Assembly (NCBI GenBank): GCA_963749075.1 | Contig: CAVVLJ010000016.1 | Location: 544,001-608,000, forward strand | Direction: 5' to 3' | DNA length: 64,000 nt | DNA from: an uncultured Pseudomonadota bacterium | GTDB taxonomy: Bacteria; Pseudomonadota; Alphaproteobacteria; JACZXZ01 | Shown: positions 1 through 64,000 of the stretch, in pieces | Position numbering within the stretch: the stretch's first letter is position 1 | Layout of the letters: each line of letters begins with the position of its first letter | Notes under the pieces: model-generated | Told to the model about the DNA's origin: nothing | Seen by the model: the letters and a program-made list of their open reading frames with translations, nothing else | The model's database searches: none | Translations under genes and position numbers: made by a program

Positions 1-177
1 GAGGGCGGGCAGGATGCGCCCGAACACCACGTCCGCCGGCATCTTGACCACGCCGAGGGTCAACCCGGTCAGCACGATGACGTTGAGCACCACGTTGGTG
101 AAGAGGCCGAAGAATGCATTCCAGTCGCCCGGTACCCACCAGCGCACCGGAGCGTGAGAGCCCTGTTCAGTGGTCAT
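1..177 (-). CDS. Partial (N-terminal) AzgA-like/xanthine-uracil-type permease, continues off the left edge
   Basis: Manual translation from ATG at 177: MTTEQGSHAPVRWWVPGDWNAFFGLFTNVVLNVIVLTGLTLGVVKMPADVVFGRILPAL. Hydrophobic, with the WxxGDWNAFFG start typical of permeases found beside cysteine hydrolases; GGGGGA RBS upstream. Confidence 0.7.
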   Translation of the reverse strand, partial: MTTEQGSHAPVRWWVPGDWNAFFGLFTNVVLNVIVLTGLTLGVVKMPADVVFGRILPAL

Positions 178-260
178 TGTCGTCCCCCTGTCATGGAGTT
201 GACGCTGGCTCGGGCGGCGCCCGGCCTATGCGCTTTTGCTTACGGGCTCCTCCACTACTT

Positions 261-959
261 CTACTTCTTCTTTGTCGATTTCTTGGCCGGCTTGGCTTTT
301 GCCAAGGCCGGCAGCAGATTCTCCGAGCGGCCGACCCAGCCGAAGATGCCGCCCTGCGCCTTGATCATCTTGAGGGCGTAGTCCTGGAACTCGGGAAAGT
401 AGGAGGCGACGCAGTCCTCCAGCACGAGGGCGTCGTAGCCGCGGTCGTTCGCCTCGCGCACGGTCGTGTTGACGCAGACCTCGGTGGTGACACCGCAGAC
501 GATGAGCTGCGTGATGCCGCGGCTCTTCAGCATGGCGTCGAGGTCGGTCGCGTAGAAGGCGCCCTTGCCCGGCTTGTCGACGACCGGCTCGTCGGCTAGA
601 GGCTTGAGCTCGTCGATGATGTCGTGGCCGTACTCGCCGCGCACCAGGATGCGGCCCATGGGGCCCTTGTCGCCGATGCCGCTCTTGAGCTTGCCGCGCG
701 CCTTCTTGGCGGGCGGCAGGTCGGAGAGGTCGGGGCGGTGGCCTTCGCGCGTATGGATGACGAGGAGGCCTGCCTTGCGCGCCGCATCCAGCACGCGCTT
801 GGTGGGCGCGATCGCCTTCCTCAAGAGCGACACGTCGTTGCCCAGCGCCTCGCCGAAGCCGCCCGGATCGACGAAGTCGCGCTGCATGTCGATGATGACG
901 AGCGCTGAGCTGGCCGGATCGAAGCTAAACGCGTAGGGCTCCGCGCGGACCTTTGTCAT
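261..959 (-). CDS. trtA: Isochorismatase-family cysteine hydrolase, triuret hydrolase (TrtA)-like
   Basis: [23 protein letters not shown] (D-K-C triad) and AQGGIFG motifs. [17 protein letters not shown] and GGI match recalled TrtA rather than BiuH residues. Confidence 0.75.
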
Positions 960-1001
960 GGTGATCTCCCGTCGCTGCGGGCATTGCCTCCCCCTTGGTC
1001 C

Positions 1002-2828
1002 TCATTGCTGCTGGCTTTGGGCCGCGAGAAAGCGGCGCCAGCTTACGAGCTCGGTGATGTCCTCTGCCTCCGCCGCGGCATAGGCCTCGCAGAGGAAGCC
1101 CTTGACCCGCTCGCCGTCCTCGAGCTCGAGCGTGCCGATGCCGAGCGGGCCGGCAATGCCGGCGACGAAGCTGCCGAAGGATGCCGCCGGCAGCTCCCAG
1201 ACCTCGACCTCGATGGCGCGGCCGGCGGCACTCCTCACCAGGCCGGGCCGCGCCGGCGGGCCGCCGGGCAGCGCATAGAGGCGGTAGTGCCGCGCCGTCG
1301 AGCAGCGGCGCACGAGCCGGCCGCCGCGCTCGACGAGCTGGTGGTTGAGCGGCAGGCCCGACATATGGGCGCCGCACACCGCGACGCGCACCAGGCCGTT
1401 GGGATGGCTGTGGCCCGGTGCTGCCGCGCGCGCCGGCGGCAAGGGAAGGCCGGTCGCACCCAGGGTAAGGCCCTCGGCGCGGTGGAGCTCGGCGCCCAAC
1501 GTCGCGAGCGCCTCGTCGCACCAGGCCGGTGCCACGAGTGTTGCGCCGAAGGGCAGCCCGCCTGCCTCGAAGCCGGCCGGGATGGCCAAGGCCGAGAGGT
1601 CGAGCAGGTTCACGAAGTTCGTGTAATAGCCGAGGTTGTTGTTGAGCCGCACCGGATCCGCCAGCATCTCGGCGATCCCGTAGCTGCGCCCCGCGGTCGG
1701 CGTCACGAGGAGATGGCAGCGCTCCCACAGCGGCTCCGCCAGGCGCCGCAGCTCCTTCAAGCGGTAATAGCCGAGGTAGGCGTCGGCGGCGAGCGGCTTG
1801 GCGCCGCCCGCGATGATCTGCCGCGTCACCGGGTGAAGCGCCTCAGGCCGCTTGTCGACGAAATCGCGGATGGCGGCATAGCGCTCCGCGACCCAGGGCC
1901 CGCCGTAGAGCAGGTGCGCCGCCTCGAGGAAAGGCGAGATGTCGACCTCGAGGAGGCGGCCGCCGAGGCGCTCGATGAGGCGAAGCAGCTCGGCGAAGCG
2001 CTCGGCGCCCGCGACATTGCCGAAGAACTCGAGCTGCTCCGGCCGCGGGACGCCGAAGCGGCAGCCGGCGATGCGGCCGGGGATGGCCGGACGCCGGGCG
2101 GGCTCGGGCTGCTTCGAGAAGGGATCGGCGGCATCGAAGCCCCTGGCAATCTCGAGCACGTCGTGCGCATCCTCGACCGTGAGCGCCAGGATCGAGACGC
2201 AGTCGAGCGAGCGGCAGGCCGGCACCACGCCGCGCGAGCTCAACAAGCCGCGGGTCGGCTTGAGGCCCACGACGTTGTTGAAGGCGGCCGGCACGCGGCC
2301 GGAGCCGGCCGTGTCGGTGCCGAGGGCGAAGCTCACCAAGCCGGCCGCCACGGCGACCGCCGAGCCCGAGCTCGAGCCGCCCGCGATGGTCTCTCGGTCG
2401 AAGGCGTTCGCCGGCGCGCCATAGGGCGAGCGCGTGCCGCTGAGCCCGGTCGCGAACTGGTCGAGGTTGCACTTGCCGATGGCGATGGCGCCCGCGGCCT
2501 CGAGCAGCACCACGGCACGGGCGCTCTCCCGCGGGCGATAGGCGAAGTCGGGGCAGGCGGCCGTGGTGGGATGACCCGCAAGGTCGATGTTGTCCTTGAT
2601 CGCGAAGGGAATGCCGTAGAGGGGGCGGCCCACGGCTCCGTCCTTGGCCAGCGCCTCCGCGCGCGCCACCAGCTCGCCGCGCGGCAAGAGGTGGATCCAC
2701 ACCTTGTCGTCGCCGCGCGCGGCGATGCGCTGCAGCACGCCGTCCACCACCTCGACCGGTGTCAGGGCAGCCGCACGCAAGCGCGTGCCAAGCGTCGCCA
2801 GATCGAGACTGTCGCTCGCCTCCAGCAC
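1002..2828 (-). CDS. atzF: Allophanate hydrolase (amidase-signature domain plus C-terminal domain)
   Basis: KDNID, GKCNLDQFATGL, GGSSSGS, GTDTAGSGRVPA, LGYYTNFVNLLD; C-terminal VCGAHMSGLPLN and GFLCE. Probable GTG start at 2828. Confidence 0.93.
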   Translation of the reverse strand: MLEASDSLDLATLGTRLRAAALTPVEVVDGVLQRIAARGDDKVWIHLLPRGELVARAEALAKDGAVGRPLYGIPFAIKDNIDLAGHPTTAACPDFAYRPRESARAVVLLEAAGAIAIGKCNLDQFATGLSGTRSPYGAPANAFDRETIAGGSSSGSAVAVAAGLVSFALGTDTAGSGRVPAAFNNVVGLKPTRGLLSSRGVVPACRSLDCVSILALTVEDAHDVLEIARGFDAADPFSKQPEPARRPAIPGRIAGCRFGVPRPEQLEFFGNVAGAERFAELLRLIERLGGRLLEVDISPFLEAAHLLYGGPWVAERYAAIRDFVDKRPEALHPVTRQIIAGGAKPLAADAYLGYYRLKELRRLAEPLWERCHLLVTPTAGRSYGIAEMLADPVRLNNNLGYYTNFVNLLDLSALAIPAGFEAGGLPFGATLVAPAWCDEALATLGAELHRAEGLTLGATGLPLPPARAAAPGHSHPNGLVRVAVCGAHMSGLPLNHQLVERGGRLVRRCSTARHYRLYALPGGPPARPGLVRSAAGRAIEVEVWELPAASFGSFVAGIAGPLGIGTLELEDGERVKGFLCEAYAAAEAEDITELVSWRRFLAAQSQQQ

Positions 2829-3037
2829 CGAAGCCCCCGGTCCCCTGGTCAGGCGGGCCCGCATCCGACGGGGTGGGGAGGCGCCACCGAAGGAGCGCAG
2901 GACAAAGCCCGTGCGAATTCGTTAGAATTACGATAACCGATCCGGATTGCCCCGGACAAGCCGCCTCTCTGGTCTCGGCGGACAAAGGAGAAAGCGCTCG
3001 GCGATCGCAGTCGCGACGAACGAGGAGGGCCGGGCGA

Positions 3038-4622
3038 ATGGCGAGCGTCACCAAGATCATCGCGAATTTCTACCGCGACTCCGTGTCGCTCATGCAGCTC
3101 TCGGCGCGCGTAGCCAAGTTGCCGGGCGTGCGCGAGGCCTCGGCCATCATGGCGTCCGAGAGCAATCTGGCGCTCCTCCGCGGGGCCGGCCTGCTCGAAG
3201 GCGAGGTGAGCGCCGGGCCGAACGACCTCTTGATCGCCCTCCTCGGCGAGAGCGGCGAGGCGCTCGAGGCGGCCGCCGCCGAGGCGGAGACGCTGCTGAC
3301 CGAGAGTGCCGCACCTGCGCGGGGCTCAGGCGTGGCGGCGGAGCCCTTGCGCAGCCTCGAGATGGCGCTCCAGGCCGAGCCCTCGGCCAATCTGGCGCTC
3401 ATCTCGACCCCCGGCGAATACGCCGCCGCCGAGGCGGAGAAGGCGCTCAACCTCGGCCTCAACGTCATGCTCTTCAGCGACAACGTGGCGCTCGCCGACG
3501 AGGTCATGCTGAAGGAGAAAGCGGCCGCCGCCGGTCTTCTCGTCATGGGCCCCGATTGCGGCACGGCACTCATCGGCGGCATCCCGCTCGGCTTCGCCAA
3601 CGTGGTGCGGAGGGGCGAGATCGGCGTGGTCGCCGCCTCTGGCACCGGCCTCCAGCAGGTGAGCTGCCTCGTCGACCGCCTGGGCAAGGGCATCTCCCAC
3701 GCCATCGGCACGGGCGGGCACGATCTCCGCGCCGAGGTCGGCGGCATCACCATGAGCCGCGGCATCGAGGCGCTCGCCGCCGATCCGGCGACCAAGGTGA
3801 TCGTGCTCATCTCGAAGCCGCCCGCAGCCGCGGTCGCCGGGCGCGTGCTCGAGATCGCGCGCAGCACCGGCAAACCCGTCGTCGTCAATTTCCTCGGCGC
3901 CGACCCGGCTGCGACCGGCGGCGGCGGCCTCTTCGCCGCCGAGACGCTCGAGGACGCCGCGCGCGCCGCGGTCGCCCTTGCCGACGGACGCACGCCCGAC
4001 GGCACGGCCGCCGCATCGCCCGCGAGCGTGGCCCGCCCCGCTTTCGCAAGCACCCAGCGCTATATCCGCGGCCTCTATAGCGGCGGCACCTTCTGCTACG
4101 AGGCGTCGCTCCTGCTCTCCGAGGAGCTGGCGCCGGTCTTCACCAACACCCCGGTCGGCTCGGCGCGGGCACTCGAGGACGTTCTGGACGAGCCGCGCCC
4201 ACACGGTCATCGATCTGGGCGACGACCTCTTCACGCGCGGCCGGCCGCACCCCATGATCGACCACCGGCTGCGCAACGAGCGCATCCTCAAGGAGGCGGC
4301 CGATCCCGAGACGGCCGTCATCCTCCTCGACGTGGTGCTCGGCTACGGCTCCCATGCCGATCCGGCGGGCGAGATGGCACCGGTGGTGCGCGAGGCGCTG
4401 AGAGAGGCGGGGCGGGCCGGGCGGGAGCTCGCCGTGGTTGGCTTCGTCTGCGGCACCGCGGGCGACCCGCAAGGCCTCGCGCGCCAGGAGGAGGCGCTGA
4501 GAAGCGCAGGCATGCGCCTTTTCGAGAGCAACGCCCAGGCGGTGCGGCAGGCGGCCCGGATGGTGGGCGGGGAGCAGCCGCTCTCAGCACCGGCGCTCGC
4601 CAGCGCGAGGCCGCTGCCGTGA
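3038..4622 (+). CDS. fdrA: FdrA/AllF-like acyl-CoA synthetase family protein; +1 frameshift at 4182-4183 (probable sequencing error)
   Basis: YRDSVSLM, MLFSDNV, MGPDCGT, SGTGLQ, GLYSGGT in one frame, then HTVIDLGDDLFTRGRPHPMID and LLDVVLGYGSH in the next frame. Removing one T from GACGTTC joins them. Confidence 0.88.
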
Positions 4623-6043
4623 GCCTTCTCGCCGGCAAGCTCCGCGTCGTCAACTTGGGCCTCGCCTCCTTTGCCGACGCCATAGCGGCGGCGGGCGGCG
4701 AGGTGGTGCAGCTCGCTTGGGTGCCGCCCGCAGGCGGCGACAGCGCGATAGGCCGGCAGCTCGCCCGCCTGGTCAACCACCCCCTGGTCGAGGCCGCCAA
4801 CCGCAAGGCGTATGCCGCCTATCTCGCAGCCCAGCCGGTGCTCGAGGGCATCGCCCCGGCGCGCGCGCTCGTCCCCGGCATGGGCCGGCGCATGATCCTC
4901 CACGCCGGCCCGCCGATCGCCTGGCAGCGCATGTGCGGTCCGATGCGGGGCGCCGTCATCGGCGCCATCCTCTTCGAGGGTTGGGCCGAGGATGCGGCGG
5001 CGGCCGAGCGGCTTGCCGCGAGCGGGAAAATCGCCTTCGCACCCTGCCATCACCATGGCGCCGTCGGCCCCATGGCCGGGATCATCAGCCCCTCCATGCC
5101 GGTCTGGGCCGTGCGCGAGCGCACGACCGGCCGCCTCGCCTTCAGCAATCTCAACGAGGGTCTCGGCAAGGCGCTGCGCTTCGGCGCCAACGGGCCGGAG
5201 GTCATCCAGCGCTTGAGATGGATGGCGAAGAGCCTCGCGCGCTCGCTCGCGGCCGGGCTTGCCGAGCTCGGGCCGCTCGAGCTCAAGCCGCTCATGGCCC
5301 AGGCGCTCCACATGGGCGACGAGGTGCACAACCGCAATTCGGCCGCCACGGCGCTCTTCTTGAAGCGCCTGGTCCCCGCCCTCCTCGGCGCGCGCACCGG
5401 CCGCAGCACAGTCGAGGAGGCCGTCGCCTTCATCGCCGGCAACGACCACTTCTTCCTCAACCTCTCCATGGCGGCCTGCAAGGCGATGCTGGATGCGGCG
5501 TGCTGTGTTCCGGCGAGCAGCATGGTGACGGCCATGGCGCGGAACGGCGTCGAGTTCGGCATCCAGCTGAGCGGGCTCGGCGGGCGCTGGCTCACCGCAC
5601 CCGCACCGCTCGTCGACGGCCTCTTCTTCCCCGGCTATACGATCGCCGACGCGGCCCCGGACTTGGGCGACAGCGCGATTGCCGAGACGGCCGGGTTAGG
5701 CGGCTTCGCCATGGCGGCGGCACCGGCGATCGTCCGCTTCGTCGGCGGCCGCTCCGCGGACGCCATCGCCAACACCCTCGCCATGGGCCACATCACGCTC
5801 GGGCGCAACGAGGCCCTGACGCTCCCCGCCCTCGACTTCGCGGGCACGCCCGCCGGCATCGACGCGCGCAAGGTGGTCGATACGGGCCTCCTCCCCATCA
5901 TCAATACCGGCATCGCTCACCGCGAGGCGGGGATCGGCCAGATCGGCGCCGGCATCACGCGTGCGCCGCTCGCCTGCTTTACGCAAGCCGTGGCGGCGCT
6001 TGCCGGGCAGCTCGATGAGGGGAGGGCGGGCGATGCCGGCTGA
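4619..6043 (+). CDS. YlbE/YahG-like DUF1116 protein with an N-terminal FdrA-tail-like segment
   Basis: GTG start overlaps the fdrA stop (GTGA). ILHAGPP, PCHHHGAVGPMAG, NEGLGKALRFGA, MGDEVHNRN, DLGDSAIAET, GIAHREAGIGQIGAG. Confidence 0.88.
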   Translation: MSLLAGKLRVVNLGLASFADAIAAAGGEVVQLAWVPPAGGDSAIGRQLARLVNHPLVEAANRKAYAAYLAAQPVLEGIAPARALVPGMGRRMILHAGPPIAWQRMCGPMRGAVIGAILFEGWAEDAAAAERLAASGKIAFAPCHHHGAVGPMAGIISPSMPVWAVRERTTGRLAFSNLNEGLGKALRFGANGPEVIQRLRWMAKSLARSLAAGLAELGPLELKPLMAQALHMGDEVHNRNSAATALFLKRLVPALLGARTGRSTVEEAVAFIAGNDHFFLNLSMAACKAMLDAACCVPASSMVTAMARNGVEFGIQLSGLGGRWLTAPAPLVDGLFFPGYTIADAAPDLGDSAIAETAGLGGFAMAAAPAIVRFVGGRSADAIANTLAMGHITLGRNEALTLPALDFAGTPAGIDARKVVDTGLLPIINTGIAHREAGIGQIGAGITRAPLACFTQAVAALAGQLDEGRAGDAG

Positions 6044-6986
6044 GGTACCGCTCGCGGTCGTGGCGATCGGCGGCAACTCGCTCATCCGCGACAGGGAGCA
6101 CCTCTCGATCCCCGACCAGTACGACGAGGTGACGGTCACGGCGCGCAGCATCGCCGAGATGATCGCCCAGGGCTGGAACGTCGTCGTGACCCACGGCAAC
6201 GGGCCGCAGATGGGCTTCATCCTGCGCCGCTCCGAGCTCTCGATCCGCGAGGTGGCACCCGTGCCGATGGATTATGCGGGCGCCGACATCCAGGGCGCCG
6301 TCGGCTATATGTTCGTCAAGGCGCTACGCAACGAGTTCCGCCGCCGCGGCATCGCGCGCGAGCCGGTCGCGGTGGTGACCGAGACGCTGGTCGATCTCGC
6401 GGACCCCGCCTTCGCGGAGCCGAGCAAGCCGATAGGCTCGCACATGGCGGAGGCCGAGGCCAAGACGCTCGCGGCGGCACAGGGCTGGGTCGTCAAGGAG
6501 GACGCGGGCCGCGGCTGGCGCCGCGTCGTGGCCTCGCCCGCACCCAAGCGCATCGTCGATCTCGAGGTCATCGCCCATCTTGCCGGCAGCGGCTATGTGG
6601 TGATCGCCTGCGGCGGCGGCGGCGTCCCCGTGGCCGAGGACGCGTCAGGCGATCTCGGCGGCGTCGAGGCGGTGATCGACAAGGACCTCGCCTCGAGCCT
6701 GCTCGCGCGCGCGCTCGGCGCCGAGCTCCTCCTCGTCTCGACCGCGGTCGACAAGGTGGCGCTCGACTTCGGCAAGCCGGGCATGCGCTGGCTCGACCGC
6801 CTCACGCTCAGCGAGGCGAAGCGCTACTACGCCGAGGAGCAGTTCGACCGCGGCAGCATGGGGCCCAAGATCCAGGCCATCGTCGCCTTCCTCGAGGGCG
6901 GCGGGCGGCGGGGCATCATCACCAGCCCGCACAACATCGCAAAAGCGCTCGCCGGCTCGACCGGCACCCACGTGGTGCCGGGGTGA
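6033..6986 (+). CDS. arcC: Carbamate kinase
   Basis: AIGGNSL, THGNGPQ, GWRRVVASP, GGGGVPV, EAVIDKD, GSMGPKI. Confidence 0.95.
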   Translation: MPAEVPLAVVAIGGNSLIRDREHLSIPDQYDEVTVTARSIAEMIAQGWNVVVTHGNGPQMGFILRRSELSIREVAPVPMDYAGADIQGAVGYMFVKALRNEFRRRGIAREPVAVVTETLVDLADPAFAEPSKPIGSHMAEAEAKTLAAAQGWVVKEDAGRGWRRVVASPAPKRIVDLEVIAHLAGSGYVVIACGGGGVPVAEDASGDLGGVEAVIDKDLASSLLARALGAELLLVSTAVDKVALDFGKPGMRWLDRLTLSEAKRYYAEEQFDRGSMGPKIQAIVAFLEGGGRRGIITSPHNIAKALAGSTGTHVVPG

Positions 6987-7015
6987 GAGGCAAGGGCATC
7001 GCCAATGGCCGCCTC

Positions 7016-7176
7016 GCCCTTCGAGACGCGCGCCTCTCTTGCGTGATGCAAAAGGGCGGGCCTTCGGCCCGCGGCGCGCTCCTCAGGGCACTTCGTCCGG
7101 GGGGCGGCCCCCACGGTTGGCGGATTTCCTCGTCCTGAGGAGGGCTGCAGGCCCGTCTCGAAGGATGAGGAAATCC
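7016..7176. repeat. Two copies of an intergenic palindromic repeat (CCTC..CCTGAGGAG...CGTCTCGAAGGATGAGG family)
   Basis: Self-complementary arms (ggatttcctc...gaggaaatcc at 7122-7176); the same family recurs at 24271-24381. Confidence 0.75.
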
Positions 7177-7221
7177 TATCGGCGCCAAATGCGATTGCCT
7201 TAGGGGTGAAGGGAGGCTGCC

Positions 7222-8070
7222 ATGGGAAAGCTGGCGCTCGCCGCCAAGGTCACGCACGTGCCGTCGCTCTATCTCTCGGAGCTGCCGGGCAAGCACCACG
7301 GCTGCCGCGAGGCGGCGATCGCCGGCCACCGCGAGATCGGCCGGCGCTGCCGCGCTGCCGGCGTCGATACCATCGTGGTGCTCGACGTGCATTGGCTGGT
7401 CAACGCCGGCTACCACGTCAATTGCGCGCCGCATTTCAAGGGCGTCTATACCAGCAACGAGCTGCCCCACTTCATCAAGGACATGGCCTACGAGTATGCG
7501 GGCAATGCGGCCCTCGGCCGGCTCATCGCCGCGACCGCGACGGCGGAGGGCGTCTTCACCCGCGCCCACGAGGTGGCGAGCCTCGATCTCGAATACGGCA
7601 CCCTCGTGCCCATGCGCTACATGAACGCTGACCGGCATTTCAAGGTGGTCTCGATCGCTGCCTGGTGCGCCTGGCACAAGCTCGACGAGAGCCGCCGCTT
7701 CGGCGCCGCCCTGCGCCGCGCGATCGAAGCGAGCGAGGCGAGCGTGGCCGTGCTGGCGAGCGGCTCGCTCTCCCACCGCTTCAACGACAACGGCAGCCCC
7801 GAGGCGGCGATGGACGAGATCAGCCGCGAGTTCTACCGCCAGGTGGATCTGCGCGTCGTCGAGCTGTGGCGGCGCGGCGACTTCAGGACCTTCGTCGCCA
7901 TGCTGCCGGAATACGCCGAGCTCTGCCGCGGCGAGGGCGACATGCACGACACCGCGATGCTGCTCGGCATGCTCGGCTGGGACGCCTACGACAAGCCGGT
8001 CGAGATCATAACCGACTATTTCGCGAGCTCGGGCACGGGCCAGATCAACGCCGTCTTTCCGCTCGGGTGA
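7222..8070 (+). CDS. hpaD: 3,4-dihydroxyphenylacetate 2,3-dioxygenase (LigB class)
   Basis: MGKLALAAKVTHVPS, YTSNELPHFI, LEYGTLVPMRYMN, SGSLSHRF, SSGTGQINAVFP closely follow enterobacterial HpaD. Confidence 0.92.
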   Translation: MGKLALAAKVTHVPSLYLSELPGKHHGCREAAIAGHREIGRRCRAAGVDTIVVLDVHWLVNAGYHVNCAPHFKGVYTSNELPHFIKDMAYEYAGNAALGRLIAATATAEGVFTRAHEVASLDLEYGTLVPMRYMNADRHFKVVSIAAWCAWHKLDESRRFGAALRRAIEASEASVAVLASGSLSHRFNDNGSPEAAMDEISREFYRQVDLRVVELWRRGDFRTFVAMLPEYAELCRGEGDMHDTAMLLGMLGWDAYDKPVEIITDYFASSGTGQINAVFPLG

Positions 8071-8289
8071 GCCGTGTCAGCTTGGCGTAAGCCGATTCGG
8101 CCGTCGCTGACGCAGGATATTGCGGCCCCACGGCGTAGAGAGCGCCACGGGCTGGTGGACCGCGCCAAGCCGCGCGGGACTTGGCATTGCCAACGGGAGC
8201 TTGCGAGGATTACGCTTAAGTCCCGAGTTCAGGCTCTCCGATGGAGGCCACGGCAACTTACGTTCCTGGCGACCGGCCGGTGAGGGACA

Positions 8290-8974
8290 ATGGGCTTCGC
8301 CTACGATCTGACTGGGAAAATCGTCCGGCAGATTCTACGACAGCCGCATCGCCGGCCCCCCCATCCTCGATTCCGAGGTCTATTTCCCGTCCGCCGGCAA
8401 GTTCGCCGGGGCCTGGCGCGAGATCCGCGGCGAAGCCGAGGGTCTCGCCGCGCGGCTCCAGCGCGTGCCGCGCTTCCATGACGTCATGCGCGAGCAGGAG
8501 GCGATCTCGGCCAACGACGGCCGCGACTGGCGGCTCTTCATCATGAAGGCCTATGGCGTCGAGTTCGCCGAGAACATGGCGGCCTGCCCGCGGCTTGCCG
8601 CCCTCGTGGCCGAGACCCCCGGCATCCTCTCCGTCTCGATCTCCTTCATGGCGCCGGGCAAGCACATTCCGGCCCATCGCGGACCCTTCCGCGGCATCGT
8701 GCGCTTCTACCTCGGCCTCACCGTGCCCCGCCGCGCGGACGGCAGCCCGGCCGCGGTGCTGAAGGTCGGCGGCAAGGAGTACCGCGTCGGCGAGGGCGAG
8801 TGGCTCCTCTGGGACGACACCTATACGCACGAAGTGCTGAACGAGAGCAATGCGGTGCGCAGCGTGCTCCTGCTCGATATCTGGCGCAAGGGCATGCCGC
8901 TCGACATGGAGGTCTTCTCGCGCCTGCTCATCGGCACGGCCGGCATCGGCGTGCGCTGGCGCGGCGTGGGGTAG
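8290..8974 (+). CDS. Aspartyl/asparaginyl beta-hydroxylase (LpxO-like 2OG-Fe oxygenase); +1 frameshift at 8333-8334
   Basis: PGKHIPAHRGP and WDDTYTHEV motifs. The N-terminus MGFAYDLTGKIVRQ joins IYDSRIAGPPILD after removing one T from GATTC. Confidence 0.8.
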
Positions 8975-9002
8975 CCAAGGCGCGGGGAGCGTGCCCGCGC
9001 GA

Positions 9003-9453
9003 TCAGAACGTCCAGTCGCTCCCGGGACAGAGGCTTGCGCGCGGCGACGTTGAAGCGGCCGTCGTAGACCGGCCGCCCGCCCGTGGTCGGCCCCTGATAC
9101 TGCACGAAAAGCATCACGCCGCCGCTCTCGGTGCTGAGCTCGTCTTCGTAGTGCGGGTCGGCGTGGAAGATCATCGTGCCCGGCCCCATGGTCTTGCCGC
9201 CGATCGTAAAGGTACCTTCGAGGATGTACCAGACTTGCGCGAAATCATGCCTGTGCAGCGGGTGGTGAGAGCCGGGCTCGTAGCGCACGAAACCGGCATT
9301 GGGCTCGGTCGGCCGCTCCGCATGGGGATGGAACAGCATCTTGCTCCATTGGCCGGGAAAACGCAGCATCTCCCATTCCCGCTCGCTCTCGTGGACCGCC
9401 TCCATGGCGTTGTCGCCCGCCTTGCGTTGGATCGTGGCCATCGTCTCCGACAT
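9003..9453 (-). CDS. Cupin-domain protein; true stop probably at 9003-9005, masked by a 1-nt insertion at 9007-9008
   Basis: HPLHRHDFAQVWYILEG and FHADPHYE cupin motifs; GAGGAGG RBS. Removing one base gives ...ERLDV* and removes the overlap with the convergent gene. Confidence 0.78.
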
Positions 9454-9519
9454 GGTTTCCTCCTCGCGATTGCTCGTGGACAGCTTGCCTCGCATTCCCC
9501 CGCCCCCGCACCGCGAGCA

Positions 9520-10254
9520 TCAGTAGGAGCCTTGGTATCTCCTTCGGTGCGTCGCCGCGTAGACGTAATCGATCATGGTGACAAAGTCGAAGACTGGCAG
9601 TGCCAAGGCATCCTGGACCGCCTTGGCATAGGGCGGCAGCATCGAGCATTCCAGGAGGATGGCGCCCAGCTCGCCGTGCTCCGTCTTGAGCTGACGGCAG
9701 AGGGCGACGAGCTCGCTCTCGACGAGCTCGGCATCGATCGAGCCCTTTTCGTCGAACACCGCGGTCTTGAACTCGGGCTTGTCCTGCAATCCCCGGATGA
9801 GGATTTTGTTGGCGACGCTGATGCCCGACCGCGCCAGGAAATCCGGCGTCAGGTTGGTCGAATCGGCCGTGATGACGGCGATCGGGCGCGTCGCGGCGAG
9901 GCAGCTCGCGACCAGCGGCAATTGCAGAAGGCTCGACATGCACACAGGAATGCCGACGGCCTCGCGCACGGCGTCTTGAAACTGCAGCATGAAGCCGCAA
10001 TCGCTGCTGATCGCGCGAACGCCCTGGATCTCGAGCTCCTTGGCGGCGGCGACCGCGGCCGCTTCGAGCTCCGGGGCTCCTCTGAGGCAGGCGGCTGTCG
10101 ACAGCCCCGGCACCACCTTATAGATCACCGGATAGGGGTAGGTGGTGGCGTTGTCGACGTCGCCCGGGATGAACGGGAGCGAGCAATCGAGCTGCAGGAT
10201 GCCCACGGCAAAGCCGTAATTCCGCGCCCCGCGCCGCGTGCGAAATGTCGTCAT
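9520..10254 (-). CDS. Asp/Glu/hydantoin racemase superfamily protein
   Basis: GILQLD, IPGDVDNATT, AISSDCGF and ILLECSMLPPY (two-Cys racemase fold). Confidence 0.8.
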   Translation of the reverse strand: MTTFRTRRGARNYGFAVGILQLDCSLPFIPGDVDNATTYPYPVIYKVVPGLSTAACLRGAPELEAAAVAAAKELEIQGVRAISSDCGFMLQFQDAVREAVGIPVCMSSLLQLPLVASCLAATRPIAVITADSTNLTPDFLARSGISVANKILIRGLQDKPEFKTAVFDEKGSIDAELVESELVALCRQLKTEHGELGAILLECSMLPPYAKAVQDALALPVFDFVTMIDYVYAATHRRRYQGSY

Positions 10255-10455
10255 GCATCCACCTCGCGGTCCGATCGCATGCCGCGGATCGACCCTAAAC
10301 CATTTCTTCCGCGGGGGCACCGGAAAACGCGGTCGGATTCCGCATCCGCCGATCCCTTGCCGGCCGCCCGGAAGCGCACCATAGTTAAGTGTCGACGCCA
10401 GCCGTCCGACGATTGCCGATCGCGCGAGGCGACCTCTTCAAGCGAGACGCAGCCA

Positions 10456-10866
10456 ATGACCATCCGACTAGACCACACGATCGTGCCGGCGCGAGACAAG
10501 ATCGCCTCGGCACGGTTCTTCGCCGAGATCTTCGGCCTGGAAGTGAAGCCGGGCGAGAGCCATTTCGCGCAAGTGCAGGTCAACGACAGCTTGACCTTCG
10601 ACTTCGCCGACGAGGCCGAGGCCTGGGGCGGTCCGGGCTTCGATCCGCGCACCGGCAAGAGCCATCATTACGCCTTCCATGTCGGCGAGGCCGAGTTCAA
10701 GGCCATCTTCGGCCGCGTGAAAGCCAAGGGCATCCCCTTCGGCAGCGGGCCATACAGCCATACCGACGGCCGCACTTACACGCGCCGCGGCGGACGCGGC
10801 CTCTACTTCGAGGATCCTTACGGCCACCTGCTCGAGGTGATGACCGTGCCCGAGACGGGCAGCTAG
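10456..10866 (+). CDS. VOC/glyoxalase family protein
   Basis: MTIRLDHTIV, HYAFHV, GLYFEDPYGHLLEV. Confidence 0.88.
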   Translation: MTIRLDHTIVPARDKIASARFFAEIFGLEVKPGESHFAQVQVNDSLTFDFADEAEAWGGPGFDPRTGKSHHYAFHVGEAEFKAIFGRVKAKGIPFGSGPYSHTDGRTYTRRGGRGLYFEDPYGHLLEVMTVPETGS

Positions 10867-10881
10867 GGCGCTCTTTCGCCT

Positions 10882-11730
10882 CTATCCGCCCGACACGAAC
10901 GCCTTGAGCGTGGCGATCTCCGGACCTTGCGCCGCCTGCTCCCGCGCCAAGCGGCCGTAGAGGCTGGCGGCCCCTTGGAAGATCGCGGCAGCGGCGGGAT
11001 CGGCCTCGAGATAGGCGGCGATCTCCTCCATCTCGGCGACCCAGCGGTAGGCCTTGGCGTACATGGCCGGCACTTGGCGCTCGAGATAGGCCTTGAGCGC
11101 CGGCTGGCTCTCGGCGAGCTCGCTCCTCAACGCGGCCCCCACGCCGGCGCGCTCGGCACCCAGCATTGCGACGGAGCCGAGTGCGGTGAGGCCCTTGGTG
11201 ATCGAGGCGTAGGACAGCTTGAGGGCCGAGGCACTGCCCACCGTCCCGTCGAGGAGGCGCACGTCGAGTTCGTAGTCCCTGAGCGTCGCGAAGGCGGCGG
11301 CCTGCGGGCCCGAGGCATAGAAGCGCGGGCCCGGCGTGCCCTCGCGCGGCGGACCGCCGATGATGCCGGCGTCGACGAAGGGGGCACCCGCGGCTGCGAT
11401 CACCCCGGCCGTCTTACGCGCCGTCTCCGGGCTCACCGCATTGCAGTCGACGAAGACCGCGCGGCGGTTGCTCTCGCGGAGGGGTGGGGCCATGCGCTCG
11501 CCAAAGGCCAGCGCTTGGCCGGGCGGCACGATGGAGAGCACGAAATCCGCGTCTGCTAAGAGCGACAAGTCGTCCTCGACGCTTGTGACGCCGGCGCGCT
11601 CGGCTCGCGCCCTGCTGGCACTGCTGCGCCCGGCAAGCGAGGTGAGGACGCGCGCGCCGCGCTCATGGAGGCGGCGGGCCACGCCGCTTCCCATCTCGCC
11701 CATTGCGATGACGACTACCGTCGGAGCCAT
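10882..11730 (-). CDS. NAD(P)-dependent oxidoreductase (6PGDH/beta-hydroxyacid type, DUF1932)
   Basis: IAMGEMG, FVDCNAVSP, ASALKLSYASITKG, AYRWVAEMEEIA. Confidence 0.85.
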   Translation of the reverse strand: MAPTVVVIAMGEMGSGVARRLHERGARVLTSLAGRSSASRARAERAGVTSVEDDLSLLADADFVLSIVPPGQALAFGERMAPPLRESNRRAVFVDCNAVSPETARKTAGVIAAAGAPFVDAGIIGGPPREGTPGPRFYASGPQAAAFATLRDYELDVRLLDGTVGSASALKLSYASITKGLTALGSVAMLGAERAGVGAALRSELAESQPALKAYLERQVPAMYAKAYRWVAEMEEIAAYLEADPAAAAIFQGAASLYGRLAREQAAQGPEIATLKAFVSGG

Positions 11731-11771
11731 GACGCCTGTTCCCTTTGCCTGGCCGCGCGCCGCGCGGCACC

Positions 11772-12638
11772 TCATTGCCCGGCGAGGAATTCCCCCATCC
11801 AGCGCCGGTAATCCGCGTCGCGCGTCACGCGCTTCATGAGCTCGCCCGAGGCGACGCCCGCGAGCTTCGCCGGCGGCGTGCCGTCCTTGAGCGCCTTGAG
11901 CGTGGCATGCACGGCCGCCACCGCCGCCATGATGGACTGGTGCCCCTGGAGGCAGATGCGCACGCCCTTGGCGCCGAGGTAGTCGAGGTCCATGACCTCG
12001 GGGCCGGCGCCGCCGAGGATGATGGGCAGCTTGACCCGTGCTGAGAGCGCCTCGAGCTGGGTGCGCGTGCGCACGCCCACGAAGAAGAGCGCGTCCACCC
12101 CCGCGGCCTCATAGGCGCTGGCGCGCGCGACGGCGTCCTCGACGCTGGTGGCCGAGACCGCGCTCGTGCGCCCGACGACGACGAGCTCCGGGTCCTGGCG
12201 TCCGGCGCGTGCCGCGCGCATCTTGCCGACGCCCTCGGCGAGCGAGACGAGCCGGGTCTCCTCGGCCGAGCCGAAGGAGGCCGGCAGCAGCGTATCCTCG
12301 ATGGTGAGTGCTGCCACCCCCGCCGTCTCGAGCTCCTCCACCGTGCGCTTCACGTTGAGGGCATTGCCGTAGCCGTGGTCGGCGTCGACCAGGAGCGGCA
12401 GGTTGCCGGCGCGGCAGATGCGATAGGCCTGCCCGGCGAATTCCGTGAGCGAGAGCAGCATCAGATCGGGGGCGCCGAGCACCGCAAGGGCCGCGACCGA
12501 GCCGGCGAACATGCCGGCCTCGAAGCCGAGATCCTCGGCGATGCGCGCCGAGAGTGGGTCGAAGACGGAGCCCGGATGGATGCAGCGCGTGCCGGAGAGG
12601 ATGGCGCGGAAGCGCCGGCGGCGGTCGGTCCAATTCAT
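11772..12638 (-). CDS. Isocitrate lyase/PEP mutase family, oxaloacetate decarboxylase-like
   Basis: SVFDPLSARIA, VDADHGYGNALNV and LTIEDTLLP resemble the PA4872-type enzyme. Confidence 0.85.
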   Translation of the reverse strand: MNWTDRRRRFRAILSGTRCIHPGSVFDPLSARIAEDLGFEAGMFAGSVAALAVLGAPDLMLLSLTEFAGQAYRICRAGNLPLLVDADHGYGNALNVKRTVEELETAGVAALTIEDTLLPASFGSAEETRLVSLAEGVGKMRAARAGRQDPELVVVGRTSAVSATSVEDAVARASAYEAAGVDALFFVGVRTRTQLEALSARVKLPIILGGAGPEVMDLDYLGAKGVRICLQGHQSIMAAVAAVHATLKALKDGTPPAKLAGVASGELMKRVTRDADYRRWMGEFLAGQ

Positions 12639-12763
12639 GACGCGAGGATAGCAGAGGGCGGCGGCGGCGGCGAGTCTGGCCAGCGCCGCGAAGCGTGCTA
12701 TCCTCTGCGCAATAGGCGTGCCTGCCACGCGTGCGGTGCGCAGCCAAGGGGAGAGAGACGCCG

Positions 12764-13918
12764 ATGTCGCAACGAAAAGACCCGAGAGCGGGGAGCATGG
12801 CCGCCTCGAGTGCGGCGGGTGCCGCCCGCGGCAACGATGCGGTCGACTTCGAGAACCTGCATGAGATCGTGCGCAAGGCGCGCCAGAATCTCGACCAGAA
12901 CAATTGGGACTACATCGTCGGCGGCACCGAGAGCGAGACGACGCTGAGACGCAACCGCCTGGCCCTCGATCAGCTTGCCTTCCGGCCGCGCGTGCTGCGC
13001 GACGTGAGCAGGGTCGACGCTACGGTCGAGCGCCTCGGCCGCCAGCTGCGCCTGCCGGTCCTGCTCGCACCCGTGGGCAACCTCGAGACCTTCGAGGCGG
13101 GTGCTGCTGCGAGCGTCGTGCGCGCGGCGCGCGAGTTCGGCGTGGCGCATATGGTGAGCTCGGTGTGCGAGCCCGGGCTCGAGGGCGTAGCAAGGGCGGC
13201 ACCCGAGGCGCTGCGCCTCTTCCAGCTCTACGTCCGCGGCGACGACGCCTTCGTCGACGATCACGTGCGCCGCGCCATCGACCGGGGCTACGCCGCCTTC
13301 TGCCTGACCGTCGACACGGCGCATTACAGCCGGCGCGAGCGCGACATCGCCAAACGGCATTTCACCGCCGGCCGCCTGAGGGTCGAGGGGCGCGACTTCC
13401 AGCAGGCGCTCGACTGGCGGACGGTGCGCCGCATCAAGGACAAGTTCGACATCCCGTTAGCACTCAAGGGCATCGCCACCCGGGAGGATGCACGCACGGC
13501 CATCGAGCACGGCGTCGAGTGGATCTACGTGTCGAACCACGGCGGCCGCCAGCTCGACCACGGGCGCGGCTCGATCGAGGTGCTGCCCGAGATCCGCGAC
13601 GAGGTGGCGGACCGCGCCAAGATCATGATCGACGGCGGCTTCTGCCGCGGCACCGACGTGGTGAAGGCGATCGCCGCGGGCGCCGATCTCGTCGGCCTCG
13701 GCCGCATGCAGTGCTACGGCCTGGCCGCCGCGGGCCAGGCGGGCGTGGTGCGCATGCTGGAGCTCCTCGAGGACGAGGTGCGGCGCTGCCTGGGCCTCCT
13801 CGGCGTCAACCGCTTCGCCGAGCTCGACCAGAGCTATCTGCATGCGGCGGCACCGGCCAACGCGCCGCACGTCTTGAGCGCCTTCCCGCTCCTCGAGATC
13901 GAGCCCTATCGGTACTGA
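12764..13918 (+). CDS. FMN-dependent alpha-hydroxy acid oxidase/dehydrogenase
   Basis: FRPRVLRDVS, LTVDT, LKGI, VSNHGGRQLD, IDGGFCRGTDVVKA. Confidence 0.93.
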   Translation: MSQRKDPRAGSMAASSAAGAARGNDAVDFENLHEIVRKARQNLDQNNWDYIVGGTESETTLRRNRLALDQLAFRPRVLRDVSRVDATVERLGRQLRLPVLLAPVGNLETFEAGAAASVVRAAREFGVAHMVSSVCEPGLEGVARAAPEALRLFQLYVRGDDAFVDDHVRRAIDRGYAAFCLTVDTAHYSRRERDIAKRHFTAGRLRVEGRDFQQALDWRTVRRIKDKFDIPLALKGIATREDARTAIEHGVEWIYVSNHGGRQLDHGRGSIEVLPEIRDEVADRAKIMIDGGFCRGTDVVKAIAAGADLVGLGRMQCYGLAAAGQAGVVRMLELLEDEVRRCLGLLGVNRFAELDQSYLHAAAPANAPHVLSAFPLLEIEPYRY

Positions 13919-13948
13919 GCGCCGCCGGCAGCACGGCTGGGAGGTCGC

Positions 13949-16432
13949 GTGCGCGAGAAGGAGCTGCGTCTGGCCCTGGTGTTCTTCGGCGGCATCTCGC
14001 TCGCCGTCTACATGCACGGCATCAGCAAGGAGATTCTCAAGCTCGTGCGCGCGTCGAAGGCGCTGCACGCCATCGTCAACCGCAGCGAGCGGCTCAAGTC
14101 GCGCTACCCCAAGTCGGCCGCCGGCGGCGAGCGCGAGGACGACACCGAGGTCCTTTATTTCGAGCTCTTGCGCGAGATCGGGCGCAAGACGGAGCTCCGC
14201 GTCATCGTCGACGTGATCGCGGGCGCCTCCGCCGGCGGCATCAACGGAGTCATGCTGGCGAGGGCGCTGGCGCACGATCTCCCGATGGCCAGGCTGCGCG
14301 ACCTCTGGCTCGAGGAAGCCGACGTGAGCGGCCTGCTCTCGCGCCGCAGCCGCGCGCGCACCTGGAGCAAAATGTTCCTGATGCCCTTCATCTGGGGTGC
14401 CGGCCACATGAGCTGGCTCGAGTCCGTTCACGACAAGGAGGTGCGCCGCAAGCTCTCCCTCTTCGTGCGCTCGCGCTGGTTCAAGCCGCCCTTCGGCGGC
14501 CACCGCATGTCGCTCCTCATGCTGAACGCGCTGCGCAGCATGGGCGACGGCGAGGGCTCGCTCCTCCCGGCCGGCATGGGGCTCGAGCTCTTCGTGACGC
14601 TGACCGACTTCTTCGGTTACCAGCAGCTCATCCAGATTCACGACCCGCCGCTCATCCGCGAGCGCGAGCACCGCCACATTCTCAAGTTCGGCTACCGGCG
14701 CTCGTCCTCCGGCGAGATCGAGAGCGACTTCACCCTCGCCGATACGCCGGCGCTCGCCTTCGCGGCGCGCGCCACCTCCTCCTTCCCGGGCGCCTTTCCC
14801 CCGATGCAGATCGCCGAGATCGACGAGCTCCTCGAGGAGCGGGGCCTCGCGTGGCCGAGCCGCCAGCACTTCCTCGCGCGCAACTTCGCGCGCTATGCCC
14901 GCGCGGGCGTCGACCCGGAGCGCGCCTCCTTCATCGACGGCAGCGTTCTCGACAACAAGCCGTTCCGCGAGGCCATCCAGTCGATCCGCGGCCGGCCGGC
15001 CTATCGCCAGGTGGACCGGCGCCTCGTCTACGTCGAGCCCGATCCCGTGCGGCTCGCCGCCAAGACGGCACGCTACAGGCCCGGCTTCTTCACGGCGCTC
15101 AAGGGTGCGCTCTCGGACATCCCGCGCAACGAGCCGATCGCCGAAGAGCTCGATTGGGTCAACGGCTTCAACGAGCGGGTGCGCCGCCTCAAGTCCATCG
15201 TCGAGGCGGCGCGGCCGGAAATCTCCGGCCTCGTCGCCGATGCCTCGGCCGCCCTCGACCGGCCCTTCGGCGCCGAGGAGCTGGCAAGCTGGCGCGAGAA
15301 GGTCAACCGCCGGGTGCGCACGAACGCCGGCTTCGCCTACGAGGGCTACGTGCGTCTCAAGATGGCGTCGGCGCGCGCTTTCGTCGTGCGCCTCATCGCC
15401 GCAGCCGCTGCGGCCGAGCCGCGCTCGCCGGGCGCGCGGCTGATCGCCGAGGTGGTGGAAGCGTGGGCGCATTTGCGCGGCATCGCCTACGGTACGCACG
15501 GCAGCGAGGCGCTCGCGGGAGAGACGGCCGCAGCCTCCGCGGCGACGCCTTGGGTCGCCTTTCTCCTCGCCTTCAACGTCGATTACCGCATGCGCCGGCT
15601 GAGCTTCCTCATCCAGGGGCAGAACCGGCTCTACGGCATGATGGACGAGGTCGGGGCGGGCAGCGAGACCGCACGGCTGGTGGACCGCCTGAAGCGCGAC
15701 TTCTACCATTGCCTCGACGTGCTCGGGCACTGCGAGCGGGCCAACCGCCTGACGCCTGCTGTGCGCGAGGCGGCGGCGGCGCTCTTCGCCGAGACGCCCT
15801 CGGCCGCCGACGCCCGGCGCATCGCCGACCACGCCAGGAGCTTCGCCGAGCGGCACGCGGGGGAGATCGATGCGCTGGTCAAGAGCCTCGGCCGCGAGGT
15901 GGCACTCGAGGGCGCCACCCACGACGTGGATGCGCTTCTCGCCGGCATGGATCACGGCGCCTGGACGCCGCTCGTGCGCCGCGAGGTCCTGACCAACTAT
16001 CTCGGCTTCCCCTTCTGGGACGTGCTCACCTTTTCCGTCACGAGCTGGCGCGACGTGGGCGAGTTCGACGAGATTCGCATCGACCGCATCAGCCCGGAGG
16101 ACGCCCGCGCGATCCCCATAGAACCGCGCCTCGCCCGGCTCAGGGGCACCAGCCTCGGCCACTTCGGCGCCTTCTTCTCGCGCACCTACCGGGAGAACGA
16201 TTACCTCCTGGGACGCCTCCACGGCGCCGATCGTCTGGTCGACATCGTCTGCGATGCCGCCGGCATCGAGCGGCAGGGGGACGGCATCGACGTGGACGAG
16301 CTGAAGCGCCGGCTCTTCGCGCGCATCCTCGATGCCGAGGAGCCGCATCTCCCCAACAGCCGCGCGCTGATGGCGGCCCTGCGCGCGGCGCTCGCGGGCG
16401 GGGATGGCGGCGGCGGCTCCGGGGCCGCGTGA
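13949..16432 (+). CDS. Patatin-related protein (patatin domain plus DUF3376)
   Basis: ELRLALVFFGGISLAVYMHG, GASAGGING, ATSSFPGAFPP, DGSVLDNKPF, GHFGAFFSRTYRENDYLLGRL. Confidence 0.9.
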   Translation: MREKELRLALVFFGGISLAVYMHGISKEILKLVRASKALHAIVNRSERLKSRYPKSAAGGEREDDTEVLYFELLREIGRKTELRVIVDVIAGASAGGINGVMLARALAHDLPMARLRDLWLEEADVSGLLSRRSRARTWSKMFLMPFIWGAGHMSWLESVHDKEVRRKLSLFVRSRWFKPPFGGHRMSLLMLNALRSMGDGEGSLLPAGMGLELFVTLTDFFGYQQLIQIHDPPLIREREHRHILKFGYRRSSSGEIESDFTLADTPALAFAARATSSFPGAFPPMQIAEIDELLEERGLAWPSRQHFLARNFARYARAGVDPERASFIDGSVLDNKPFREAIQSIRGRPAYRQVDRRLVYVEPDPVRLAAKTARYRPGFFTALKGALSDIPRNEPIAEELDWVNGFNERVRRLKSIVEAARPEISGLVADASAALDRPFGAEELASWREKVNRRVRTNAGFAYEGYVRLKMASARAFVVRLIAAAAAAEPRSPGARLIAEVVEAWAHLRGIAYGTHGSEALAGETAAASAATPWVAFLLAFNVDYRMRRLSFLIQGQNRLYGMMDEVGAGSETARLVDRLKRDFYHCLDVLGHCERANRLTPAVREAAAALFAETPSAADARRIADHARSFAERHAGEIDALVKSLGREVALEGATHDVDALLAGMDHGAWTPLVRREVLTNYLGFPFWDVLTFSVTSWRDVGEFDEIRIDRISPEDARAIPIEPRLARLRGTSLGHFGAFFSRTYRENDYLLGRLHGADRLVDIVCDAAGIERQGDGIDVDELKRRLFARILDAEEPHLPNSRALMAALRAALAGGDGGGGSGAA

Positions 16433-16470
16433 TTGGGGGCTTCGAACTGCGCCGTGTCTTTCTCCTGGAA

Positions 16471-16556
16471 CGTCATGGCCGGCGAAGGCCGGCCATCCAC
16501 GTTTCACGCCGGCCAGAAAAAGACGTGGATGGCCGCGACATGCGCGCTCATGGCGA
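16471..16556. repeat. Intergenic palindromic repeat (GTCATGGCCGG...CCGGCCATCCACGT...ACGTGGATG family) between convergent genes
   Basis: Nested inverted repeats atggccgg/ccggccat and ccatccacgt/acgtggatgg. Confidence 0.7.
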
Positions 16557-16602
16557 TAGGGAGACGGAATGCCTCCCGTTGCCGCGCCGCCGCCGCAGCA
16601 CC

Positions 16603-17889
16603 TCAGACGGCTGCCGCCCCCAAAAGGGTCAACGCCGCCGCCGCCATCACCTTGGCGGAGGCGATCATGTCGTCCACGAGGACGTATTCGTCGGGCTGGT
16701 GGGCGAGGTCGAGAATGCCGGGGCCGTAGGCGATGCAGTCCTTGAGCTTGCCCACGCGCACGATGTGCTTCTGGTCGTAGGTGCCGGGGGAGACGACCTG
16801 CACAGCGGGCCGGCCGAGCACGCGCTCGATCTCGGCGGCGACCGCCTTGACCACGGGCGCATCCGCATCGGTGAGCGTGGGCGGGAAGTGCAGCACCTCG
16901 GCGAGGTCATAGGCGAAGCCTGGCCGCTCGCGCCTCAAGGTCTCGAGGAGATCGGCGATCTCGCGGCGCACCTCCTCGAGGTTCTCCTCGATGAGATAGC
17001 GCCGGTCGATCACCAGGCGGCAGCTGTCGGGCACCATGGGGCTCGGCAGGCCCTCGTAGTCCTCGCCGAGCCCTCCATGGATCGAGCTCAGGTTGATGGT
17101 CGAGCTCTTGGCGCCCTCGGGCACCACCGGCATGCGGGTATGCTTCTGGGCGAGGCGCGGGATGAGGTTCTGCTCGATGCGCTCGAGCACGGCGCCCATG
17201 TGGCGCACCGCGCAATTGCCGAGGAAGGGCATGGAGCCGTGCGCGGTGCGGCCGTGGGTCTCGATGCGCGCCCACCACACGCCGCGGTGCCCGATGCAGA
17301 TGCGGTCGACGTTGAGCGGCTCGGGGATGATCACGTGGTCGACCCGCGGCGGCGAGAAGTAGCCGCGCTCGGCCAAGTAGCCGACGCCGCCATAGCCGCC
17401 CGACTCCTCGTCGACCGTGCCGGAGATCTCGAGGGCGCCGGGATAGGCGATGCCCTCGTCGAGGATGGCCTCGACGGCGATGAGCGAGGCGGCGAGCCCG
17501 CCCTTCATGTCCGAGGCGCCGCGGCCGTAGAGCCGGCCGCCGTCGAGCTCGCCCGCGAAGGGATCGCGCGTCCAGCCGCGCCCGGCCGCCACCACGTCGA
17601 TGTGGCTGTTGAAATGCACGCAACGGCCGGGCCCCGTGCCCGTCTTGCGGGCGATGACGTTGGTGCGCGGGTAGCGCTCGTTGTCGCCGGGGCTGCCGAG
17701 GCCGCGCTCGTAGCGCACCTCGAAGCCGCGCGCGGCGAGCCGGGAGCCTATGAGCTCGGCGCAAGGAGCATAGGCGTCGCCCGGCGGATTGACCGTGGGG
17801 ATGCGGATGAGCGCGCGCGCGAGCGCCACCAGCTCGTCGGTGCTGCTCTCGATGCGGCGAAAAAGCCCGTCGCGGAAATCGCGCGGCAT
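16603..17889 (-). CDS. M20 peptidase, ArgE/DapE family deacylase
   Basis: HFNSHIDVV, YGRGASDMKGG, VDEESGG, IIPEP, AHQPDE. Confidence 0.9.
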   Translation of the reverse strand: MPRDFRDGLFRRIESSTDELVALARALIRIPTVNPPGDAYAPCAELIGSRLAARGFEVRYERGLGSPGDNERYPRTNVIARKTGTGPGRCVHFNSHIDVVAAGRGWTRDPFAGELDGGRLYGRGASDMKGGLAASLIAVEAILDEGIAYPGALEISGTVDEESGGYGGVGYLAERGYFSPPRVDHVIIPEPLNVDRICIGHRGVWWARIETHGRTAHGSMPFLGNCAVRHMGAVLERIEQNLIPRLAQKHTRMPVVPEGAKSSTINLSSIHGGLGEDYEGLPSPMVPDSCRLVIDRRYLIEENLEEVRREIADLLETLRRERPGFAYDLAEVLHFPPTLTDADAPVVKAVAAEIERVLGRPAVQVVSPGTYDQKHIVRVGKLKDCIAYGPGILDLAHQPDEYVLVDDMIASAKVMAAAALTLLGAAAV

Positions 17890-17907
17890 GGTGCCTCCCG
17901 AGCAACG

Positions 17908-18618
17908 CTACGGGGAGGGCTGCCGCTCTGTCAATCGCGCGGGCGGGAAGAGGCGGTCGAAGGCGGCGCCGCCTTCCTCCGAGAACAGCACCGTGCGGCT
18001 CCGGCGGCCGCGCCTGGCCCAGCCGCGCGCGAAGAGCTCATGGAGGATCGCAGCACCGAGCGCGCCGCCGAGATGGTTGCGCCGCTCGCTCCAGTCGAGG
18101 CAGGCGCGGCAGAGCGGGCGGCGCGTGCCCCCGAGCGAGGTGCTGTCGACGCCCAGGCCGCGCAAGAAGCGGCGCCCGCCGTCCGCGAGCTGGAGTTCCT
18201 CGTCGTCGCCCACGATCACGCCGCGCGCGCGCAAGCCCTCGAGCATGCGCACCCCGCGCTCGCCGGCTAGATGATCGTAGCAGACGCGCGCCTGGCGCAG
18301 CGCCGGATCGTTCGGTCCGGTGCGCACGCGGCGCTGCCCCGTCCGCATGGCGAGCCCCATCAGCCCTTCGAGCACGGCCGCCACGTCGGCGCCCGAGAGG
18401 CGGAAGTAGCGGTGGCGGCCCTGCTGGCGCGTGGCCAGGAGGCCGGCGCTCGCGAGCTTGGCCAGGTGGCTGCTTGCCGTGGAGGGCGCCACCCCCGCCT
18501 CGAGCGCCAGCTCGCTCGCGGTCAGCGCGCGGCCGTCCATGAGCGCCGTGAGCATATTGGCGCGCGCCGGGTCGCCGAGGAGGGCCGCGATCGCGGCAAT
18601 GTCCGGTCCGTCCTTCAT
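17908..18618 (-). CDS. ArsR/SmtB family transcriptional regulator (long type)
   Basis: GDPARANML, TASELA, STASSHL, QGRHRYF, ARVCYDHLAG, CLDWSERR. Confidence 0.9.
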   Translation of the reverse strand: MKDGPDIAAIAALLGDPARANMLTALMDGRALTASELALEAGVAPSTASSHLAKLASAGLLATRQQGRHRYFRLSGADVAAVLEGLMGLAMRTGQRRVRTGPNDPALRQARVCYDHLAGERGVRMLEGLRARGVIVGDDEELQLADGGRRFLRGLGVDSTSLGGTRRPLCRACLDWSERRNHLGGALGAAILHELFARGWARRGRRSRTVLFSEEGGAAFDRLFPPARLTERQPSP

Positions 18619-18685
18619 AGTTCGATCATGGCAGAAATGTCGCAGCCGCGCAAGCCGCCACCGCAACAGCCGCCACCGCAACGGC

Positions 18686-19217
18686 TTACTCCGGAGGTGC
18701 TACGCGATACCAGTAGGCCGAGGGATAGCCCTCGGCGTCGACGTTCGAGCACTTGGCGCCCGACGGCCGGCCGGTTCCCGACGCAGTGCCAGGCGTAGAT
18801 CGTGCTATGGCCGGTCGCATAAGCGGGGACGATCTCGGCGCCGGGATTGTCGCGGCAGTACTCGCGCGCGCCGGGACCCGGCGTTGTGCGCGTATCGGCC
18901 TTGCCGTCGCAGGGGATATTGGCGCCGTAGGTGCAGGCGAGCACGGTCCCTGCGGCACAGCGCCAGATGCCGCGCTTGAAGATCTCGAGCGGCGCTCCGG
19001 GTGCCGCCCCGCTTGCCCGCTTGAGGGCCTCGGCGACCCAGTCGGGCATCGCCGGGCCTGTGTAGCGTGCGTCCGGCCGGTCGATCGTGCCGACCGCGGC
19101 GCAATAGGGCGCCGGGTCGTCGAAGCGCTTGGCGCCGCCGGATTGCGCGTGCGCCGAGGCGAAGGCGAGCGTCATGCCGCAGCAGAGGACGATCGCGGCC
19201 GCCGCCGCACTTCGCAT
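18686..19217 (-). CDS. Hypothetical secreted Cys-rich protein; +1 frameshift at 18744-18745
   Basis: Signal peptide ending AHA-Q and six Cys in the mature part. Removing one base gives the C-terminus VLDVDAEGYPSAYWYRVAPPE*. ATG lies 1 nt after the upstream GGT stop. Confidence 0.7.
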
Positions 19218-19218
19218 G

Positions 19219-20853
19219 TTACGCGAGCCCGGCCGCATAGCCGTCGCGCTGCGGATCGGCGCCGCCCTCCAATTCGCCGTCCCAGCAGGCGATGCCGTGA
19301 GGTGCCGCGAAGGGAAACGTGAGGGGCGAGCGCCTGACCTCGTAGCCCATGGCCTCGAGTGCCTCTTGCGTTCTTCTCGGGATGCGGTTGGCGATGTCGA
19401 TCGCGTTGGAGGTGGCGCTGAAGCGCGGGGCGGCGACCGCCTCCGGAAGCGGCATTCCCCAATCGAGCACATTGAGCAGCACTTGCAGGATGGCGATACC
19501 GATCCACGCGCCGCCCGGTGCGCCGAGCGTCAAGACCGGCGTCTCGCCCTCGAAGACGATGCTCGGCGTCATCGAGGAGAAGCGGCGCTTGCCGGGTGCG
19601 ATCGAGCCGGCGCGGCCGGGCCTGGGATCGTACCAGTTCATGGCCCCGTTCAGCATGAAGCCGGTGCCGGGCGGAATGACGCCCGAAGGCAGGCCGTTGG
19701 TATGGGTGAGCGACACCACCATGCCGTCGCGATCGATGCAGGACACCGTGGTGGTATCCTTGCCGTCCGAGCTCGCGCGGGCAAGCGGCGTCTTCTCGCG
19801 GCACCTGATGCGCGCAGCGCACTCGTCCGCGTAAGCGTCCGAGAGGAGGCGCTCCACGGGCGGGGCCGCGAAATCCGGATCGCCGATATGGCGGTCCTTG
19901 TCGCCGCCGGCGATCTTCATCGCCTCGGCGATGACGCGGATGTATTCGGGCTCGTTGTGGCCGAGAGCCGTGAGTTCGAAGCGCTCGAGGATGCGCAGCA
20001 TCTCGGCGACGACGATGCCGCCGCCGGGCGGCGGCGGCGTGGCGACCGCCCGGCCGCGATAGGAGACCTTGAGCGGCGCCCGCGTCCTGACCTTGAAGCC
20101 CGCGAGATCCGCGAGCGTCAGCGGGCCGCCGTGGGTGCGCATGTCGTCGGCGATGCGCCGCGCGATCTCGCCCTCATAGAAGCTCTCGGCGCCGTCGCGC
20201 GCGAGACCGCGCAAGGTTGCCGCGAGATCGGGATTGCGCACGCTGTCGCCGAGGCGCTTGGGCGTCCCGTCGGGGCGCAGATAGAGCGCCCGCCCATCGG
20301 GCGTGAACGCGAGCTTCCGGACATAGGGGAGGCGCCCATAGGCCGTCTCGTCGAGGGCGAACATGCCGGCCACATGCGGGCGCACCAGCCAGCCGCTCTC
20401 GGCCAAGCCGATGGCGGGCTCGAACAATGCGGCCCAGGGCAGCTTCCCGAAGGCCGCGTGGGCCTCGCCGAAGACGCGCACGATGCCGGGCGTCGTCACC
20501 GCCCCATGGCCCAGCTCGTTGACGCCGCCCCGCAGCACATAGCCGTAGCCGTCGCTGCATTCGCGCTCGAAGAGCGCCGTCCACATCTCAGGATTGCTGG
20601 CGGCCGGGCAGGTGGAGAGCCCGTCGAGCACGAGGTTCTTCCCCGATGCGGGATCGAAGAGGTGCAGGCTGCCGAGGCCGCCGATGCCGCACATCAAGGG
20701 ATCGACCACCCCTTGGGCGAGGGCTGAGGCAATGACCGCATCGAGCGCATTGCCGCCGCATTCGAGCACGCCGAGGCCCGCTTCCGTCGCCTCGGGTTGC
20801 GCTGCCACGATCATGGCCTTGTAGGCCGGGCGAATGCGTTTGGGCTTCGGCAT
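19219..20853 (-). CDS. Gamma-glutamyltranspeptidase-family Ntn hydrolase
   Basis: GGNALDA, CGIGGLG, KDTTTVS (nucleophile Thr), PGKRRFSSMTP, GAPGG, GGADP. Confidence 0.9.
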   Translation of the reverse strand: MPKPKRIRPAYKAMIVAAQPEATEAGLGVLECGGNALDAVIASALAQGVVDPLMCGIGGLGSLHLFDPASGKNLVLDGLSTCPAASNPEMWTALFERECSDGYGYVLRGGVNELGHGAVTTPGIVRVFGEAHAAFGKLPWAALFEPAIGLAESGWLVRPHVAGMFALDETAYGRLPYVRKLAFTPDGRALYLRPDGTPKRLGDSVRNPDLAATLRGLARDGAESFYEGEIARRIADDMRTHGGPLTLADLAGFKVRTRAPLKVSYRGRAVATPPPPGGGIVVAEMLRILERFELTALGHNEPEYIRVIAEAMKIAGGDKDRHIGDPDFAAPPVERLLSDAYADECAARIRCREKTPLARASSDGKDTTTVSCIDRDGMVVSLTHTNGLPSGVIPPGTGFMLNGAMNWYDPRPGRAGSIAPGKRRFSSMTPSIVFEGETPVLTLGAPGGAWIGIAILQVLLNVLDWGMPLPEAVAAPRFSATSNAIDIANRIPRRTQEALEAMGYEVRRSPLTFPFAAPHGIACWDGELEGGADPQRDGYAAGLA

Positions 20854-20898
20854 GGGGAGACCCTGGGGGACAAACGCAAGCATAGTCAAGCCCGTAGG

Positions 20899-20924
20899 TC
20901 CCTCTCCCGCTTGCGGGCGAGGGA
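20899..20924. repeat. Short palindromic repeat CCCTCTCCCGCTTGCGGG.GAGGG
   Basis: Same core as 26813-26863, 42690-42740 and 46191-46262. Confidence 0.7.
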
Positions 20925-20925
20925 T

Positions 20926-23421
20926 TTAGCGCGTGCGCTTGACGCCGTGCTGGGGTGCGCCACTCGCGGGATCTTCGGGCCACGCGTGCTTGGGATAGCG
21001 TCCGCGCATGGTGCGGCGCACCTCGGCATAGCCGGCGCGCCAGAAACTCGCGAGGTCGCGCGTCATCTGGAGCGGGCGGCCGGCGGGCGAGAGGAGATGC
21101 AGCAGCACCGGCACGCGGCCGGAGGCTATGCGCGGCGTCTCGGCCAGGCCGAAGAGCTCCTGGAGCTTGACCGCGAGCACCGGTGCCTCGGCGCCCGAAT
21201 AGTCGAGCTGTACCAAGCGGCCGCTCGGCACGGCGATCGCGCGCGGCGCCTCGGCATCGAGACGGCGGTGCTGGCGATGATCGAGGGCGGCTGCGAGGAT
21301 CGCCGCGAGATCGAGCCGCGCGAGATCGGCGCGGCTGCGGCGGCCCGCGAGATGGGGGAGGAGCCAGCGCTCGAGCGTGCGCTCCAGTGCGGCGTCCGCA
21401 AGATCCGGCCAATCGCCTTTTGCGCCGTCGAGCGAGCGGAGAAAGGCGACGCGCGCCTGAAGATTGCGCGCCTCGGCACTCCACGGGAGCGCTGCAAGGC
21501 CGAGTGTGCACAGGCCCTCGAGGAGTGCCGCGGCGACGCGCTCGGCCGGAGCCTCCGGCCACGGCCGGGCCTCGAGGACGAGTGCTCCCAGGCGCCGCTG
21601 CCGCCGCGTCTCGACGGCTTCCGTCGCCTTGTTCCACGCGACTTCCTCGACGCTCGCGATGGCGTCGGCGAAGTTCTCCTCGATCTCATCGAGTGCCATC
21701 GGAGCCGCGAGGAGGACGCGGCCGCCGCCGCCGCCGCCGACCGACGCGATGGCGAGCCAGGGCTCGCGCGCAAGCGGGTCCTCCGCGGCGAGGACGGCGC
21801 CGCGCCCGTTCGCCATGCGGAAGCCGCCCGCGGGCCTTAGCTTGGCGATGCGCTCGGGATAGGCAAGGGCGGCGAGGAGGCCGGCATGCGCCGGCTCGAG
21901 CGCGCGCTCGGGGAGTGCCAAGAGGCGGCGGACCTGGCGCGCCGCCTCGCGCGCACGTCTCAGGGCGCCCTCGTTGAGCGTGCAGCCGGGCGGCAGGGCG
22001 CCTTTGCGCGCCATGAGCTCGAGCCGCGGCCTGAGATCGGCGTCGCGCGCGGCCCCTGGGCCTGCGAGGATGTCGCGCTCCTCGAGCAGTGCGGCGAGTG
22101 CCGCCGCCTCCTGGCCGAGCCCGCGCGACTTGGCCGCGAGCGCCATGTGGGCAAGGCGGGGATGCATGGGGAGCCGCGCGAGCGCCCGGCCGTGCTCGGT
22201 GGCGTGGCCCTCGCGGTCGATGGCGCCGAGTGCCTCCAGGAGATGCCGCGCTTCGGCGAGCCTCCGTGCGGGCGGCGGGTCGAGCCAGGCGAGCGTGGCC
22301 GGATCGCGGCAGCCCCAAAGCGCCAGCTCGAGTGCCAGGCCTGCGAGATCGGCTTGCAGGATCTCGGGTGCGGCATGGGGCGGCAAGCCGCGCGTCGCGG
22401 CTGCGGGCCACAGGCGATAGCAGAGCCCCGGCCCGAGCCTTCCGGCGCGGCCGCGGCGCTGCTCGGCCGCGGCCTGGGAGACGCGCACGGTCTCGAGCCG
22501 CGAGAGGCCGCTCGCCGGATCGAAGGACGGCGCGCGCGAGAGACCGCTGTCGACGACGGCGCCGATGCCCTCGATGGTGAGGCTGGTCTCGGCGATCGAG
22601 GTGGCGAGCACGATCTTGCGCTTTCCCGGCGGCGCCGGCGCCAAGGCGGCGTCCTGCGCGGCGGGCGGCAGTGCGCCATAGAGCGGTGTTACGATGACGT
22701 CGGGTCCGAGACCGCTCTCGCGCAAGAGCCGCTCGACGGCGCGGATCTCGCGCTCGCCGGGGAGGAAAACGAGCACGTCGCCGCTGCCCTCGCCGAGCGC
22801 GCGCCCGGCCGCCGCCGCCACGGCGGGGACGAGGCGCTCGCGCGGCGGTGCGGCGAGGGAGCGCGTCTCGACGGGAAAGCTGCGCCCCTCGCTCTCGAGC
22901 AGCGGAGCGTCACCCAGCAGCCCCGCCACGCGCGCGCCGTCGATCGTCGCCGACATGACGAGGAGGCGCAAGCTCGGCCGCAGGTTGCGCTGCAAATCGA
23001 GCGTCAGCGCCAAGCCGAGGTCGCTCGCCAGGCTGCGCTCATGGAACTCGTCGAAGATGACGAGGCCGACGCCCTCCAATCCGGGGTCGTCCTGCAGGCG
23101 GCGCGCGAGGATGCCCTCGGTCACCACCTCGATGCGCGTGCGAGGGCCAACGCGGCGCTCGAGGCGGATGCGGTAGCCGACCGTCTCGCCGACTGTCTCC
23201 CCGAGTACGGCTGCCATGCGGTGTGCTGCCGCGCGCGCGGCGAGGCGGCGCGGCTCGAGCATGAGGATGCCCTGGCCCGCGAGCCACGGCTCAGCTAAGA
23301 GGGCGAGCGGCACCCGCGTCGTCTTGCCCGCGCCCGGCGGTGCCACGAGCACGAGGGCTGCGTGGCCCTCGAGCTCGGCTGCGATGCGCGGCAAAAGCGG
23401 GTCGATGGGAAGCGGCGTCAT
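20926..23421 (-). CDS. hrpB: ATP-dependent helicase HrpB
   Basis: APPGAGKTTRVP, EPRRLAAR, DEFHERS, MSAT, ATSIAETSLTI, QRRGRAGR; C-terminal LSPAGRP and GRYPKHAWP. Confidence 0.95.
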   Translation of the reverse strand: MTPLPIDPLLPRIAAELEGHAALVLVAPPGAGKTTRVPLALLAEPWLAGQGILMLEPRRLAARAAAHRMAAVLGETVGETVGYRIRLERRVGPRTRIEVVTEGILARRLQDDPGLEGVGLVIFDEFHERSLASDLGLALTLDLQRNLRPSLRLLVMSATIDGARVAGLLGDAPLLESEGRSFPVETRSLAAPPRERLVPAVAAAAGRALGEGSGDVLVFLPGEREIRAVERLLRESGLGPDVIVTPLYGALPPAAQDAALAPAPPGKRKIVLATSIAETSLTIEGIGAVVDSGLSRAPSFDPASGLSRLETVRVSQAAAEQRRGRAGRLGPGLCYRLWPAAATRGLPPHAAPEILQADLAGLALELALWGCRDPATLAWLDPPPARRLAEARHLLEALGAIDREGHATEHGRALARLPMHPRLAHMALAAKSRGLGQEAAALAALLEERDILAGPGAARDADLRPRLELMARKGALPPGCTLNEGALRRAREAARQVRRLLALPERALEPAHAGLLAALAYPERIAKLRPAGGFRMANGRGAVLAAEDPLAREPWLAIASVGGGGGGRVLLAAPMALDEIEENFADAIASVEEVAWNKATEAVETRRQRRLGALVLEARPWPEAPAERVAAALLEGLCTLGLAALPWSAEARNLQARVAFLRSLDGAKGDWPDLADAALERTLERWLLPHLAGRRSRADLARLDLAAILAAALDHRQHRRLDAEAPRAIAVPSGRLVQLDYSGAEAPVLAVKLQELFGLAETPRIASGRVPVLLHLLSPAGRPLQMTRDLASFWRAGYAEVRRTMRGRYPKHAWPEDPASGAPQHGVKRTR

Positions 23422-23495
23422 GCCGGCGCAAGCTAGCCCCGAGTGCGCTCCGGCGCGCGGGGCCTGCGGGGCGGGCCGCGGCGCTGCCGCCCCGC

Positions 23496-24251
23496 TCACC
23501 GCGGCTCGACGCGCCGGCGTCGGCCTGGCGTGTGCTGCCCTTCGGTCGCGAGGTCGCGGGCGCCCGCGAGCACCGCCTCGACATGGGCGAGGTGTGCCGC
23601 CATGGCGGCGCGCGCGCCCGCCGCATCGCGCCGCCGCAGGCACTCGTAGATCGTCCGGTGGTCGCTGATGGTCATCTGCTGCTGGTGGGGAAGACCGGTA
23701 TGGCTGCTGAGATGGTGGAAGAGGGGTGCGGACATGCCTTCCCACAAGCCGTCGACGAGGCTCGCGAGCACGCTGTTGTGCGTCGCCTCGGCGATGCAGG
23801 CATGGAAGAGGCGGTCGGCGCTGCGGCCGTCGCCGCCCGCCGCCATATGGCGCTCCATCTCCTCGATCGCCTCGCCGATACCCGCGAGCTCCGCGGCAGT
23901 GGCGTGCTCCGCCGCGCGCGCCACGATCTCGCACTCGAGGAGGCGGCGGGCGTCGAGCAGATCGAACGGGCTCGGTCCGGCGTCGAGAGGAGGCGGATGG
24001 GCCTGCGCCTCGCGCACCTGCTCCTCCAGCACGTAGATGCCGGCGCCGGCGCGGATCGCGACGACGCCGGCGATCTCGAGGGCGATCATCGCCTCGCGCA
24101 CGGTCGGCCGGCTCACGCCGAGCCGCCGGGCGAGCTCGCGCTCGGGCGGCAGACGGTCGCCCGGCCGGTATTCGCCGGCGCGGATCAGCTCGCGGATCTG
24201 TCCGGCCGCCTGCTGGTAGAGGCGCTGCGATTCGAGGGGCTGGAGCGGCAT
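23496..24251 (-). CDS. GntR/FadR family regulator (ExuR/UxuR-like)
   Basis: RLYQQ, LPPERELA, VSRPTVREAMIALE plus an FCD domain; last gene of the hexuronate block. Confidence 0.92.
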   Translation of the reverse strand: MPLQPLESQRLYQQAAGQIRELIRAGEYRPGDRLPPERELARRLGVSRPTVREAMIALEIAGVVAIRAGAGIYVLEEQVREAQAHPPPLDAGPSPFDLLDARRLLECEIVARAAEHATAAELAGIGEAIEEMERHMAAGGDGRSADRLFHACIAEATHNSVLASLVDGLWEGMSAPLFHHLSSHTGLPHQQQMTISDHRTIYECLRRRDAAGARAAMAAHLAHVEAVLAGARDLATEGQHTPGRRRRVEPR

Positions 24252-24270
24252 TCAACAGTCCATTTCACCG

Positions 24271-24381
24271 CTCTCATCCTTCGAGACGCAATCCTTCGGA
24301 TTGCTCCTCAGGATGAGGACCGAGACCAAGTTCCTCATGGTGAGGAGCGTCGCGTGAGCGACGCGTCTCGAACCATGAGGT
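24271..24381. repeat. Two inverted copies of the CCTCAT..TGAGGAGC...GTCTCGAA..ATGAGG palindromic repeat
   Basis: Family shared with 7016-7176; the second copy overlaps the 3' end of the AGE-family gene. Confidence 0.8.
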
Positions 24382-25570
24382 CGGGCAGAGCGTCCTGCCG
24401 GGCGGGCAGCGTTGGCCACAGCCGCAACAGCTCGGCCAGGCAATAGAAGAGATGATAGAAGACGCGCACCGGGAGCTCGCGCGAGAGCTCGCGGCCGTCG
24501 CGCGCGAGCTGGTTGCGCCAGCGCGCATTGGGCGCCACGAGATAATGCTCGAACAGCATGGCCGTCTGGGTCTTGGCGGCTTCGGCCGCGCGTGCGTCGC
24601 CGAGGAACTCCCAGCGCGCGAGGTGCGCCTGGATCGCCTCGGTCTGCGGCCACAGGAGCTTGCTCGATGCTACCACCATGCCGTCGGGATAGACCTCGTC
24701 GAAGGCGGCGCGGACGAAGTGCGGGTCATATTCCATGCCGCGCTCCTCGGCGAAACGATAGAGCCGCTCGGCCGGCTCGAGCAGGCTCCCATCGCCGCCG
24801 AGCCGGGTATAGCGATGGAGGAGGCGGACCCACTCGAAATGATGGCCCGGCTCGCGCAGGCGTCCGGCAGCACCCGGCGCCGGGCGCCAATCGGCGGTGA
24901 AATACTCGCCGAGCGTGCCGCTGCCCGCATCGAAGAAATGCGCCTTGAAGAGACCGGCCATGGTCTCGGCGCGCGCGGCCCAGCGGGCGTCGCCGCTCGC
25001 CTCGTAGAGTGCCAAAAAGGCCTCGAGGAGATGCATGTGCGGGTTCTGCCGGCGGGGCAGCGCGTCGGGCGCGCCGGCGAGGTGCCGCTCGCGATAGCCG
25101 CCGAACCTCCGGTCGAGGAGGACGGCGTCCATGTAATCGGCGATGCGCGCGGCCCAGACGAGCGGCGCCGCATCGCCGCTCGCGCGATGAAGCCACGCGC
25201 AGGCGAAGAGTGCGAAGGCGTGGTCGTAGGCGTCCTTCTCGCGCGCGAGCGGGGTGCCGTCGGCCGCGATCTGATGGAAGAAGCCGCCCTCGCCCGCGTC
25301 CCAAGAGCGCTCCACGAGGAAGGCGAAGCCGCGCTCGGCCGCGGCAAGCGCACCCCCGCCGAGGCCGAGCATTGCTGCATGGGCGAAGCCATAGACGAGG
25401 CGCGCGGTGACGAGCGGCGTCTTGACGGGCCGCCGGTCCGGCATTCCGTCGGGCGTCAGGTACTCGACGTAGCCCGCGGGCTCCGCCGCGACGTTGGCCA
25501 CCCACCAGGGCACCACCTCAAGGGAGAGCCAGCGCCGCCATGCCGCCGTCGTCTTAGGCAGTGCTATCAC
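24335..25570 (-). CDS. AGE family sugar epimerase/isomerase
   Basis: TARLVY, DAYDHAFALFA, QNPHMHLLEA, EPGHHFEW, LWPQTE, FYHL. GTG start at 25570 with AGGAGG RBS. Confidence 0.9.
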   Translation of the reverse strand: MIALPKTTAAWRRWLSLEVVPWWVANVAAEPAGYVEYLTPDGMPDRRPVKTPLVTARLVYGFAHAAMLGLGGGALAAAERGFAFLVERSWDAGEGGFFHQIAADGTPLAREKDAYDHAFALFACAWLHRASGDAAPLVWAARIADYMDAVLLDRRFGGYRERHLAGAPDALPRRQNPHMHLLEAFLALYEASGDARWAARAETMAGLFKAHFFDAGSGTLGEYFTADWRPAPGAAGRLREPGHHFEWVRLLHRYTRLGGDGSLLEPAERLYRFAEERGMEYDPHFVRAAFDEVYPDGMVVASSKLLWPQTEAIQAHLARWEFLGDARAAEAAKTQTAMLFEHYLVAPNARWRNQLARDGRELSRELPVRVFYHLFYCLAELLRLWPTLPARQDALPDLMVRDASLTRRSSP

Positions 25571-25578
25571 CGCACCTC

Positions 25579-26787
25579 CTACCAGTCGTGCATGGTGCCG
25601 TCGATGAGACGGTTCACCGGCAGATAGGCGCGCGCATAGGGGAACTTGGCGGCGAGCGCCTCGTCGATATCGACGCCGTGCCCCGGCGCCTCGCCGGGAT
25701 GGAGGCAGCCATCGGAGAATGCGTAGGCGTGGGGGAAGACCTCGTCGGTCCGGGCCGTGTGCAGCATGTATTCCTGGATGCCGAAGTTGGGCACCGAGAT
25801 GTCGAAGTGGAGCGCCGCCCCCATGCACACGGGCGAGAGGTCGGTGGCGCCGTGGCATCCCGTGCGCACGCCGTAGAGATCGGCGAGCGAGGCGATGCGC
25901 CGCAGGTGGCTGATGCCGCCGGCATGGACCACGGTCGCGCGGAGATAGTCGATGAGCTGCTCGGTAATAAGGGTGCGGCAGTCATGGATCGAGTTGAACA
26001 CCTCGCCCACGGCAAGCGGCGTCGTGGTGTGCTGGCGGATGAGGCGGAAGCCCTCCTGGTTCTCGGCCGGCGTGGCGTCCTCGAGCCAGAACAGGCGATA
26101 GGGCTCGAGCGACTTGCCGAGCCGCGCCGCCTCGATCGGCTTGAGCCGGTGGTGCACGTCGTGGAGGAGGTGCGGCCCGAAGCCGACGCGCTCCCGGAGG
26201 CGCGCGAAGAGGGCCGGCACGAAGTCGATGTACTTCTCCGTCGACCACAGATTCTCGCTCGGGAGATCGGCGTCCGCGGGCTCGTAATACATCTTGTGTT
26301 TGGCGACGCCGTAGGTGGAGGCGAGGCCGGGCACGCCCGCCTGCGCGCGGATCGCCTTGTAGCCGAGGCCCACGTAGCGCTCGACCTCGTCGAGGCACTC
26401 CTCGAGATCGCGGCCGTTGGCGTGGCCGTAGACGAGCACCGCGTCGCGGCTGCGGCCGCCGAGGAGCTGGTAGAGCGGCATGCCCGCGGCCTTGGCCTTG
26501 ATGTCCCAGAGTGCTGTGTCGACCGCCGCGATCGCGGTCATGGTCACCGGCCCGCGCCGCCAATAGGCGCCCTTGTAGAGGTACTGCCAGATGTCCTCGA
26601 TGCGGCGCGCGTCGCGGCCGATGAGGCAGGGCACGACGTGGTCCTTGAGGTAGGAGGCAACCGCCAGCTCGCGGCCGTTGAGCGTCGCGTCGCCGAGGCC
26701 GTAGACGCCCTCCTCGGTCACCATCTTGAGGGTGACGAAGTTGCGCCCCGGCGAGGTGACGATGACGCGCGCTTCCCTGATCTTCAC
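25579..26787 (-). CDS. manD: D-mannonate dehydratase (enolase superfamily, ManD/RspA)
   Basis: [49 protein letters not shown]. Confidence 0.93.
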
Positions 26788-26812
26788 GAAATCCTCTCTA
26801 CGAAAGAGCCCG

Positions 26813-26863
26813 TCCCTCACCCGGCCGCTTTGCGGCCACCCTCTCCCGCAAGCGGGAGAGGGA
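26813..26863. repeat. Two-hairpin intergenic repeat CCCTCACCCGGCCG...CGGCCACCCTCTCCCGCAAGCGGGAGAGGG
   Basis: Near-identical to 42690-42740. Confidence 0.85.
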
Positions 26864-26868
26864 AGCGG

Positions 26869-27750
26869 CTACGTCCGCGGCTTCTCCTTGACGCGGGTGA
26901 CGAGCTGGGTCGGGTTGACGAAGCGCAGTGCGAAGAGCAGCCAGACCAGCATGGTGACCATGTAGGTGACCGCCATGGCGTCGACCGACTGACCTGCTCG
27001 CACGCCGGCCGCGAAGACCGAGTAGTAGAGCGCCACCACGAGCGTCTGGCTGTCGGGACCTGCGGTGAGGAAAGTGAGCTCGAACATGGCGAAGGCGCGC
27101 ACCAGCACGAGCAGGCCCGCGGCGAGAATGCCGGGGGCGAGGAGCGGGACCAGCACGTGGACGAAGACGCGGAACGTGCCGGCCCCGAAGACGCGCGCCG
27201 CCTGCTCGAGACGCGGATCGATCTGCTCGATGAAGGGCGTCATGACGAGCACGACGAAGGGCACGGACGGCACCAGGTTGGCGAGGATGACGCCGGTCAT
27301 GGTGCCGCCGAGGCCGTAGCGGTAGAGCACGGTCGCGAGCGGGATGCCGTAGGTGATGGGCGGCACCAGGAGCGGCAGCAGGAAGAGCAGCAGCACGAGG
27401 CGCTTGCCCGGAAATTCCCGGCGCGCGAGGGCGTAGGCCGCGGGCACGCCGCAGAGGACCGAGACTGCGACCACGATGAAGACGATCTCGAGCGTCACGG
27501 TCAGCACGTCGCCGAGCTGGAACTCGTCCCACGCGTCGGCGTACCAATGCGTCGTGTAGCCGGGCGGAAGCCAGGTGCCGAACCAGCGCGTCGCGAAGGA
27601 GTTCACGAGCACCGAGGCGATCACCGCCGCGACGTTCATCAGGAAGAAGGCCATGGTCGCCCACACGATGGACGTCCAGACGATCTCACCCCACGTGCGG
27701 CGCTCGCGCCTGGCGGCCATGTCGAGCGTGCCGAGCACGGCTTCGCTCAT
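26869..27750 (-). CDS. ABC transporter permease (PotC-like)
   Basis: Multiple TM segments; EAA loop LEQAARVFGA. Confidence 0.9.
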   Translation of the reverse strand: MSEAVLGTLDMAARRERRTWGEIVWTSIVWATMAFFLMNVAAVIASVLVNSFATRWFGTWLPPGYTTHWYADAWDEFQLGDVLTVTLEIVFIVVAVSVLCGVPAAYALARREFPGKRLVLLLFLLPLLVPPITYGIPLATVLYRYGLGGTMTGVILANLVPSVPFVVLVMTPFIEQIDPRLEQAARVFGAGTFRVFVHVLVPLLAPGILAAGLLVLVRAFAMFELTFLTAGPDSQTLVVALYYSVFAAGVRAGQSVDAMAVTYMVTMLVWLLFALRFVNPTQLVTRVKEKPRT

Positions 27751-28616
27751 CCCTTCGCTCCCGCCGTCGAGCCGCGATAGAAGAAGCCGCGCATGGCGAG
27801 CACGGCGGCGAAAACGATGAGCTGGAGGGCGGCCATGATCATGGCGACGGCCAACGCCATGGAATAGTCGTAGTCCTCGAAGGCGGACTGATAGGCCGCG
27901 ATCGAGAGCACCCGCGTGGGGCCCGCGGGTGCACCGAGCAGCACCGCCGAGGGAAACACCGAGAAGGCCTGGACGAAGGAGAGGCAGAAGGTGATCGCCA
28001 GGCCCGGTACCAGGAGCGGCCAATAGATGTAGAAGAACTGGCGCGCCCGACCGGCGCCGAGCGTCGAGGCCGCCTGCGCCAGAGTCGGGTCGATCCCCGT
28101 CAGATAGGAGAGCGTCAGGAGGAACGAGAAGGGGAAGCCGGTGATGACGAGGGAGAGCAGCACGCCCCAATAATTGTGGGTGAGGCGGACGGCCGAGCTG
28201 ACGAGGCCGAGATCGAGGAGCGTGCGGTTGAGCCAGCCCTGCGGCCCCAGGTAGTTGAGCAGGCCCTCCGCGACGAGCACGGTGCCGAGCGTGATGGGCA
28301 CCACCAGGAGGGTGGTGACGAGGCGCTGCAGGCCTCCCGGGCGGCGCAGCTTGAAGGCGAGCGGCACCGCGAGGCCGACGTTGACGAGCGTCGCCGGCAC
28401 GGCGAGCCAAAAGGTGGTGGCGATCGTGCCGCTGAAGCGAGGCTCGCCGAAGAACCGGGCGTAATTGGCCCACATGCCGTGCGCCTTGGGCTCGAAGGAG
28501 AGCTCCAAGCCGTAGAGGAAGGGATAGATGAAGAGGAGCACCACCACGAGCGCCCCCGGCACGATGAGGAGGAGCGAGCGGTCGAAGCCGGCGTCCGCGA
28601 GGTCGCGGCGAGCCAT
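27747..28616 (-). CDS. ABC transporter permease (PotB-like)
   Basis: TM segments; LAQAASTLGA loop. Confidence 0.9.
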   Translation of the reverse strand: MARRDLADAGFDRSLLLIVPGALVVVLLFIYPFLYGLELSFEPKAHGMWANYARFFGEPRFSGTIATTFWLAVPATLVNVGLAVPLAFKLRRPGGLQRLVTTLLVVPITLGTVLVAEGLLNYLGPQGWLNRTLLDLGLVSSAVRLTHNYWGVLLSLVITGFPFSFLLTLSYLTGIDPTLAQAASTLGAGRARQFFYIYWPLLVPGLAITFCLSFVQAFSVFPSAVLLGAPAGPTRVLSIAAYQSAFEDYDYSMALAVAMIMAALQLIVFAAVLAMRGFFYRGSTAGAKG

Positions 28617-28619
28617 GGT

Positions 28620-29715
28620 CTAGACCTCGCCATAGACGAGGACGCGCTCGGTCGGCACATGGCAGCGCAGCGCCTCGCCCGGAGCGACGCGCACGACGCT
28701 CCGCGCATGAAGTCTCTGGCCGTCCGCGGTCAGGAAGTCGATGAGATAATCGTGCCCGCAATATTGGACGGCCTCGGCGCGGCCCTCGATTGTGTTGGGC
28801 CCGTCGCCGGGCGTGAGATCCTCGGGCCGGATCGCAACGCGCGCTGCGGCGCCGGCGGCGAGCGGCTCTCGGCAGATGCCCTCGAGGCGCAGGCCGCCCG
28901 CGGCGACGAAGCCGCGTCCGCCCTCCACGCGCTCGAACTCGGCACGAGAGCGCGTTGCGATAGCCCATGAAGAGGGCGACCGCGAGATTGGCGGGGCGTC
29001 CGTAGAGCTCCTCGGGCGTGCCGATCTGCTGAGTGACCCCGTCCTTGAGCACGACGATGCGGTCCGCGAGCGAGAGCGCCTCCTCCTGATCGTGCGTCAC
29101 ATAGACGGTGGCTCGGCCGAGCTCGAGATGGATGCGCTTGATCTCCGAGCGCATCTCGAGCCTCAGCTTGGCGTCGAGATTGGAGAGCGGCTCGTCCATC
29201 AGCACGACCGGCGGCTCGACCACGATGGCGCGCGCGATCGCGACGCGCTGCTGCTGGCCGCCGGAGAGCTGGCCGGGCAGCCTATCCGCGTGGGCCTGGA
29301 GCTGGACGAGCGCCAGCACGCCATCGACCCGCCGCTTGATCTCGGCCGCGGGCAGCCGCCGCATGGCGAGCCCGAAACCGACGTTCTTGCGCACCGTCAT
29401 GTGCGGGAAGAGCGCGTAGTTCTGGAAGATCATGCCGAAGCCGCGCTCCTCCGGGCGGAGCGTGTCGATGCGCCGCTCGTCGAGCCAGATGCTGCCCGAG
29501 GAGAGCGGCAGCAGGCCGGCCAGGCAATTGAGCGCCGTCGTCTTGCCGCAACCGGAGGGGCCGAGGAGGGCGATGAACTCGCCGCGCCGGATGGCGAGCG
29601 TGAGGCGGTCGAGCGCCAGCGTGCCGGCAAAGCGCCGGCTCACCGCCTCGAGCCTCAGCTCGGCAAAGCCTCCATCCTGCGCCTTGCTTGCGGCGCGGCT
29701 CCTCTCGCCCTCCAT
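28620..29715 (-). CDS. ABC transporter ATPase (PotA-like); +1 frameshift at 28936-28937
   Basis: GPSGCGKT, LSGGQQQR, DEPLSNLD. The TOBE-type C-terminus (VAIRPEDL) continues in the next frame after removing one base. Confidence 0.9.
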
Positions 29716-29758
29716 GGCCTCCCGTCCCCCCGGCTGACGCCGTGCTGCGGCGCCGCCG

Positions 29759-30955
29759 CTACTTCATCTTGCTCGCACCAACCTCCTCGTCCCATTTGTG
29801 GAAGGCGACGACGAGGTCGTTGCCGAAGAGCGGCGCCACGGTCGGGTACTTCTTGATGAGCGCGTCATATCCGGGCCGGCCGAACTCCTTGAGCGTCTCC
29901 TGGCTCTCCTTGGGCGCCATCGAGACGGGCACGCCCTTCATCGCGGGCCCGGGATAGAAATAGCCCGCGTCATAGGCGAAGGCCTGCTGCTGGGGCTTGA
30001 GCACGAAGGCGATGAGATCGAGGGCGACGGCGAGCTTGGCCCCGGTGACGCCCTTGGGGATCGCCATATACTGGGCGTCCGCCACCCAGCGGAAGCCCGC
30101 CGGGCCGGAGAGAATCGTCGTCTCCGCCGACTTCGGCACGGTGCCGAGGGCGCGCGGGTTGATGTCCCAGCCGATGGTCGAGGCGATGATGTCGCGCGAG
30201 CCCTCGCCGAGCTCCTTCATCGTCACCCCCGTGCCGCTGGGATAATACTCGATGCAGCTGTTGAGCTCTTTGAGATAGGCCCAGGTCTTGGCCCAGCCGT
30301 TGACCGGATCGCGCGGGTTGCTGTCGCCGAGCAGATAGGGCAGCCCCTGGAGGAAGGTGCGGCCGGGGCCCGAGTTGGCGGGACGCGCGTAGAAGAAGCG
30401 GTTGGGATGCGCCTTGCACCAGGCAAGCAGCGCCTCGGTCGTCTTGGGCACGTCCTTGACGCGCTCCGGCGCGTATTCGAGGAGCGGGCCCGAGGGCGTG
30501 TAGACGTTCTCGATGGCGTCGCCCTCGGTCGGCTTCTGCATGACGTCGGCGCCGGGGACGTAGTTCGCCATCAGGCCGGGAAACTTCGCCGCATAGTCGG
30601 GCAGTATCTTCGTCCACAGATGCTGCTCGATGCCGGCGGAGATGCCGTCGGTGCCGCTCAGCACCAGCTCGATGTCCATGCGGCCGGCGTCCTGCATCGC
30701 CTTGAGCTTGGCCGGCAGCTCGGGCGCCGGAGCCTGGGTAAAGGTGAACCGCGAGACGAGCTCGGGATGGGCCGTGCGATAGGCCTCGATCGCCTTCTGC
30801 ATGAGGGCGAGCTGGCCCGCCACGTCGATGATGTTGATGACCACCGGCGACTTGGGCAGCGCCGGCATCTCGGCCGCGTAAACCGGACGCGGTGCTCCGG
30901 CAAGGAGCGCCGTAGCGAACGCCGCGGCGACAAGACACTTCGCAAAGCTTCTCAT
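29759..30955 (-). CDS. ABC transporter solute-binding protein (PotD-like superfamily)
   Basis: Signal peptide; IIDVAGQL, YARPANSGPGRTFL, GWDINPRALG. Confidence 0.88.
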   Translation of the reverse strand: MRSFAKCLVAAAFATALLAGAPRPVYAAEMPALPKSPVVINIIDVAGQLALMQKAIEAYRTAHPELVSRFTFTQAPAPELPAKLKAMQDAGRMDIELVLSGTDGISAGIEQHLWTKILPDYAAKFPGLMANYVPGADVMQKPTEGDAIENVYTPSGPLLEYAPERVKDVPKTTEALLAWCKAHPNRFFYARPANSGPGRTFLQGLPYLLGDSNPRDPVNGWAKTWAYLKELNSCIEYYPSGTGVTMKELGEGSRDIIASTIGWDINPRALGTVPKSAETTILSGPAGFRWVADAQYMAIPKGVTGAKLAVALDLIAFVLKPQQQAFAYDAGYFYPGPAMKGVPVSMAPKESQETLKEFGRPGYDALIKKYPTVAPLFGNDLVVAFHKWDEEVGASKMK

Positions 30956-30988
30956 GGTTTCCTCCCTATGAACGCATGTGTCGGACGC

Positions 30989-31090
30989 ACCCCCCACCCC
31001 AACCCTCCCCCTCAAGGGGGGAGGGGGTTCTTTTAGTGAGACGCCTGACCTTTTCCCTCCCCCCTTGAGGGGGAGGGTAGGGTGGGGGGT
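30989..31090. repeat. Mosaic palindromic element CCCCACCCCAACCCTCCCCCTCAAGGGGGGAGGG with its inverted copy
   Basis: Two inverted arms; same family at 38741-38838. Confidence 0.85.
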
Positions 31091-31122
31091 ATGAAGGGCG
31101 TCACTCATTCTCGATCGGGCTC

Positions 31123-32568
31123 TCACAGTTTATAGGCCTTCTTGACGAGGCGGTAGGCGAGATCGACGGCGACCTCGCGTGCCTCGTCCTCGGCGAGCCG
31201 GTGGTCGGCCACGAGCCCGGCGAGATAGGAGCAATCGACGCGGCGGGCCACGTCGTGGCGCGCCGGGATCGAGAGGAAGGCGCGCGTGTCGTCGTTGAAG
31301 CCGACCGTGTTGTAGAAGCCGGCCGTCTCGGTCACCGCCTCGCGGTAGCGCCGCATGCCCTCCGGGCTGTCGTAGAACCACCAGGCGGGCCCGAGCCTGA
31401 GCGCGGGGTAGACGCCTGCAAGCGGCGCCAGCTCGCGCGAATAGGCCGATTCGTCCAGGGTGAAGAGGATGAGGGTGAGGCCGGGCGCGTCGCCGTATTT
31501 GTCGAGGAGGGGGCGGAGTGCGCGCACGTAATCGGTCGGCGTCGGAATGTCGAAGCCCTTGTCGCGGCCGAAGCGGCGGTGCACGGACGTGCTGTGATTG
31601 CGCAGCGAGCCCGGATGGAGCTGCATGACGAGCCCGTCCTCGATGCTCATGCGCGCCATCTCGGTGAGCATCTGGGCGCGGAAGAGCTCGGCGTCCGCGG
31701 GCGATGCCGGACCGCGCCGCACCTTGCGGTAAAGTGCCTCGGCCTCGGCGCGCGTGAGATCGGCGCTGCCCGCCGTGGGATGGCCGTGGTCGGTCGAGGT
31801 GGCGCCCATGGCGGCGAAATAGCGCCGGCGCTCCATGAGCGCCTCGAGATAGCCGTGCCAGCTCCCGGTATCGCGGCCGGTGATCTCGCCGAGCCGGTCC
31901 AGGTTCTCGGCAAAGCCGTCGAAGGCGGGGTCCACCACTGGATCGGGGCGATACGCGGTCAGCACGCGGCCGCGCCAGTTGCTCGCGCGCAGCGTCCGGT
32001 GATGATCGAGGGGGTCGAGCGGCGATTCCGTGGTCGCGATCACCTCGATGTTGAAGCGCTCGTAGAGCGCGCGCGGGCGGCATTCGGGCCGTGCCAGGCG
32101 CTCCGCGACCGCGTCGTAGACCGCATCGGCGGTCTCGCCCGAGAGCGCCACCTCGACGTCGAGCACCTCCGCGAGGGCGTGCTCGAACCACAGCCGCGAG
32201 GGGGTGGCGCGGAAGAGATGATAGTTCTCGGCGAAGAGCCGCCAGATCTTGCGCGGGTCCGCCTCGACGACGCTGCCGTCTTGCGCCGGCACGCCGAGGC
32301 GCTCGAGTGCGATGCCCTGGCTGTGCAGCATGCGGAAGATATAATGGTCCGGCACGATGAAGAGCGTCGCCGGATCGGGGAACGGCTCGTTCTCGGCGAA
32401 CCAGCGCGGATCGGTATGCCCATGCGGGCTCACGATCGGCAGGTCCTTGACCTCGCCGTAAAGCCGCCGTGCTATGGCGCGCACCGCGGGCTCGGGCGGA
32501 AAGAGCCGGTCCGGATGAAGCTGCAAGCCTGCCGCCGCAGCTGCGGCGCAACCCGATCGTGCCGTCAC
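31123..32568 (-). CDS. uxaC: Uronate (glucuronate) isomerase
   Basis: SPHGHTDP, PDHYIFRML, TDHGH, MQLHPGS, GPAWWFYDS, GFNDDTRAF. GTG start after GGAGGAGG. Confidence 0.95.
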   Translation of the reverse strand: MTARSGCAAAAAAGLQLHPDRLFPPEPAVRAIARRLYGEVKDLPIVSPHGHTDPRWFAENEPFPDPATLFIVPDHYIFRMLHSQGIALERLGVPAQDGSVVEADPRKIWRLFAENYHLFRATPSRLWFEHALAEVLDVEVALSGETADAVYDAVAERLARPECRPRALYERFNIEVIATTESPLDPLDHHRTLRASNWRGRVLTAYRPDPVVDPAFDGFAENLDRLGEITGRDTGSWHGYLEALMERRRYFAAMGATSTDHGHPTAGSADLTRAEAEALYRKVRRGPASPADAELFRAQMLTEMARMSIEDGLVMQLHPGSLRNHSTSVHRRFGRDKGFDIPTPTDYVRALRPLLDKYGDAPGLTLILFTLDESAYSRELAPLAGVYPALRLGPAWWFYDSPEGMRRYREAVTETAGFYNTVGFNDDTRAFLSIPARHDVARRVDCSYLAGLVADHRLAEDEAREVAVDLAYRLVKKAYKL

Positions 32569-32593
32569 GCCTCCTCCCAAACGCTTCTTGTTG

Positions 32594-32618
32594 ATTGGTC
32601 AAGTGGTAAGGCCAGTAC
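32594..32618. promoter_or_regulatory. Candidate FadR/GntR operator upstream of uxaC
   Basis: ATTGGTCAAGTGGTAAGGCCAGTAC contains TGGT-N4-CCA plus an extra TGGT half-site. Confidence 0.55.
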
Positions 32619-32694
32619 CTATCAGCAGATGCTGCGGCTGTCAAATGACGGCGGCATGGCCAAGGAGCCCCATCGCCGTGAGCCGGAGGGCATC

Positions 32695-32769
32695 TGCGCA
32701 ATTTGTGGGCAGATTCCCGGCCTTTGCCCAAATCGAAAGCTCGCGGATCTGGTGCCGGAAAATTAAGCA
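32695..32769 (+). promoter_or_regulatory. Candidate NtrC-type enhancer sites
   Basis: TGC-N11-GCA at 32695-32711 and 32753-32769, plus a weaker site between them, upstream of the sigma54 promoter. Confidence 0.6.
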
Positions 32770-32838
32770 GCTTCCGATTGTTTCGGATTCTTGAACGTCG
32801 GGAAAGATTTAGCGGCACGGCACGAGGCAAGCCGCGCT

Positions 32839-32853
32839 TGGCACGAGCTTTGC
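32839..32853 (+). promoter_or_regulatory. Sigma54 (-24/-12) promoter of the urt-ure operon
   Basis: TGGCACGAGCTTTGC matches TGGCACG-N4-TTGC. Confidence 0.85.
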
Positions 32854-32899
32854 GGTTCATGCTGCGATGCGCAAAACACCAATTGCCAAGGAGGCGTTC

Positions 32900-34210
32900 A
32901 TGCCCAGGCTTACCAGGGGACTATTGGCGCTGACGGCGGCGGGCACGCTTGCCGCCGGGGCGCTCTGCGGAGGTGCGGCCCGCGCCGCCGACGACACCAT
33001 AAAGATCGGCGTGCTGCATTCTTTGTCCGGCACCATGGCGATCAGCGAGTCGACGCTCAAGGACACCGTGCTCATGATGGTCGACAACCTCAACAAGTCG
33101 GGCGGCCTGCTCGGCAAGAAGGTCGAGGCCGTGGTGGTCGATCCCGCGTCGAACTGGCCGCTCTTCGCCGAGAAGGCGCGCGAGCTCCTGCAGAAGGACA
33201 AGGTCGCGGTCGTCTTCGGCTGCTGGACCTCGGTCTCGCGCAAGTCGGTGCTGCCGGTGTTCGAGGAGCTCAACGGCCTGCTCTTCTATCCCGTGCAGTA
33301 CGAGGGCGAGGAGAGCTCGAACAACGTGTTCTACACCGGCGCGGCGCCGAACCAGCAGGCGATTCCCGCGGTCGAGTACCTCATGAGCAAGGAAGGGGGT
33401 GACGTGAAGCGCTGGGTGCTCGAGGGCACCGACTACGTCTATCCGCGCACCACCAACAAGATTCTCGAGGCCTTCCTCAAGGCCAAGGGTGTCGCACCCG
33501 CGGACATCAAGATCAACTACACGCCGTTCGGCTATTCCGACTGGCAGACCGAGGTCGCGGCGATCAAGCAGTTCGCCTCCGCCGGCAAGAAGACCGCCGT
33601 GGTCTCGACCATCAACGGCGACGCCAACGTGCCCTTCTACAAGGAGCTCGCCAACGAGGGCATCAAGGCAAGCGACATCCCCGTCGTCGCCTTCTCGGTC
33701 GGCGAGGAGGAGCTCGCCGGCATCGACACCAGGAACCTGGTGGGCCACCTCGCGGCGTGGAACTACTTCGAATCGGTGAAGAACCCGGTGAACGAGGCCT
33801 TCATCAAGGAGTGGCATGCCTACATCAAGAACGACAAGCGGGTCACCAACGATCCGATGGAGGCGACCTACATCGGCTTCAAGATGTGGACCCACGCCGT
33901 CCGCCAGGCCGGCACCACCGACGTGGATGCGGTGCGCCAGGCCATGTACGGCCAGAAGGTGCAGGCGCCAAGCGGCTTCGTCGCGGTGATGAACACCAAT
34001 CATCACCTCTCCAAGCCGGTGATGATCGGAGAGATCCAGGCCAACGGCCAGTTCGACGTCGTCTGGCAGACCAAGAAGGTGATCAAGGCCGATGCCTGGA
34101 GCCCCTATCTGGCGGAGGACAAGGGCAAGATCGCCGACTGGACCTATCCGTGGGTCTGCGGCAACTGCACGTCGCCCAAGTACAAGGACGGGGTCGTCAC
34201 CACCAACTGA
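32900..34210 (+). CDS. urtA: Urea ABC transporter substrate-binding protein
   Basis: GVLHSLSGTMAISE, DPASNWPLFAEKA, GCWTSVSRK, YPVQYEG. Confidence 0.95.
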   Translation: MPRLTRGLLALTAAGTLAAGALCGGAARAADDTIKIGVLHSLSGTMAISESTLKDTVLMMVDNLNKSGGLLGKKVEAVVVDPASNWPLFAEKARELLQKDKVAVVFGCWTSVSRKSVLPVFEELNGLLFYPVQYEGEESSNNVFYTGAAPNQQAIPAVEYLMSKEGGDVKRWVLEGTDYVYPRTTNKILEAFLKAKGVAPADIKINYTPFGYSDWQTEVAAIKQFASAGKKTAVVSTINGDANVPFYKELANEGIKASDIPVVAFSVGEEELAGIDTRNLVGHLAAWNYFESVKNPVNEAFIKEWHAYIKNDKRVTNDPMEATYIGFKMWTHAVRQAGTTDVDAVRQAMYGQKVQAPSGFVAVMNTNHHLSKPVMIGEIQANGQFDVVWQTKKVIKADAWSPYLAEDKGKIADWTYPWVCGNCTSPKYKDGVVTTN

Positions 34211-34375
34211 GGACCCTTGCCGACGCGCGGGCCCGTCCCGGTGGGGGGCGGGCGGGTCCATCCGGATGCAGGCTCTCGGAAGCGCGCTTCCCCCCACCAA
34301 TTTCGCACGGCCTCGCTTGAGGGCGACGAGAGAGATCAGGTCCGCAATTGCCTTCGTGTCCGGCGTGAGAGATCA

Positions 34376-36064
34376 GTGATCCGCCATCGTCCCTCCCGGT
34401 CCCGCCCCGCGCGCAGGCTGCGCCGCCCGGCGCTCGCGTTCCTCGTCCTCGTCCTTGTCGCGGGATTTTTCGCGGCGCTGGCGCCGCCGCCGGCGGCGGC
34501 GGCGGCGGCGGCGGCCGACGAGTTGGCCGGCCTCGTGGCCAAGCTCGGCTCCGACGACTTCTCGGACAAGGAGCAGGCGGTGGCGGCGCTGGGCGCGCTC
34601 GGCGATCCGCGCGCGGTCGCAGCGCTCCAGGCGCTCTCGCAAGGGTTGCTCGCGGTGGTCGAGGCCGACAAGCGCGTCGTCATCGCCGAACCCGAGGGCG
34701 ACCGCTTCAAGCTCAGCGATGCGGCGAGCGGTGCCGCGTTGGGCACGGCGTCGAGCGACGCGATCGATCGCGTGCTCGTCAACAACCGACTGCGCGGCCT
34801 CATCGATGCGGCACTCTCCGGGCTGCAGATTTTCAGCAGCGACCCGCAGAAGCGCCTCGCGGCCGCGCACGACGCCGGCAAGACGGCGACGCCGAAAATG
34901 GCGGCCATGCTCGAGAAGGCGCTCGCCGCCGAGACGGCGCCCGAGGTCAAGGCGGCGCTGGCGGCGAGCCTCAACCAGGTCATGATCCAGACCGGCACGC
35001 CCGCCGAGCGCATGGCGGCCATCGCGAAGATCGCGGACTCGCTCGATCCCGACGTGCGCAGCACGCTGCTCGAGATCGCCAATGCTCCCGGCACGTCGCC
35101 CGAGGTGAAGGCCGCCGCCACCAAGGCCGCCGCGGCGATCGAGCGCAAGCTCAAGTTCGTCGAGCTCGGCGGCAACCTGGTGCAGGGGATCAGCCTCGGT
35201 TCCGTCCTGCTGCTCGCCGCCATCGGGCTCGCCATCACCTTCGGCCTCATGGGCGTCATCAACATGGCCCATGGCGAGATGATCATGCTCGGTGCCTACA
35301 GCGCCTATGTGGTGCAGCAGGCCTTCCGCGCCTACCTGCCGCCTTCCGTCTTCGATTACTATCTCCTCGTCTCCGTGCCCGTCGCCTTCCTCGCCGCGGG
35401 TGCCGTCGGCGTGGCGCTCGAGCGCGGCGTCATCCGCTTCCTCTACGGCCGGCCGCTCGAGACCATGCTGGCGACCTGGGGCATCAGCCTCGTCCTGCAG
35501 CAGCTCGTGCGCTCGATCTTCGGCGCGCCCAACAAGGCGGTGTCGAACCCCTCCTGGATGACCGGCGGCTTCGAGCTCATCGGCGGCCTCACGGTGACCT
35601 GGAACCGCATCTACATCGTGATCTTCTGCTTCCTCATCCTGGCTCTTCTCTCGCTCATGCTGGGGCGCACCTCATACGGCCTCAACGTCCGCGCGGTGAC
35701 GCAGAACCGCGACATGGCCTCGGTCATGGGCATCCCCGTAGGCCGCGTCGACGCGCTCACCTTCGGCCTCGGCTCGGGCATCGCGGGCATGGCGGGCGTG
35801 GCGCTGAGCCAGATCGGCAACGTGAGCCCGAACCTCGGCTCCCTCTATATCGTCGACAGCTTCCTCGTCGTCGTGTTCGGCGGGGTGGGCAGCCTGATGG
35901 GCACCCTCGTCGGCGCCATGGGCCTCGGCATCGCCAACAAGTTCCTCGAGCCCTTCGCCGGCGCCATCCTCGGCAAGGTCATCATCCTCGTCGCCATCAT
36001 CCTCTTCATCCAAAAGCGGCCGCGCGGGCTCTTCGCGCTCAAGGGCCGCGCCGCGGAGAGCTGA
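34376..36064 (+). CDS. urtB: Urea ABC transporter permease UrtB (start approximate)
   Basis: HEAT-like periplasmic N-terminus; GVINMAHGE, LYGRPLET, QKRPRGLF. Confidence 0.92.
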   Translation: MIRHRPSRSRPARRLRRPALAFLVLVLVAGFFAALAPPPAAAAAAAADELAGLVAKLGSDDFSDKEQAVAALGALGDPRAVAALQALSQGLLAVVEADKRVVIAEPEGDRFKLSDAASGAALGTASSDAIDRVLVNNRLRGLIDAALSGLQIFSSDPQKRLAAAHDAGKTATPKMAAMLEKALAAETAPEVKAALAASLNQVMIQTGTPAERMAAIAKIADSLDPDVRSTLLEIANAPGTSPEVKAAATKAAAAIERKLKFVELGGNLVQGISLGSVLLLAAIGLAITFGLMGVINMAHGEMIMLGAYSAYVVQQAFRAYLPPSVFDYYLLVSVPVAFLAAGAVGVALERGVIRFLYGRPLETMLATWGISLVLQQLVRSIFGAPNKAVSNPSWMTGGFELIGGLTVTWNRIYIVIFCFLILALLSLMLGRTSYGLNVRAVTQNRDMASVMGIPVGRVDALTFGLGSGIAGMAGVALSQIGNVSPNLGSLYIVDSFLVVVFGGVGSLMGTLVGAMGLGIANKFLEPFAGAILGKVIILVAIILFIQKRPRGLFALKGRAAES

Positions 36065-36067
36065 GCC

Positions 36068-37210
36068 GTGGGCTACGCCTCGACCCGCTTCGTCTCGCTG
36101 CTCGACCGCCGCGGCTGGGCCGCCTTCCTCGGCCTCGGCTTCGTGCTCATCGTGATCATCCCGCTGCTCAATTCTTCGGTGCCCGCCGGCTCAGCGTTCC
36201 ACGTGGGCGACTACCTCGTCCCGCTCTTCGGCAAGTATCTCTGCTACGCCATCCTGGCCCTCGCCATGGACCTGGTGTGGGGCTACGCGGGCATCCTGAG
36301 CCTCGGCCACGGCGCCTTCTTCGCGCTCGGCGGCTATGCCTTCGGCATGTACCTGATGCGCTCGATCGGCACGCGCGGCGTCTACGCCAACCCGCTCCTG
36401 CCGGACTTCATGGTGTTCCTCAATTGGAAGGAGCTGCCCTGGTACTGGTACGGCTTCGACCATTTCTGGTTCGCGGTGGCCATGACCTTCGTGGTGCCGG
36501 GCCTCTTGGCACTCGCGCTCGGCTGGTTCGCCTTCCGTTCGCGCGTCACCGGCGTCTACCTCTCGATCATCACCCAGGCCATGACGTTTGCGCTTCAGCT
36601 CGCCTTCTTCCGCAACGACATGGGCTTCGGCGGCAACAACGGCCTCACCGACTTCAAGACGCTGCTCGGCTACGACGTGCACGAGCCCGCGACGCGCATC
36701 GGGCTCTACCTCGCGTCGGCCATTGCGCTCGGCATCACTTTCCTCCTCTCCCGCTTCATCGTGACCTCGAAGCTGGGCCGCGTGCTGCTCGCCATCCGCG
36801 ACGCCGAGCCGCGCGTGCGCTTCCTCGGCTACTCGGTGACCAACGCCAAGCTCTTCGTCTTCACCGTCTCGGCGATGATCTCCGGCCTCGCGGGTGCGCT
36901 CTACGTGCCGCAGGTCGGCATCATCAACCCCAGCGAGTTCGCGCCCGCGGGCTCGATCGAGATCGCCATCTGGGTCGCGGTCGGAGGCCGCGGCACGCTC
37001 GCGGGTGCCGCCCTCGGTGCCGTGGTGGTCAACCTCGCCAAGACCTATTTCACCGACGCGGCGCCCGAGATATGGCTTTTCTTCCTGGGTGCCCTTTTCA
37101 TCGTGGTGACGCTGTTCTTCCCGCGCGGCATCGCCGGCCTCGCCCGGCAGTGGCGCAGCTGGTGGGACGGGCGGCGCGTGCTCCTCGCCGCGCGCGGCGG
37201 CGATGACTGA
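36068..37210 (+). CDS. urtC: Urea ABC transporter permease UrtC
   Basis: WGYAGILSLGHG, LPDFMVFL, GGNNGLTDF, VAVGGRGTL. Confidence 0.94.
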   Translation: MGYASTRFVSLLDRRGWAAFLGLGFVLIVIIPLLNSSVPAGSAFHVGDYLVPLFGKYLCYAILALAMDLVWGYAGILSLGHGAFFALGGYAFGMYLMRSIGTRGVYANPLLPDFMVFLNWKELPWYWYGFDHFWFAVAMTFVVPGLLALALGWFAFRSRVTGVYLSIITQAMTFALQLAFFRNDMGFGGNNGLTDFKTLLGYDVHEPATRIGLYLASAIALGITFLLSRFIVTSKLGRVLLAIRDAEPRVRFLGYSVTNAKLFVFTVSAMISGLAGALYVPQVGIINPSEFAPAGSIEIAIWVAVGGRGTLAGAALGAVVVNLAKTYFTDAAPEIWLFFLGALFIVVTLFFPRGIAGLARQWRSWWDGRRVLLAARGGDD

Positions 37211-38015
37211 GGCGCTCGTTCTCATGCCATCCGAGGCCAGCGGAAGCGTTGCCCGTACGCTCGCCCCCAAGCCGGCGGCGGATACCCATCTCTATCTCGA
37301 CGGCGTCACCGTGAGCTTCGACGGCTTCAAGGCGCTCAACGAGCTCTCCCTCGTCATCAACAAGGGCGAGCTCAGGACCATCATCGGCCCCAACGGCGCC
37401 GGCAAGACGACCATGATGGACGTGGTCACCGGCAAGACGCGCCCCGACAAGGGCGAGGTGTTCTTCGGCGGAAACGTCGACTTGACCAAGCTCGACGAGA
37501 GCGCCATCGCCAATCTCGGCATCGGGCGCAAGTTCCAGAAGCCGACGGTGTTCGAGAACCTGACGGTGTTCGAGAACCTCGAGTTGGCGCTCAGGACCTC
37601 GCGCGGCGTCTGGCGCACGCTCGCCTACCGCATGACCGGCGGCCACCGCCGGCGCATCGAGGAGGCGCTCGTCACCATCGGCCTCACGGAACGGGTGGGG
37701 GCCATCGCCGGCACGCTCAGCCATGGCCAGAAGCAGTGGCTCGAGATCGGCATGCTGCTGATCCAGGACGCCCAGCTCCTGCTGCTCGACGAGCCCGTGG
37801 CGGGCATGACCGATCACGAGACCGAGACCACGGCCGAGCTCCTGCTCTCGATCGCGGGCGCCCGCACCATCGTGGTCGTCGAGCACGACATGGAGTTCGT
37901 GCGCCGCCTCGGCGCCCGCATCACCGTGCTGCACGAGGGCTCGGTGCTTGCCGAGGGCGCCGTCGAGCACGTGCAGAACGATCCCCGCGTCATCGAAGTC
38001 TATCTGGGGCGCTGA
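37203..38015 (+). CDS. urtD: Urea ABC transporter ATPase UrtD
   Basis: SFDGFKAL, GPNGAGKT, GRKFQKP, LSHGQKQWLEIGM. Confidence 0.95.
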   Translation: MTEALVLMPSEASGSVARTLAPKPAADTHLYLDGVTVSFDGFKALNELSLVINKGELRTIIGPNGAGKTTMMDVVTGKTRPDKGEVFFGGNVDLTKLDESAIANLGIGRKFQKPTVFENLTVFENLELALRTSRGVWRTLAYRMTGGHRRRIEEALVTIGLTERVGAIAGTLSHGQKQWLEIGMLLIQDAQLLLLDEPVAGMTDHETETTAELLLSIAGARTIVVVEHDMEFVRRLGARITVLHEGSVLAEGAVEHVQNDPRVIEVYLGR

Positions 38016-38018
38016 GCC

Positions 38019-38714
38019 ATGCTGTCCGTCGCCGGCGTCAACCTCTATTACGGTGCGAGCCACGCGCTGCGCGACGTGAGCATCGAGGCCGAGACGGGCA
38101 AGATCACCTGCCTTCTCGGCCGCAACGGCGTCGGCAAGACGAGCCTCTTGCGCGCCATCTTCGGCCTCAACGGAATCGCGAGCGGCACCATCAAATGGGA
38201 CGGGCGCGACCTCGGCCGGCTCAGACCTTACGAGCGCGCGCGGCTCGGCATGGCCCTCGTCCCCCAGGGCCGCGAGATCTTCCCGCGCCTCACCGTGCTC
38301 GAGAATCTGCGCACCGGCTTCGCGGCAATTCCGACGGCACTCCGCCGCATCCCCGATGAGATCTTCGAGCTCTTCCCCGTGCTCAAGGACATGAGCGCGC
38401 GGCGCGGCGGCGATCTCTCCGGCGGCCAGCAGCAGCAGCTCGCCATCGGCCGCGCCCTCGTCATGCGCCCGCGCCTGCTCATCCTCGACGAGCCGACCGA
38501 GGGCATCCAGCCCTCCATCATCAAGGACATCGAGCGCGTCATCCGCAGGCTCGGCGAGCGCGGCGACATGGCGATCCTCCTCGTCGAGCAGTATTTCGAG
38601 TTCGCCCGCCAGCTCGCGGACCGCTTTGCCGTCATGCAGCGCGGCGAGGTCGTGCTCGCCGGCAACGCCGGGGATATGGTGGAAGCCGAGGTCCGGCGCT
38701 TTCTTACCGTGTAG
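38019..38714 (+). CDS. urtE: Urea ABC transporter ATPase UrtE
   Basis: GRNGVGKT, VPQGREIF, LSGGQQQQL, DEPTEGIQPSII. Confidence 0.95.
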   Translation: MLSVAGVNLYYGASHALRDVSIEAETGKITCLLGRNGVGKTSLLRAIFGLNGIASGTIKWDGRDLGRLRPYERARLGMALVPQGREIFPRLTVLENLRTGFAAIPTALRRIPDEIFELFPVLKDMSARRGGDLSGGQQQQLAIGRALVMRPRLLILDEPTEGIQPSIIKDIERVIRRLGERGDMAILLVEQYFEFARQLADRFAVMQRGEVVLAGNAGDMVEAEVRRFLTV

Positions 38715-38740
38715 TGCCCGCCATCGTTGAAGCGCGCGTC

Positions 38741-38838
38741 ACCCCCTCCCTACCCTCCCCCTCAAGGGGGGAGGGGAAATGTCGGAGCTGCCGCCGAGAG
38801 CTCCCTCCCCCCTTGAGGGGAGGGTTGGGGTGGGGGGT
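38741..38838. repeat. Mosaic palindromic element, same family as 30989-31090
   Basis: CCCTCCCCCTCAAGGGGGGAGGG with its inverted copy. Confidence 0.85.
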
Positions 38839-38940
38839 GTGCCGATTCCAAGCAGCTTGAGCGAATGGACCCGTGTGGTGTCGCGCGCGCCCGCCAATCG
38901 CCCTTTGGACAGCCGCGGCCGGAGGCGGCATACTGCGGCC

Positions 38941-39816
38941 GTGCGCGACCAGGTTCAACTCGTCCCGGTAGCGGCGCCGACCGAGCGCCGGCTCGAGCGC
39001 TGCAATGGTGCCGCGGAGCTCAGCTTCGCAGCCATGGCTGCGGGGGCGAAATCCTATGTCCGGCATCTCTATCAGCGCACCCCGTGCCGCGCGCTCTTCC
39101 CGCGCGGCGAGAAGGACGATCTCCTGACGGCCGTGCTGCTCACGACATCGGGCGGCCTTACCGGCGGCGACGAAGTATCGCTCGCGGTCGAGGCGCTGGC
39201 CGCTGCCCGCGCCACGGTCACCACCCAGGCCGCCGAGAAGATCTACCGCGCCCTCGAGGGCGAGGTGCGCATCGATGTCAGGCTTGCGGCCGGCGCCAGC
39301 ACCTGGCTCGAATGGCTGCCGCAGGAGACGATCCTCTTCGACGGCGCCCGGCTCGCCCGCCGCATCGAGCTCACGGTGGCGCCGGGCGGCCGCCTGCTCG
39401 CCGGCGAGATGCTCGTCTTCGGCCGCACGGCGCGCGGCGAGCGCTTCCGGCGCGGCCGGCTCCACGACGGCTGGCGCGTGCGCTACGGCGCGCGGCTCGC
39501 CTGGGCCGACGGGCTGCACCTTGGCGGCAATGTAGCCGAGCTCATCGACCATCCAGCCGGCTTCGACGGCGCGGTGGCGGCGGCCACCTTGGTCTATGCC
39601 GGTGACGACGCCGGGTCCTGGCTCGAGGCGGCGCGCGACGCCCTTGCTGAGGCCGGCACCCGCGCCGCGGCGACGGTGGTGAACGGCGTGCTGCTGGCAA
39701 GGATCATCGGCCGCGACGCCCAGACGGTGCGCGAGGATTTCCGCCACCTCGCGGTCTCGCTGCGCGCTGCGATCGCAGGCCTGCCGGCACGCATGCCGAG
39801 CGTGTGGGCGAGCTAG
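38941..39816 (+). CDS. ureD: Urease accessory protein UreD (start approximate)
   Basis: [37 protein letters not shown]. Confidence 0.92.
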
Positions 39817-39841
39817 GCAAGAAACCTCGGGGGAGGGGACG

Positions 39842-40144
39842 GTGAATCTCACGCCACGGGAAAAGGACAAGCTCTTGATCGCGATGGCGGCGGTCATCGC
39901 ACGGCGGCGCCTTGAGCGCGGCGTCAAGCTCAATTATCCGGAGGCGGTGGCGCTCATCACCGACTTCGTCGTCGAGGGTGCGCGCGACGGGCGCGGCGTC
40001 GCCGAGCTGATGCGCGACGGCGCCGGGGTGGTCGCGCGCGGCCAGGTCATGGAGGGGGTGCCCGAGATGCTGCACGAGGTGCAGGTCGAGGCGACCTTCC
40101 CCGACGGCACCAAGCTCGTGACCGTGCACAACCCGATCCGCTGA
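39842..40144 (+). CDS. ureA: Urease subunit gamma
   Basis: [28 protein letters not shown]. Confidence 0.98.
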
Positions 40145-40155
40145 GGGAGGCCGCG

Positions 40156-40461
40156 ATGATTCCGGGAGAGTTGATCGCACGCGCGGGCGAGCTCGTGCTC
40201 AACGAGGGCCGCGAGACGCTCGCGCTCGAGGTGGCCAATACCGGCGACCGTCCGATCCAGGTCGGCAGCCACTATCATTTCTACGAGACGAACGCGGCGC
40301 TCGCCTTTCCGCGCGAAGCCGCGCGCGGCATGCGCCTCGATATTCCGGCCGGCACCGCGGTGCGCTTCGAGCCCGGGCAGACGCGCAAGGTGACGCTGGT
40401 GCCTTACGCGGGGGCGCGCACCGTCTACGGCTTTACCGGCAAAGTGAACGCCAAGCTCTGA
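40156..40461 (+). CDS. ureB: Urease subunit beta
   Basis: [27 protein letters not shown]. Confidence 0.98.
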
Positions 40462-40471
40462 GGGGGGCTCC

Positions 40472-42177
<1,706 letters not shown>

Positions 42178-42184
<7 letters not shown>

Positions 42185-42222
42185 TGGAGCCGCCCTTCTG
42201 ATGGAGCCGCCCTTCTAATGGA
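42178..42222 (+). repeat. 17-bp tandem repeat CTTCTGATGGAGCCGCC (two full copies plus a partial copy)
   Basis: Units at 42178-42194 and 42195-42211; partial CTTCTAATGGA at 42212-42222. Confidence 0.9.
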
Positions 42223-42679
42223 AACCGTCAGCGAAATCCTGCCGGCGGGGCACTGGCCGGCGCTCGAGGAGCGCGACCGCGTGACGCTCACCTATGAGGC
42301 GCGCCATCGCCGCCGGCTGCGCATGCGCGGCGACGGCGGTCACGAGTTCCTCCTCGACCTGCCGCAGACGGTGCTGATGCGCGAGGGCGACGGGCTCAAG
42401 CTCGCGGGCGGCGGCTACGTGCGCGTGCGCGCGGCCGACGAGCCGCTCCTCGAGGTCACCGCCGCCTCGCCCGCCGAGCTGGCGCGGCTCGCCTGGCACC
42501 TCGGCAACCGTCATCTGCCGGCGGAGATCACGGCCGTGCGCGTCCTCATCTACCGCGACCACGTCATCGCCGACATGCTGAGCCGCCTCGGCGCCACGGT
42601 GCGCGAGATCACGGAGCCGTTCAATCCGGAGACCGGTGCCTATGGCGGAGACGGCCATCATCATCATGAGCATGCATAG
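42218..42679 (+). CDS. ureE: Urease accessory protein UreE
   Basis: RHRRR, AWHLGNRHLP, His-rich tail. Confidence 0.95.
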   Translation: METVSEILPAGHWPALEERDRVTLTYEARHRRRLRMRGDGGHEFLLDLPQTVLMREGDGLKLAGGGYVRVRAADEPLLEVTAASPAELARLAWHLGNRHLPAEITAVRVLIYRDHVIADMLSRLGATVREITEPFNPETGAYGGDGHHHHEHA

Positions 42680-42689
42680 CGTTGCCCAG

Positions 42690-42740
42690 TCCCTCACCCG
42701 GCCGTTTCGCGGCCACCCTCTCCCGCAAGCGGGAGAGGGA
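42690..42740. repeat. Two-hairpin intergenic repeat between ureE and ureF
   Basis: Near-identical to 26813-26863. Confidence 0.85.
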
Positions 42741-42754
42741 GAAGGCGGACCGCC

Positions 42755-43438
42755 ATGACCTCCCTCGACCAGGCCGCCCTCTATCGCCTGATGGCGTGGC
42801 TGTCGCCCGCCTATCCGACCGGCGCCTTCAGCTATAGCCACGGCATCGAATATGCGGTCGAGGCGGGGATGGTGACGGACCGCGCGAGCCTCGTCCGCTG
42901 GGTCGGCCATATCCTCGCCCAAGGTGCTGGCCGCGTCGACGCGCTCCTCTTCCGTGCCGCTTACGAGGCGGCGGACGATGCGGCGGCACTCGACGAGACC
43001 GCAGCCCTCGCGGCGGCCTTCCGCGGCAGCGCCGAGACGGCGCTCGAGAGCGCGCAGCAGGGTGCCGCCTTCCTCGCCACCACGCGGCGAGGCTGGCCGG
43101 ATGCGCGCCTCGATGGCTTTGCCGAGCGTTGCGGCGCTGCCGGCGTTGCGCTGCCGGTCGCCGTGGCGCTCGCCTGCGCCGGGCGCATCCCGCTCCGCTT
43201 GGCGCTCGCCGCCTATCTCCAGGCCATGGGCGCCAACCTCGTCTCGGCCGGCGTGCGGCTCATCCCGCTCGGCCAGAGCGACGGGCAGCAGGCGGTGGCG
43301 GCGCTCGAGCCCGTGGTGGCTGCCGCGGCCGCGGCGGCGCTCTCGGCACCGCCCGGCGAGATCGGCTCGGCGGCGGCGCTGGTCGATTGGACCTCCATGC
43401 GCCACGAAACCCAGTACACGAGGCTCTTCAGATCATGA
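42755..43438 (+). CDS. ureF: Urease accessory protein UreF
   Basis: [34 protein letters not shown]. Confidence 0.96.
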
Positions 43439-44100
43439 CCGGCCAAGGTATGATCGGCTCGCCCCACGGACCCTTGCGCGTCGGCGTCGGCGGCCCGGTC
43501 GGCTCGGGCAAGACCGCCCTCGTCGACCGCCTGTGCAAGCACATGCGCGAGCGCTATCGCATCGCCGTCGTCACCAACGACATCTACACCAAGGAGGACG
43601 CGCAGTTCCTCACCAACTCGGGCGCCCTCGAGCCCGCGCGCATCCTGGGCGTGGAGACCGGCGGCTGCCCCCACACGGCGATCCGCGAGGACGCCTCGAT
43701 CAACCTCGCGGCGGTGGCCGAGATGCGCGCTCGCTTCCCCGGCCTCGATCTCGTCTTCATCGAATCGGGCGGCGACAACCTCGCCGCCACCTTCAGCCCC
43801 GAGCTCGCCGACTTGACGCTCTACGTCATCGACGTGGCGGCCGGCGACAAGATCCCGCGGAAGGGCGGCCCCGGCATCACGCGCTCGGACCTCCTCGTCA
43901 TCAACAAGATCGACTTGGCCCCCCTCGTCGGCGCCAGCCTCGAGGTGATGGAGCGCGACGCCAAGAGGATGCGCGGCAGCCGGCCCTTCATCTTCACCAA
44001 CCTCAAGGCCGGCCAGGGCGTCGCCGAGATCGCGGGTTTCATCATCGCGAAAGGCGGGCTTGCCGAGACGGGGGCGCCAGGTGAAGCGCTCAGGGCCTGA
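43435..44100 (+). CDS. ureG: Urease accessory GTPase UreG
   Basis: [33 protein letters not shown]. Confidence 0.97.
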
Positions 44101-44188
44101 GCGGCTCGAGAGTATGATTTGCACGCCGGTTGGCATCGAGTACCTTCTTACGGGGAAGATATGTCCCGCTGCTGTAAGGATGAAGGAG

Positions 44189-44494
44189 ATGGTGCGTTCG
44201 CTGTTCCCGGATGCGGCTGCCCTGGCTTCCGTTTGCCGGCACCACCGGATTCGGCGGCTGTCGTTGTTCGGCTCGACCCTGACGGGCTCCGACCGGCCCG
44301 ATAGCGACGTGGACTTGCTGGTGGAATTCGAACCTGACGCCAGACCAAGCCTCCTCACCATGGCCAGTATCGAGATCGACCTGTCTCCCTTGTTGGGCGG
44401 ACGAAAGGTCGATTTGCGTACCGCACAGGATTTGAGCCGGTATTTCCGGGAACAAGTCGTCCAGACGGCAGAGCTGCAGTATGAAGCCCGATGA
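44189..44494 (+). CDS. Minimal nucleotidyltransferase (MNT) antitoxin
   Basis: FGS-X10-DVD motif ([15 protein letters not shown]), GRKVDL; overlaps the HEPN gene. Confidence 0.9.
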
Positions 44495-44819
44495 CCGGGT
44501 CCGCCTCCGCCACATTGTCGATGCCTTGAGTTCCGCGATCCGTTTCACCGAGGGGCGGCACCGCGCGGATCTGGACAAGGACGAAATGCTGACATTCGCC
44601 CTGCTTCACGCTCTCCAGATCGCGGGAGAGGCCGCCAATAAGGTCAGCATTGAGACCCGAGACCGACACTCGCAGATTCCATGGGCGGTCGTCATCGCTA
44701 TGCGCCATCGTCTGGTTCATGCCTATTTCGACGTCAACCATGACATCCTATGGACGACGGCCACCGAGGCTGCTCCAGAACTCCTGGCTCAAGTCAAAGC
44801 GCTTCTCGATTTGGACTGA
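44481..44819 (+). CDS. HEPN (DUF86) ribonuclease toxin
   Basis: IAGEAA, IPW, R-X4-H motif followed by Tyr ([10 protein letters not shown]). Confidence 0.9.
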
Positions 44820-44897
44820 ACCATGGCGCTCCAAGCCTCCTTGCCGAGCGGCCGAAGCTGCGTCATCCTCCCCGCCTGAGCCTCGAGAGGGGGTGGC

Positions 44898-46187
44898 ATG
44901 ACCACGAACGAGGAGTTGCTCGAGCGCCGCAAGAATGCGGTGCCGCGCGGCGTCGCGACCGCGACCGGGGTCTTCGCCGCGCGCGCCGAGAACGCCGAGG
45001 TGTGGGACGTAGAGGGCAAGCGCTACATCGATTTCGCGGGCGGCATCGCGGTGCTCAATACCGGCCACCGCCATCCCAAGGTCATGGAGGCGGTGCGCCG
45101 GCAGATGGAGCGCTACACCCACCCCTGCTTCCAGGTGACGCCCTACGAGCCCTATGTGGCACTCGCGGAGAAGCTCAACCGGCTGGTGCCGACCGCGGGG
45201 CCGAACAAGACGATCTTCCTCACGACCGGCGCCGAGGCGGTCGAGAACGCCGTCAAGATCGCGCGCGCCGCCACCAGGCGGCCGGCCATCGTCTCCTTCG
45301 TGGGCGCCTTCCACGGCCGCACCATGATGACCATGGCGTTGACCGGCAAGGTCGATCCCTACAAGAAGGGCTTCGGTCCGTTCCCCGGCGAGGTCTATCA
45401 CGTGCCCTATCCCAACCGCTTCCACGGCGTCGAGCCCGAGGAGGCGCTCCATGCGCTCGAGTTCCTCTTCAAGGCGGACGTGGAGCCAGCGCGCGTGGCC
45501 GCCATCCTCATCGAGCCGGTGCAGGGCGAGGGCGGCTTCTACATCGCCCCCTTCGAGTTCCTCAAGGCACTGCGCAAGTTATGCGACGAGCACGGCATCC
45601 TCCTCATCGCCGACGAGATCCAGTGCGGCTTCGGCCGCACCGGCAAGATGTTCGCGATAGAGCACGCCGGCGTTAAGCCCGATCTCGTCGTCATGGCGAA
45701 GAGCTTGGCGGGCGGCCTGCCGCTCTCGGCCGTCACGGGGCGCGCCGAGCTCATGGACGCGGTCGATCCGGGCGGGCTCGGCGGTACTTACGCGGGCAAT
45801 CCGGTCGCCTGCGCCGCCGGCCTCGCCGTGCTCGAGGTCTTCGAGGAGGAGAAGCTCCTCGAGCGCAGCACCGCCATCGGCGAGCGCGTCGCACGGCGCA
45901 TGAGCGAGCTCGCCGTCAGCAACCGCTTTCCCTGCATCGGCGAGGTGAGGGGCCTCGGCGGCATGGTCGCCATCGAGCTCGTCGAGGACCGCACCACGAA
46001 GAAGCCCGCGACGGCGTTGACCAAGCGCTGGGCCGAGCGCAGCTTGGCCAACGGCCTCATCCTCCTCACCTGCGGAATCTACGGCAACGTGGCCCGCATC
46101 CTGGTGCCGCTCACCGCGAGCGACGCCATCGTCGAGGAAGGCTTGGGCCTCCTCGAGCGCTCCCTCGAAGAAGCGATGGCGGCGTAG
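44898..46187 (+). CDS. gabT: 4-aminobutyrate--2-oxoglutarate transaminase
   Basis: DFAGGIAVLNTGH, GAEAVENAVK, EPVQGEGGF, AKSLAGG, GGTYAGNP. Confidence 0.93.
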   Translation: MTTNEELLERRKNAVPRGVATATGVFAARAENAEVWDVEGKRYIDFAGGIAVLNTGHRHPKVMEAVRRQMERYTHPCFQVTPYEPYVALAEKLNRLVPTAGPNKTIFLTTGAEAVENAVKIARAATRRPAIVSFVGAFHGRTMMTMALTGKVDPYKKGFGPFPGEVYHVPYPNRFHGVEPEEALHALEFLFKADVEPARVAAILIEPVQGEGGFYIAPFEFLKALRKLCDEHGILLIADEIQCGFGRTGKMFAIEHAGVKPDLVVMAKSLAGGLPLSAVTGRAELMDAVDPGGLGGTYAGNPVACAAGLAVLEVFEEEKLLERSTAIGERVARRMSELAVSNRFPCIGEVRGLGGMVAIELVEDRTTKKPATALTKRWAERSLANGLILLTCGIYGNVARILVPLTASDAIVEEGLGLLERSLEEAMAA

Positions 46188-46190
46188 CTA

Positions 46191-46262
46191 TCCCTCACCC
46201 TCCCATCGCTACGCGATGGGCCCCTCCCTCTCCCGCTTGCGGGAGAGGGTTGGGGTGAGGGA
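46191..46262. repeat. Palindromic intergenic repeat between convergent gabT and acyl-CoA dehydrogenase
   Basis: TCCCTCACCC...GGGTGAGGGA outer arms with the CCCTCTCCCGCTTGCGGGAGAGGG core. Confidence 0.8.
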
Positions 46263-46275
46263 CAGCACCGTGCCC

Positions 46276-47442
46276 TCAATAAGACTTCGGCAGCCCGAGC
46301 TCGTGCTCGGCGAGGTAGTTGAGGATCATGTGCAGGCTCACCGGGGCGATGCGCGTGATCCAGGCTTCGCGCAGGTAGCGCTCGACGTGATACTCCTCGG
46401 CGTAACCCATGCCGCCCAAGGTGAGCACCGCCGTGCCGCAGGCCTCGACGGCGGCCTCGGCGGCGAGGTATTTGGCGGCGTTCGCCTCGCTGCCGCAGTC
46501 CTTGCCCAGGTCGTAGAGCGAGGCCGCCTTGAGCGTCATGAGGTTGGCCGCCTCGAGCGCCGCCCACGACTTGGCGAGCGGGTGCTGGATGCCCTGGTTC
46601 TTGCCGATCGGCCGGCCGAAGACGACGCGCTCGCGGGCGTAAGCCGCGGCCTTGCGCAAGGCCGCGCGCCCGATGCCGACCGCCTCGGCGGCAACAAGGA
46701 TACGCTCCGGGTTGATGCCGTGGAGGATGGCGCGGAAGCCGCCGCCTTCCTCGCCGATGAGGTCGTCCGCCGGCACCGCCATCTCGTCGAAGAAGACCAT
46801 GTTCGAATCGACGGCGTGGCGTCCCATCTTGCGGATGAGGCGGACCTCGGCGTGCTCGCGGTCGAGGTCCGTGTAGAAGAGCGAGAGGCCGTCGGTCTTG
46901 CGCTTGACCCTGTCGAGCGGGGTGGTGCGCGCGAGCAGCAGCACCTTGCTCGCAACTTGCGCGGTCGAGGTCCAGATCTTGGTGCCGCTCACCACGTATT
47001 GGTTGCCGCGCCGCTCGGCCTTGGTCTTGAGCTCTGTGGTGTTGAGGCCGGCGTCGGGCTCGGTGACGGCGAAGCAGGCCTGGTCCTCGCCGCGGATGAG
47101 CGGCGGCAGCATGCGGCGCTGCTGCGCCTCCGTGCCGAAGACGACGACGGGATGGAGGCCGAAGATGTTCATGTGGATGGCCGAGCAGCCGCTGAGTGCG
47201 GCCCCCGATTCGGCGACCGCCTGCATCATGATCGCCGCCTCGCTGATGCCGAGGCCGGCGCCGCCGTAGACTTCGGGCATGGCGATGCCGAGCCAGCCGC
47301 CTTCCGCGACCGTCTTGTGGAACTCGCGCGGGAAGCGGGCCTCGCGCTCGCACGCGAGCCAATAATCGTCGCCGAAGCCGGCGCAGAGCTTGAGGATGGC
47401 CTCGCGGATCTGCTCCTGCTGGGGGCTCGGCAAGAAATCCAC
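46276..47442 (-). CDS. Acyl-CoA dehydrogenase
   Basis: CFAVTEPDAG, GTKIWTS, INPERIL, GGMGYAEEY. Confidence 0.93.
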   Translation of the reverse strand: MDFLPSPQQEQIREAILKLCAGFGDDYWLACEREARFPREFHKTVAEGGWLGIAMPEVYGGAGLGISEAAIMMQAVAESGAALSGCSAIHMNIFGLHPVVVFGTEAQQRRMLPPLIRGEDQACFAVTEPDAGLNTTELKTKAERRGNQYVVSGTKIWTSTAQVASKVLLLARTTPLDRVKRKTDGLSLFYTDLDREHAEVRLIRKMGRHAVDSNMVFFDEMAVPADDLIGEEGGGFRAILHGINPERILVAAEAVGIGRAALRKAAAYARERVVFGRPIGKNQGIQHPLAKSWAALEAANLMTLKAASLYDLGKDCGSEANAAKYLAAEAAVEACGTAVLTLGGMGYAEEYHVERYLREAWITRIAPVSLHMILNYLAEHELGLPKSY

Positions 47443-47466
47443 GGAGCAGCGCTCCCTCTCGCGGGG

Positions 47467-48534
47467 TCAGGCGTGAGAGACGCGGCGTACGACGGTGAAG
47501 CCCTTCCACGCCTCGGCGAAGGCATCGACCGCGCGGTCCACCTCGGCCGCTCCGATATGGCGGTGAGTGACGAGGCGGAGACGGGTGGGCCGCGCCGGTG
47601 CCACGCGCACGCCGCGCTCCGCGAGCGCCGCCGTCCACTCGAGGGCATTGTGCCGGCTCGCCGCAAGCTCGATGTTCACGATGTTGCTCTCGACCGCCGC
47701 CGGGGAGGCGAGGCTCGCATCGATGGCGTGGAGACCGCGGGCGAGGCGCTTGGCACTCGCGTGGTCGTCGGCCAGGCGCTCGATCATCTCCTCGAGCGCC
47801 ACGATGCCGGCGGCGGCGGCAAAGCCCGACTGGCGCATGTTGCCGCCCACCATGCGGCGGAAGGCCCGTGCGCGCTCGATGAAGGCGGCCGGGCCGCAGA
47901 GCAGCGAGCCGACCGGCGCCGAGAGCCCCTTGGAGATGCAGAAGCACACGGAATCGCCGTGCGCCGCGATGCGCTCGGCAGCGACCCCGAGCGCCACCGC
48001 GGCGTTGAAGAGGCGGGCGCCGTCGATGTGCACGGGCACGCCCGCGCCATGGGCGAGGCGGGCTACCTCGGCCATGTAGGCGAGCGGCAGCACGGCGCCG
48101 CCGGCCGCGTTGTGCGTGGTCTCGAGCGTCACGAGTGCGGTCGCGAGGCGGTTGCGCGAGAGACCGGGGGAGAGCGCCTCGGCGAGCGCCTCGAGCTCCA
48201 TGACGCCGCGCTCGGCGGGGATGGCGCGGTGGAAGAGCCCGGCGAGCCCGGCGATGCCGCCCATCTCCGAGCGCGCGATGTGGCACTCCGCGTCGAACAG
48301 CACCTCGCCGCCGCGCCCGCCATGGGCGAGGAGGGCCACGAGGTTGGCCATGGTGCCGCTCGGCACGAAGATGGCGGCCTCCTTCCCCGTGCGCCTGGCC
48401 GCGAGCGCCTCGAGGGCACCCACGGTCGGGTCGCCGTCGCGCGCGTCGTCGCCGAGCTCGGCTGCGGCCATGCGCGCGCGCATCCGCTCGGTCGGCAGCG
48501 TCACCGTATCGCTTCTGAGGTCGATCGCCGTCAT
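47467..48534 (-). CDS. Low-specificity L-threonine aldolase family
   Basis: DLRSDTVT, PSGTMAN, HIDGARLFNA, SKGLSAPVGS. Confidence 0.9.
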   Translation of the reverse strand: MTAIDLRSDTVTLPTERMRARMAAAELGDDARDGDPTVGALEALAARRTGKEAAIFVPSGTMANLVALLAHGGRGGEVLFDAECHIARSEMGGIAGLAGLFHRAIPAERGVMELEALAEALSPGLSRNRLATALVTLETTHNAAGGAVLPLAYMAEVARLAHGAGVPVHIDGARLFNAAVALGVAAERIAAHGDSVCFCISKGLSAPVGSLLCGPAAFIERARAFRRMVGGNMRQSGFAAAAGIVALEEMIERLADDHASAKRLARGLHAIDASLASPAAVESNIVNIELAASRHNALEWTAALAERGVRVAPARPTRLRLVTHRHIGAAEVDRAVDAFAEAWKGFTVVRRVSHA

Positions 48535-48712
48535 GGCCAGCACTCCATCGCGTTGAGAGATCAAGGACCGCGCACTCTACCCTGCCGGCGCGCGCCAAAG
48601 AATAAGCATGGAAGCGGCCGCCGCTGCAACGTCCAGGGGCTTGATCGCAGAGGCTCCGGCGGGCGATGCTGCGCCTCATACGGCTCGAACGACGCCAGAG
48701 GAGGAAACGGCC

Positions 48713-49144
48713 ATGGCAAGCGATCTCTTCAAGAAGGGGCTGCGGGTGCGGCGCGCGGTCCTCGGACGCGCCTACGTGAACAAGAGCCTGGCGTCGGCGA
48801 CGCCCTTCACCATGCCGTTCCAGGAGCTCACCACCGAATATTGCTGGGGCAAGGTGTGGTCGCGGCCGGGCCTCCCGCGCAAGACCCGCAGCTTCCTCAA
48901 CCTCGCCATGCTGTGCGCGCTCAACCGTCCGCACGAGCTCAAGCTCCATGTGCGGGGCGCCCTCACCAACGGCATCACGCCGGGCGAGATCCAGGAAGTG
49001 ATGCTGCAGGTCGCCATCTATTGCGGCATTCCCGCCTCGCTCGACGGCTTCCGCGTGGCGCGCGAGGTGCTGGAGGAGGCCGGCAGCGCCGCACCCAAGG
49101 GCCGCAAGCGCGCGAAGGCCACGCGCAGAGGAGCCAAGCGATGA
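48713..49144 (+). CDS. Carboxymuconolactone decarboxylase family protein
   Basis: EYCWGKVWSRPGL, ELKLHVRGA, AIYCGIPA. Confidence 0.88.
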   Translation: MASDLFKKGLRVRRAVLGRAYVNKSLASATPFTMPFQELTTEYCWGKVWSRPGLPRKTRSFLNLAMLCALNRPHELKLHVRGALTNGITPGEIQEVMLQVAIYCGIPASLDGFRVAREVLEEAGSAAPKGRKRAKATRRGAKR

Positions 49145-50100
49145 CCATGCGCGCCGCCATCCTCGACGACTACCAGGACGCAGCGCTTGCCGCCGCCGAC
49201 TGGACGAGCCTCGGCCCTGCCGTGGCGACGACGGCCTTCCGCGACACGCTCGCCGACATCGACAAGGTGGCGGCGCGTCTGGCCGAATTCGAGATCGTCG
49301 TCGCCATGCGGGAGCGCACGCCCTTCCCGCAAGCGCTCCTCGAGCGCCTGCCCAAGCTCAAGCTCCTCGTCACCACGGGGAAGCGCAACGCCGCCATCGA
49401 CATGAAGGCGGCCGCGGCTCGGGGTGTGGTGGTGTGCGGCACCGACATGCTGGGCTATCCCACGGCCGAGCTCGCCTGGGGCCTCATCCTGGCGCTCGCG
49501 CGCCACATTCCGCGCGAGGAGCGCAGCATGCGCGCGGGCGGCTGGCAGACGACGCTCGGCGTAGGCCTGCAAGGGAAGACGCTCGGCCTCCTGGGCCTGG
49601 GCAACCTCGGCAGCCAGGTGGCGCGCATCGGCATCGCCTTCGGCATGACGGCGATCGGCTGGAGCCAGAACCTCACTGCCGAGCGCGCCGCCTCGGTGGG
49701 TGCGCAACTCGTGAGCAAGGAGGAGCTCTTCCGCCGCGCCGACGTGCTCAGCGTCCACCTGGTGCTGAGCGGGCGCACGCGCGGCCTGGTGGGCGCCGCG
49801 GATTTGGCGCTCATGAAGCCCTCGGCCATGCTCGTCAACAGCTCGCGCGGGCCGATCGTCGACGGTTCGGCGCTCATCGCGGCCCTCGAAGGCCGTCGCA
49901 TCGCGGGTGCCGCACTCGACGTCTACGACACCGAGCCGCTCCCCGCCGACCACCCGCTGAGGCGCCTCGACAACGTCGTGCTGACGCCGCATCTCGGCTA
50001 CGTGACGGCCGAGAACTACCGCCTGGCTTATGCCTGCGCGGTCGAGGACATCCGCGCCTACCTCGACGGCAAGCCGGTGCGCGTGCTGAACGCGGGGTGA
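49141..50100 (+). CDS. D-2-hydroxyacid dehydrogenase family protein
   Basis: ILDDYQ, MRERTPF, GLGNLG, NSSRG, TPHLGY. Confidence 0.92.
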   Translation: MTMRAAILDDYQDAALAAADWTSLGPAVATTAFRDTLADIDKVAARLAEFEIVVAMRERTPFPQALLERLPKLKLLVTTGKRNAAIDMKAAAARGVVVCGTDMLGYPTAELAWGLILALARHIPREERSMRAGGWQTTLGVGLQGKTLGLLGLGNLGSQVARIGIAFGMTAIGWSQNLTAERAASVGAQLVSKEELFRRADVLSVHLVLSGRTRGLVGAADLALMKPSAMLVNSSRGPIVDGSALIAALEGRRIAGAALDVYDTEPLPADHPLRRLDNVVLTPHLGYVTAENYRLAYACAVEDIRAYLDGKPVRVLNAG

Positions 50101-50130
50101 GCCTCAGGGTCGAGGAACCCTGGGTATCCC

Positions 50131-51312
50131 TCACCCCCGCAGCGCCTGTGCCGCGGCCGCGATGCCGGCGCCGTGCTGGAAGCGGTGGCCGAGCTCGGCG
50201 AGCACGTCCTCGAGATGGATGAGGTCGGTCAGGATGTCGCCCTCGAAGATGTGCCCCATGGTGCCGATGCGGATCACCTTGCCGGCGAGCTTGTTGCGCG
50301 CACCGGCGATCACGGTGCGGTGCTTCTCGTGGAGCCGGCGCACGATGGCGCTCGCCTGGATGCCCTCTGGCACGGCGAAGACCGAGACGGTCGGCGAGAG
50401 AGCGCCGCTCCGCGCATAAGAGGGGAGGCCGATCGCGGCGGCACCTGCCCTGAGCGCCGAGGCGAGGCGGCGGTGGCGCGCGAGCACCTGCTCGAGCCCC
50501 TCCTCATGGATCATGCGGAGCGCCTCGGCCACGCCCTGGATGAGGGCGACGGGCGAGGTATAGGGCGTCGCACCCTGCTCGATCTCCTCGCCATAGCGGC
50601 GGAAATCGAAGTAGAAGCGCGGCGAGCGGTCGTCGCGGCGCACCACCTCCCAGGCCTTGGCGCTCACGCTCGCGACGCCCACACCGGGCGGGCACATGAG
50701 AGCCTTTTGCGAGGCTGAGACGACGATGTCGGCGCCCCAGGCGTCCTGGCGCATCTCGAGGCCGGCAAGCCCGCTCACGGAATCGACGAGGAGGAGCGTC
50801 GGGCGATCGCGCATGACGGCGCCGAGCGCGGCGAGATCGGCAACGACGCCGGTCGAGCTCTCGTTGTGCACCAGCACGACGGCGCGGTAGTCGGCATCCT
50901 TCGCCCGGGCCTCGACGGCCGCCGCATCGACCGCCTCGCCCCAAGGCACCTCGAGCGTCTCGACCACGGCGCCGAGCGCCTTGCCGATGGCGGCGAAGCG
51001 CTCGCCGAACTGGCCGTTGACCACCACGAGCAGGCGCTCGCCCGGCGCCAGCACGTTGGCGAGGCAGGCCTCCATCATGCCGGTGCCGCTGGCGGCGAAG
51101 AAGAGGACGCGGTTCCGCGTGCCGAGCACCGGGCGTAGCAGGGATTCGGCTTCGCGGAGGATGTCGCGGAACTCGGGTCCCCGGTGGGCCAACATGGGCC
51201 GCGCGGTCGCCTGGCGCACGCGCTCGGGTACCGTGGTCGGGCCGGGCAGGCGCAGCCGGTAGGGCTCGGGCGCCAAGTTGGCGGTCGTCGGGGTTGCGGC
51301 CGGGTCGTTCAT
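50131..51312 (-). CDS. Class V PLP aminotransferase (alanine-glyoxylate/serine-pyruvate type)
   Basis: LPGPT, SGTGMME, HNESSTG, SQKALMCPPG, RIGTMG. Confidence 0.9.
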   Translation of the reverse strand: MNDPAATPTTANLAPEPYRLRLPGPTTVPERVRQATARPMLAHRGPEFRDILREAESLLRPVLGTRNRVLFFAASGTGMMEACLANVLAPGERLLVVVNGQFGERFAAIGKALGAVVETLEVPWGEAVDAAAVEARAKDADYRAVVLVHNESSTGVVADLAALGAVMRDRPTLLLVDSVSGLAGLEMRQDAWGADIVVSASQKALMCPPGVGVASVSAKAWEVVRRDDRSPRFYFDFRRYGEEIEQGATPYTSPVALIQGVAEALRMIHEEGLEQVLARHRRLASALRAGAAAIGLPSYARSGALSPTVSVFAVPEGIQASAIVRRLHEKHRTVIAGARNKLAGKVIRIGTMGHIFEGDILTDLIHLEDVLAELGHRFQHGAGIAAAAQALRG

Positions 51313-51481
51313 GGGGAAGCGCTCGTTGCCATGATAGGGCGGCGCCGGGCGTCCCCCTTGACGGCCGCTATCTATGCGCCGGCCGTGGAAAGCGTCAATA
51401 CAGCCGCCATTTCAACCTTCCGGGCAGCAGCGGCTTGTTGTAGGGTGCAAGCGGGGAAGCGACGGGGAGCGAGGAGGGCGC

Positions 51482-53248
51482 ATGGGCGGGAGTGGAGAGG
51501 GCTTGGTCGGGCTGGGCCGTGCGGGGAGCCATCGCCACGTGCTGCTCGGCAGCCGGCACATGGTGTCGTCCGCCCATTTCGCTGCTGCCCATGCCGGCTT
51601 CCTCGTGCTCGAGGCCGGCGGCAATGCCATCGACGCCGGCGTCGCGGCCGGCTTCATGCTCGGCGTGGCGCAAAGTGACATCGTGAACGTGGCGGGCGTG
51701 GCGCCGATCATGCTCTATCTCGCAGCCAGCCGCGAGGTGCTGACCATCGACGGCCTCGGCGTCTGGCCGCGCGCCGCCTCGCTCGAGCATTTCGAGCGCG
51801 AGCATGGCGGGGTGATCCCCGAGGGCCTCTTACGCACCGTGACGCCGGCCGCCCCCGCCGCTTGGCTCGCCGCCCTCGAGCGCTACGGCACCATGAGCTT
51901 CGGCGAGGTGGCATCGGCCGCTATCCGCCTGGCGCGCGAAGGCTTTCCCATGCATCCGCCCATGGCGGACTACATCGCGCGCAACGTGCCGCGCTACAGG
52001 CAGTGGGCGCAGAACGCCGCCATCTACCTGCCGAACGGCCGGCCCCCCGAGGCGGGCGAGATCTTCGTGCAGAGCGACCTCGCGGCGAGCCTGCAGTACA
52101 TGGCCGATGAGGAGCAGGCGGCCAGGAAGCGCGGCCGCGCGGCCGGGATCCGGGCGGCGCGCGACGCCTTCTACCGCGGCGACATCGCCAAGCGCATCGC
52201 GAATTATCACCGCCAGCACGGCGGCTGGCTGAGCGAGGAGGACCTGGCGGATTATCGCGTGCGCTTCGAGGCCCCCGTGCAATGCCGCTATGGCGAGGTC
52301 GAGCTCTATACCTGCGGGCCGTGGTGCCAGGGGCCGGTGCTCGCCGAGATCCTGCGCATCATCGACGGCATCGACTTGGGGGCACTCGGCCACAATTCGC
52401 CGGCCTACGTGCATCTCCTGACCGAGGCGATCAAGCTCGCCTTCGCCGACCGCGAGGCCTATTTCGGCGACCCGCGGTTCGTCGACGTGCCGCTCGAGAC
52501 GCTGCTCTCGGACCGCTATGCCGCGGCAAGGCGCGCCGAGATCGACCCCAAGCGCGCCGCACCCGCCATGCCGCCCGCCGGCCGTGCCCGGGCGGATCAG
52601 GAAGCGCCGCGCATGGCGCTCGCCGCGACGGCCGAGGCGGGTGGTGCGGTTCCGCGCACCGCGCACGACACCTCCTACGTCGCCGTCGTCGACCGCCACG
52701 GCAACGTCTTCTCGGCGACGCCGAGCGACACCTCGAGCGACAGCGAGGTCATCCCGGGAACCGGCCTCGTGCCCTCCTCGCGCGGCTGCCAGTCGCGCAC
52801 CGACCGTGGCCACCCGAGCGTGCTGGCCCCCGGCAAGCGGCCGCGCTTGACGCCCAACCCGGCCATCGCCTTCTTCGGCGGCCGTGCCGCCATGCCCTTC
52901 GGCACGCCCGGCGGCGACGTGCAGAGCCAGGCCATGCTCCAGGTGCTGCTCAACGTGGCGGTGTTCGGCATGGACCTGCAGGCGGCGGTCGAGGCGCCGC
53001 GCTTCGCGAGCTACAGCTTCCCCAATTCCTTCGCACCCCACGACTACCATCCGGGGCGGCTCACCCTCGAGGCGCGCATCCCCGAGGCGACGCGCAACGC
53101 GCTCGCAGCGCTCGGCCACCGAATCGAGCCGTGGCCCGAATGGTCGTGGAATGCGGGTGCGGTCTGCGCCGTGGCGCGGGACAACGAGAGCGGCGTGCTC
53201 GCGGCGGGTGCCGATCCGCGGCGCTCGTCCTACGCCGTCGGCTGGTAG
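51482..53248 (+). CDS. Gamma-glutamyltranspeptidase-family Ntn hydrolase
   Basis: GGNAIDAG, HDTSYV (nucleophile Thr), PGKRPRLTPNP, GTPGGDVQ, GADPRR. Confidence 0.9.
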   Translation: MGGSGEGLVGLGRAGSHRHVLLGSRHMVSSAHFAAAHAGFLVLEAGGNAIDAGVAAGFMLGVAQSDIVNVAGVAPIMLYLAASREVLTIDGLGVWPRAASLEHFEREHGGVIPEGLLRTVTPAAPAAWLAALERYGTMSFGEVASAAIRLAREGFPMHPPMADYIARNVPRYRQWAQNAAIYLPNGRPPEAGEIFVQSDLAASLQYMADEEQAARKRGRAAGIRAARDAFYRGDIAKRIANYHRQHGGWLSEEDLADYRVRFEAPVQCRYGEVELYTCGPWCQGPVLAEILRIIDGIDLGALGHNSPAYVHLLTEAIKLAFADREAYFGDPRFVDVPLETLLSDRYAAARRAEIDPKRAAPAMPPAGRARADQEAPRMALAATAEAGGAVPRTAHDTSYVAVVDRHGNVFSATPSDTSSDSEVIPGTGLVPSSRGCQSRTDRGHPSVLAPGKRPRLTPNPAIAFFGGRAAMPFGTPGGDVQSQAMLQVLLNVAVFGMDLQAAVEAPRFASYSFPNSFAPHDYHPGRLTLEARIPEATRNALAALGHRIEPWPEWSWNAGAVCAVARDNESGVLAAGADPRRSSYAVGW

Positions 53249-53291
53249 GCCGGGCGGCGGCTTGATGGCAAGGCAATAGGTGGAGGGCACG

Positions 53292-54353
53292 ATGCGTCGT
53301 CGCGATTTTCTCAGGACGAGTGCGGCAGCACTCAGCATCCCCGCCGGGCTCGGCCTGGCGCAGAGCGCTTTCGCCGCCGATCCGCCCAACGAGCTCAAGG
53401 TGCTGACCTGGGGCAGCGCCTGGGGCAACGCGCTCAAGGAAGGTGCGGACGCCGATTTCACCCAGGAGACCGGCATGCAGGTCGACCTGGACACCGGCAC
53501 CATCGCCGTCAACCGCATCGCCAAGCTCAAGAGCAGCTTAGCCAGCCAGACCTACGACATCGTCCAGCTCTATGACGCGCTGTGGCCGTTCGCCATTGCC
53601 AATGGCCTGCTCGAGCGCATCGACGCCAAATCGCCGAGCTTCAAGAACCTCAAGGACATCTATCCGCGCTTCGTCCATCCCTATTGGGTGGCGACGATCT
53701 TCTCGGCCATCGGCATCGCCTTCAACGTCAACCAGGTGAAGACGCCGCCGACCGCCTTCAAGGATCTGTGGCGGCCGGAGTTCAGGGGCCGCATCGTGCT
53801 GCCGGACATCACGGACCCCATCGGCTTCGATCTCGTGCCCATCGGCGCGCTCGCCTCGGGCAAGCCTGCCAGCGACTTCGACGCCGGCTTCGAGATGCTC
53901 AAGCGCATGGCGGCGCAGCAGCCGATCTGGGCCAAGGACGGGCTCGCCTCGACCACGGCCTTTCGCGAGGGACGCGCCGTCATCGGCGTCATCTACGCTT
54001 CGGAAGCGCCCACGCTGCACGCCATGAACGTGCCGGTCAAATGGGTGTTCCCCGCCGAGGGCGCCATCTCCGCCTCGTGGGGGACCGGCATCGTCAAGGG
54101 AACGAAGAACAAGGTGCCGGCCGAGCGCTATCTCGACCTCGCCTTGGCGGCCAAGAACGAGGCGCCCTTCAGCAGGGCCTTCAACTATGCCGGCACCAAC
54201 GACAAGGCGCTCGGCCAGTTGACACCCGAGCAGCAGGCGCGCGTGCGCTTCACCGACGATGAGCTCAAGCGCCTGGTCGAGCTCGACCACGCCTACATTG
54301 CCAAGAATCGCCCGCAATTGACCGATCGCTGGAAGCACACGCTCGGCGGCTGA
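53292..54353 (+). CDS. Tat-exported ABC solute-binding protein (PotD-like), no cognate membrane genes adjacent
   Basis: MRRRDFL twin-arginine signal; TWGSAWG, DLWRPEFRG, FPAEG. Confidence 0.85.
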   Translation: MRRRDFLRTSAAALSIPAGLGLAQSAFAADPPNELKVLTWGSAWGNALKEGADADFTQETGMQVDLDTGTIAVNRIAKLKSSLASQTYDIVQLYDALWPFAIANGLLERIDAKSPSFKNLKDIYPRFVHPYWVATIFSAIGIAFNVNQVKTPPTAFKDLWRPEFRGRIVLPDITDPIGFDLVPIGALASGKPASDFDAGFEMLKRMAAQQPIWAKDGLASTTAFREGRAVIGVIYASEAPTLHAMNVPVKWVFPAEGAISASWGTGIVKGTKNKVPAERYLDLALAAKNEAPFSRAFNYAGTNDKALGQLTPEQQARVRFTDDELKRLVELDHAYIAKNRPQLTDRWKHTLGG

Positions 54354-54401
54354 GCGGGGAAGCCGGCATACTCCGGCTGCCGCGCCGCGCGGTGGTGCGG
54401 C

Positions 54402-54449
54402 CTATCGGCTTGGTCTATGCGAGCCATAGCAAATATCGATTTGCTTTAT
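54402..54449 (+). promoter_or_regulatory. LysR-type operator upstream of phnX
   Basis: CTATCGGCTTGGTCTATGCGAGCCATAGCAAATATCGATTTGCTTTAT, closely repeated at 56224-56271; contains two T-N11-A boxes. Confidence 0.75.
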
Positions 54450-54516
54450 AGGACGGAGCGGGCCCATATGCCGCCCCGGGCATGAGCCTGTGCCCGGCGC
54501 GCTGAGGGAGAGAGGG

Positions 54517-55347
54517 ATGAACTTCACCTATCGCCGCGCCTATTGCGGGCCGCTCGAGGCCGTGCTCCTGGATTGGGCCGGCACCACCATGGACTTCGGC
54601 TGCGTCGCCCCTGCGGTCGTCTTCGTCGAGGTGTTCAAGCGGCGCGGCGTGCCGATCGACATGGCCGAGGCGCGCGCCCCCATGGGTGCGCACAAGCGCG
54701 TGCACATCCAGCGCATCACCGAGCTCGATTCGGTGCGGGAGCGCTGGCAGAAGGCGCACGGACGCCTGCCAAGCGAGGCCGATGTGAACGCCATGTTCGA
54801 GGACTTCGTGCCCCTCCAGCTCAAGTGTCTCTCGGACTATTCCGAGCTCATCCCCGGCGCGCTCGAGGCGGTGGCGGCCTTGCGCAAGCGCGGCATCAAG
54901 ATCGGCTCGACGACCGGCTACACGACCGAGATGATGAGGATCAACCTCAGGGATGCGGCTCGCCAGGGCTACAAGCCGGACGTGACCGTGTGCGCGAGCG
55001 ACGTGCCGGCCGGGCGGCCCCTTCCCTACATGTGCCTCAAAAACGTGATCGACCTCGGCGTCTCGACGGTCGAGGCCTGCGTCAAGATCGACGACACGAT
55101 CCCCGGCGTGGAGGAGGGTCTCAACGCCGGCATGTGGACGATCGGGCTCGCGGTCTCGGGGAACGAGGTGGGGCTCGGCCTCAAGGAATGGCGCAAGCTG
55201 CCCAAGCCTGCGAAGGAGGAGAAGCGCGCCCGCGCCTACCGCCGCATGGCGCAGGCGGGCAGCCACTACACCGTCGACAGCATCGCCGACATCATGCCCT
55301 CGATCGACGACATCCAGGCGCGCATCCGCCGCGGCGAGCGGCCTTGA
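54517..55347 (+). CDS. phnX: Phosphonoacetaldehyde hydrolase
   Basis: LDWAGTTMDFG, ARAPMGAHKRVHI (Schiff-base Lys), KIDDT, SGNEVG. Confidence 0.95.
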   Translation: MNFTYRRAYCGPLEAVLLDWAGTTMDFGCVAPAVVFVEVFKRRGVPIDMAEARAPMGAHKRVHIQRITELDSVRERWQKAHGRLPSEADVNAMFEDFVPLQLKCLSDYSELIPGALEAVAALRKRGIKIGSTTGYTTEMMRINLRDAARQGYKPDVTVCASDVPAGRPLPYMCLKNVIDLGVSTVEACVKIDDTIPGVEEGLNAGMWTIGLAVSGNEVGLGLKEWRKLPKPAKEEKRARAYRRMAQAGSHYTVDSIADIMPSIDDIQARIRRGERP

Positions 55348-55357
55348 GGGCAGCACC

Positions 55358-56233
55358 TCAGGCGGCCGGCTTCCGCGCCAGGAGCTCGAAGAAGGCCTTC
55401 ACCACGCGCACCTCGAGGCGGTCCTTAAGGCAGGCCGCGAACTCGGTGCTCTCGATCGCCGCGTCGCGGAAGGCGACGGGTCGGAGCCGCGCGTCGTGGC
55501 CGAACTCGCTCGCGAACACCACGCCTAAGCCGAGCCCCGCTGCGACCGCCTCGCGCACCGCCTCCCGGCTGCCGATCTCGAGCGTGTCGCCGAGGCGGAT
55601 GCCGGCCTCGGCCAGCGCCTCCTCGAAGCGCGCCCGCGTGCTCGAGCCGGGCTCGCGCAGGACGAGGCGCTGCCCCGCGAGCTCGCCGAGCCGCACCGCC
55701 TTGCGCCCGGCCCAGGGATGGCGGCGCTCGACCACCAGCATGAGCCGGTCGCGGCGGAAGGGCACGGCGTGGAGACGCCCGTCGTCGGCGAGATCCGCGA
55801 GCACCGCCACGTCGCTCTTGCGCTCCAAGAGGCCGGCAAGCACCTCCTGCGAATTGCCGAAGGCGAGTGCTAGCCTGATGCCGGGAAAGCGCTCGGCGAA
55901 GGCACGCAGGAGCGGGATGATGTGATAGGGGGCGTCGGCGGCAACGCGGATGAGGCCGCGCAAGAGGCCGCGTGCCGAGAGCAGCAGCTCCTCGGCCTCG
56001 GTCTCCACGCCGAACTGCCGGCGGGTGATCTCGTGGAGCGCCTTGCCGAGCTCGGTGATCTCGACGCCTCGCCCGACGCGCTCGAAGAGCCGCACGCCGT
56101 AAGCCGCCTCGAGCTCCTTGACCTGCGCCGAGAGGGTCGGCTGCGTGAGGTGGAGTGCCGCCGCCGCGCGCGTGAAGCTGCCCTCGCTGGCGACCGCGTG
56201 GAAGGCGCGCAGCTGGGCGTGGCTTATCGACAT
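55358..56233 (-). CDS. LysR family regulator of aminoethylphosphonate catabolism
   Basis: QLRAFHAVA, SFTRAA, QPTLSAQVKELE; located between phnX and phnW. Confidence 0.92.
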   Translation of the reverse strand: MSISHAQLRAFHAVASEGSFTRAAAALHLTQPTLSAQVKELEAAYGVRLFERVGRGVEITELGKALHEITRRQFGVETEAEELLLSARGLLRGLIRVAADAPYHIIPLLRAFAERFPGIRLALAFGNSQEVLAGLLERKSDVAVLADLADDGRLHAVPFRRDRLMLVVERRHPWAGRKAVRLGELAGQRLVLREPGSSTRARFEEALAEAGIRLGDTLEIGSREAVREAVAAGLGLGVVFASEFGHDARLRPVAFRDAAIESTEFAACLKDRLEVRVVKAFFELLARKPAA

Positions 56234-56271
56234 GGTCTATCCGTCACATAGTTTTTATCGATTTGCTTTAT
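56224..56271 (+). promoter_or_regulatory. LysR-type operator upstream of phnW, overlapping the LysR start
   Basis: TTATCGACATGGTCTATCCGTCACATAGTTTTTATCGATTTGCTTTAT. Confidence 0.75.
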
Positions 56272-56343
56272 GCTAGCGGCGCGGCGCATAAGGGACAAGG
56301 GGTGCGGTGGGGTGCTCCGAGAGCGGGCGCCGAAAGGGACTCG

Positions 56344-57537
56344 ATGATGACCGACCGCGACAGGACTGCGACGGTGCCGGCGCGCGCGCACTCGCCGACG
56401 GGCGATCCCTGGCTGCTCACGCCCGGGCCGCTCACCACCTCGCCCGCGGTCAAGGAAGCGATGCTGCACGACTTGGGCTCGCGCGACGGCAAATTCATCG
56501 CGCTCAACCGCCGGGTGCGCGAGCGCCTGCTGGCGGTCGTGAGCGGCGCCGCCACGCACGTCTGCGTGCCCCTCCAGGGCAGCGGCACCTTCGTGGTCGA
56601 GGCCATGATCGGCACTTTCGTGCCCATGGACGGCAAGCTCCTCATCCTGGTGAACGGCGCCTACGGCAAGCGCATGGCGCGCATCTGCGGCTACTACGGC
56701 ATGGCCCATGAGGTGATCGAGGTGCGGGAGGACCGCGCGGTCGATCCCGCGGCGCTCGAGCGCCGCCTCGCCGCCGAGCCGGATCTGACCCACGTCGCGG
56801 TGGTGCATACCGAGACCACCTCGGGCGTGCTCAATCCGCTTCAAGAGGTGGCGGAGGTCACGGCGCGGCACGGCCGCCGGTTGCTCGTCGATGCCATGAG
56901 CTCGTTCGGCGCACTCCCCATCGATGCGCGGAGGACGCCGTTCGATGCGCTCGTCGCCTCGAGCAACAAATGCCTCGAGGGCGTGCCCGGGCTCGGCTTC
57001 TGCATCGCCCGGCGCGAGGCACTCGAGGCGGCCGAAGGTACCGCGCCCTCGCTGAGCCTCGACCTCCACGATCAATGGACGGCAATGGAGGCGAACGGCC
57101 AGTGGCGCTTCACGCCTCCCGTCCACGTCATCCTGGCGCTCGACAAGGCGCTCGACGAGTTCGAGGCGGAGGGCGGCACCGCTGGACGCGGCGGGCGCTA
57201 CCGCGAGAACTGCCGCATCCTCCTCGAGGGCCTCAAGGCACTCGGCTTCGAGACGCTCCTCGAGGAGCGCATCCAGGCGCCCAACATCGTCACGGTCCGC
57301 ATGCCGGCCGATGCCAATTTCGTCTTCGGCGCCTTCTACGCGCGGCTTGCCGAGGCGGGTTACGTGATCTATCCCGGCAAGCTCACGGTGGCCGAGAGCT
57401 TCCGCATCGGCTGCATCGGCCGCCTCGGGCCAGCCGAGATGAATGGCGCGCTCGACGCCATCCGCAGGACCCTCGGCGAGATGGGCGTGGCGAGCTGCGC
57501 CGCGAGCCCCGCGGGTACCGCACGCAAGCGGGCCTAG
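56344..57537 (+). CDS. phnW: 2-aminoethylphosphonate--pyruvate transaminase
   Basis: LLTPGPLTTS, LQGSGT, VDAMSSFG, SSNKCLEGVPG, QWRFTPP, IYPGKL. Confidence 0.95.
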   Translation: MMTDRDRTATVPARAHSPTGDPWLLTPGPLTTSPAVKEAMLHDLGSRDGKFIALNRRVRERLLAVVSGAATHVCVPLQGSGTFVVEAMIGTFVPMDGKLLILVNGAYGKRMARICGYYGMAHEVIEVREDRAVDPAALERRLAAEPDLTHVAVVHTETTSGVLNPLQEVAEVTARHGRRLLVDAMSSFGALPIDARRTPFDALVASSNKCLEGVPGLGFCIARREALEAAEGTAPSLSLDLHDQWTAMEANGQWRFTPPVHVILALDKALDEFEAEGGTAGRGGRYRENCRILLEGLKALGFETLLEERIQAPNIVTVRMPADANFVFGAFYARLAEAGYVIYPGKLTVAESFRIGCIGRLGPAEMNGALDAIRRTLGEMGVASCAASPAGTARKRA

Positions 57538-57556
57538 GCCAGGGGAAATCATCAGT

Positions 57557-58960
57557 ATGGCAAGGATCGAGCGCGCCGAGCGCCGCCCGCCCAAGCCCTC
57601 CGAGGGCGACGTCAACCTCTCGCCGCGGCGCCGGCGCTGGGCCGCGCGCAACATCGACGCCGCGACCCGCGCGCTGCTCGAGGCCGACGAGCGCAATTTC
57701 CTCCGCCAGGCGGTCTCCACACCCTGCCTCGACGCCGTGCGCAAGGCGGAGGGCATCTGGATCGAGGACCTGGCGGGCCGGCGCTACATGGACTTCCACG
57801 GCAACAACGTGCATCACATCGGCTACGGCCATCCCCGCCTCAAGGCGGCGATCGCGCGCCAGATGGACGAGCTGCCCTTCGCCCCGCGGCGCTTCACCTG
57901 CGCCCCCGCGGTCGAGCTCGCGGAGAAGCTCGCGGCGTTGGCACCGGGCGGCCTCACGAAGGCGCTCTTCGCACCCGGCGGCTCAGAGGCCGTCGAGATC
58001 GCCATCAAGATCGCGCGCGCCGCCACGGGCCGCTACAAGACCCTCTCGTTCTGGGACTCCTTCCACGGCGCCGGCTTCGCAGCTGCCAGCGTCGGCGGCG
58101 AGGAGCTCTTCCGCGCAAGTGCCATCGGCCCCCTCATGCCGGGCGCCGAGCACGTGCCGCCCTATAGCTGCTACCGCAATCCCTTCGGTCCCGGCCACAC
58201 GAGCAAGGCCCTCCACAACGAGAGCTGCCGCACCGTCTTCCTCAACATGGTGCGCTATGCGCTCGAGAAGGAGGGCGACATCGCGGCGGTGATCGCCGAG
58301 CCCATCCGCGCCGTGCCCTATCTGCCGCCGCCGGGCTTCTGGCAGGGCGTGCGCGAGGCCTGCGACCGCCACGGCACGCTCCTCATCTTCGACGAGATCC
58401 CGACGGGGCTCGGCAAGACCGGCCGCTTCTTCGCTTGCGAGCATGACGGTGTGGCGCCCGACATCCTGGTGCTCGGCAAGGCGCTCGGCGGCGGCATCCT
58501 GCCGCTCGCGGCCGTCCTGGCACGGCCCGAGCTCGACGTGGGCGAGCGCTACGCCTTCGGCCATTACACCCACGAGAAGAACCCGGTGCTCGCCCGCGCA
58601 GCGCTCGAGACCATCGCCATCATCGAGGAGGAGGGCCTGGTCGAGAACGCGGCGCGCGTGGGGGCACTCGCCCTCGAGCGCATGGCGGCGATGATGGACC
58701 GCCATCCCCTCATCGGCGACGTGCGCGGCCGCGGCCTCCTTCTCGGCATCGAGCTCGTCGAGGACCGCGACAGCAAGGCGCCGGCGAGCGACGCGGCCGA
58801 GGCGGTGCTCTACGCCTCGCTCGAGCGCGGCCTGAGCTTCAAGACCACGATGGGGAACGTGCTGACCCTCACCCCGCCGCTCACCATCAGCGCCGCCGAG
58901 ATGGAGAAGGCGCTCGACATCGTCGAGGCGGCGATCGCGGAGGTGGAGGGGGCGCGCTGA
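57557..58960 (+). CDS. pbfA: Class III PLP enzyme, probably (R)-1-hydroxy-2-aminoethylphosphonate ammonia-lyase
   Basis: SEGDVN N-terminus, DFHGNNVH, WDSFHGA, DEIPTGLG, GHYTHEKN, LSFKTTMG; phnW-phnX context. Confidence 0.78.
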   Translation: MARIERAERRPPKPSEGDVNLSPRRRRWAARNIDAATRALLEADERNFLRQAVSTPCLDAVRKAEGIWIEDLAGRRYMDFHGNNVHHIGYGHPRLKAAIARQMDELPFAPRRFTCAPAVELAEKLAALAPGGLTKALFAPGGSEAVEIAIKIARAATGRYKTLSFWDSFHGAGFAAASVGGEELFRASAIGPLMPGAEHVPPYSCYRNPFGPGHTSKALHNESCRTVFLNMVRYALEKEGDIAAVIAEPIRAVPYLPPPGFWQGVREACDRHGTLLIFDEIPTGLGKTGRFFACEHDGVAPDILVLGKALGGGILPLAAVLARPELDVGERYAFGHYTHEKNPVLARAALETIAIIEEEGLVENAARVGALALERMAAMMDRHPLIGDVRGRGLLLGIELVEDRDSKAPASDAAEAVLYASLERGLSFKTTMGNVLTLTPPLTISAAEMEKALDIVEAAIAEVEGAR

Positions 58961-59116
58961 GGCCAGTGTACGAGGGCGCATATTCACGCCTTGGGCTTGT
59001 TGAGCCGGCCTGCTCAAGGTCCGTTTGACGCCTGACAGCGGCCGGACAGCGAATATCGAGGAAGGTCCAGGTAGTGCCATCGCGCCCGGCCGAAATATCA
59101 GCCGACTTGGAATGCG

Positions 59117-59749
59117 TCACGGGCGGCTTGCTAAGGCCTTCAGCATTGCGGCGCGACCGTCGAGCCACTCGAGTAGATCATCATAGGTCAAGATAGACAA
59201 CTTGGCGCCGCCAACAATTGTGTTTTTGGACCGCCAGTCGAGCCGATGGCGATTGTAGACGGACACCTCGCTACTCCGGCCCACGATAACAAGACCCATT
59301 GACGTGACATGCCTAGCCCCAAAATCGCGTTCCATGACATCGGTACCCGTCTCCCTGTCGATCCGAAACAGCCAGTCGACGACCTGCGAAACACCATGCT
59401 CAACACGTGTCCCCCAGTGAGCGTTTTTGCGCCCCTCCTCTGGCCGAAATAGGCTTGTCGCAGACGCGTCTTCAAATTCGACGAAGAGGAAGGCAGCATC
59501 TTGCAGGTTTCCGGCTATGAGATCGCACACAAAGTCGCCCCAGAGAGGGACCTCCACTTTGACGTGAGTTCCAGTGCTGACCCTATCGACGAGGGTTCCA
59601 AGATACGCGCAAAGTTGCAGATGGGCCTCGAAGAAAGGCAGGAAATGCTTGCGTTCACCGCGAGGATTAGAATTCAGGAATGCACGAAATTCCTCGATTT
59701 CCTTGATCAGAGCTGATGCATCCGGATCAATTTCGGCTACGAGCGGCAT
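59117..59749 (-). CDS. Shedu/DUF4263-like PD-(D/E)xK nuclease, catalytic domain only
   Basis: EVPLWGDFVCDL, FVEFEDA, GVSQVVDW, LVIVGR and ILTYDDLL follow the DUF4263 motif order; lower GC than the flanks. Confidence 0.75.
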   Translation of the reverse strand: MPLVAEIDPDASALIKEIEEFRAFLNSNPRGERKHFLPFFEAHLQLCAYLGTLVDRVSTGTHVKVEVPLWGDFVCDLIAGNLQDAAFLFVEFEDASATSLFRPEEGRKNAHWGTRVEHGVSQVVDWLFRIDRETGTDVMERDFGARHVTSMGLVIVGRSSEVSVYNRHRLDWRSKNTIVGGAKLSILTYDDLLEWLDGRAAMLKALASRP

Positions 59750-60027
59750 CAGCTGGCAGCGCGCTTTTGCCAATATTGCTCTAGTTGATCAGGCCGGGCT
59801 ACGGCAACAACTATGATCTGATTGCCCGCGATCCGCACCAAGGCGCGGAGACGAGAGGTAATTCCTAATTCCCAAAGCTCCTCGCTCCTGGGAATCCGCC
59901 TGAGATTGGTCCGCATTCCGTGGAAATCCTGCGCAAGCTTCCGCAGCATCTCGTCGGTTCGACTTTCATCCGACTCTGGCAGCGTGGACAGCTGCGCCCT
60001 AATCGCACTATTGATCACAAGTTCCAT
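59749..60027 (-). CDS. Small RelE/ParE-fold-like protein (92 aa)
   Basis: MELVINSAIRAQLSTLP...LRRIPRSEELWELGITSRLRALVRIAGNQIIVVAV has a beta-helix-helix-beta3 pattern; strong RBS; TGATG overlap with the downstream nuclease. Confidence 0.6.
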   Translation of the reverse strand: MELVINSAIRAQLSTLPESDESRTDEMLRKLAQDFHGMRTNLRRIPRSEELWELGITSRLRALVRIAGNQIIVVAVARPDQLEQYWQKRAAS

Positions 60028-60454
60028 AGTCTCTCCTTCCTCGCGTTGAGCATGGGCAGAGATGTCAGTTTGCAACCTTCTCAAATGACCTATTCATTTA
60101 TGATACCACGAATTAAATCAACTGCCCCTTGAGCCTTGTTCCGGGGAAGCTATCCTACGGCAACGGAGGGGCAACCACAAAACGCCCCAATGACGTCCTC
60201 GTGCTAACGCCATGGGCGTAGATCAGATCGCGGGCTTCTCCTGATCGAGCGCATCGCATCCAAGACAAGCTCTACTCTGGGCCAATCGCTTCGGTTCCGC
60301 CATGTCGGCGACATGTCCGGTGAGCAAAAAATCCCGCAAACGCCGGTTTGCCATTGAGGGCACCGCGACGGGCCCGAACAAGGTTAGAGGGAACTGTCTT
60401 GCCGTCATTAAGCCAGTGTCGATGGGACTTCGGCGGCGTTTATGAATTCGCGCC

Positions 60455-61994
60455 CTAACCACCCTCCTCGCCGGCGTAGTCCGTGCGCTCGAGGTTGCCG
60501 AAGCGGGTGAGGGCGCCTTCGAACTGCAGGTACACCTTGCCGATCGGCCCGTGGCGCTGCTTGGCGATCGCGACCTCGGCGGTGTTGTGGATTTTCTCGC
60601 CGTGCGCCTGCCAGCGCGCCATGCGGTCGTTGAACTTCTCGTCGCTCTCCTCCTGGCGCTGCTTGGGCTCGGCGCGCTCGTGGTAGTACTCCTCGCGGAA
60701 GATGAACATCACCACGTCCGCGTCCTGCTCGATCGAGCCCGAACTCGCGCAAGTCGGCGAGCTGCGGCCGGCGGTCCTCGCGCTGCTCGACGGCGCGGCT
60801 CAATTGCGAGAGCGCCAGCACCGGCAGATCGAGCTCCTTGGCGAGCGCCTTCAGGCCGCGGGTGATCTCCGAGACCTCCTGCACGCGGTTGTCGCTGCGC
60901 GTCACGCCGCCCGTGTGAAGGAGCTGCAGGTAGTCGACGACGACGAGGCCGAGGCCGTGCTGGCGCTTGAGCCGGCGCGCCCGCGTGCGCAGCTGCGGCA
61001 CGGTCAAGGCCGGCGAGTCGTCGATGAAGAGATGCAGGTGCTGGAGGCGCTGCACCGCCTCGATGAAGCGCGGGAAGTCCTCGCGGCTGACTTCGCCCTG
61101 GCGGATGCGGTCGGAGGGGATCTCGGTCTGCTCGGCGAGGATGCGGTTGGCGAGCTGCTCGGCCGACATCTCGAGCGAGAAAAAGGCGACCTTGGCGCCC
61201 TCGGCGGGCACCATCTTGCCTTCCTCGTCGGCCTCCTCGCGGTAGGCGGCGGCGGCGTTGAAGGCGATGTTGGTGGCGAGCGCCGTCTTCCCCATCGAGG
61301 GCCGGCCCGCGAGGATGACGAGGTCGGAAGCGTGGAGGCCGCCCAGCTTGCGGTCGAGATCCATGAGCCCGGTGGTGACGCCGGTGACGTGGCTCGAGCG
61401 CTTGAACGCGGCCTCGGCGCTGGCGATGGCCTCGGTCATGGCCTCGGCGAGCGGCACGAAGCCGCCCTCGAGTTCGCCCGTCGTGGCGAGCTCGTAGAGG
61501 TTGCGCTCGGCCTCCTCGATCTGCTGCGCCGCGTCCTCCGCGACCGTCATCTCGAAGGCGCGGTTGACGACCTCGGTGCCGAGCTCGATGAGGGCGCGGC
61601 GCAAGTGGAGATCGTGGATGGTGCGGCCGTACTCGCCGGCGTTGATGATGCTGATGGCGCTGGCCTCGAGGCGCGCCAGGTACTTCGATCCGCCCACCTC
61701 GTCGAGCGCGCGGTCCTGCTCGAAGAAGGCCTTGAGCGTGATCGAGTTGGCCAGCTGACCGCGCTCGATGAGGCGGGCGCAGGAGGCGAAGATGCGGCCG
61801 TGCCGCGGGTCGACGAAATGCTCGGGCCGGAGATATTCCGACACCTTCTCGTAGGCTCGGTTGTTGGAGAGCACGGCGCCGAGCAGCGCCATCTCCGCCT
61901 CGGTGTTGTTGGGCGGAGTGCGCAAACCCACCGCCCCCTCGATGCCGACGATGAGCGGCGTGAGGCTGGAACTCTCTTTGGACAGGGTGGCCAT
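60455..61994 (-). CDS. dnaB: Replicative DNA helicase; +1 frameshift at 60742-60743 (probable sequencing error)
   Basis: [26 protein letters not shown]. Removing one base restores [13 protein letters not shown] and AKQRHGP. Confidence 0.95.
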
Positions 61995-62189
61995 GATCGG
62001 GCCACCTTAGCGCGCGTCCCCCGCGGGCGCCATAGCATCTCCGTCATCGAAATAGGAGGAACACGGGGATAAAGCGTCAACGAACGCCATCGACTCGATC
62101 GGCTCTGCGATGCCGGCTACGCCGCGTGTCGGACGGTCGCGAGCGCGACTCGGCCGTTCGAGGCGACTCGGACGCGCGGGCGGCCGGTC

Positions 62190-63431
62190 TCAGGCGCGCG
62201 AGAAGGGGGAGAGGTTTCCCTCGGTCGCGCGCTCGCGCTCCCAATCGAGCATGTAGTCGCGCGTGAGCGGCACCGCGTCCTGGCGCTTGGTGAGCTGCAT
62301 CTGGAAGACCATCTGGCGCATGTAGCGGAACGCCACCTCGCAGCCGGTCAGGTAGAACTCCCACATGCGGCAGAAGCGCTCGTCGTAGAGCTTGAGTATC
62401 TCGCCGCGGTTGGCCATGAAGCGCCGGCGCCACTCGCTGATGGTCTTGGCATAGTGCAGGCGCAGGATCTCGATGTCGGCGACCCACAGGCCCACGCGCT
62501 CGACCGCCGCCAGCACCTCGGAGAGCGCCGGCGTATAGCCGCCGGGAAAGATGTACTTGCGAACCCAAGGGTTGGTGCCGCCGGGCGGCTCCATGCGCCC
62601 GATCGAGTGGAGGAGGCAGACCCCGTCGTCGGCGAGAAGCTCCTTCACCTTGGCGAAGAACTCGCGGTAATAGAGCGGCCCGACGTGCTCGAACATGCCG
62701 ACCGAGACGATGCGGTCGTAGCGGCCCTGCTCCTCGCGATAGTCGCGCAGCGCGAAGCGGACGCGCCCGTCGAGCCCGGCGGCGGAAGCGCGGCGGCGCG
62801 AGGTCGCGAGCTGTTCCTCGGAGAGGGTGAGGCCCGTGACCTCGACCGCGTCCGCGAGCTCGGCGAGGTAGAGCGCCAGGCCGCCCCAGCCGCTGCCGAT
62901 GTCGAGCACCTTCATGTGCGGTCCGATGCGCAGCTTGGAGGCGATGTGGCCCTTCTTGTTGTCTTGCGCGACCTCGAGGCTCTCGTTGCCGGAAGTGAAG
63001 TAGGCGCAGGAATATTGCCGGTCCTTGTCGAGGAAGAGGTCGTAGAGCCGGCCCGAGAGGTCGTAGTGATGGGCCACGTTGCGCTTCGCCTTGCCGAGGT
63101 CGTTCAAGGTGCGCAAGGGACGCAGCCAGCGCTGCACCGTCTCGAAGTGCAGCTGCACCGGGTGGGCCTCCTCGCGCTCCATGTTGCTCAGCATGAGCGC
63201 GAGGAAATCCTCCAGGCCGCCCTCCTCGATGGTGAGCGTGCCGTCCATGAAGGCCTCGCCGAGATAGAGGCTCGGGTGGAAGAAGAGCTTGTAGTGGAGC
63301 TTGGGATCGTGAAGGCGGATGGTGGAGGTGTGGCCGCCCCCCTCACCGAACGTGTGCGTGCGGCCGCGCGCGTCGACGACCTTGAGGCGGCCGACCCGGA
63401 TGACACGCTCCAGGAGGTGGCGCAGCAGCAT
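62190..63431 (-). CDS. Cyclopropane-fatty-acyl-phospholipid synthase family methyltransferase
   Basis: HHYDLS, QYSCAYF, LDIGSGWGG, SVGMFEHVG, YIFPGG, RMWEFYL. Confidence 0.92.
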   Translation of the reverse strand: MLLRHLLERVIRVGRLKVVDARGRTHTFGEGGGHTSTIRLHDPKLHYKLFFHPSLYLGEAFMDGTLTIEEGGLEDFLALMLSNMEREEAHPVQLHFETVQRWLRPLRTLNDLGKAKRNVAHHYDLSGRLYDLFLDKDRQYSCAYFTSGNESLEVAQDNKKGHIASKLRIGPHMKVLDIGSGWGGLALYLAELADAVEVTGLTLSEEQLATSRRRASAAGLDGRVRFALRDYREEQGRYDRIVSVGMFEHVGPLYYREFFAKVKELLADDGVCLLHSIGRMEPPGGTNPWVRKYIFPGGYTPALSEVLAAVERVGLWVADIEILRLHYAKTISEWRRRFMANRGEILKLYDERFCRMWEFYLTGCEVAFRYMRQMVFQMQLTKRQDAVPLTRDYMLDWERERATEGNLSPFSRA

Positions 63432-63567
63432 GGCCCTCTTCCATGCCTCTCATGTGTCCGCCCTCGCGAACAGGCTCTTCGGGCCTCCCCCGGGCGGACC
63501 TAGCCAGCGTATATTGCAGACTCCGCGGCCTTCTGTACAGCGCGCCGAGAGGCGGCAGAGCAGTACC

Positions 63568-64000
63568 TCAGGAGGCCGCAGGCTCGGCGCCTGCAGGCTC
63601 CTCGGCCGCGGCCGGGGCCTGGGCGGCCGGCTCCTCTGCCTCCGGCTCGACGGGACCGATTATGGCACCGCCGCGCTCGACCTGGAGCCGCGCCTCCTCG
63701 GCCGAGCGTGCCACGTTCACCGTCACCGTGACGACCACCTCCGGATGGAGCGCCACGCGCACCGGATGGAGGCCGAGCATCTTGATCGGGTGGTCGAGCT
63801 GCACCATGCGCCGCTCGACCATATGCCCGGCGGCGGCGAGTGCCTCGGCGATATCGCGCGCCGAGGCCGAGCCGAAGAGCTGGCCCGTCTCGCTCGCCTG
63901 GCGCACCAGGGTGACGACGAGGCCGTCGAGGCCGCCGGACATGCCCGCGGCCTCCTTGAGCTTCTCCTCGTTGAGGGCCTCGAGCTCACCTCGCCGCGTC
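63568..64000 (-). CDS. rplI: 50S ribosomal protein L9, partial (5' end outside the window)
   Basis: RQASETGQLFGS, PIKMLG, LHPEV, NVARSAEEA; upstream of dnaB. Confidence 0.92.
   Translation of the reverse strand, partial: TRRGELEALNEEKLKEAAGMSGGLDGLVVTLVRQASETGQLFGSASARDIAEALAAAGHMVERRMVQLDHPIKMLGLHPVRVALHPEVVVTVTVNVARSAEEARLQVERGGAIIGPVEPEAEEPAAQAPAAAEEPAGAEPAAS

Follow-up and report, generated by a model that had tools for sequence, protein, structure and literature searches.

We describe a small cassette in which a gene coding for a protein with a RelE/ParE fold is translationally coupled to a gene coding for a Shedu nuclease, and the two form a pair that is conserved at related loci. The nuclease class itself is known, and the new part is the pairing of a Type 2 Shedu with a RelE-fold gene. 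Shedu is treated as a textbook single-protein defence, and both structural papers leave unexplained its domain-less class, which makes up 21-30% of all Shedu (2,286 of 7,687 Shedu proteins are DUF4263-only Type 2 in Gu et al., bioRxiv 10.1101/2023.08.10.552793, and 21% of Shedu systems are type II in Loeff et al., 10.1101/2023.08.10.552762). The pairing may explain how such "sensor-less" Shedu nucleases are controlled, and it provides a directly testable model.

The cassette is a small foreign islet

The two genes lie between pbfA and dnaB in the window, by which we mean the whole stretch of 64,000 nucleotides that was analysed. The features of the region are as follows.

59749..60027, minus strand: gene 1, 92 aa (open reading frame and translation, stop codon included)
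59117..59749, minus strand: gene 2, 210 aa (open reading frame and translation, stop codon included)
59747..59751, minus strand: TGATG, the gene 1 stop and gene 2 start with one base in common (read from the sequence)
60031..60038, minus strand: Shine-Dalgarno-like AAGGAGAG, 3 nt 5' of the gene 1 ATG (read from the sequence)
60100..60108, minus strand: putative extended -10-like TGGTATCAT (TGn plus TATCAT), about 73 nt 5' of the gene 1 ATG (read from the sequence)
60336..60351, minus strand: terminator-like hairpin and T-run, 3' of dnaB
58957..60462, no strand: low-GC stretch of about 1.5 kb, holding only the two-gene cassette and its flanks (comparison with relatives, GC profile)

GC content is 0.51-0.57 over positions 59100-60299 and 0.69-0.74 on either side, which bears out an earlier, sequence-only reading of a low-GC two-gene unit joined by a TGATG overlap. 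The 1.5 kb stretch has no match between pbfA and dnaB in any of 20 relatives, which align only at query positions 1 to ~657 (the pbfA end) and 2164-2999 (the dnaB end), on separate contigs. One flank codes for PbfA (NF049939, 669.6 bits, cut-off 525), and PhnW and a LysR regulator of the phn type are encoded upstream on that side; the other flank codes for DnaB (PRK09165, 584.5 bits, cut-off 540). The cassette in the window is chromosomal, with housekeeping genes on both sides. It is a small foreign islet that was acquired horizontally. The cassette is represented in part on contigs from sequencing runs X1 and X2, none of which spans the whole of it.

The hairpin at 60336..60351 would keep dnaB transcription apart from the cassette. 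The extended -10-like motif TGGTATCAT reported earlier is present; a sigma-70 promoter scan of positions 58900-60500 in which a -35 hexamer was required found none (shuffled sequences gave a mean of 0.5), and because no full sigma-70 promoter passed the scan the motif is only a lead.

Gene 2 is a Shedu nuclease without an N-terminal domain

The gene 2 protein matches Pfam SduA_C (DUF4263, PF14082) with an E-value of 1.6e-18 and 67.8 bits (cut-off 27). Since this match covers residues 34-193 of 210, the protein has no N-terminal domain, as had been proposed. DUF4263 is its only Pfam or NCBIfam match of note, as in Type 2 Shedu, and neither NCBIfam nor PHROGs holds a family for either protein of the cassette. 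The PADLOC SduA model PDLC00379, which has 211 positions, already covers gene 2 over nearly its whole length (E 4.9e-45; residues 10-200 align to positions 10-201), and the earlier label of a candidate new defence system does not hold. The AF2 model of the protein (pLDDT 94.3) finds as its best Foldseek match 8ti9_C, the active octamer of the B. cereus Shedu nuclease domain (E 9.3e-07, TMq 0.65, TMt 0.72), and as its second 8ps4_A, E. coli SduA (E 1.4e-06). A search of PDB sequences with the gene 2 profile gives only a C-terminal match to E. coli SduA (E 0.053), and such searches with both proteins and both profiles otherwise return only a chance RRM match. None of 87 nuclease relatives of 117-234 aa (search range 115-368 aa) carries an added domain. 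Gene 2 is thus a Shedu nuclease of the domain-less class already named Type 2 or type II.

An alignment of 29 nuclease sequences with identities down to 29% has 22 invariant columns; gene 2 residues E32, D76, E93, D94 and Q122 are invariant and E91 is at least 90% conserved. Active-site motifs I (E), II (D), III (E) and IV (Q) are all present, as E32, D76, E91 and Q122. Their counterparts in the B. cereus Shedu are E204, D249, E264 and Q295, a mapping that rests on the alike spacings (44-45, 15 and 31 residues) and not on a residue-level structural alignment. Motif III of gene 2 is V-E-F-E-D, and the VEFE that had been noticed in place of the usual ExK is no peculiarity of this one protein: E93 and D94 are invariant in 29/29, so that E-x-E-D is fixed throughout the clade in the place of the E-x-K of B. 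cereus Shedu, and the plasmid and phage relatives likewise have E-F-E-[DN]. The motif III lysine (K266 in B. cereus, K557 in V. cholerae SduA) is absent from gene 2. In the single-gene Shedu of pO111_1, V-E-I-E-K aligns to this motif.

Given the missing lysine, the nuclease activity of gene 2 is putative and unproven, and the invariant E-x-E-D raises the question of how a nuclease acts without the motif lysine. BamHI-type variants of the PD-(D/E)xK fold show the pattern D...E-x-E, with Glu in the usual place of Lys, and in that case the swap is compatible with DNA cleavage; these enzymes belong to a family unrelated to gene 2, and the likeness is that of the E-x-E pattern only.

Gene 1 has a RelE/ParE fold

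The AF2 model of the gene 1 protein (pLDDT 89) has a beta-alpha-alpha-(alpha)-beta-beta-beta-beta-alpha topology and shows a RelE/ParE fold, in agreement with the resemblance first seen in its sequence. The top Foldseek matches in the PDB are RelE, HigB, YoeB and Cami1 (TMq 0.67-0.77), and the Foldseek probability is 1.00 for RelE, HigB, YoeB and YafQ (TMq 0.60-0.77). The ten PDB matches at E <= 0.001 consist of nine RelE/HigB/YafQ-type toxins and the RelE domain of Cami1, whose ribosome-bound structure gives the best TM match (TMq 0.77). Atlas neighbours of gene 1 carry automatic RelE/ParE toxin names.

Sequence families capture the protein poorly. A Pfam search with gene 1 gives no family at E <= 10, and among 12 of its relatives there are weak matches to Gp49 (9/12), ParE_like (6/12) and ParE_toxin (3/12), the best being a match to ParE_like at 5.4e-06. 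Every Pfam match of the more distant partners falls below the curated cut-off, and three of six of them, like gene 1 itself, lack a RelE/ParE-superfamily match at E <= 1. PADLOC, proposed as a check, recovers the nuclease and has no match for gene 1; "Shedu" calls by defence finders miss the second gene in the E-x-E-D clade.

The close subfamily of gene 1 has 21 invariant residues. E53, R61, R65, R78 and Y85 are kept throughout it, including in the window's protein, a set that we take to be reminiscent of the RelE and YoeB catalytic sets. An alignment of 15 partners has no invariant column, and conservation of 90% is attained by L16 and R61 alone. The search program hhalign identifies the distant partners, which are 10-22% identical in this alignment, as homologues of gene 1 (probability 97%, E 1e-10, 86 columns). 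Among 53 representatives of the partner family, which measure 76-163 aa apart from one of 688 aa, none is of a size that would fit a partner-Shedu fusion. No antitoxin-like ORF recurs upstream of gene 1, the upstream gene being different at every related locus examined, and the earlier failure to see a convincing antitoxin there stands.

The gene pair is conserved

The neighbourhood search that had been suggested finds a small gene directly 5' of the nuclease at all 18 related loci examined. Where loci were found through gene 1, a SduA homologue is immediately downstream in 8/8 (L001 and L003 are identical in sequence, and L005-L008 are one lineage). Where they were found through the nuclease alone (L011-L017 and L027-L029), a small ORF is directly upstream in 10/10, with a stop that overlaps or abuts the nuclease start; these ten come from six of 13 plasmid records, one of two phage records, one E. 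coli plasmid, one genome and one IMG/VR contig. The 10 other intact pairs tabulated all have a stop/start overlap of 1 or 4 nt, or abut. Gene 1 and gene 2 are therefore a conserved, translationally coupled pair. The presence of both genes at 18/18 related loci makes the association more than chance, and the nuclease of these loci is not a single-gene Shedu.

The pair is carried in soil metagenomes, on Ri plasmids (which are conjugative), on Pantoea and Aliarcobacter plasmids, on P1-like phage-plasmids, in a Vibrio phage and on an IMG/VR contig, and spans the Alpha- and Gammaproteobacteria, the Campylobacterota and an Acidobacteriota MAG. On an IncFII plasmid it lies between an antirestriction gene and psiB, and on the P1-like phage-plasmids beside ssb and darA. 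A relative of the nuclease is present in 2/401 genomes of a phylum sample, the window's own genome included; a scan of IMG/VR gives one locus, as does a partner-profile search of genome contigs. At four loci (L004, L005, L006 and L008) the nuclease is broken or truncated and the partner intact, and one phage-plasmid (L015) has an intact nuclease and a partner that is divided between two ORFs. On E. coli pO111_1 a DUF4263-only Shedu lies between IS elements and lacks a partner gene upstream, and nothing on the chromosome of E. coli O103 matches PF14082.

A predicted complex of the two proteins

Complex prediction for the gene 1 and gene 2 proteins, another of the checks proposed, gives an ipSAE of 0.89 (0.86-0.90 in three runs), and the best of three controls reaches 0.01, which is also the score when the nuclease is replaced. 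A score of 0.89 is reached by 58/80 solved complexes and 2/110 mismatched pairs, counts that are only rough because the prediction was run with our own alignments. At least 90% of contacts recur between the runs, and the partner has a pLDDT of at least 84. RelE-antitoxin complexes are plentiful among solved structures, and the docking of a helix on a RelE fold could in part be model memory.

The predicted contacts of the partner are residues 6-17, 20, 45-48, 51, 53, 61, 63 and 74-87. They include 15 of its 21 invariant residues (N6, A8, I9, Q12, T15, P17, L51, E53, L63, A75, R78, D80, Q81, L82 and Y85), and the remaining six (L13, L28, L31, L60, A62 and R65) are outside the contact set; the conservation of the partner is explained by this predicted interface. 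On the nuclease side the predicted contacts involve residues 9-14 and 194-209, outside the Pfam core of 34-193, and they avoid active-site residues 32, 76, 91-93 and 122. Any inhibition would therefore be allosteric or act via oligomerisation. By modelling only, then, the gene 1 protein is predicted to bind the gene 2 nuclease, and one widespread domain-less Shedu clade would have a dedicated, co-translated partner.

Possible roles of the RelE-fold partner

[quoted passage not shown] We are moderately inclined to regard the gene 1 protein as a subunit that binds the nuclease and serves as its regulator or sensor, rather than as an RNase toxin. A separate RelE-fold regulator had been offered as one possibility in the sequence-only reading, and the conserved coupled pair and the predicted binding make it the best-supported one. 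The system would be a two-subunit Shedu anti-phage nuclease whose small cassette was acquired horizontally. Its effector would be gene 2, a DUF4263 DNA nuclease of the PD-(D/E)xK type with no fused sensor, in which the acidic active-site residues are intact (E32, D76, E91 and E93, with Q122) and an invariant Glu replaces the Lys. The main role of the gene 1 protein would no longer be that of an mRNA-cleaving toxin. Through the 1-nt stop/start overlap its synthesis would precede that of the nuclease and be coupled to it. It may bind the nuclease through helix alpha-1, the beta-sheet face and its C-terminal helix, contacting the C-terminal helix and the N-terminal extension of the nuclease. In trans it would take the part that falls to fused N-terminal domains in Type 1 Shedu, restraining the nuclease, sensing infection via a variable surface (residues ~33-50), or both, so that phage or other invading DNA is cut upon a trigger and not before. 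That the partner inhibits or senses, that the ExE site cleaves DNA and that the pair acts against phages are all inferred.

Loci with an intact partner beside a broken nuclease are what is expected if the partner alone is harmless. The split partner of the L015 phage-plasmid, if real, would mean that the nuclease is tolerated without its partner, and the role of an activator or sensor would then be favoured over that of an essential inhibitor; otherwise it is a sequencing error. A bolder and distinctly more tentative proposal is that in this one "sensor-less" clade the RelE-fold protein, standing free, provides the sensor or safety catch that the nuclease lacks, and may retain the ribosome or RNA binding of RelE, coupling E-x-E DNA cleavage to the state of translation or to phage RNA or protein. 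Such ancestral binding is suggested because the best structural match of gene 1 is the ribosome-bound Cami1 RelE domain. If the sensor or safety-catch reading is true, it would answer how type II Shedu are controlled, and gene 1 would code for the first RelE-fold protein that regulates another effector rather than being the effector itself.

An inverted toxin-antitoxin or two-effector arrangement is unlikely. Gene 1 would then code for an active mRNase or a ParE-like gyrase poison whose active-site face is buried by the Shedu protein, and infection, for example engagement of phage DNA by the nuclease, would free the toxin and lead to abortive infection, possibly with DNA cleavage. RelE-type active sites lie on the beta-sheet face and C-terminal helix, which the predicted interface covers. 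The five residues kept in the close subfamily and its weak Gp49 and ParE_like matches are consistent with such a toxin, no canonical antitoxin gene is present, and a RelE-fold gene in first place is the order of higBA/gp49 (PMC11980606). The candidate catalytic positions are nevertheless lost in distant orthologues, there being no invariant column among 15 sequences, and the absence of superfamily matches described above extends to gathering scores, which none of the proteins reaches. The four loci with an intact partner and a broken nuclease would be lethal were the nuclease the sole antidote, and the acidic catalytic residues of the nuclease are all invariant, which is needless for a mere antitoxin. 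The suggestion of two effectors or an atypical toxin-antitoxin module is thus weakened, since RelE-type catalytic positions are not conserved family-wide and, where kept, fall in the predicted interface.

It is also improbable that the pair is an addiction module of mobile elements, in which Shedu is a stable toxin and the RelE-fold protein a labile antitoxin that together stabilise plasmids, phage-plasmids and islets. The usual type II toxin-antitoxin layout has the inhibitor first, the toxin second and translational coupling, and the pair would show this order. Its presence on conjugative Ri plasmids, an IncFII plasmid, P1-like phage-plasmids and a Vibrio phage points the same way, as does the toxicity of Shedu without its N-terminal domains (Gu et al., 10.1101/2023.08.10.552793). 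Against this, the window's cassette is chromosomal and sits between housekeeping genes, neither protein has a DNA-binding domain for autoregulation, Shedu is an anti-phage family by experiment, and the L015 nuclease is intact although its partner is split. We note that this reading overlaps mechanistically with that of a bound regulatory subunit, and only the selected role differs.

That the genes are chance or merely operonic neighbours, a stand-alone Type 2 Shedu behind an orphan, decaying RelE-like gene, is very improbable: Type 2 Shedu can act alone (PMC12577705) and the pO111_1 protein has no partner, but the pair occurs at 18/18 loci in several phyla with a conserved stop/start overlap, the partner diverges yet keeps profile homology, and the complex scores 0.89 against 0.01.

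Comparison with known systems

Our literature search found no paper that describes a RelE-fold/Shedu pair, or that joins Shedu with RelE-like or DUF4263 with ParE; supplementary neighbourhood data (such as Table S3 of Gu et al.) may list this neighbour. The accessible text of PMC9519451 and PMC12065111 mentions both Shedu and RelE and does not link them, and the main text of a RelE/ParE survey (PMC11980606) names neither Shedu nor DUF4263.

The initial premise that Shedu is a single gene with fused sensors holds for part of the family only, as both DUF4263-only Type 2 and a bicistronic Shedu have been published. With Type 2/II Shedu, gene 2 shares the nuclease fold, the family, the lack of an N-terminal domain and a length of ~210 aa, and PADLOC models this short subfamily. 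The two structural papers on the class describe it as one gene, in one case "likely constitutively active", and in the other as a system that "likely employs additional co-factors", "possibly host-encoded"; for Loeff et al. (10.1101/2023.08.10.552762) the type II mechanism is unclear. The cassette differs in having a dedicated, co-encoded RelE-fold partner and E-x-E-D rather than E-x-K at motif III. A single-gene Type 2 Shedu acts alone in E. coli (PMC12577705), and a partner is therefore no general requirement of Type 2; the protein tested is BAI39103.1, and that of pO111_1 may be this accession.

KELShedu (KELA and KELB) of E. coli is a two-component Shedu that forms a physical complex and needs both genes, and it is likewise bicistronic, with a small first gene (12.6 kDa) and a tiny intergenic distance (PMC12577705). 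KELA is described there as a WYL-like SH3 beta-barrel on the N-terminal domain of a 38.6-kDa Shedu, whereas here a partner of RelE/ParE fold is predicted to contact the C-terminal helix of the nuclease domain, in a protein that lacks an N-terminal domain.

HigB/Gp49-type, toxin-first type II toxins share with gene 1 the fold, a length of ~90 aa and first place among two genes. Gene 1 differs in that no Pfam threshold is reached, the partner family has no conserved catalytic residue set, and a nuclease rather than an HTH antitoxin lies downstream; there is no conserved third ORF that could code for the adjacent DNA-binding antitoxin of a type II system.

In Cami1 (CARF-RelE) and in the BECR domains of PtuZ and NsnC (PMC11980606, PMC12065111), a RelE/BECR fold has likewise been recruited into defence. 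In those systems the BECR domain is a presumed RNase effector that is fused to or partnered with sensors, whereas the gene 1 protein is free-standing, has a DNA nuclease as its partner and is probably non-catalytic. It would thereby be a further example of a toxin fold put to new use, here in a regulatory subunit.

Organization and setting of the cassette

The cassette consists of two genes on the minus strand, lying between pbfA and dnaB, as called and translated from their open reading frames (ORFs):

59749-60027, minus strand: gene 1 (P0001), 92-aa ORF, the partner
59117-59749, minus strand: gene 2 (P0002), 210-aa ORF downstream of gene 1, the nuclease

The genes meet at a TGATG in which one base is common to the gene 1 stop codon and the gene 2 ATG, and a ribosome-binding sequence, AAGGAGAG, lies 3 nt 5' of the gene 1 ATG (minus strand). 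The -10-like TGGTATCAT named in the sequence-only reading is found at 60100-60108; a consensus scan that also requires a -35 hexamer calls no promoter around the cassette. GC content is 0.51-0.57 over 59100-60299 but 0.69-0.74 on both flanks, one of which encodes PbfA (with PhnW and a phn-type LysR regulator upstream of it) and the other DnaB. The coupled, low-GC two-gene unit that the earlier reading placed here is confirmed.

A 3-kb query matches 20 relatives only at its pbfA and dnaB ends, on separate contigs, and 1.5 kb (58957-60462) has no match in any of them. One same-genus genome has MlaE/MlaF-like genes after dnaB in place of the cassette. Given this unmatched segment, the low GC content and the different genes after dnaB, the cassette is, as judged from sequence, strain-specific and foreign-looking DNA. 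It lies outside any defence island.

Several features of the surrounding DNA are of note. A 17-nt imperfect inverted repeat, 76% complementary, lies on either side of the two genes (59012-59028 and 60118-60134) and may be due to chance. At 58947, just 5' of the pbfA stop codon, contigs from soil sequencing runs X1 and X2 part from the window and continue with unrelated sequence; these represent a related, more abundant strain (11-22 differences from the window across the pbfA end), and the break fits with that strain lacking the cassette here. The window dnaB (minus strand) is broken in frame at 60716-60745 by one extra base at about 60742, such that the 528-aa ORF is out of frame past 'LADLRE' and the true C-terminus is in another frame; DnaB is intact (512 aa) in the same-genus relative. 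Four X1 contigs (depth 48 of 91.4) lack one base at 60742, and one of these has no other difference from the window. The extra base is likely an assembly error or a minority variant.

Gene 2 encodes a Type 2 Shedu nuclease

P0002 matches Pfam SduA_C over residues 34-193 (E 1.6e-18) and the 211-position PADLOC SduA model nearly end to end (E 4.9e-45). Its AF2 model (pLDDT 94.3) is most similar to 8ti9, the B. cereus Shedu nuclease-domain octamer, followed by 8ps4, E. coli SduA. With the profile matches, the fold and three and a half of four motifs, gene 2 is assigned by sequence and model to the Shedu nucleases without an N-terminal domain (Type 2). It departs from two features of the family, in lacking the motif lysine and in not being a single-gene system. 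Gu et al. (10.1101/2023.08.10.552793) put the domain-less Type 2 class at 2,286 of 7,687 proteins and describe it as 'likely constitutively active'; Loeff et al. (10.1101/2023.08.10.552762) put type II at 21% of systems, call the mechanism unclear and regard additional co-factors as likely.

In B. cereus Shedu, Gu et al. (10.1101/2023.08.10.552793) place the active-site motifs at E204, D249, E264-x-K266 and Q295. By the same spacings the P0002 counterparts are E32, D76, E91-x-E93 and Q122. Among 29 aligned relatives E32, D76, E93, D94 and Q122 are invariant and E91 nearly so, and the plasmid and phage relatives likewise have E-F-E-[DN] at motif III. The E-x-E noted earlier in place of E-x-K is therefore real, and it is fixed in this nuclease clade. 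BamHI has a glutamate at the place equivalent to the motif lysine, so by analogy nuclease activity of the E-x-E site is plausible.

E. coli O111:H- plasmid pO111_1 (120783-121583) encodes a 266-aa DUF4263-only Shedu, which aligns V-E-I-E-K at motif III in contrast to the E-F-E-[DN] of the paired clade, is flanked by IS1 and an ISNCY transposase, and lacks an upstream partner gene. Possibly this is the Type 2 Shedu that was tested as a single gene in PMC12577705.

Gene 1 encodes a RelE-fold protein

P0001 itself matches no family in Pfam, NCBIfam, PADLOC or PHROGs. A word-indexed search returns 12 proteins, P0001 included, at 40-62% identity; JGI names five of these RelE, and weak Pfam matches among the 12 are to Gp49 (9/12), ParE_like (6/12) and ParE_toxin (3/12). 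The AF2 model (pLDDT 89) has RelE topology, and the 10 PDB chains matching it at E <= 0.001 are nine RelE-superfamily toxins (RelE/HigB/YafQ type) and the Cami1 RelE domain, with YoeB chains just above that threshold; TMq of the PDB matches is 0.60-0.77. HMMER over 1.84 billion representatives finds just 53 proteins at E <= 0.001, 18 of them at 1e-10, and the family is therefore small by this sequence search. We have not filed gene 1 as a RelE, ParE or HigB toxin: no family threshold is reached and a canonical antitoxin is absent. A 688-aa protein, P0147, matches the partner profile weakly (E 7.4e-4); its N-terminal domain is ParE/RelE-like and is fused to a helicase of the UvrD type.

The pair is conserved in other genomes and mobile elements

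In all eight loci found with gene 1 (L001-L008) a nuclease homologue begins at or beside the partner stop codon, noting that L001 and L003 (Terriglobia MAG) are identical in sequence and L005-L008 are one lineage. All ten loci found with the nuclease alone, covering 6 of 13 plasmid records and 1 of 2 phage records matched, have a small ORF directly upstream (84-130 aa as called or annotated), its stop codon overlapping the nuclease start or lying directly against it; in pairs with two intact genes the overlap is 4, 1 or 0 nt.

Loci found with the nuclease alone
L011, genome from the phylum sample: pair present
L012 and L029, R. rhizogenes pRi1724 and Agrobacterium pRiO132: pair present
L013, Pantoea agglomerans IncFII plasmid: pair present
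L014, Aliarcobacter plasmid: pair present
L015, L028 and L017, P1-like phage-plasmids of Enterobacter and E. coli: small ORF upstream of nuclease
L016, Vibrio phage PQ189353: pair present
L027, IMG/VR contig: small ORF upstream of nuclease

The upstream proteins of the distant loci align with P0001 at 10-22% identity, and a profile built from six of these matches that of the P0001 family over 86 columns (probability 97%, E 1e-10); in L027 the partner-profile match is limited to the first half of the upstream ORF (probability 55%, E 1.2e-4). Identity to the window for partner and nuclease is 62/69, 52/70 and 45/59% in close loci, and 27% or less versus 28-35% in distant ones, so that the partner diverges faster at the sequence level. 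Depositors of the Vibrio phage record labelled the two genes 'RelE-like' and 'Shedu__SduA', and the adjacency has therefore already been seen by an annotation pipeline.

In L013 the pair occupies part of the leading region of the plasmid, flanked by an antirestriction gene, DUF1380 and psiB; in L016 it is flanked by replication genes and a gene with the annotation Gabija GajB_3. Both settings are typical for defence or anti-defence genes carried as cargo by mobile elements.

Four loci have an intact partner and a broken nuclease. L004 is truncated; in L005, L006 and L008 every lesion is inside the nuclease gene, and together these include a 114-nt deletion and frameshifts of no fewer than two independent lineages. 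The four contigs L005-L008 share an identical partner gene, whereas the nuclease lesions differ in three (L005, L006 and L008, compared with L007) and consist of two 1-nt insertions, a 1-nt deletion and the 114-nt deletion, one insertion being common to two contigs. They could be real decay or assembly errors. In the Enterobacter hormaechei phage-plasmid L015 (2173-2471), the partner is interrupted and forms two overlapping ORFs, with the Shedu gene intact; its relatives E. coli L017 and Enterobacter sp. L028 have an unbroken partner.

A predicted complex and how the pair may work

Complex prediction with alignments for both proteins gives an ipSAE of 0.89 (0.86-0.90 in three runs), compared with 0.01 for the best of three controls. 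Of 80 solved complexes 58 reach the 0.89 mark, as do 2 of 110 mismatched pairs; these counts are approximate, since the alignments supplied were our own. At least 90% of contacts agree between runs, partner pLDDT is at least 84, and the model supports binding of the partner to the nuclease. Predicted contacts are at partner residues 6-17, 20, 45-48, 51, 53, 61, 63 and 74-87, and include 15 of the 21 invariant close-family residues (N6, A8, I9, Q12, T15, P17, L51, E53, L63, A75, R78, D80, Q81, L82 and Y85). Those on the nuclease (9-14, 49-59, 149-153, 167-175 and 183-209) take in both extensions beyond the Pfam core (34-193) and leave the active-site residues untouched.

No column is invariant across 15 partner orthologues, compared with 22 in the nuclease. 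Because of this, the concentration of conserved partner residues in the predicted interface, and the intact partners beside broken nucleases, we lean slightly towards the RelE-fold protein being a bound subunit whose conserved job is holding the nuclease rather than cutting mRNA. Gu et al. [quoted passage not shown] The partner-first, translationally coupled order would mean that the nuclease is never made without its partner. Since the nuclease N-terminus, where the linker domain attaches in Type 1 Shedu, is within the predicted interface, the partner may take the place of the fused regulatory domains, and its variable stretch (approximately residues 33-50) is, speculatively, a candidate sensing surface.

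Three observations count against a regulatory subunit. The predicted contacts stop short of the active site, which would make any inhibition indirect; L015 suggests that an intact partner is not needed for the nuclease to be carried; and the close partner subfamily keeps E53, R61, R65, R78 and Y85, a pattern that we take to recall the RelE/YoeB catalytic sets. An inverted toxin-antitoxin or two-effector module, set beside these residues on one side and the absence of invariant partner columns on the other, seems to us unlikely, and a role mainly in plasmid addiction a little more so. That the genes are independent neighbours is highly improbable given the recurrent pairing and the predicted complex.

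Comparison with known Shedu systems

The interpretation of the locus as a candidate new defence system stands in part: the conserved Shedu/RelE-fold pair is upheld, and the novelty of the system is not, as Type 2 Shedu has already been described. We found no literature linking Shedu or DUF4263 with a RelE/ParE-fold partner, with the proviso that supplements and journal versions of the two structural papers may mention it. A two-component Shedu, KELShedu, has been published (PMC12577705). There the nuclease, of 38.6 kDa, is bound at its N-terminal domain by KELA, a WYL-like beta-barrel, and KELShedu is therefore analogous, not homologous, to the window pair. The window pair represents a new two-gene form of the established Type 2 Shedu, conserved between loci; its nuclease has an E-x-E-D active site and its other protein the RelE fold.
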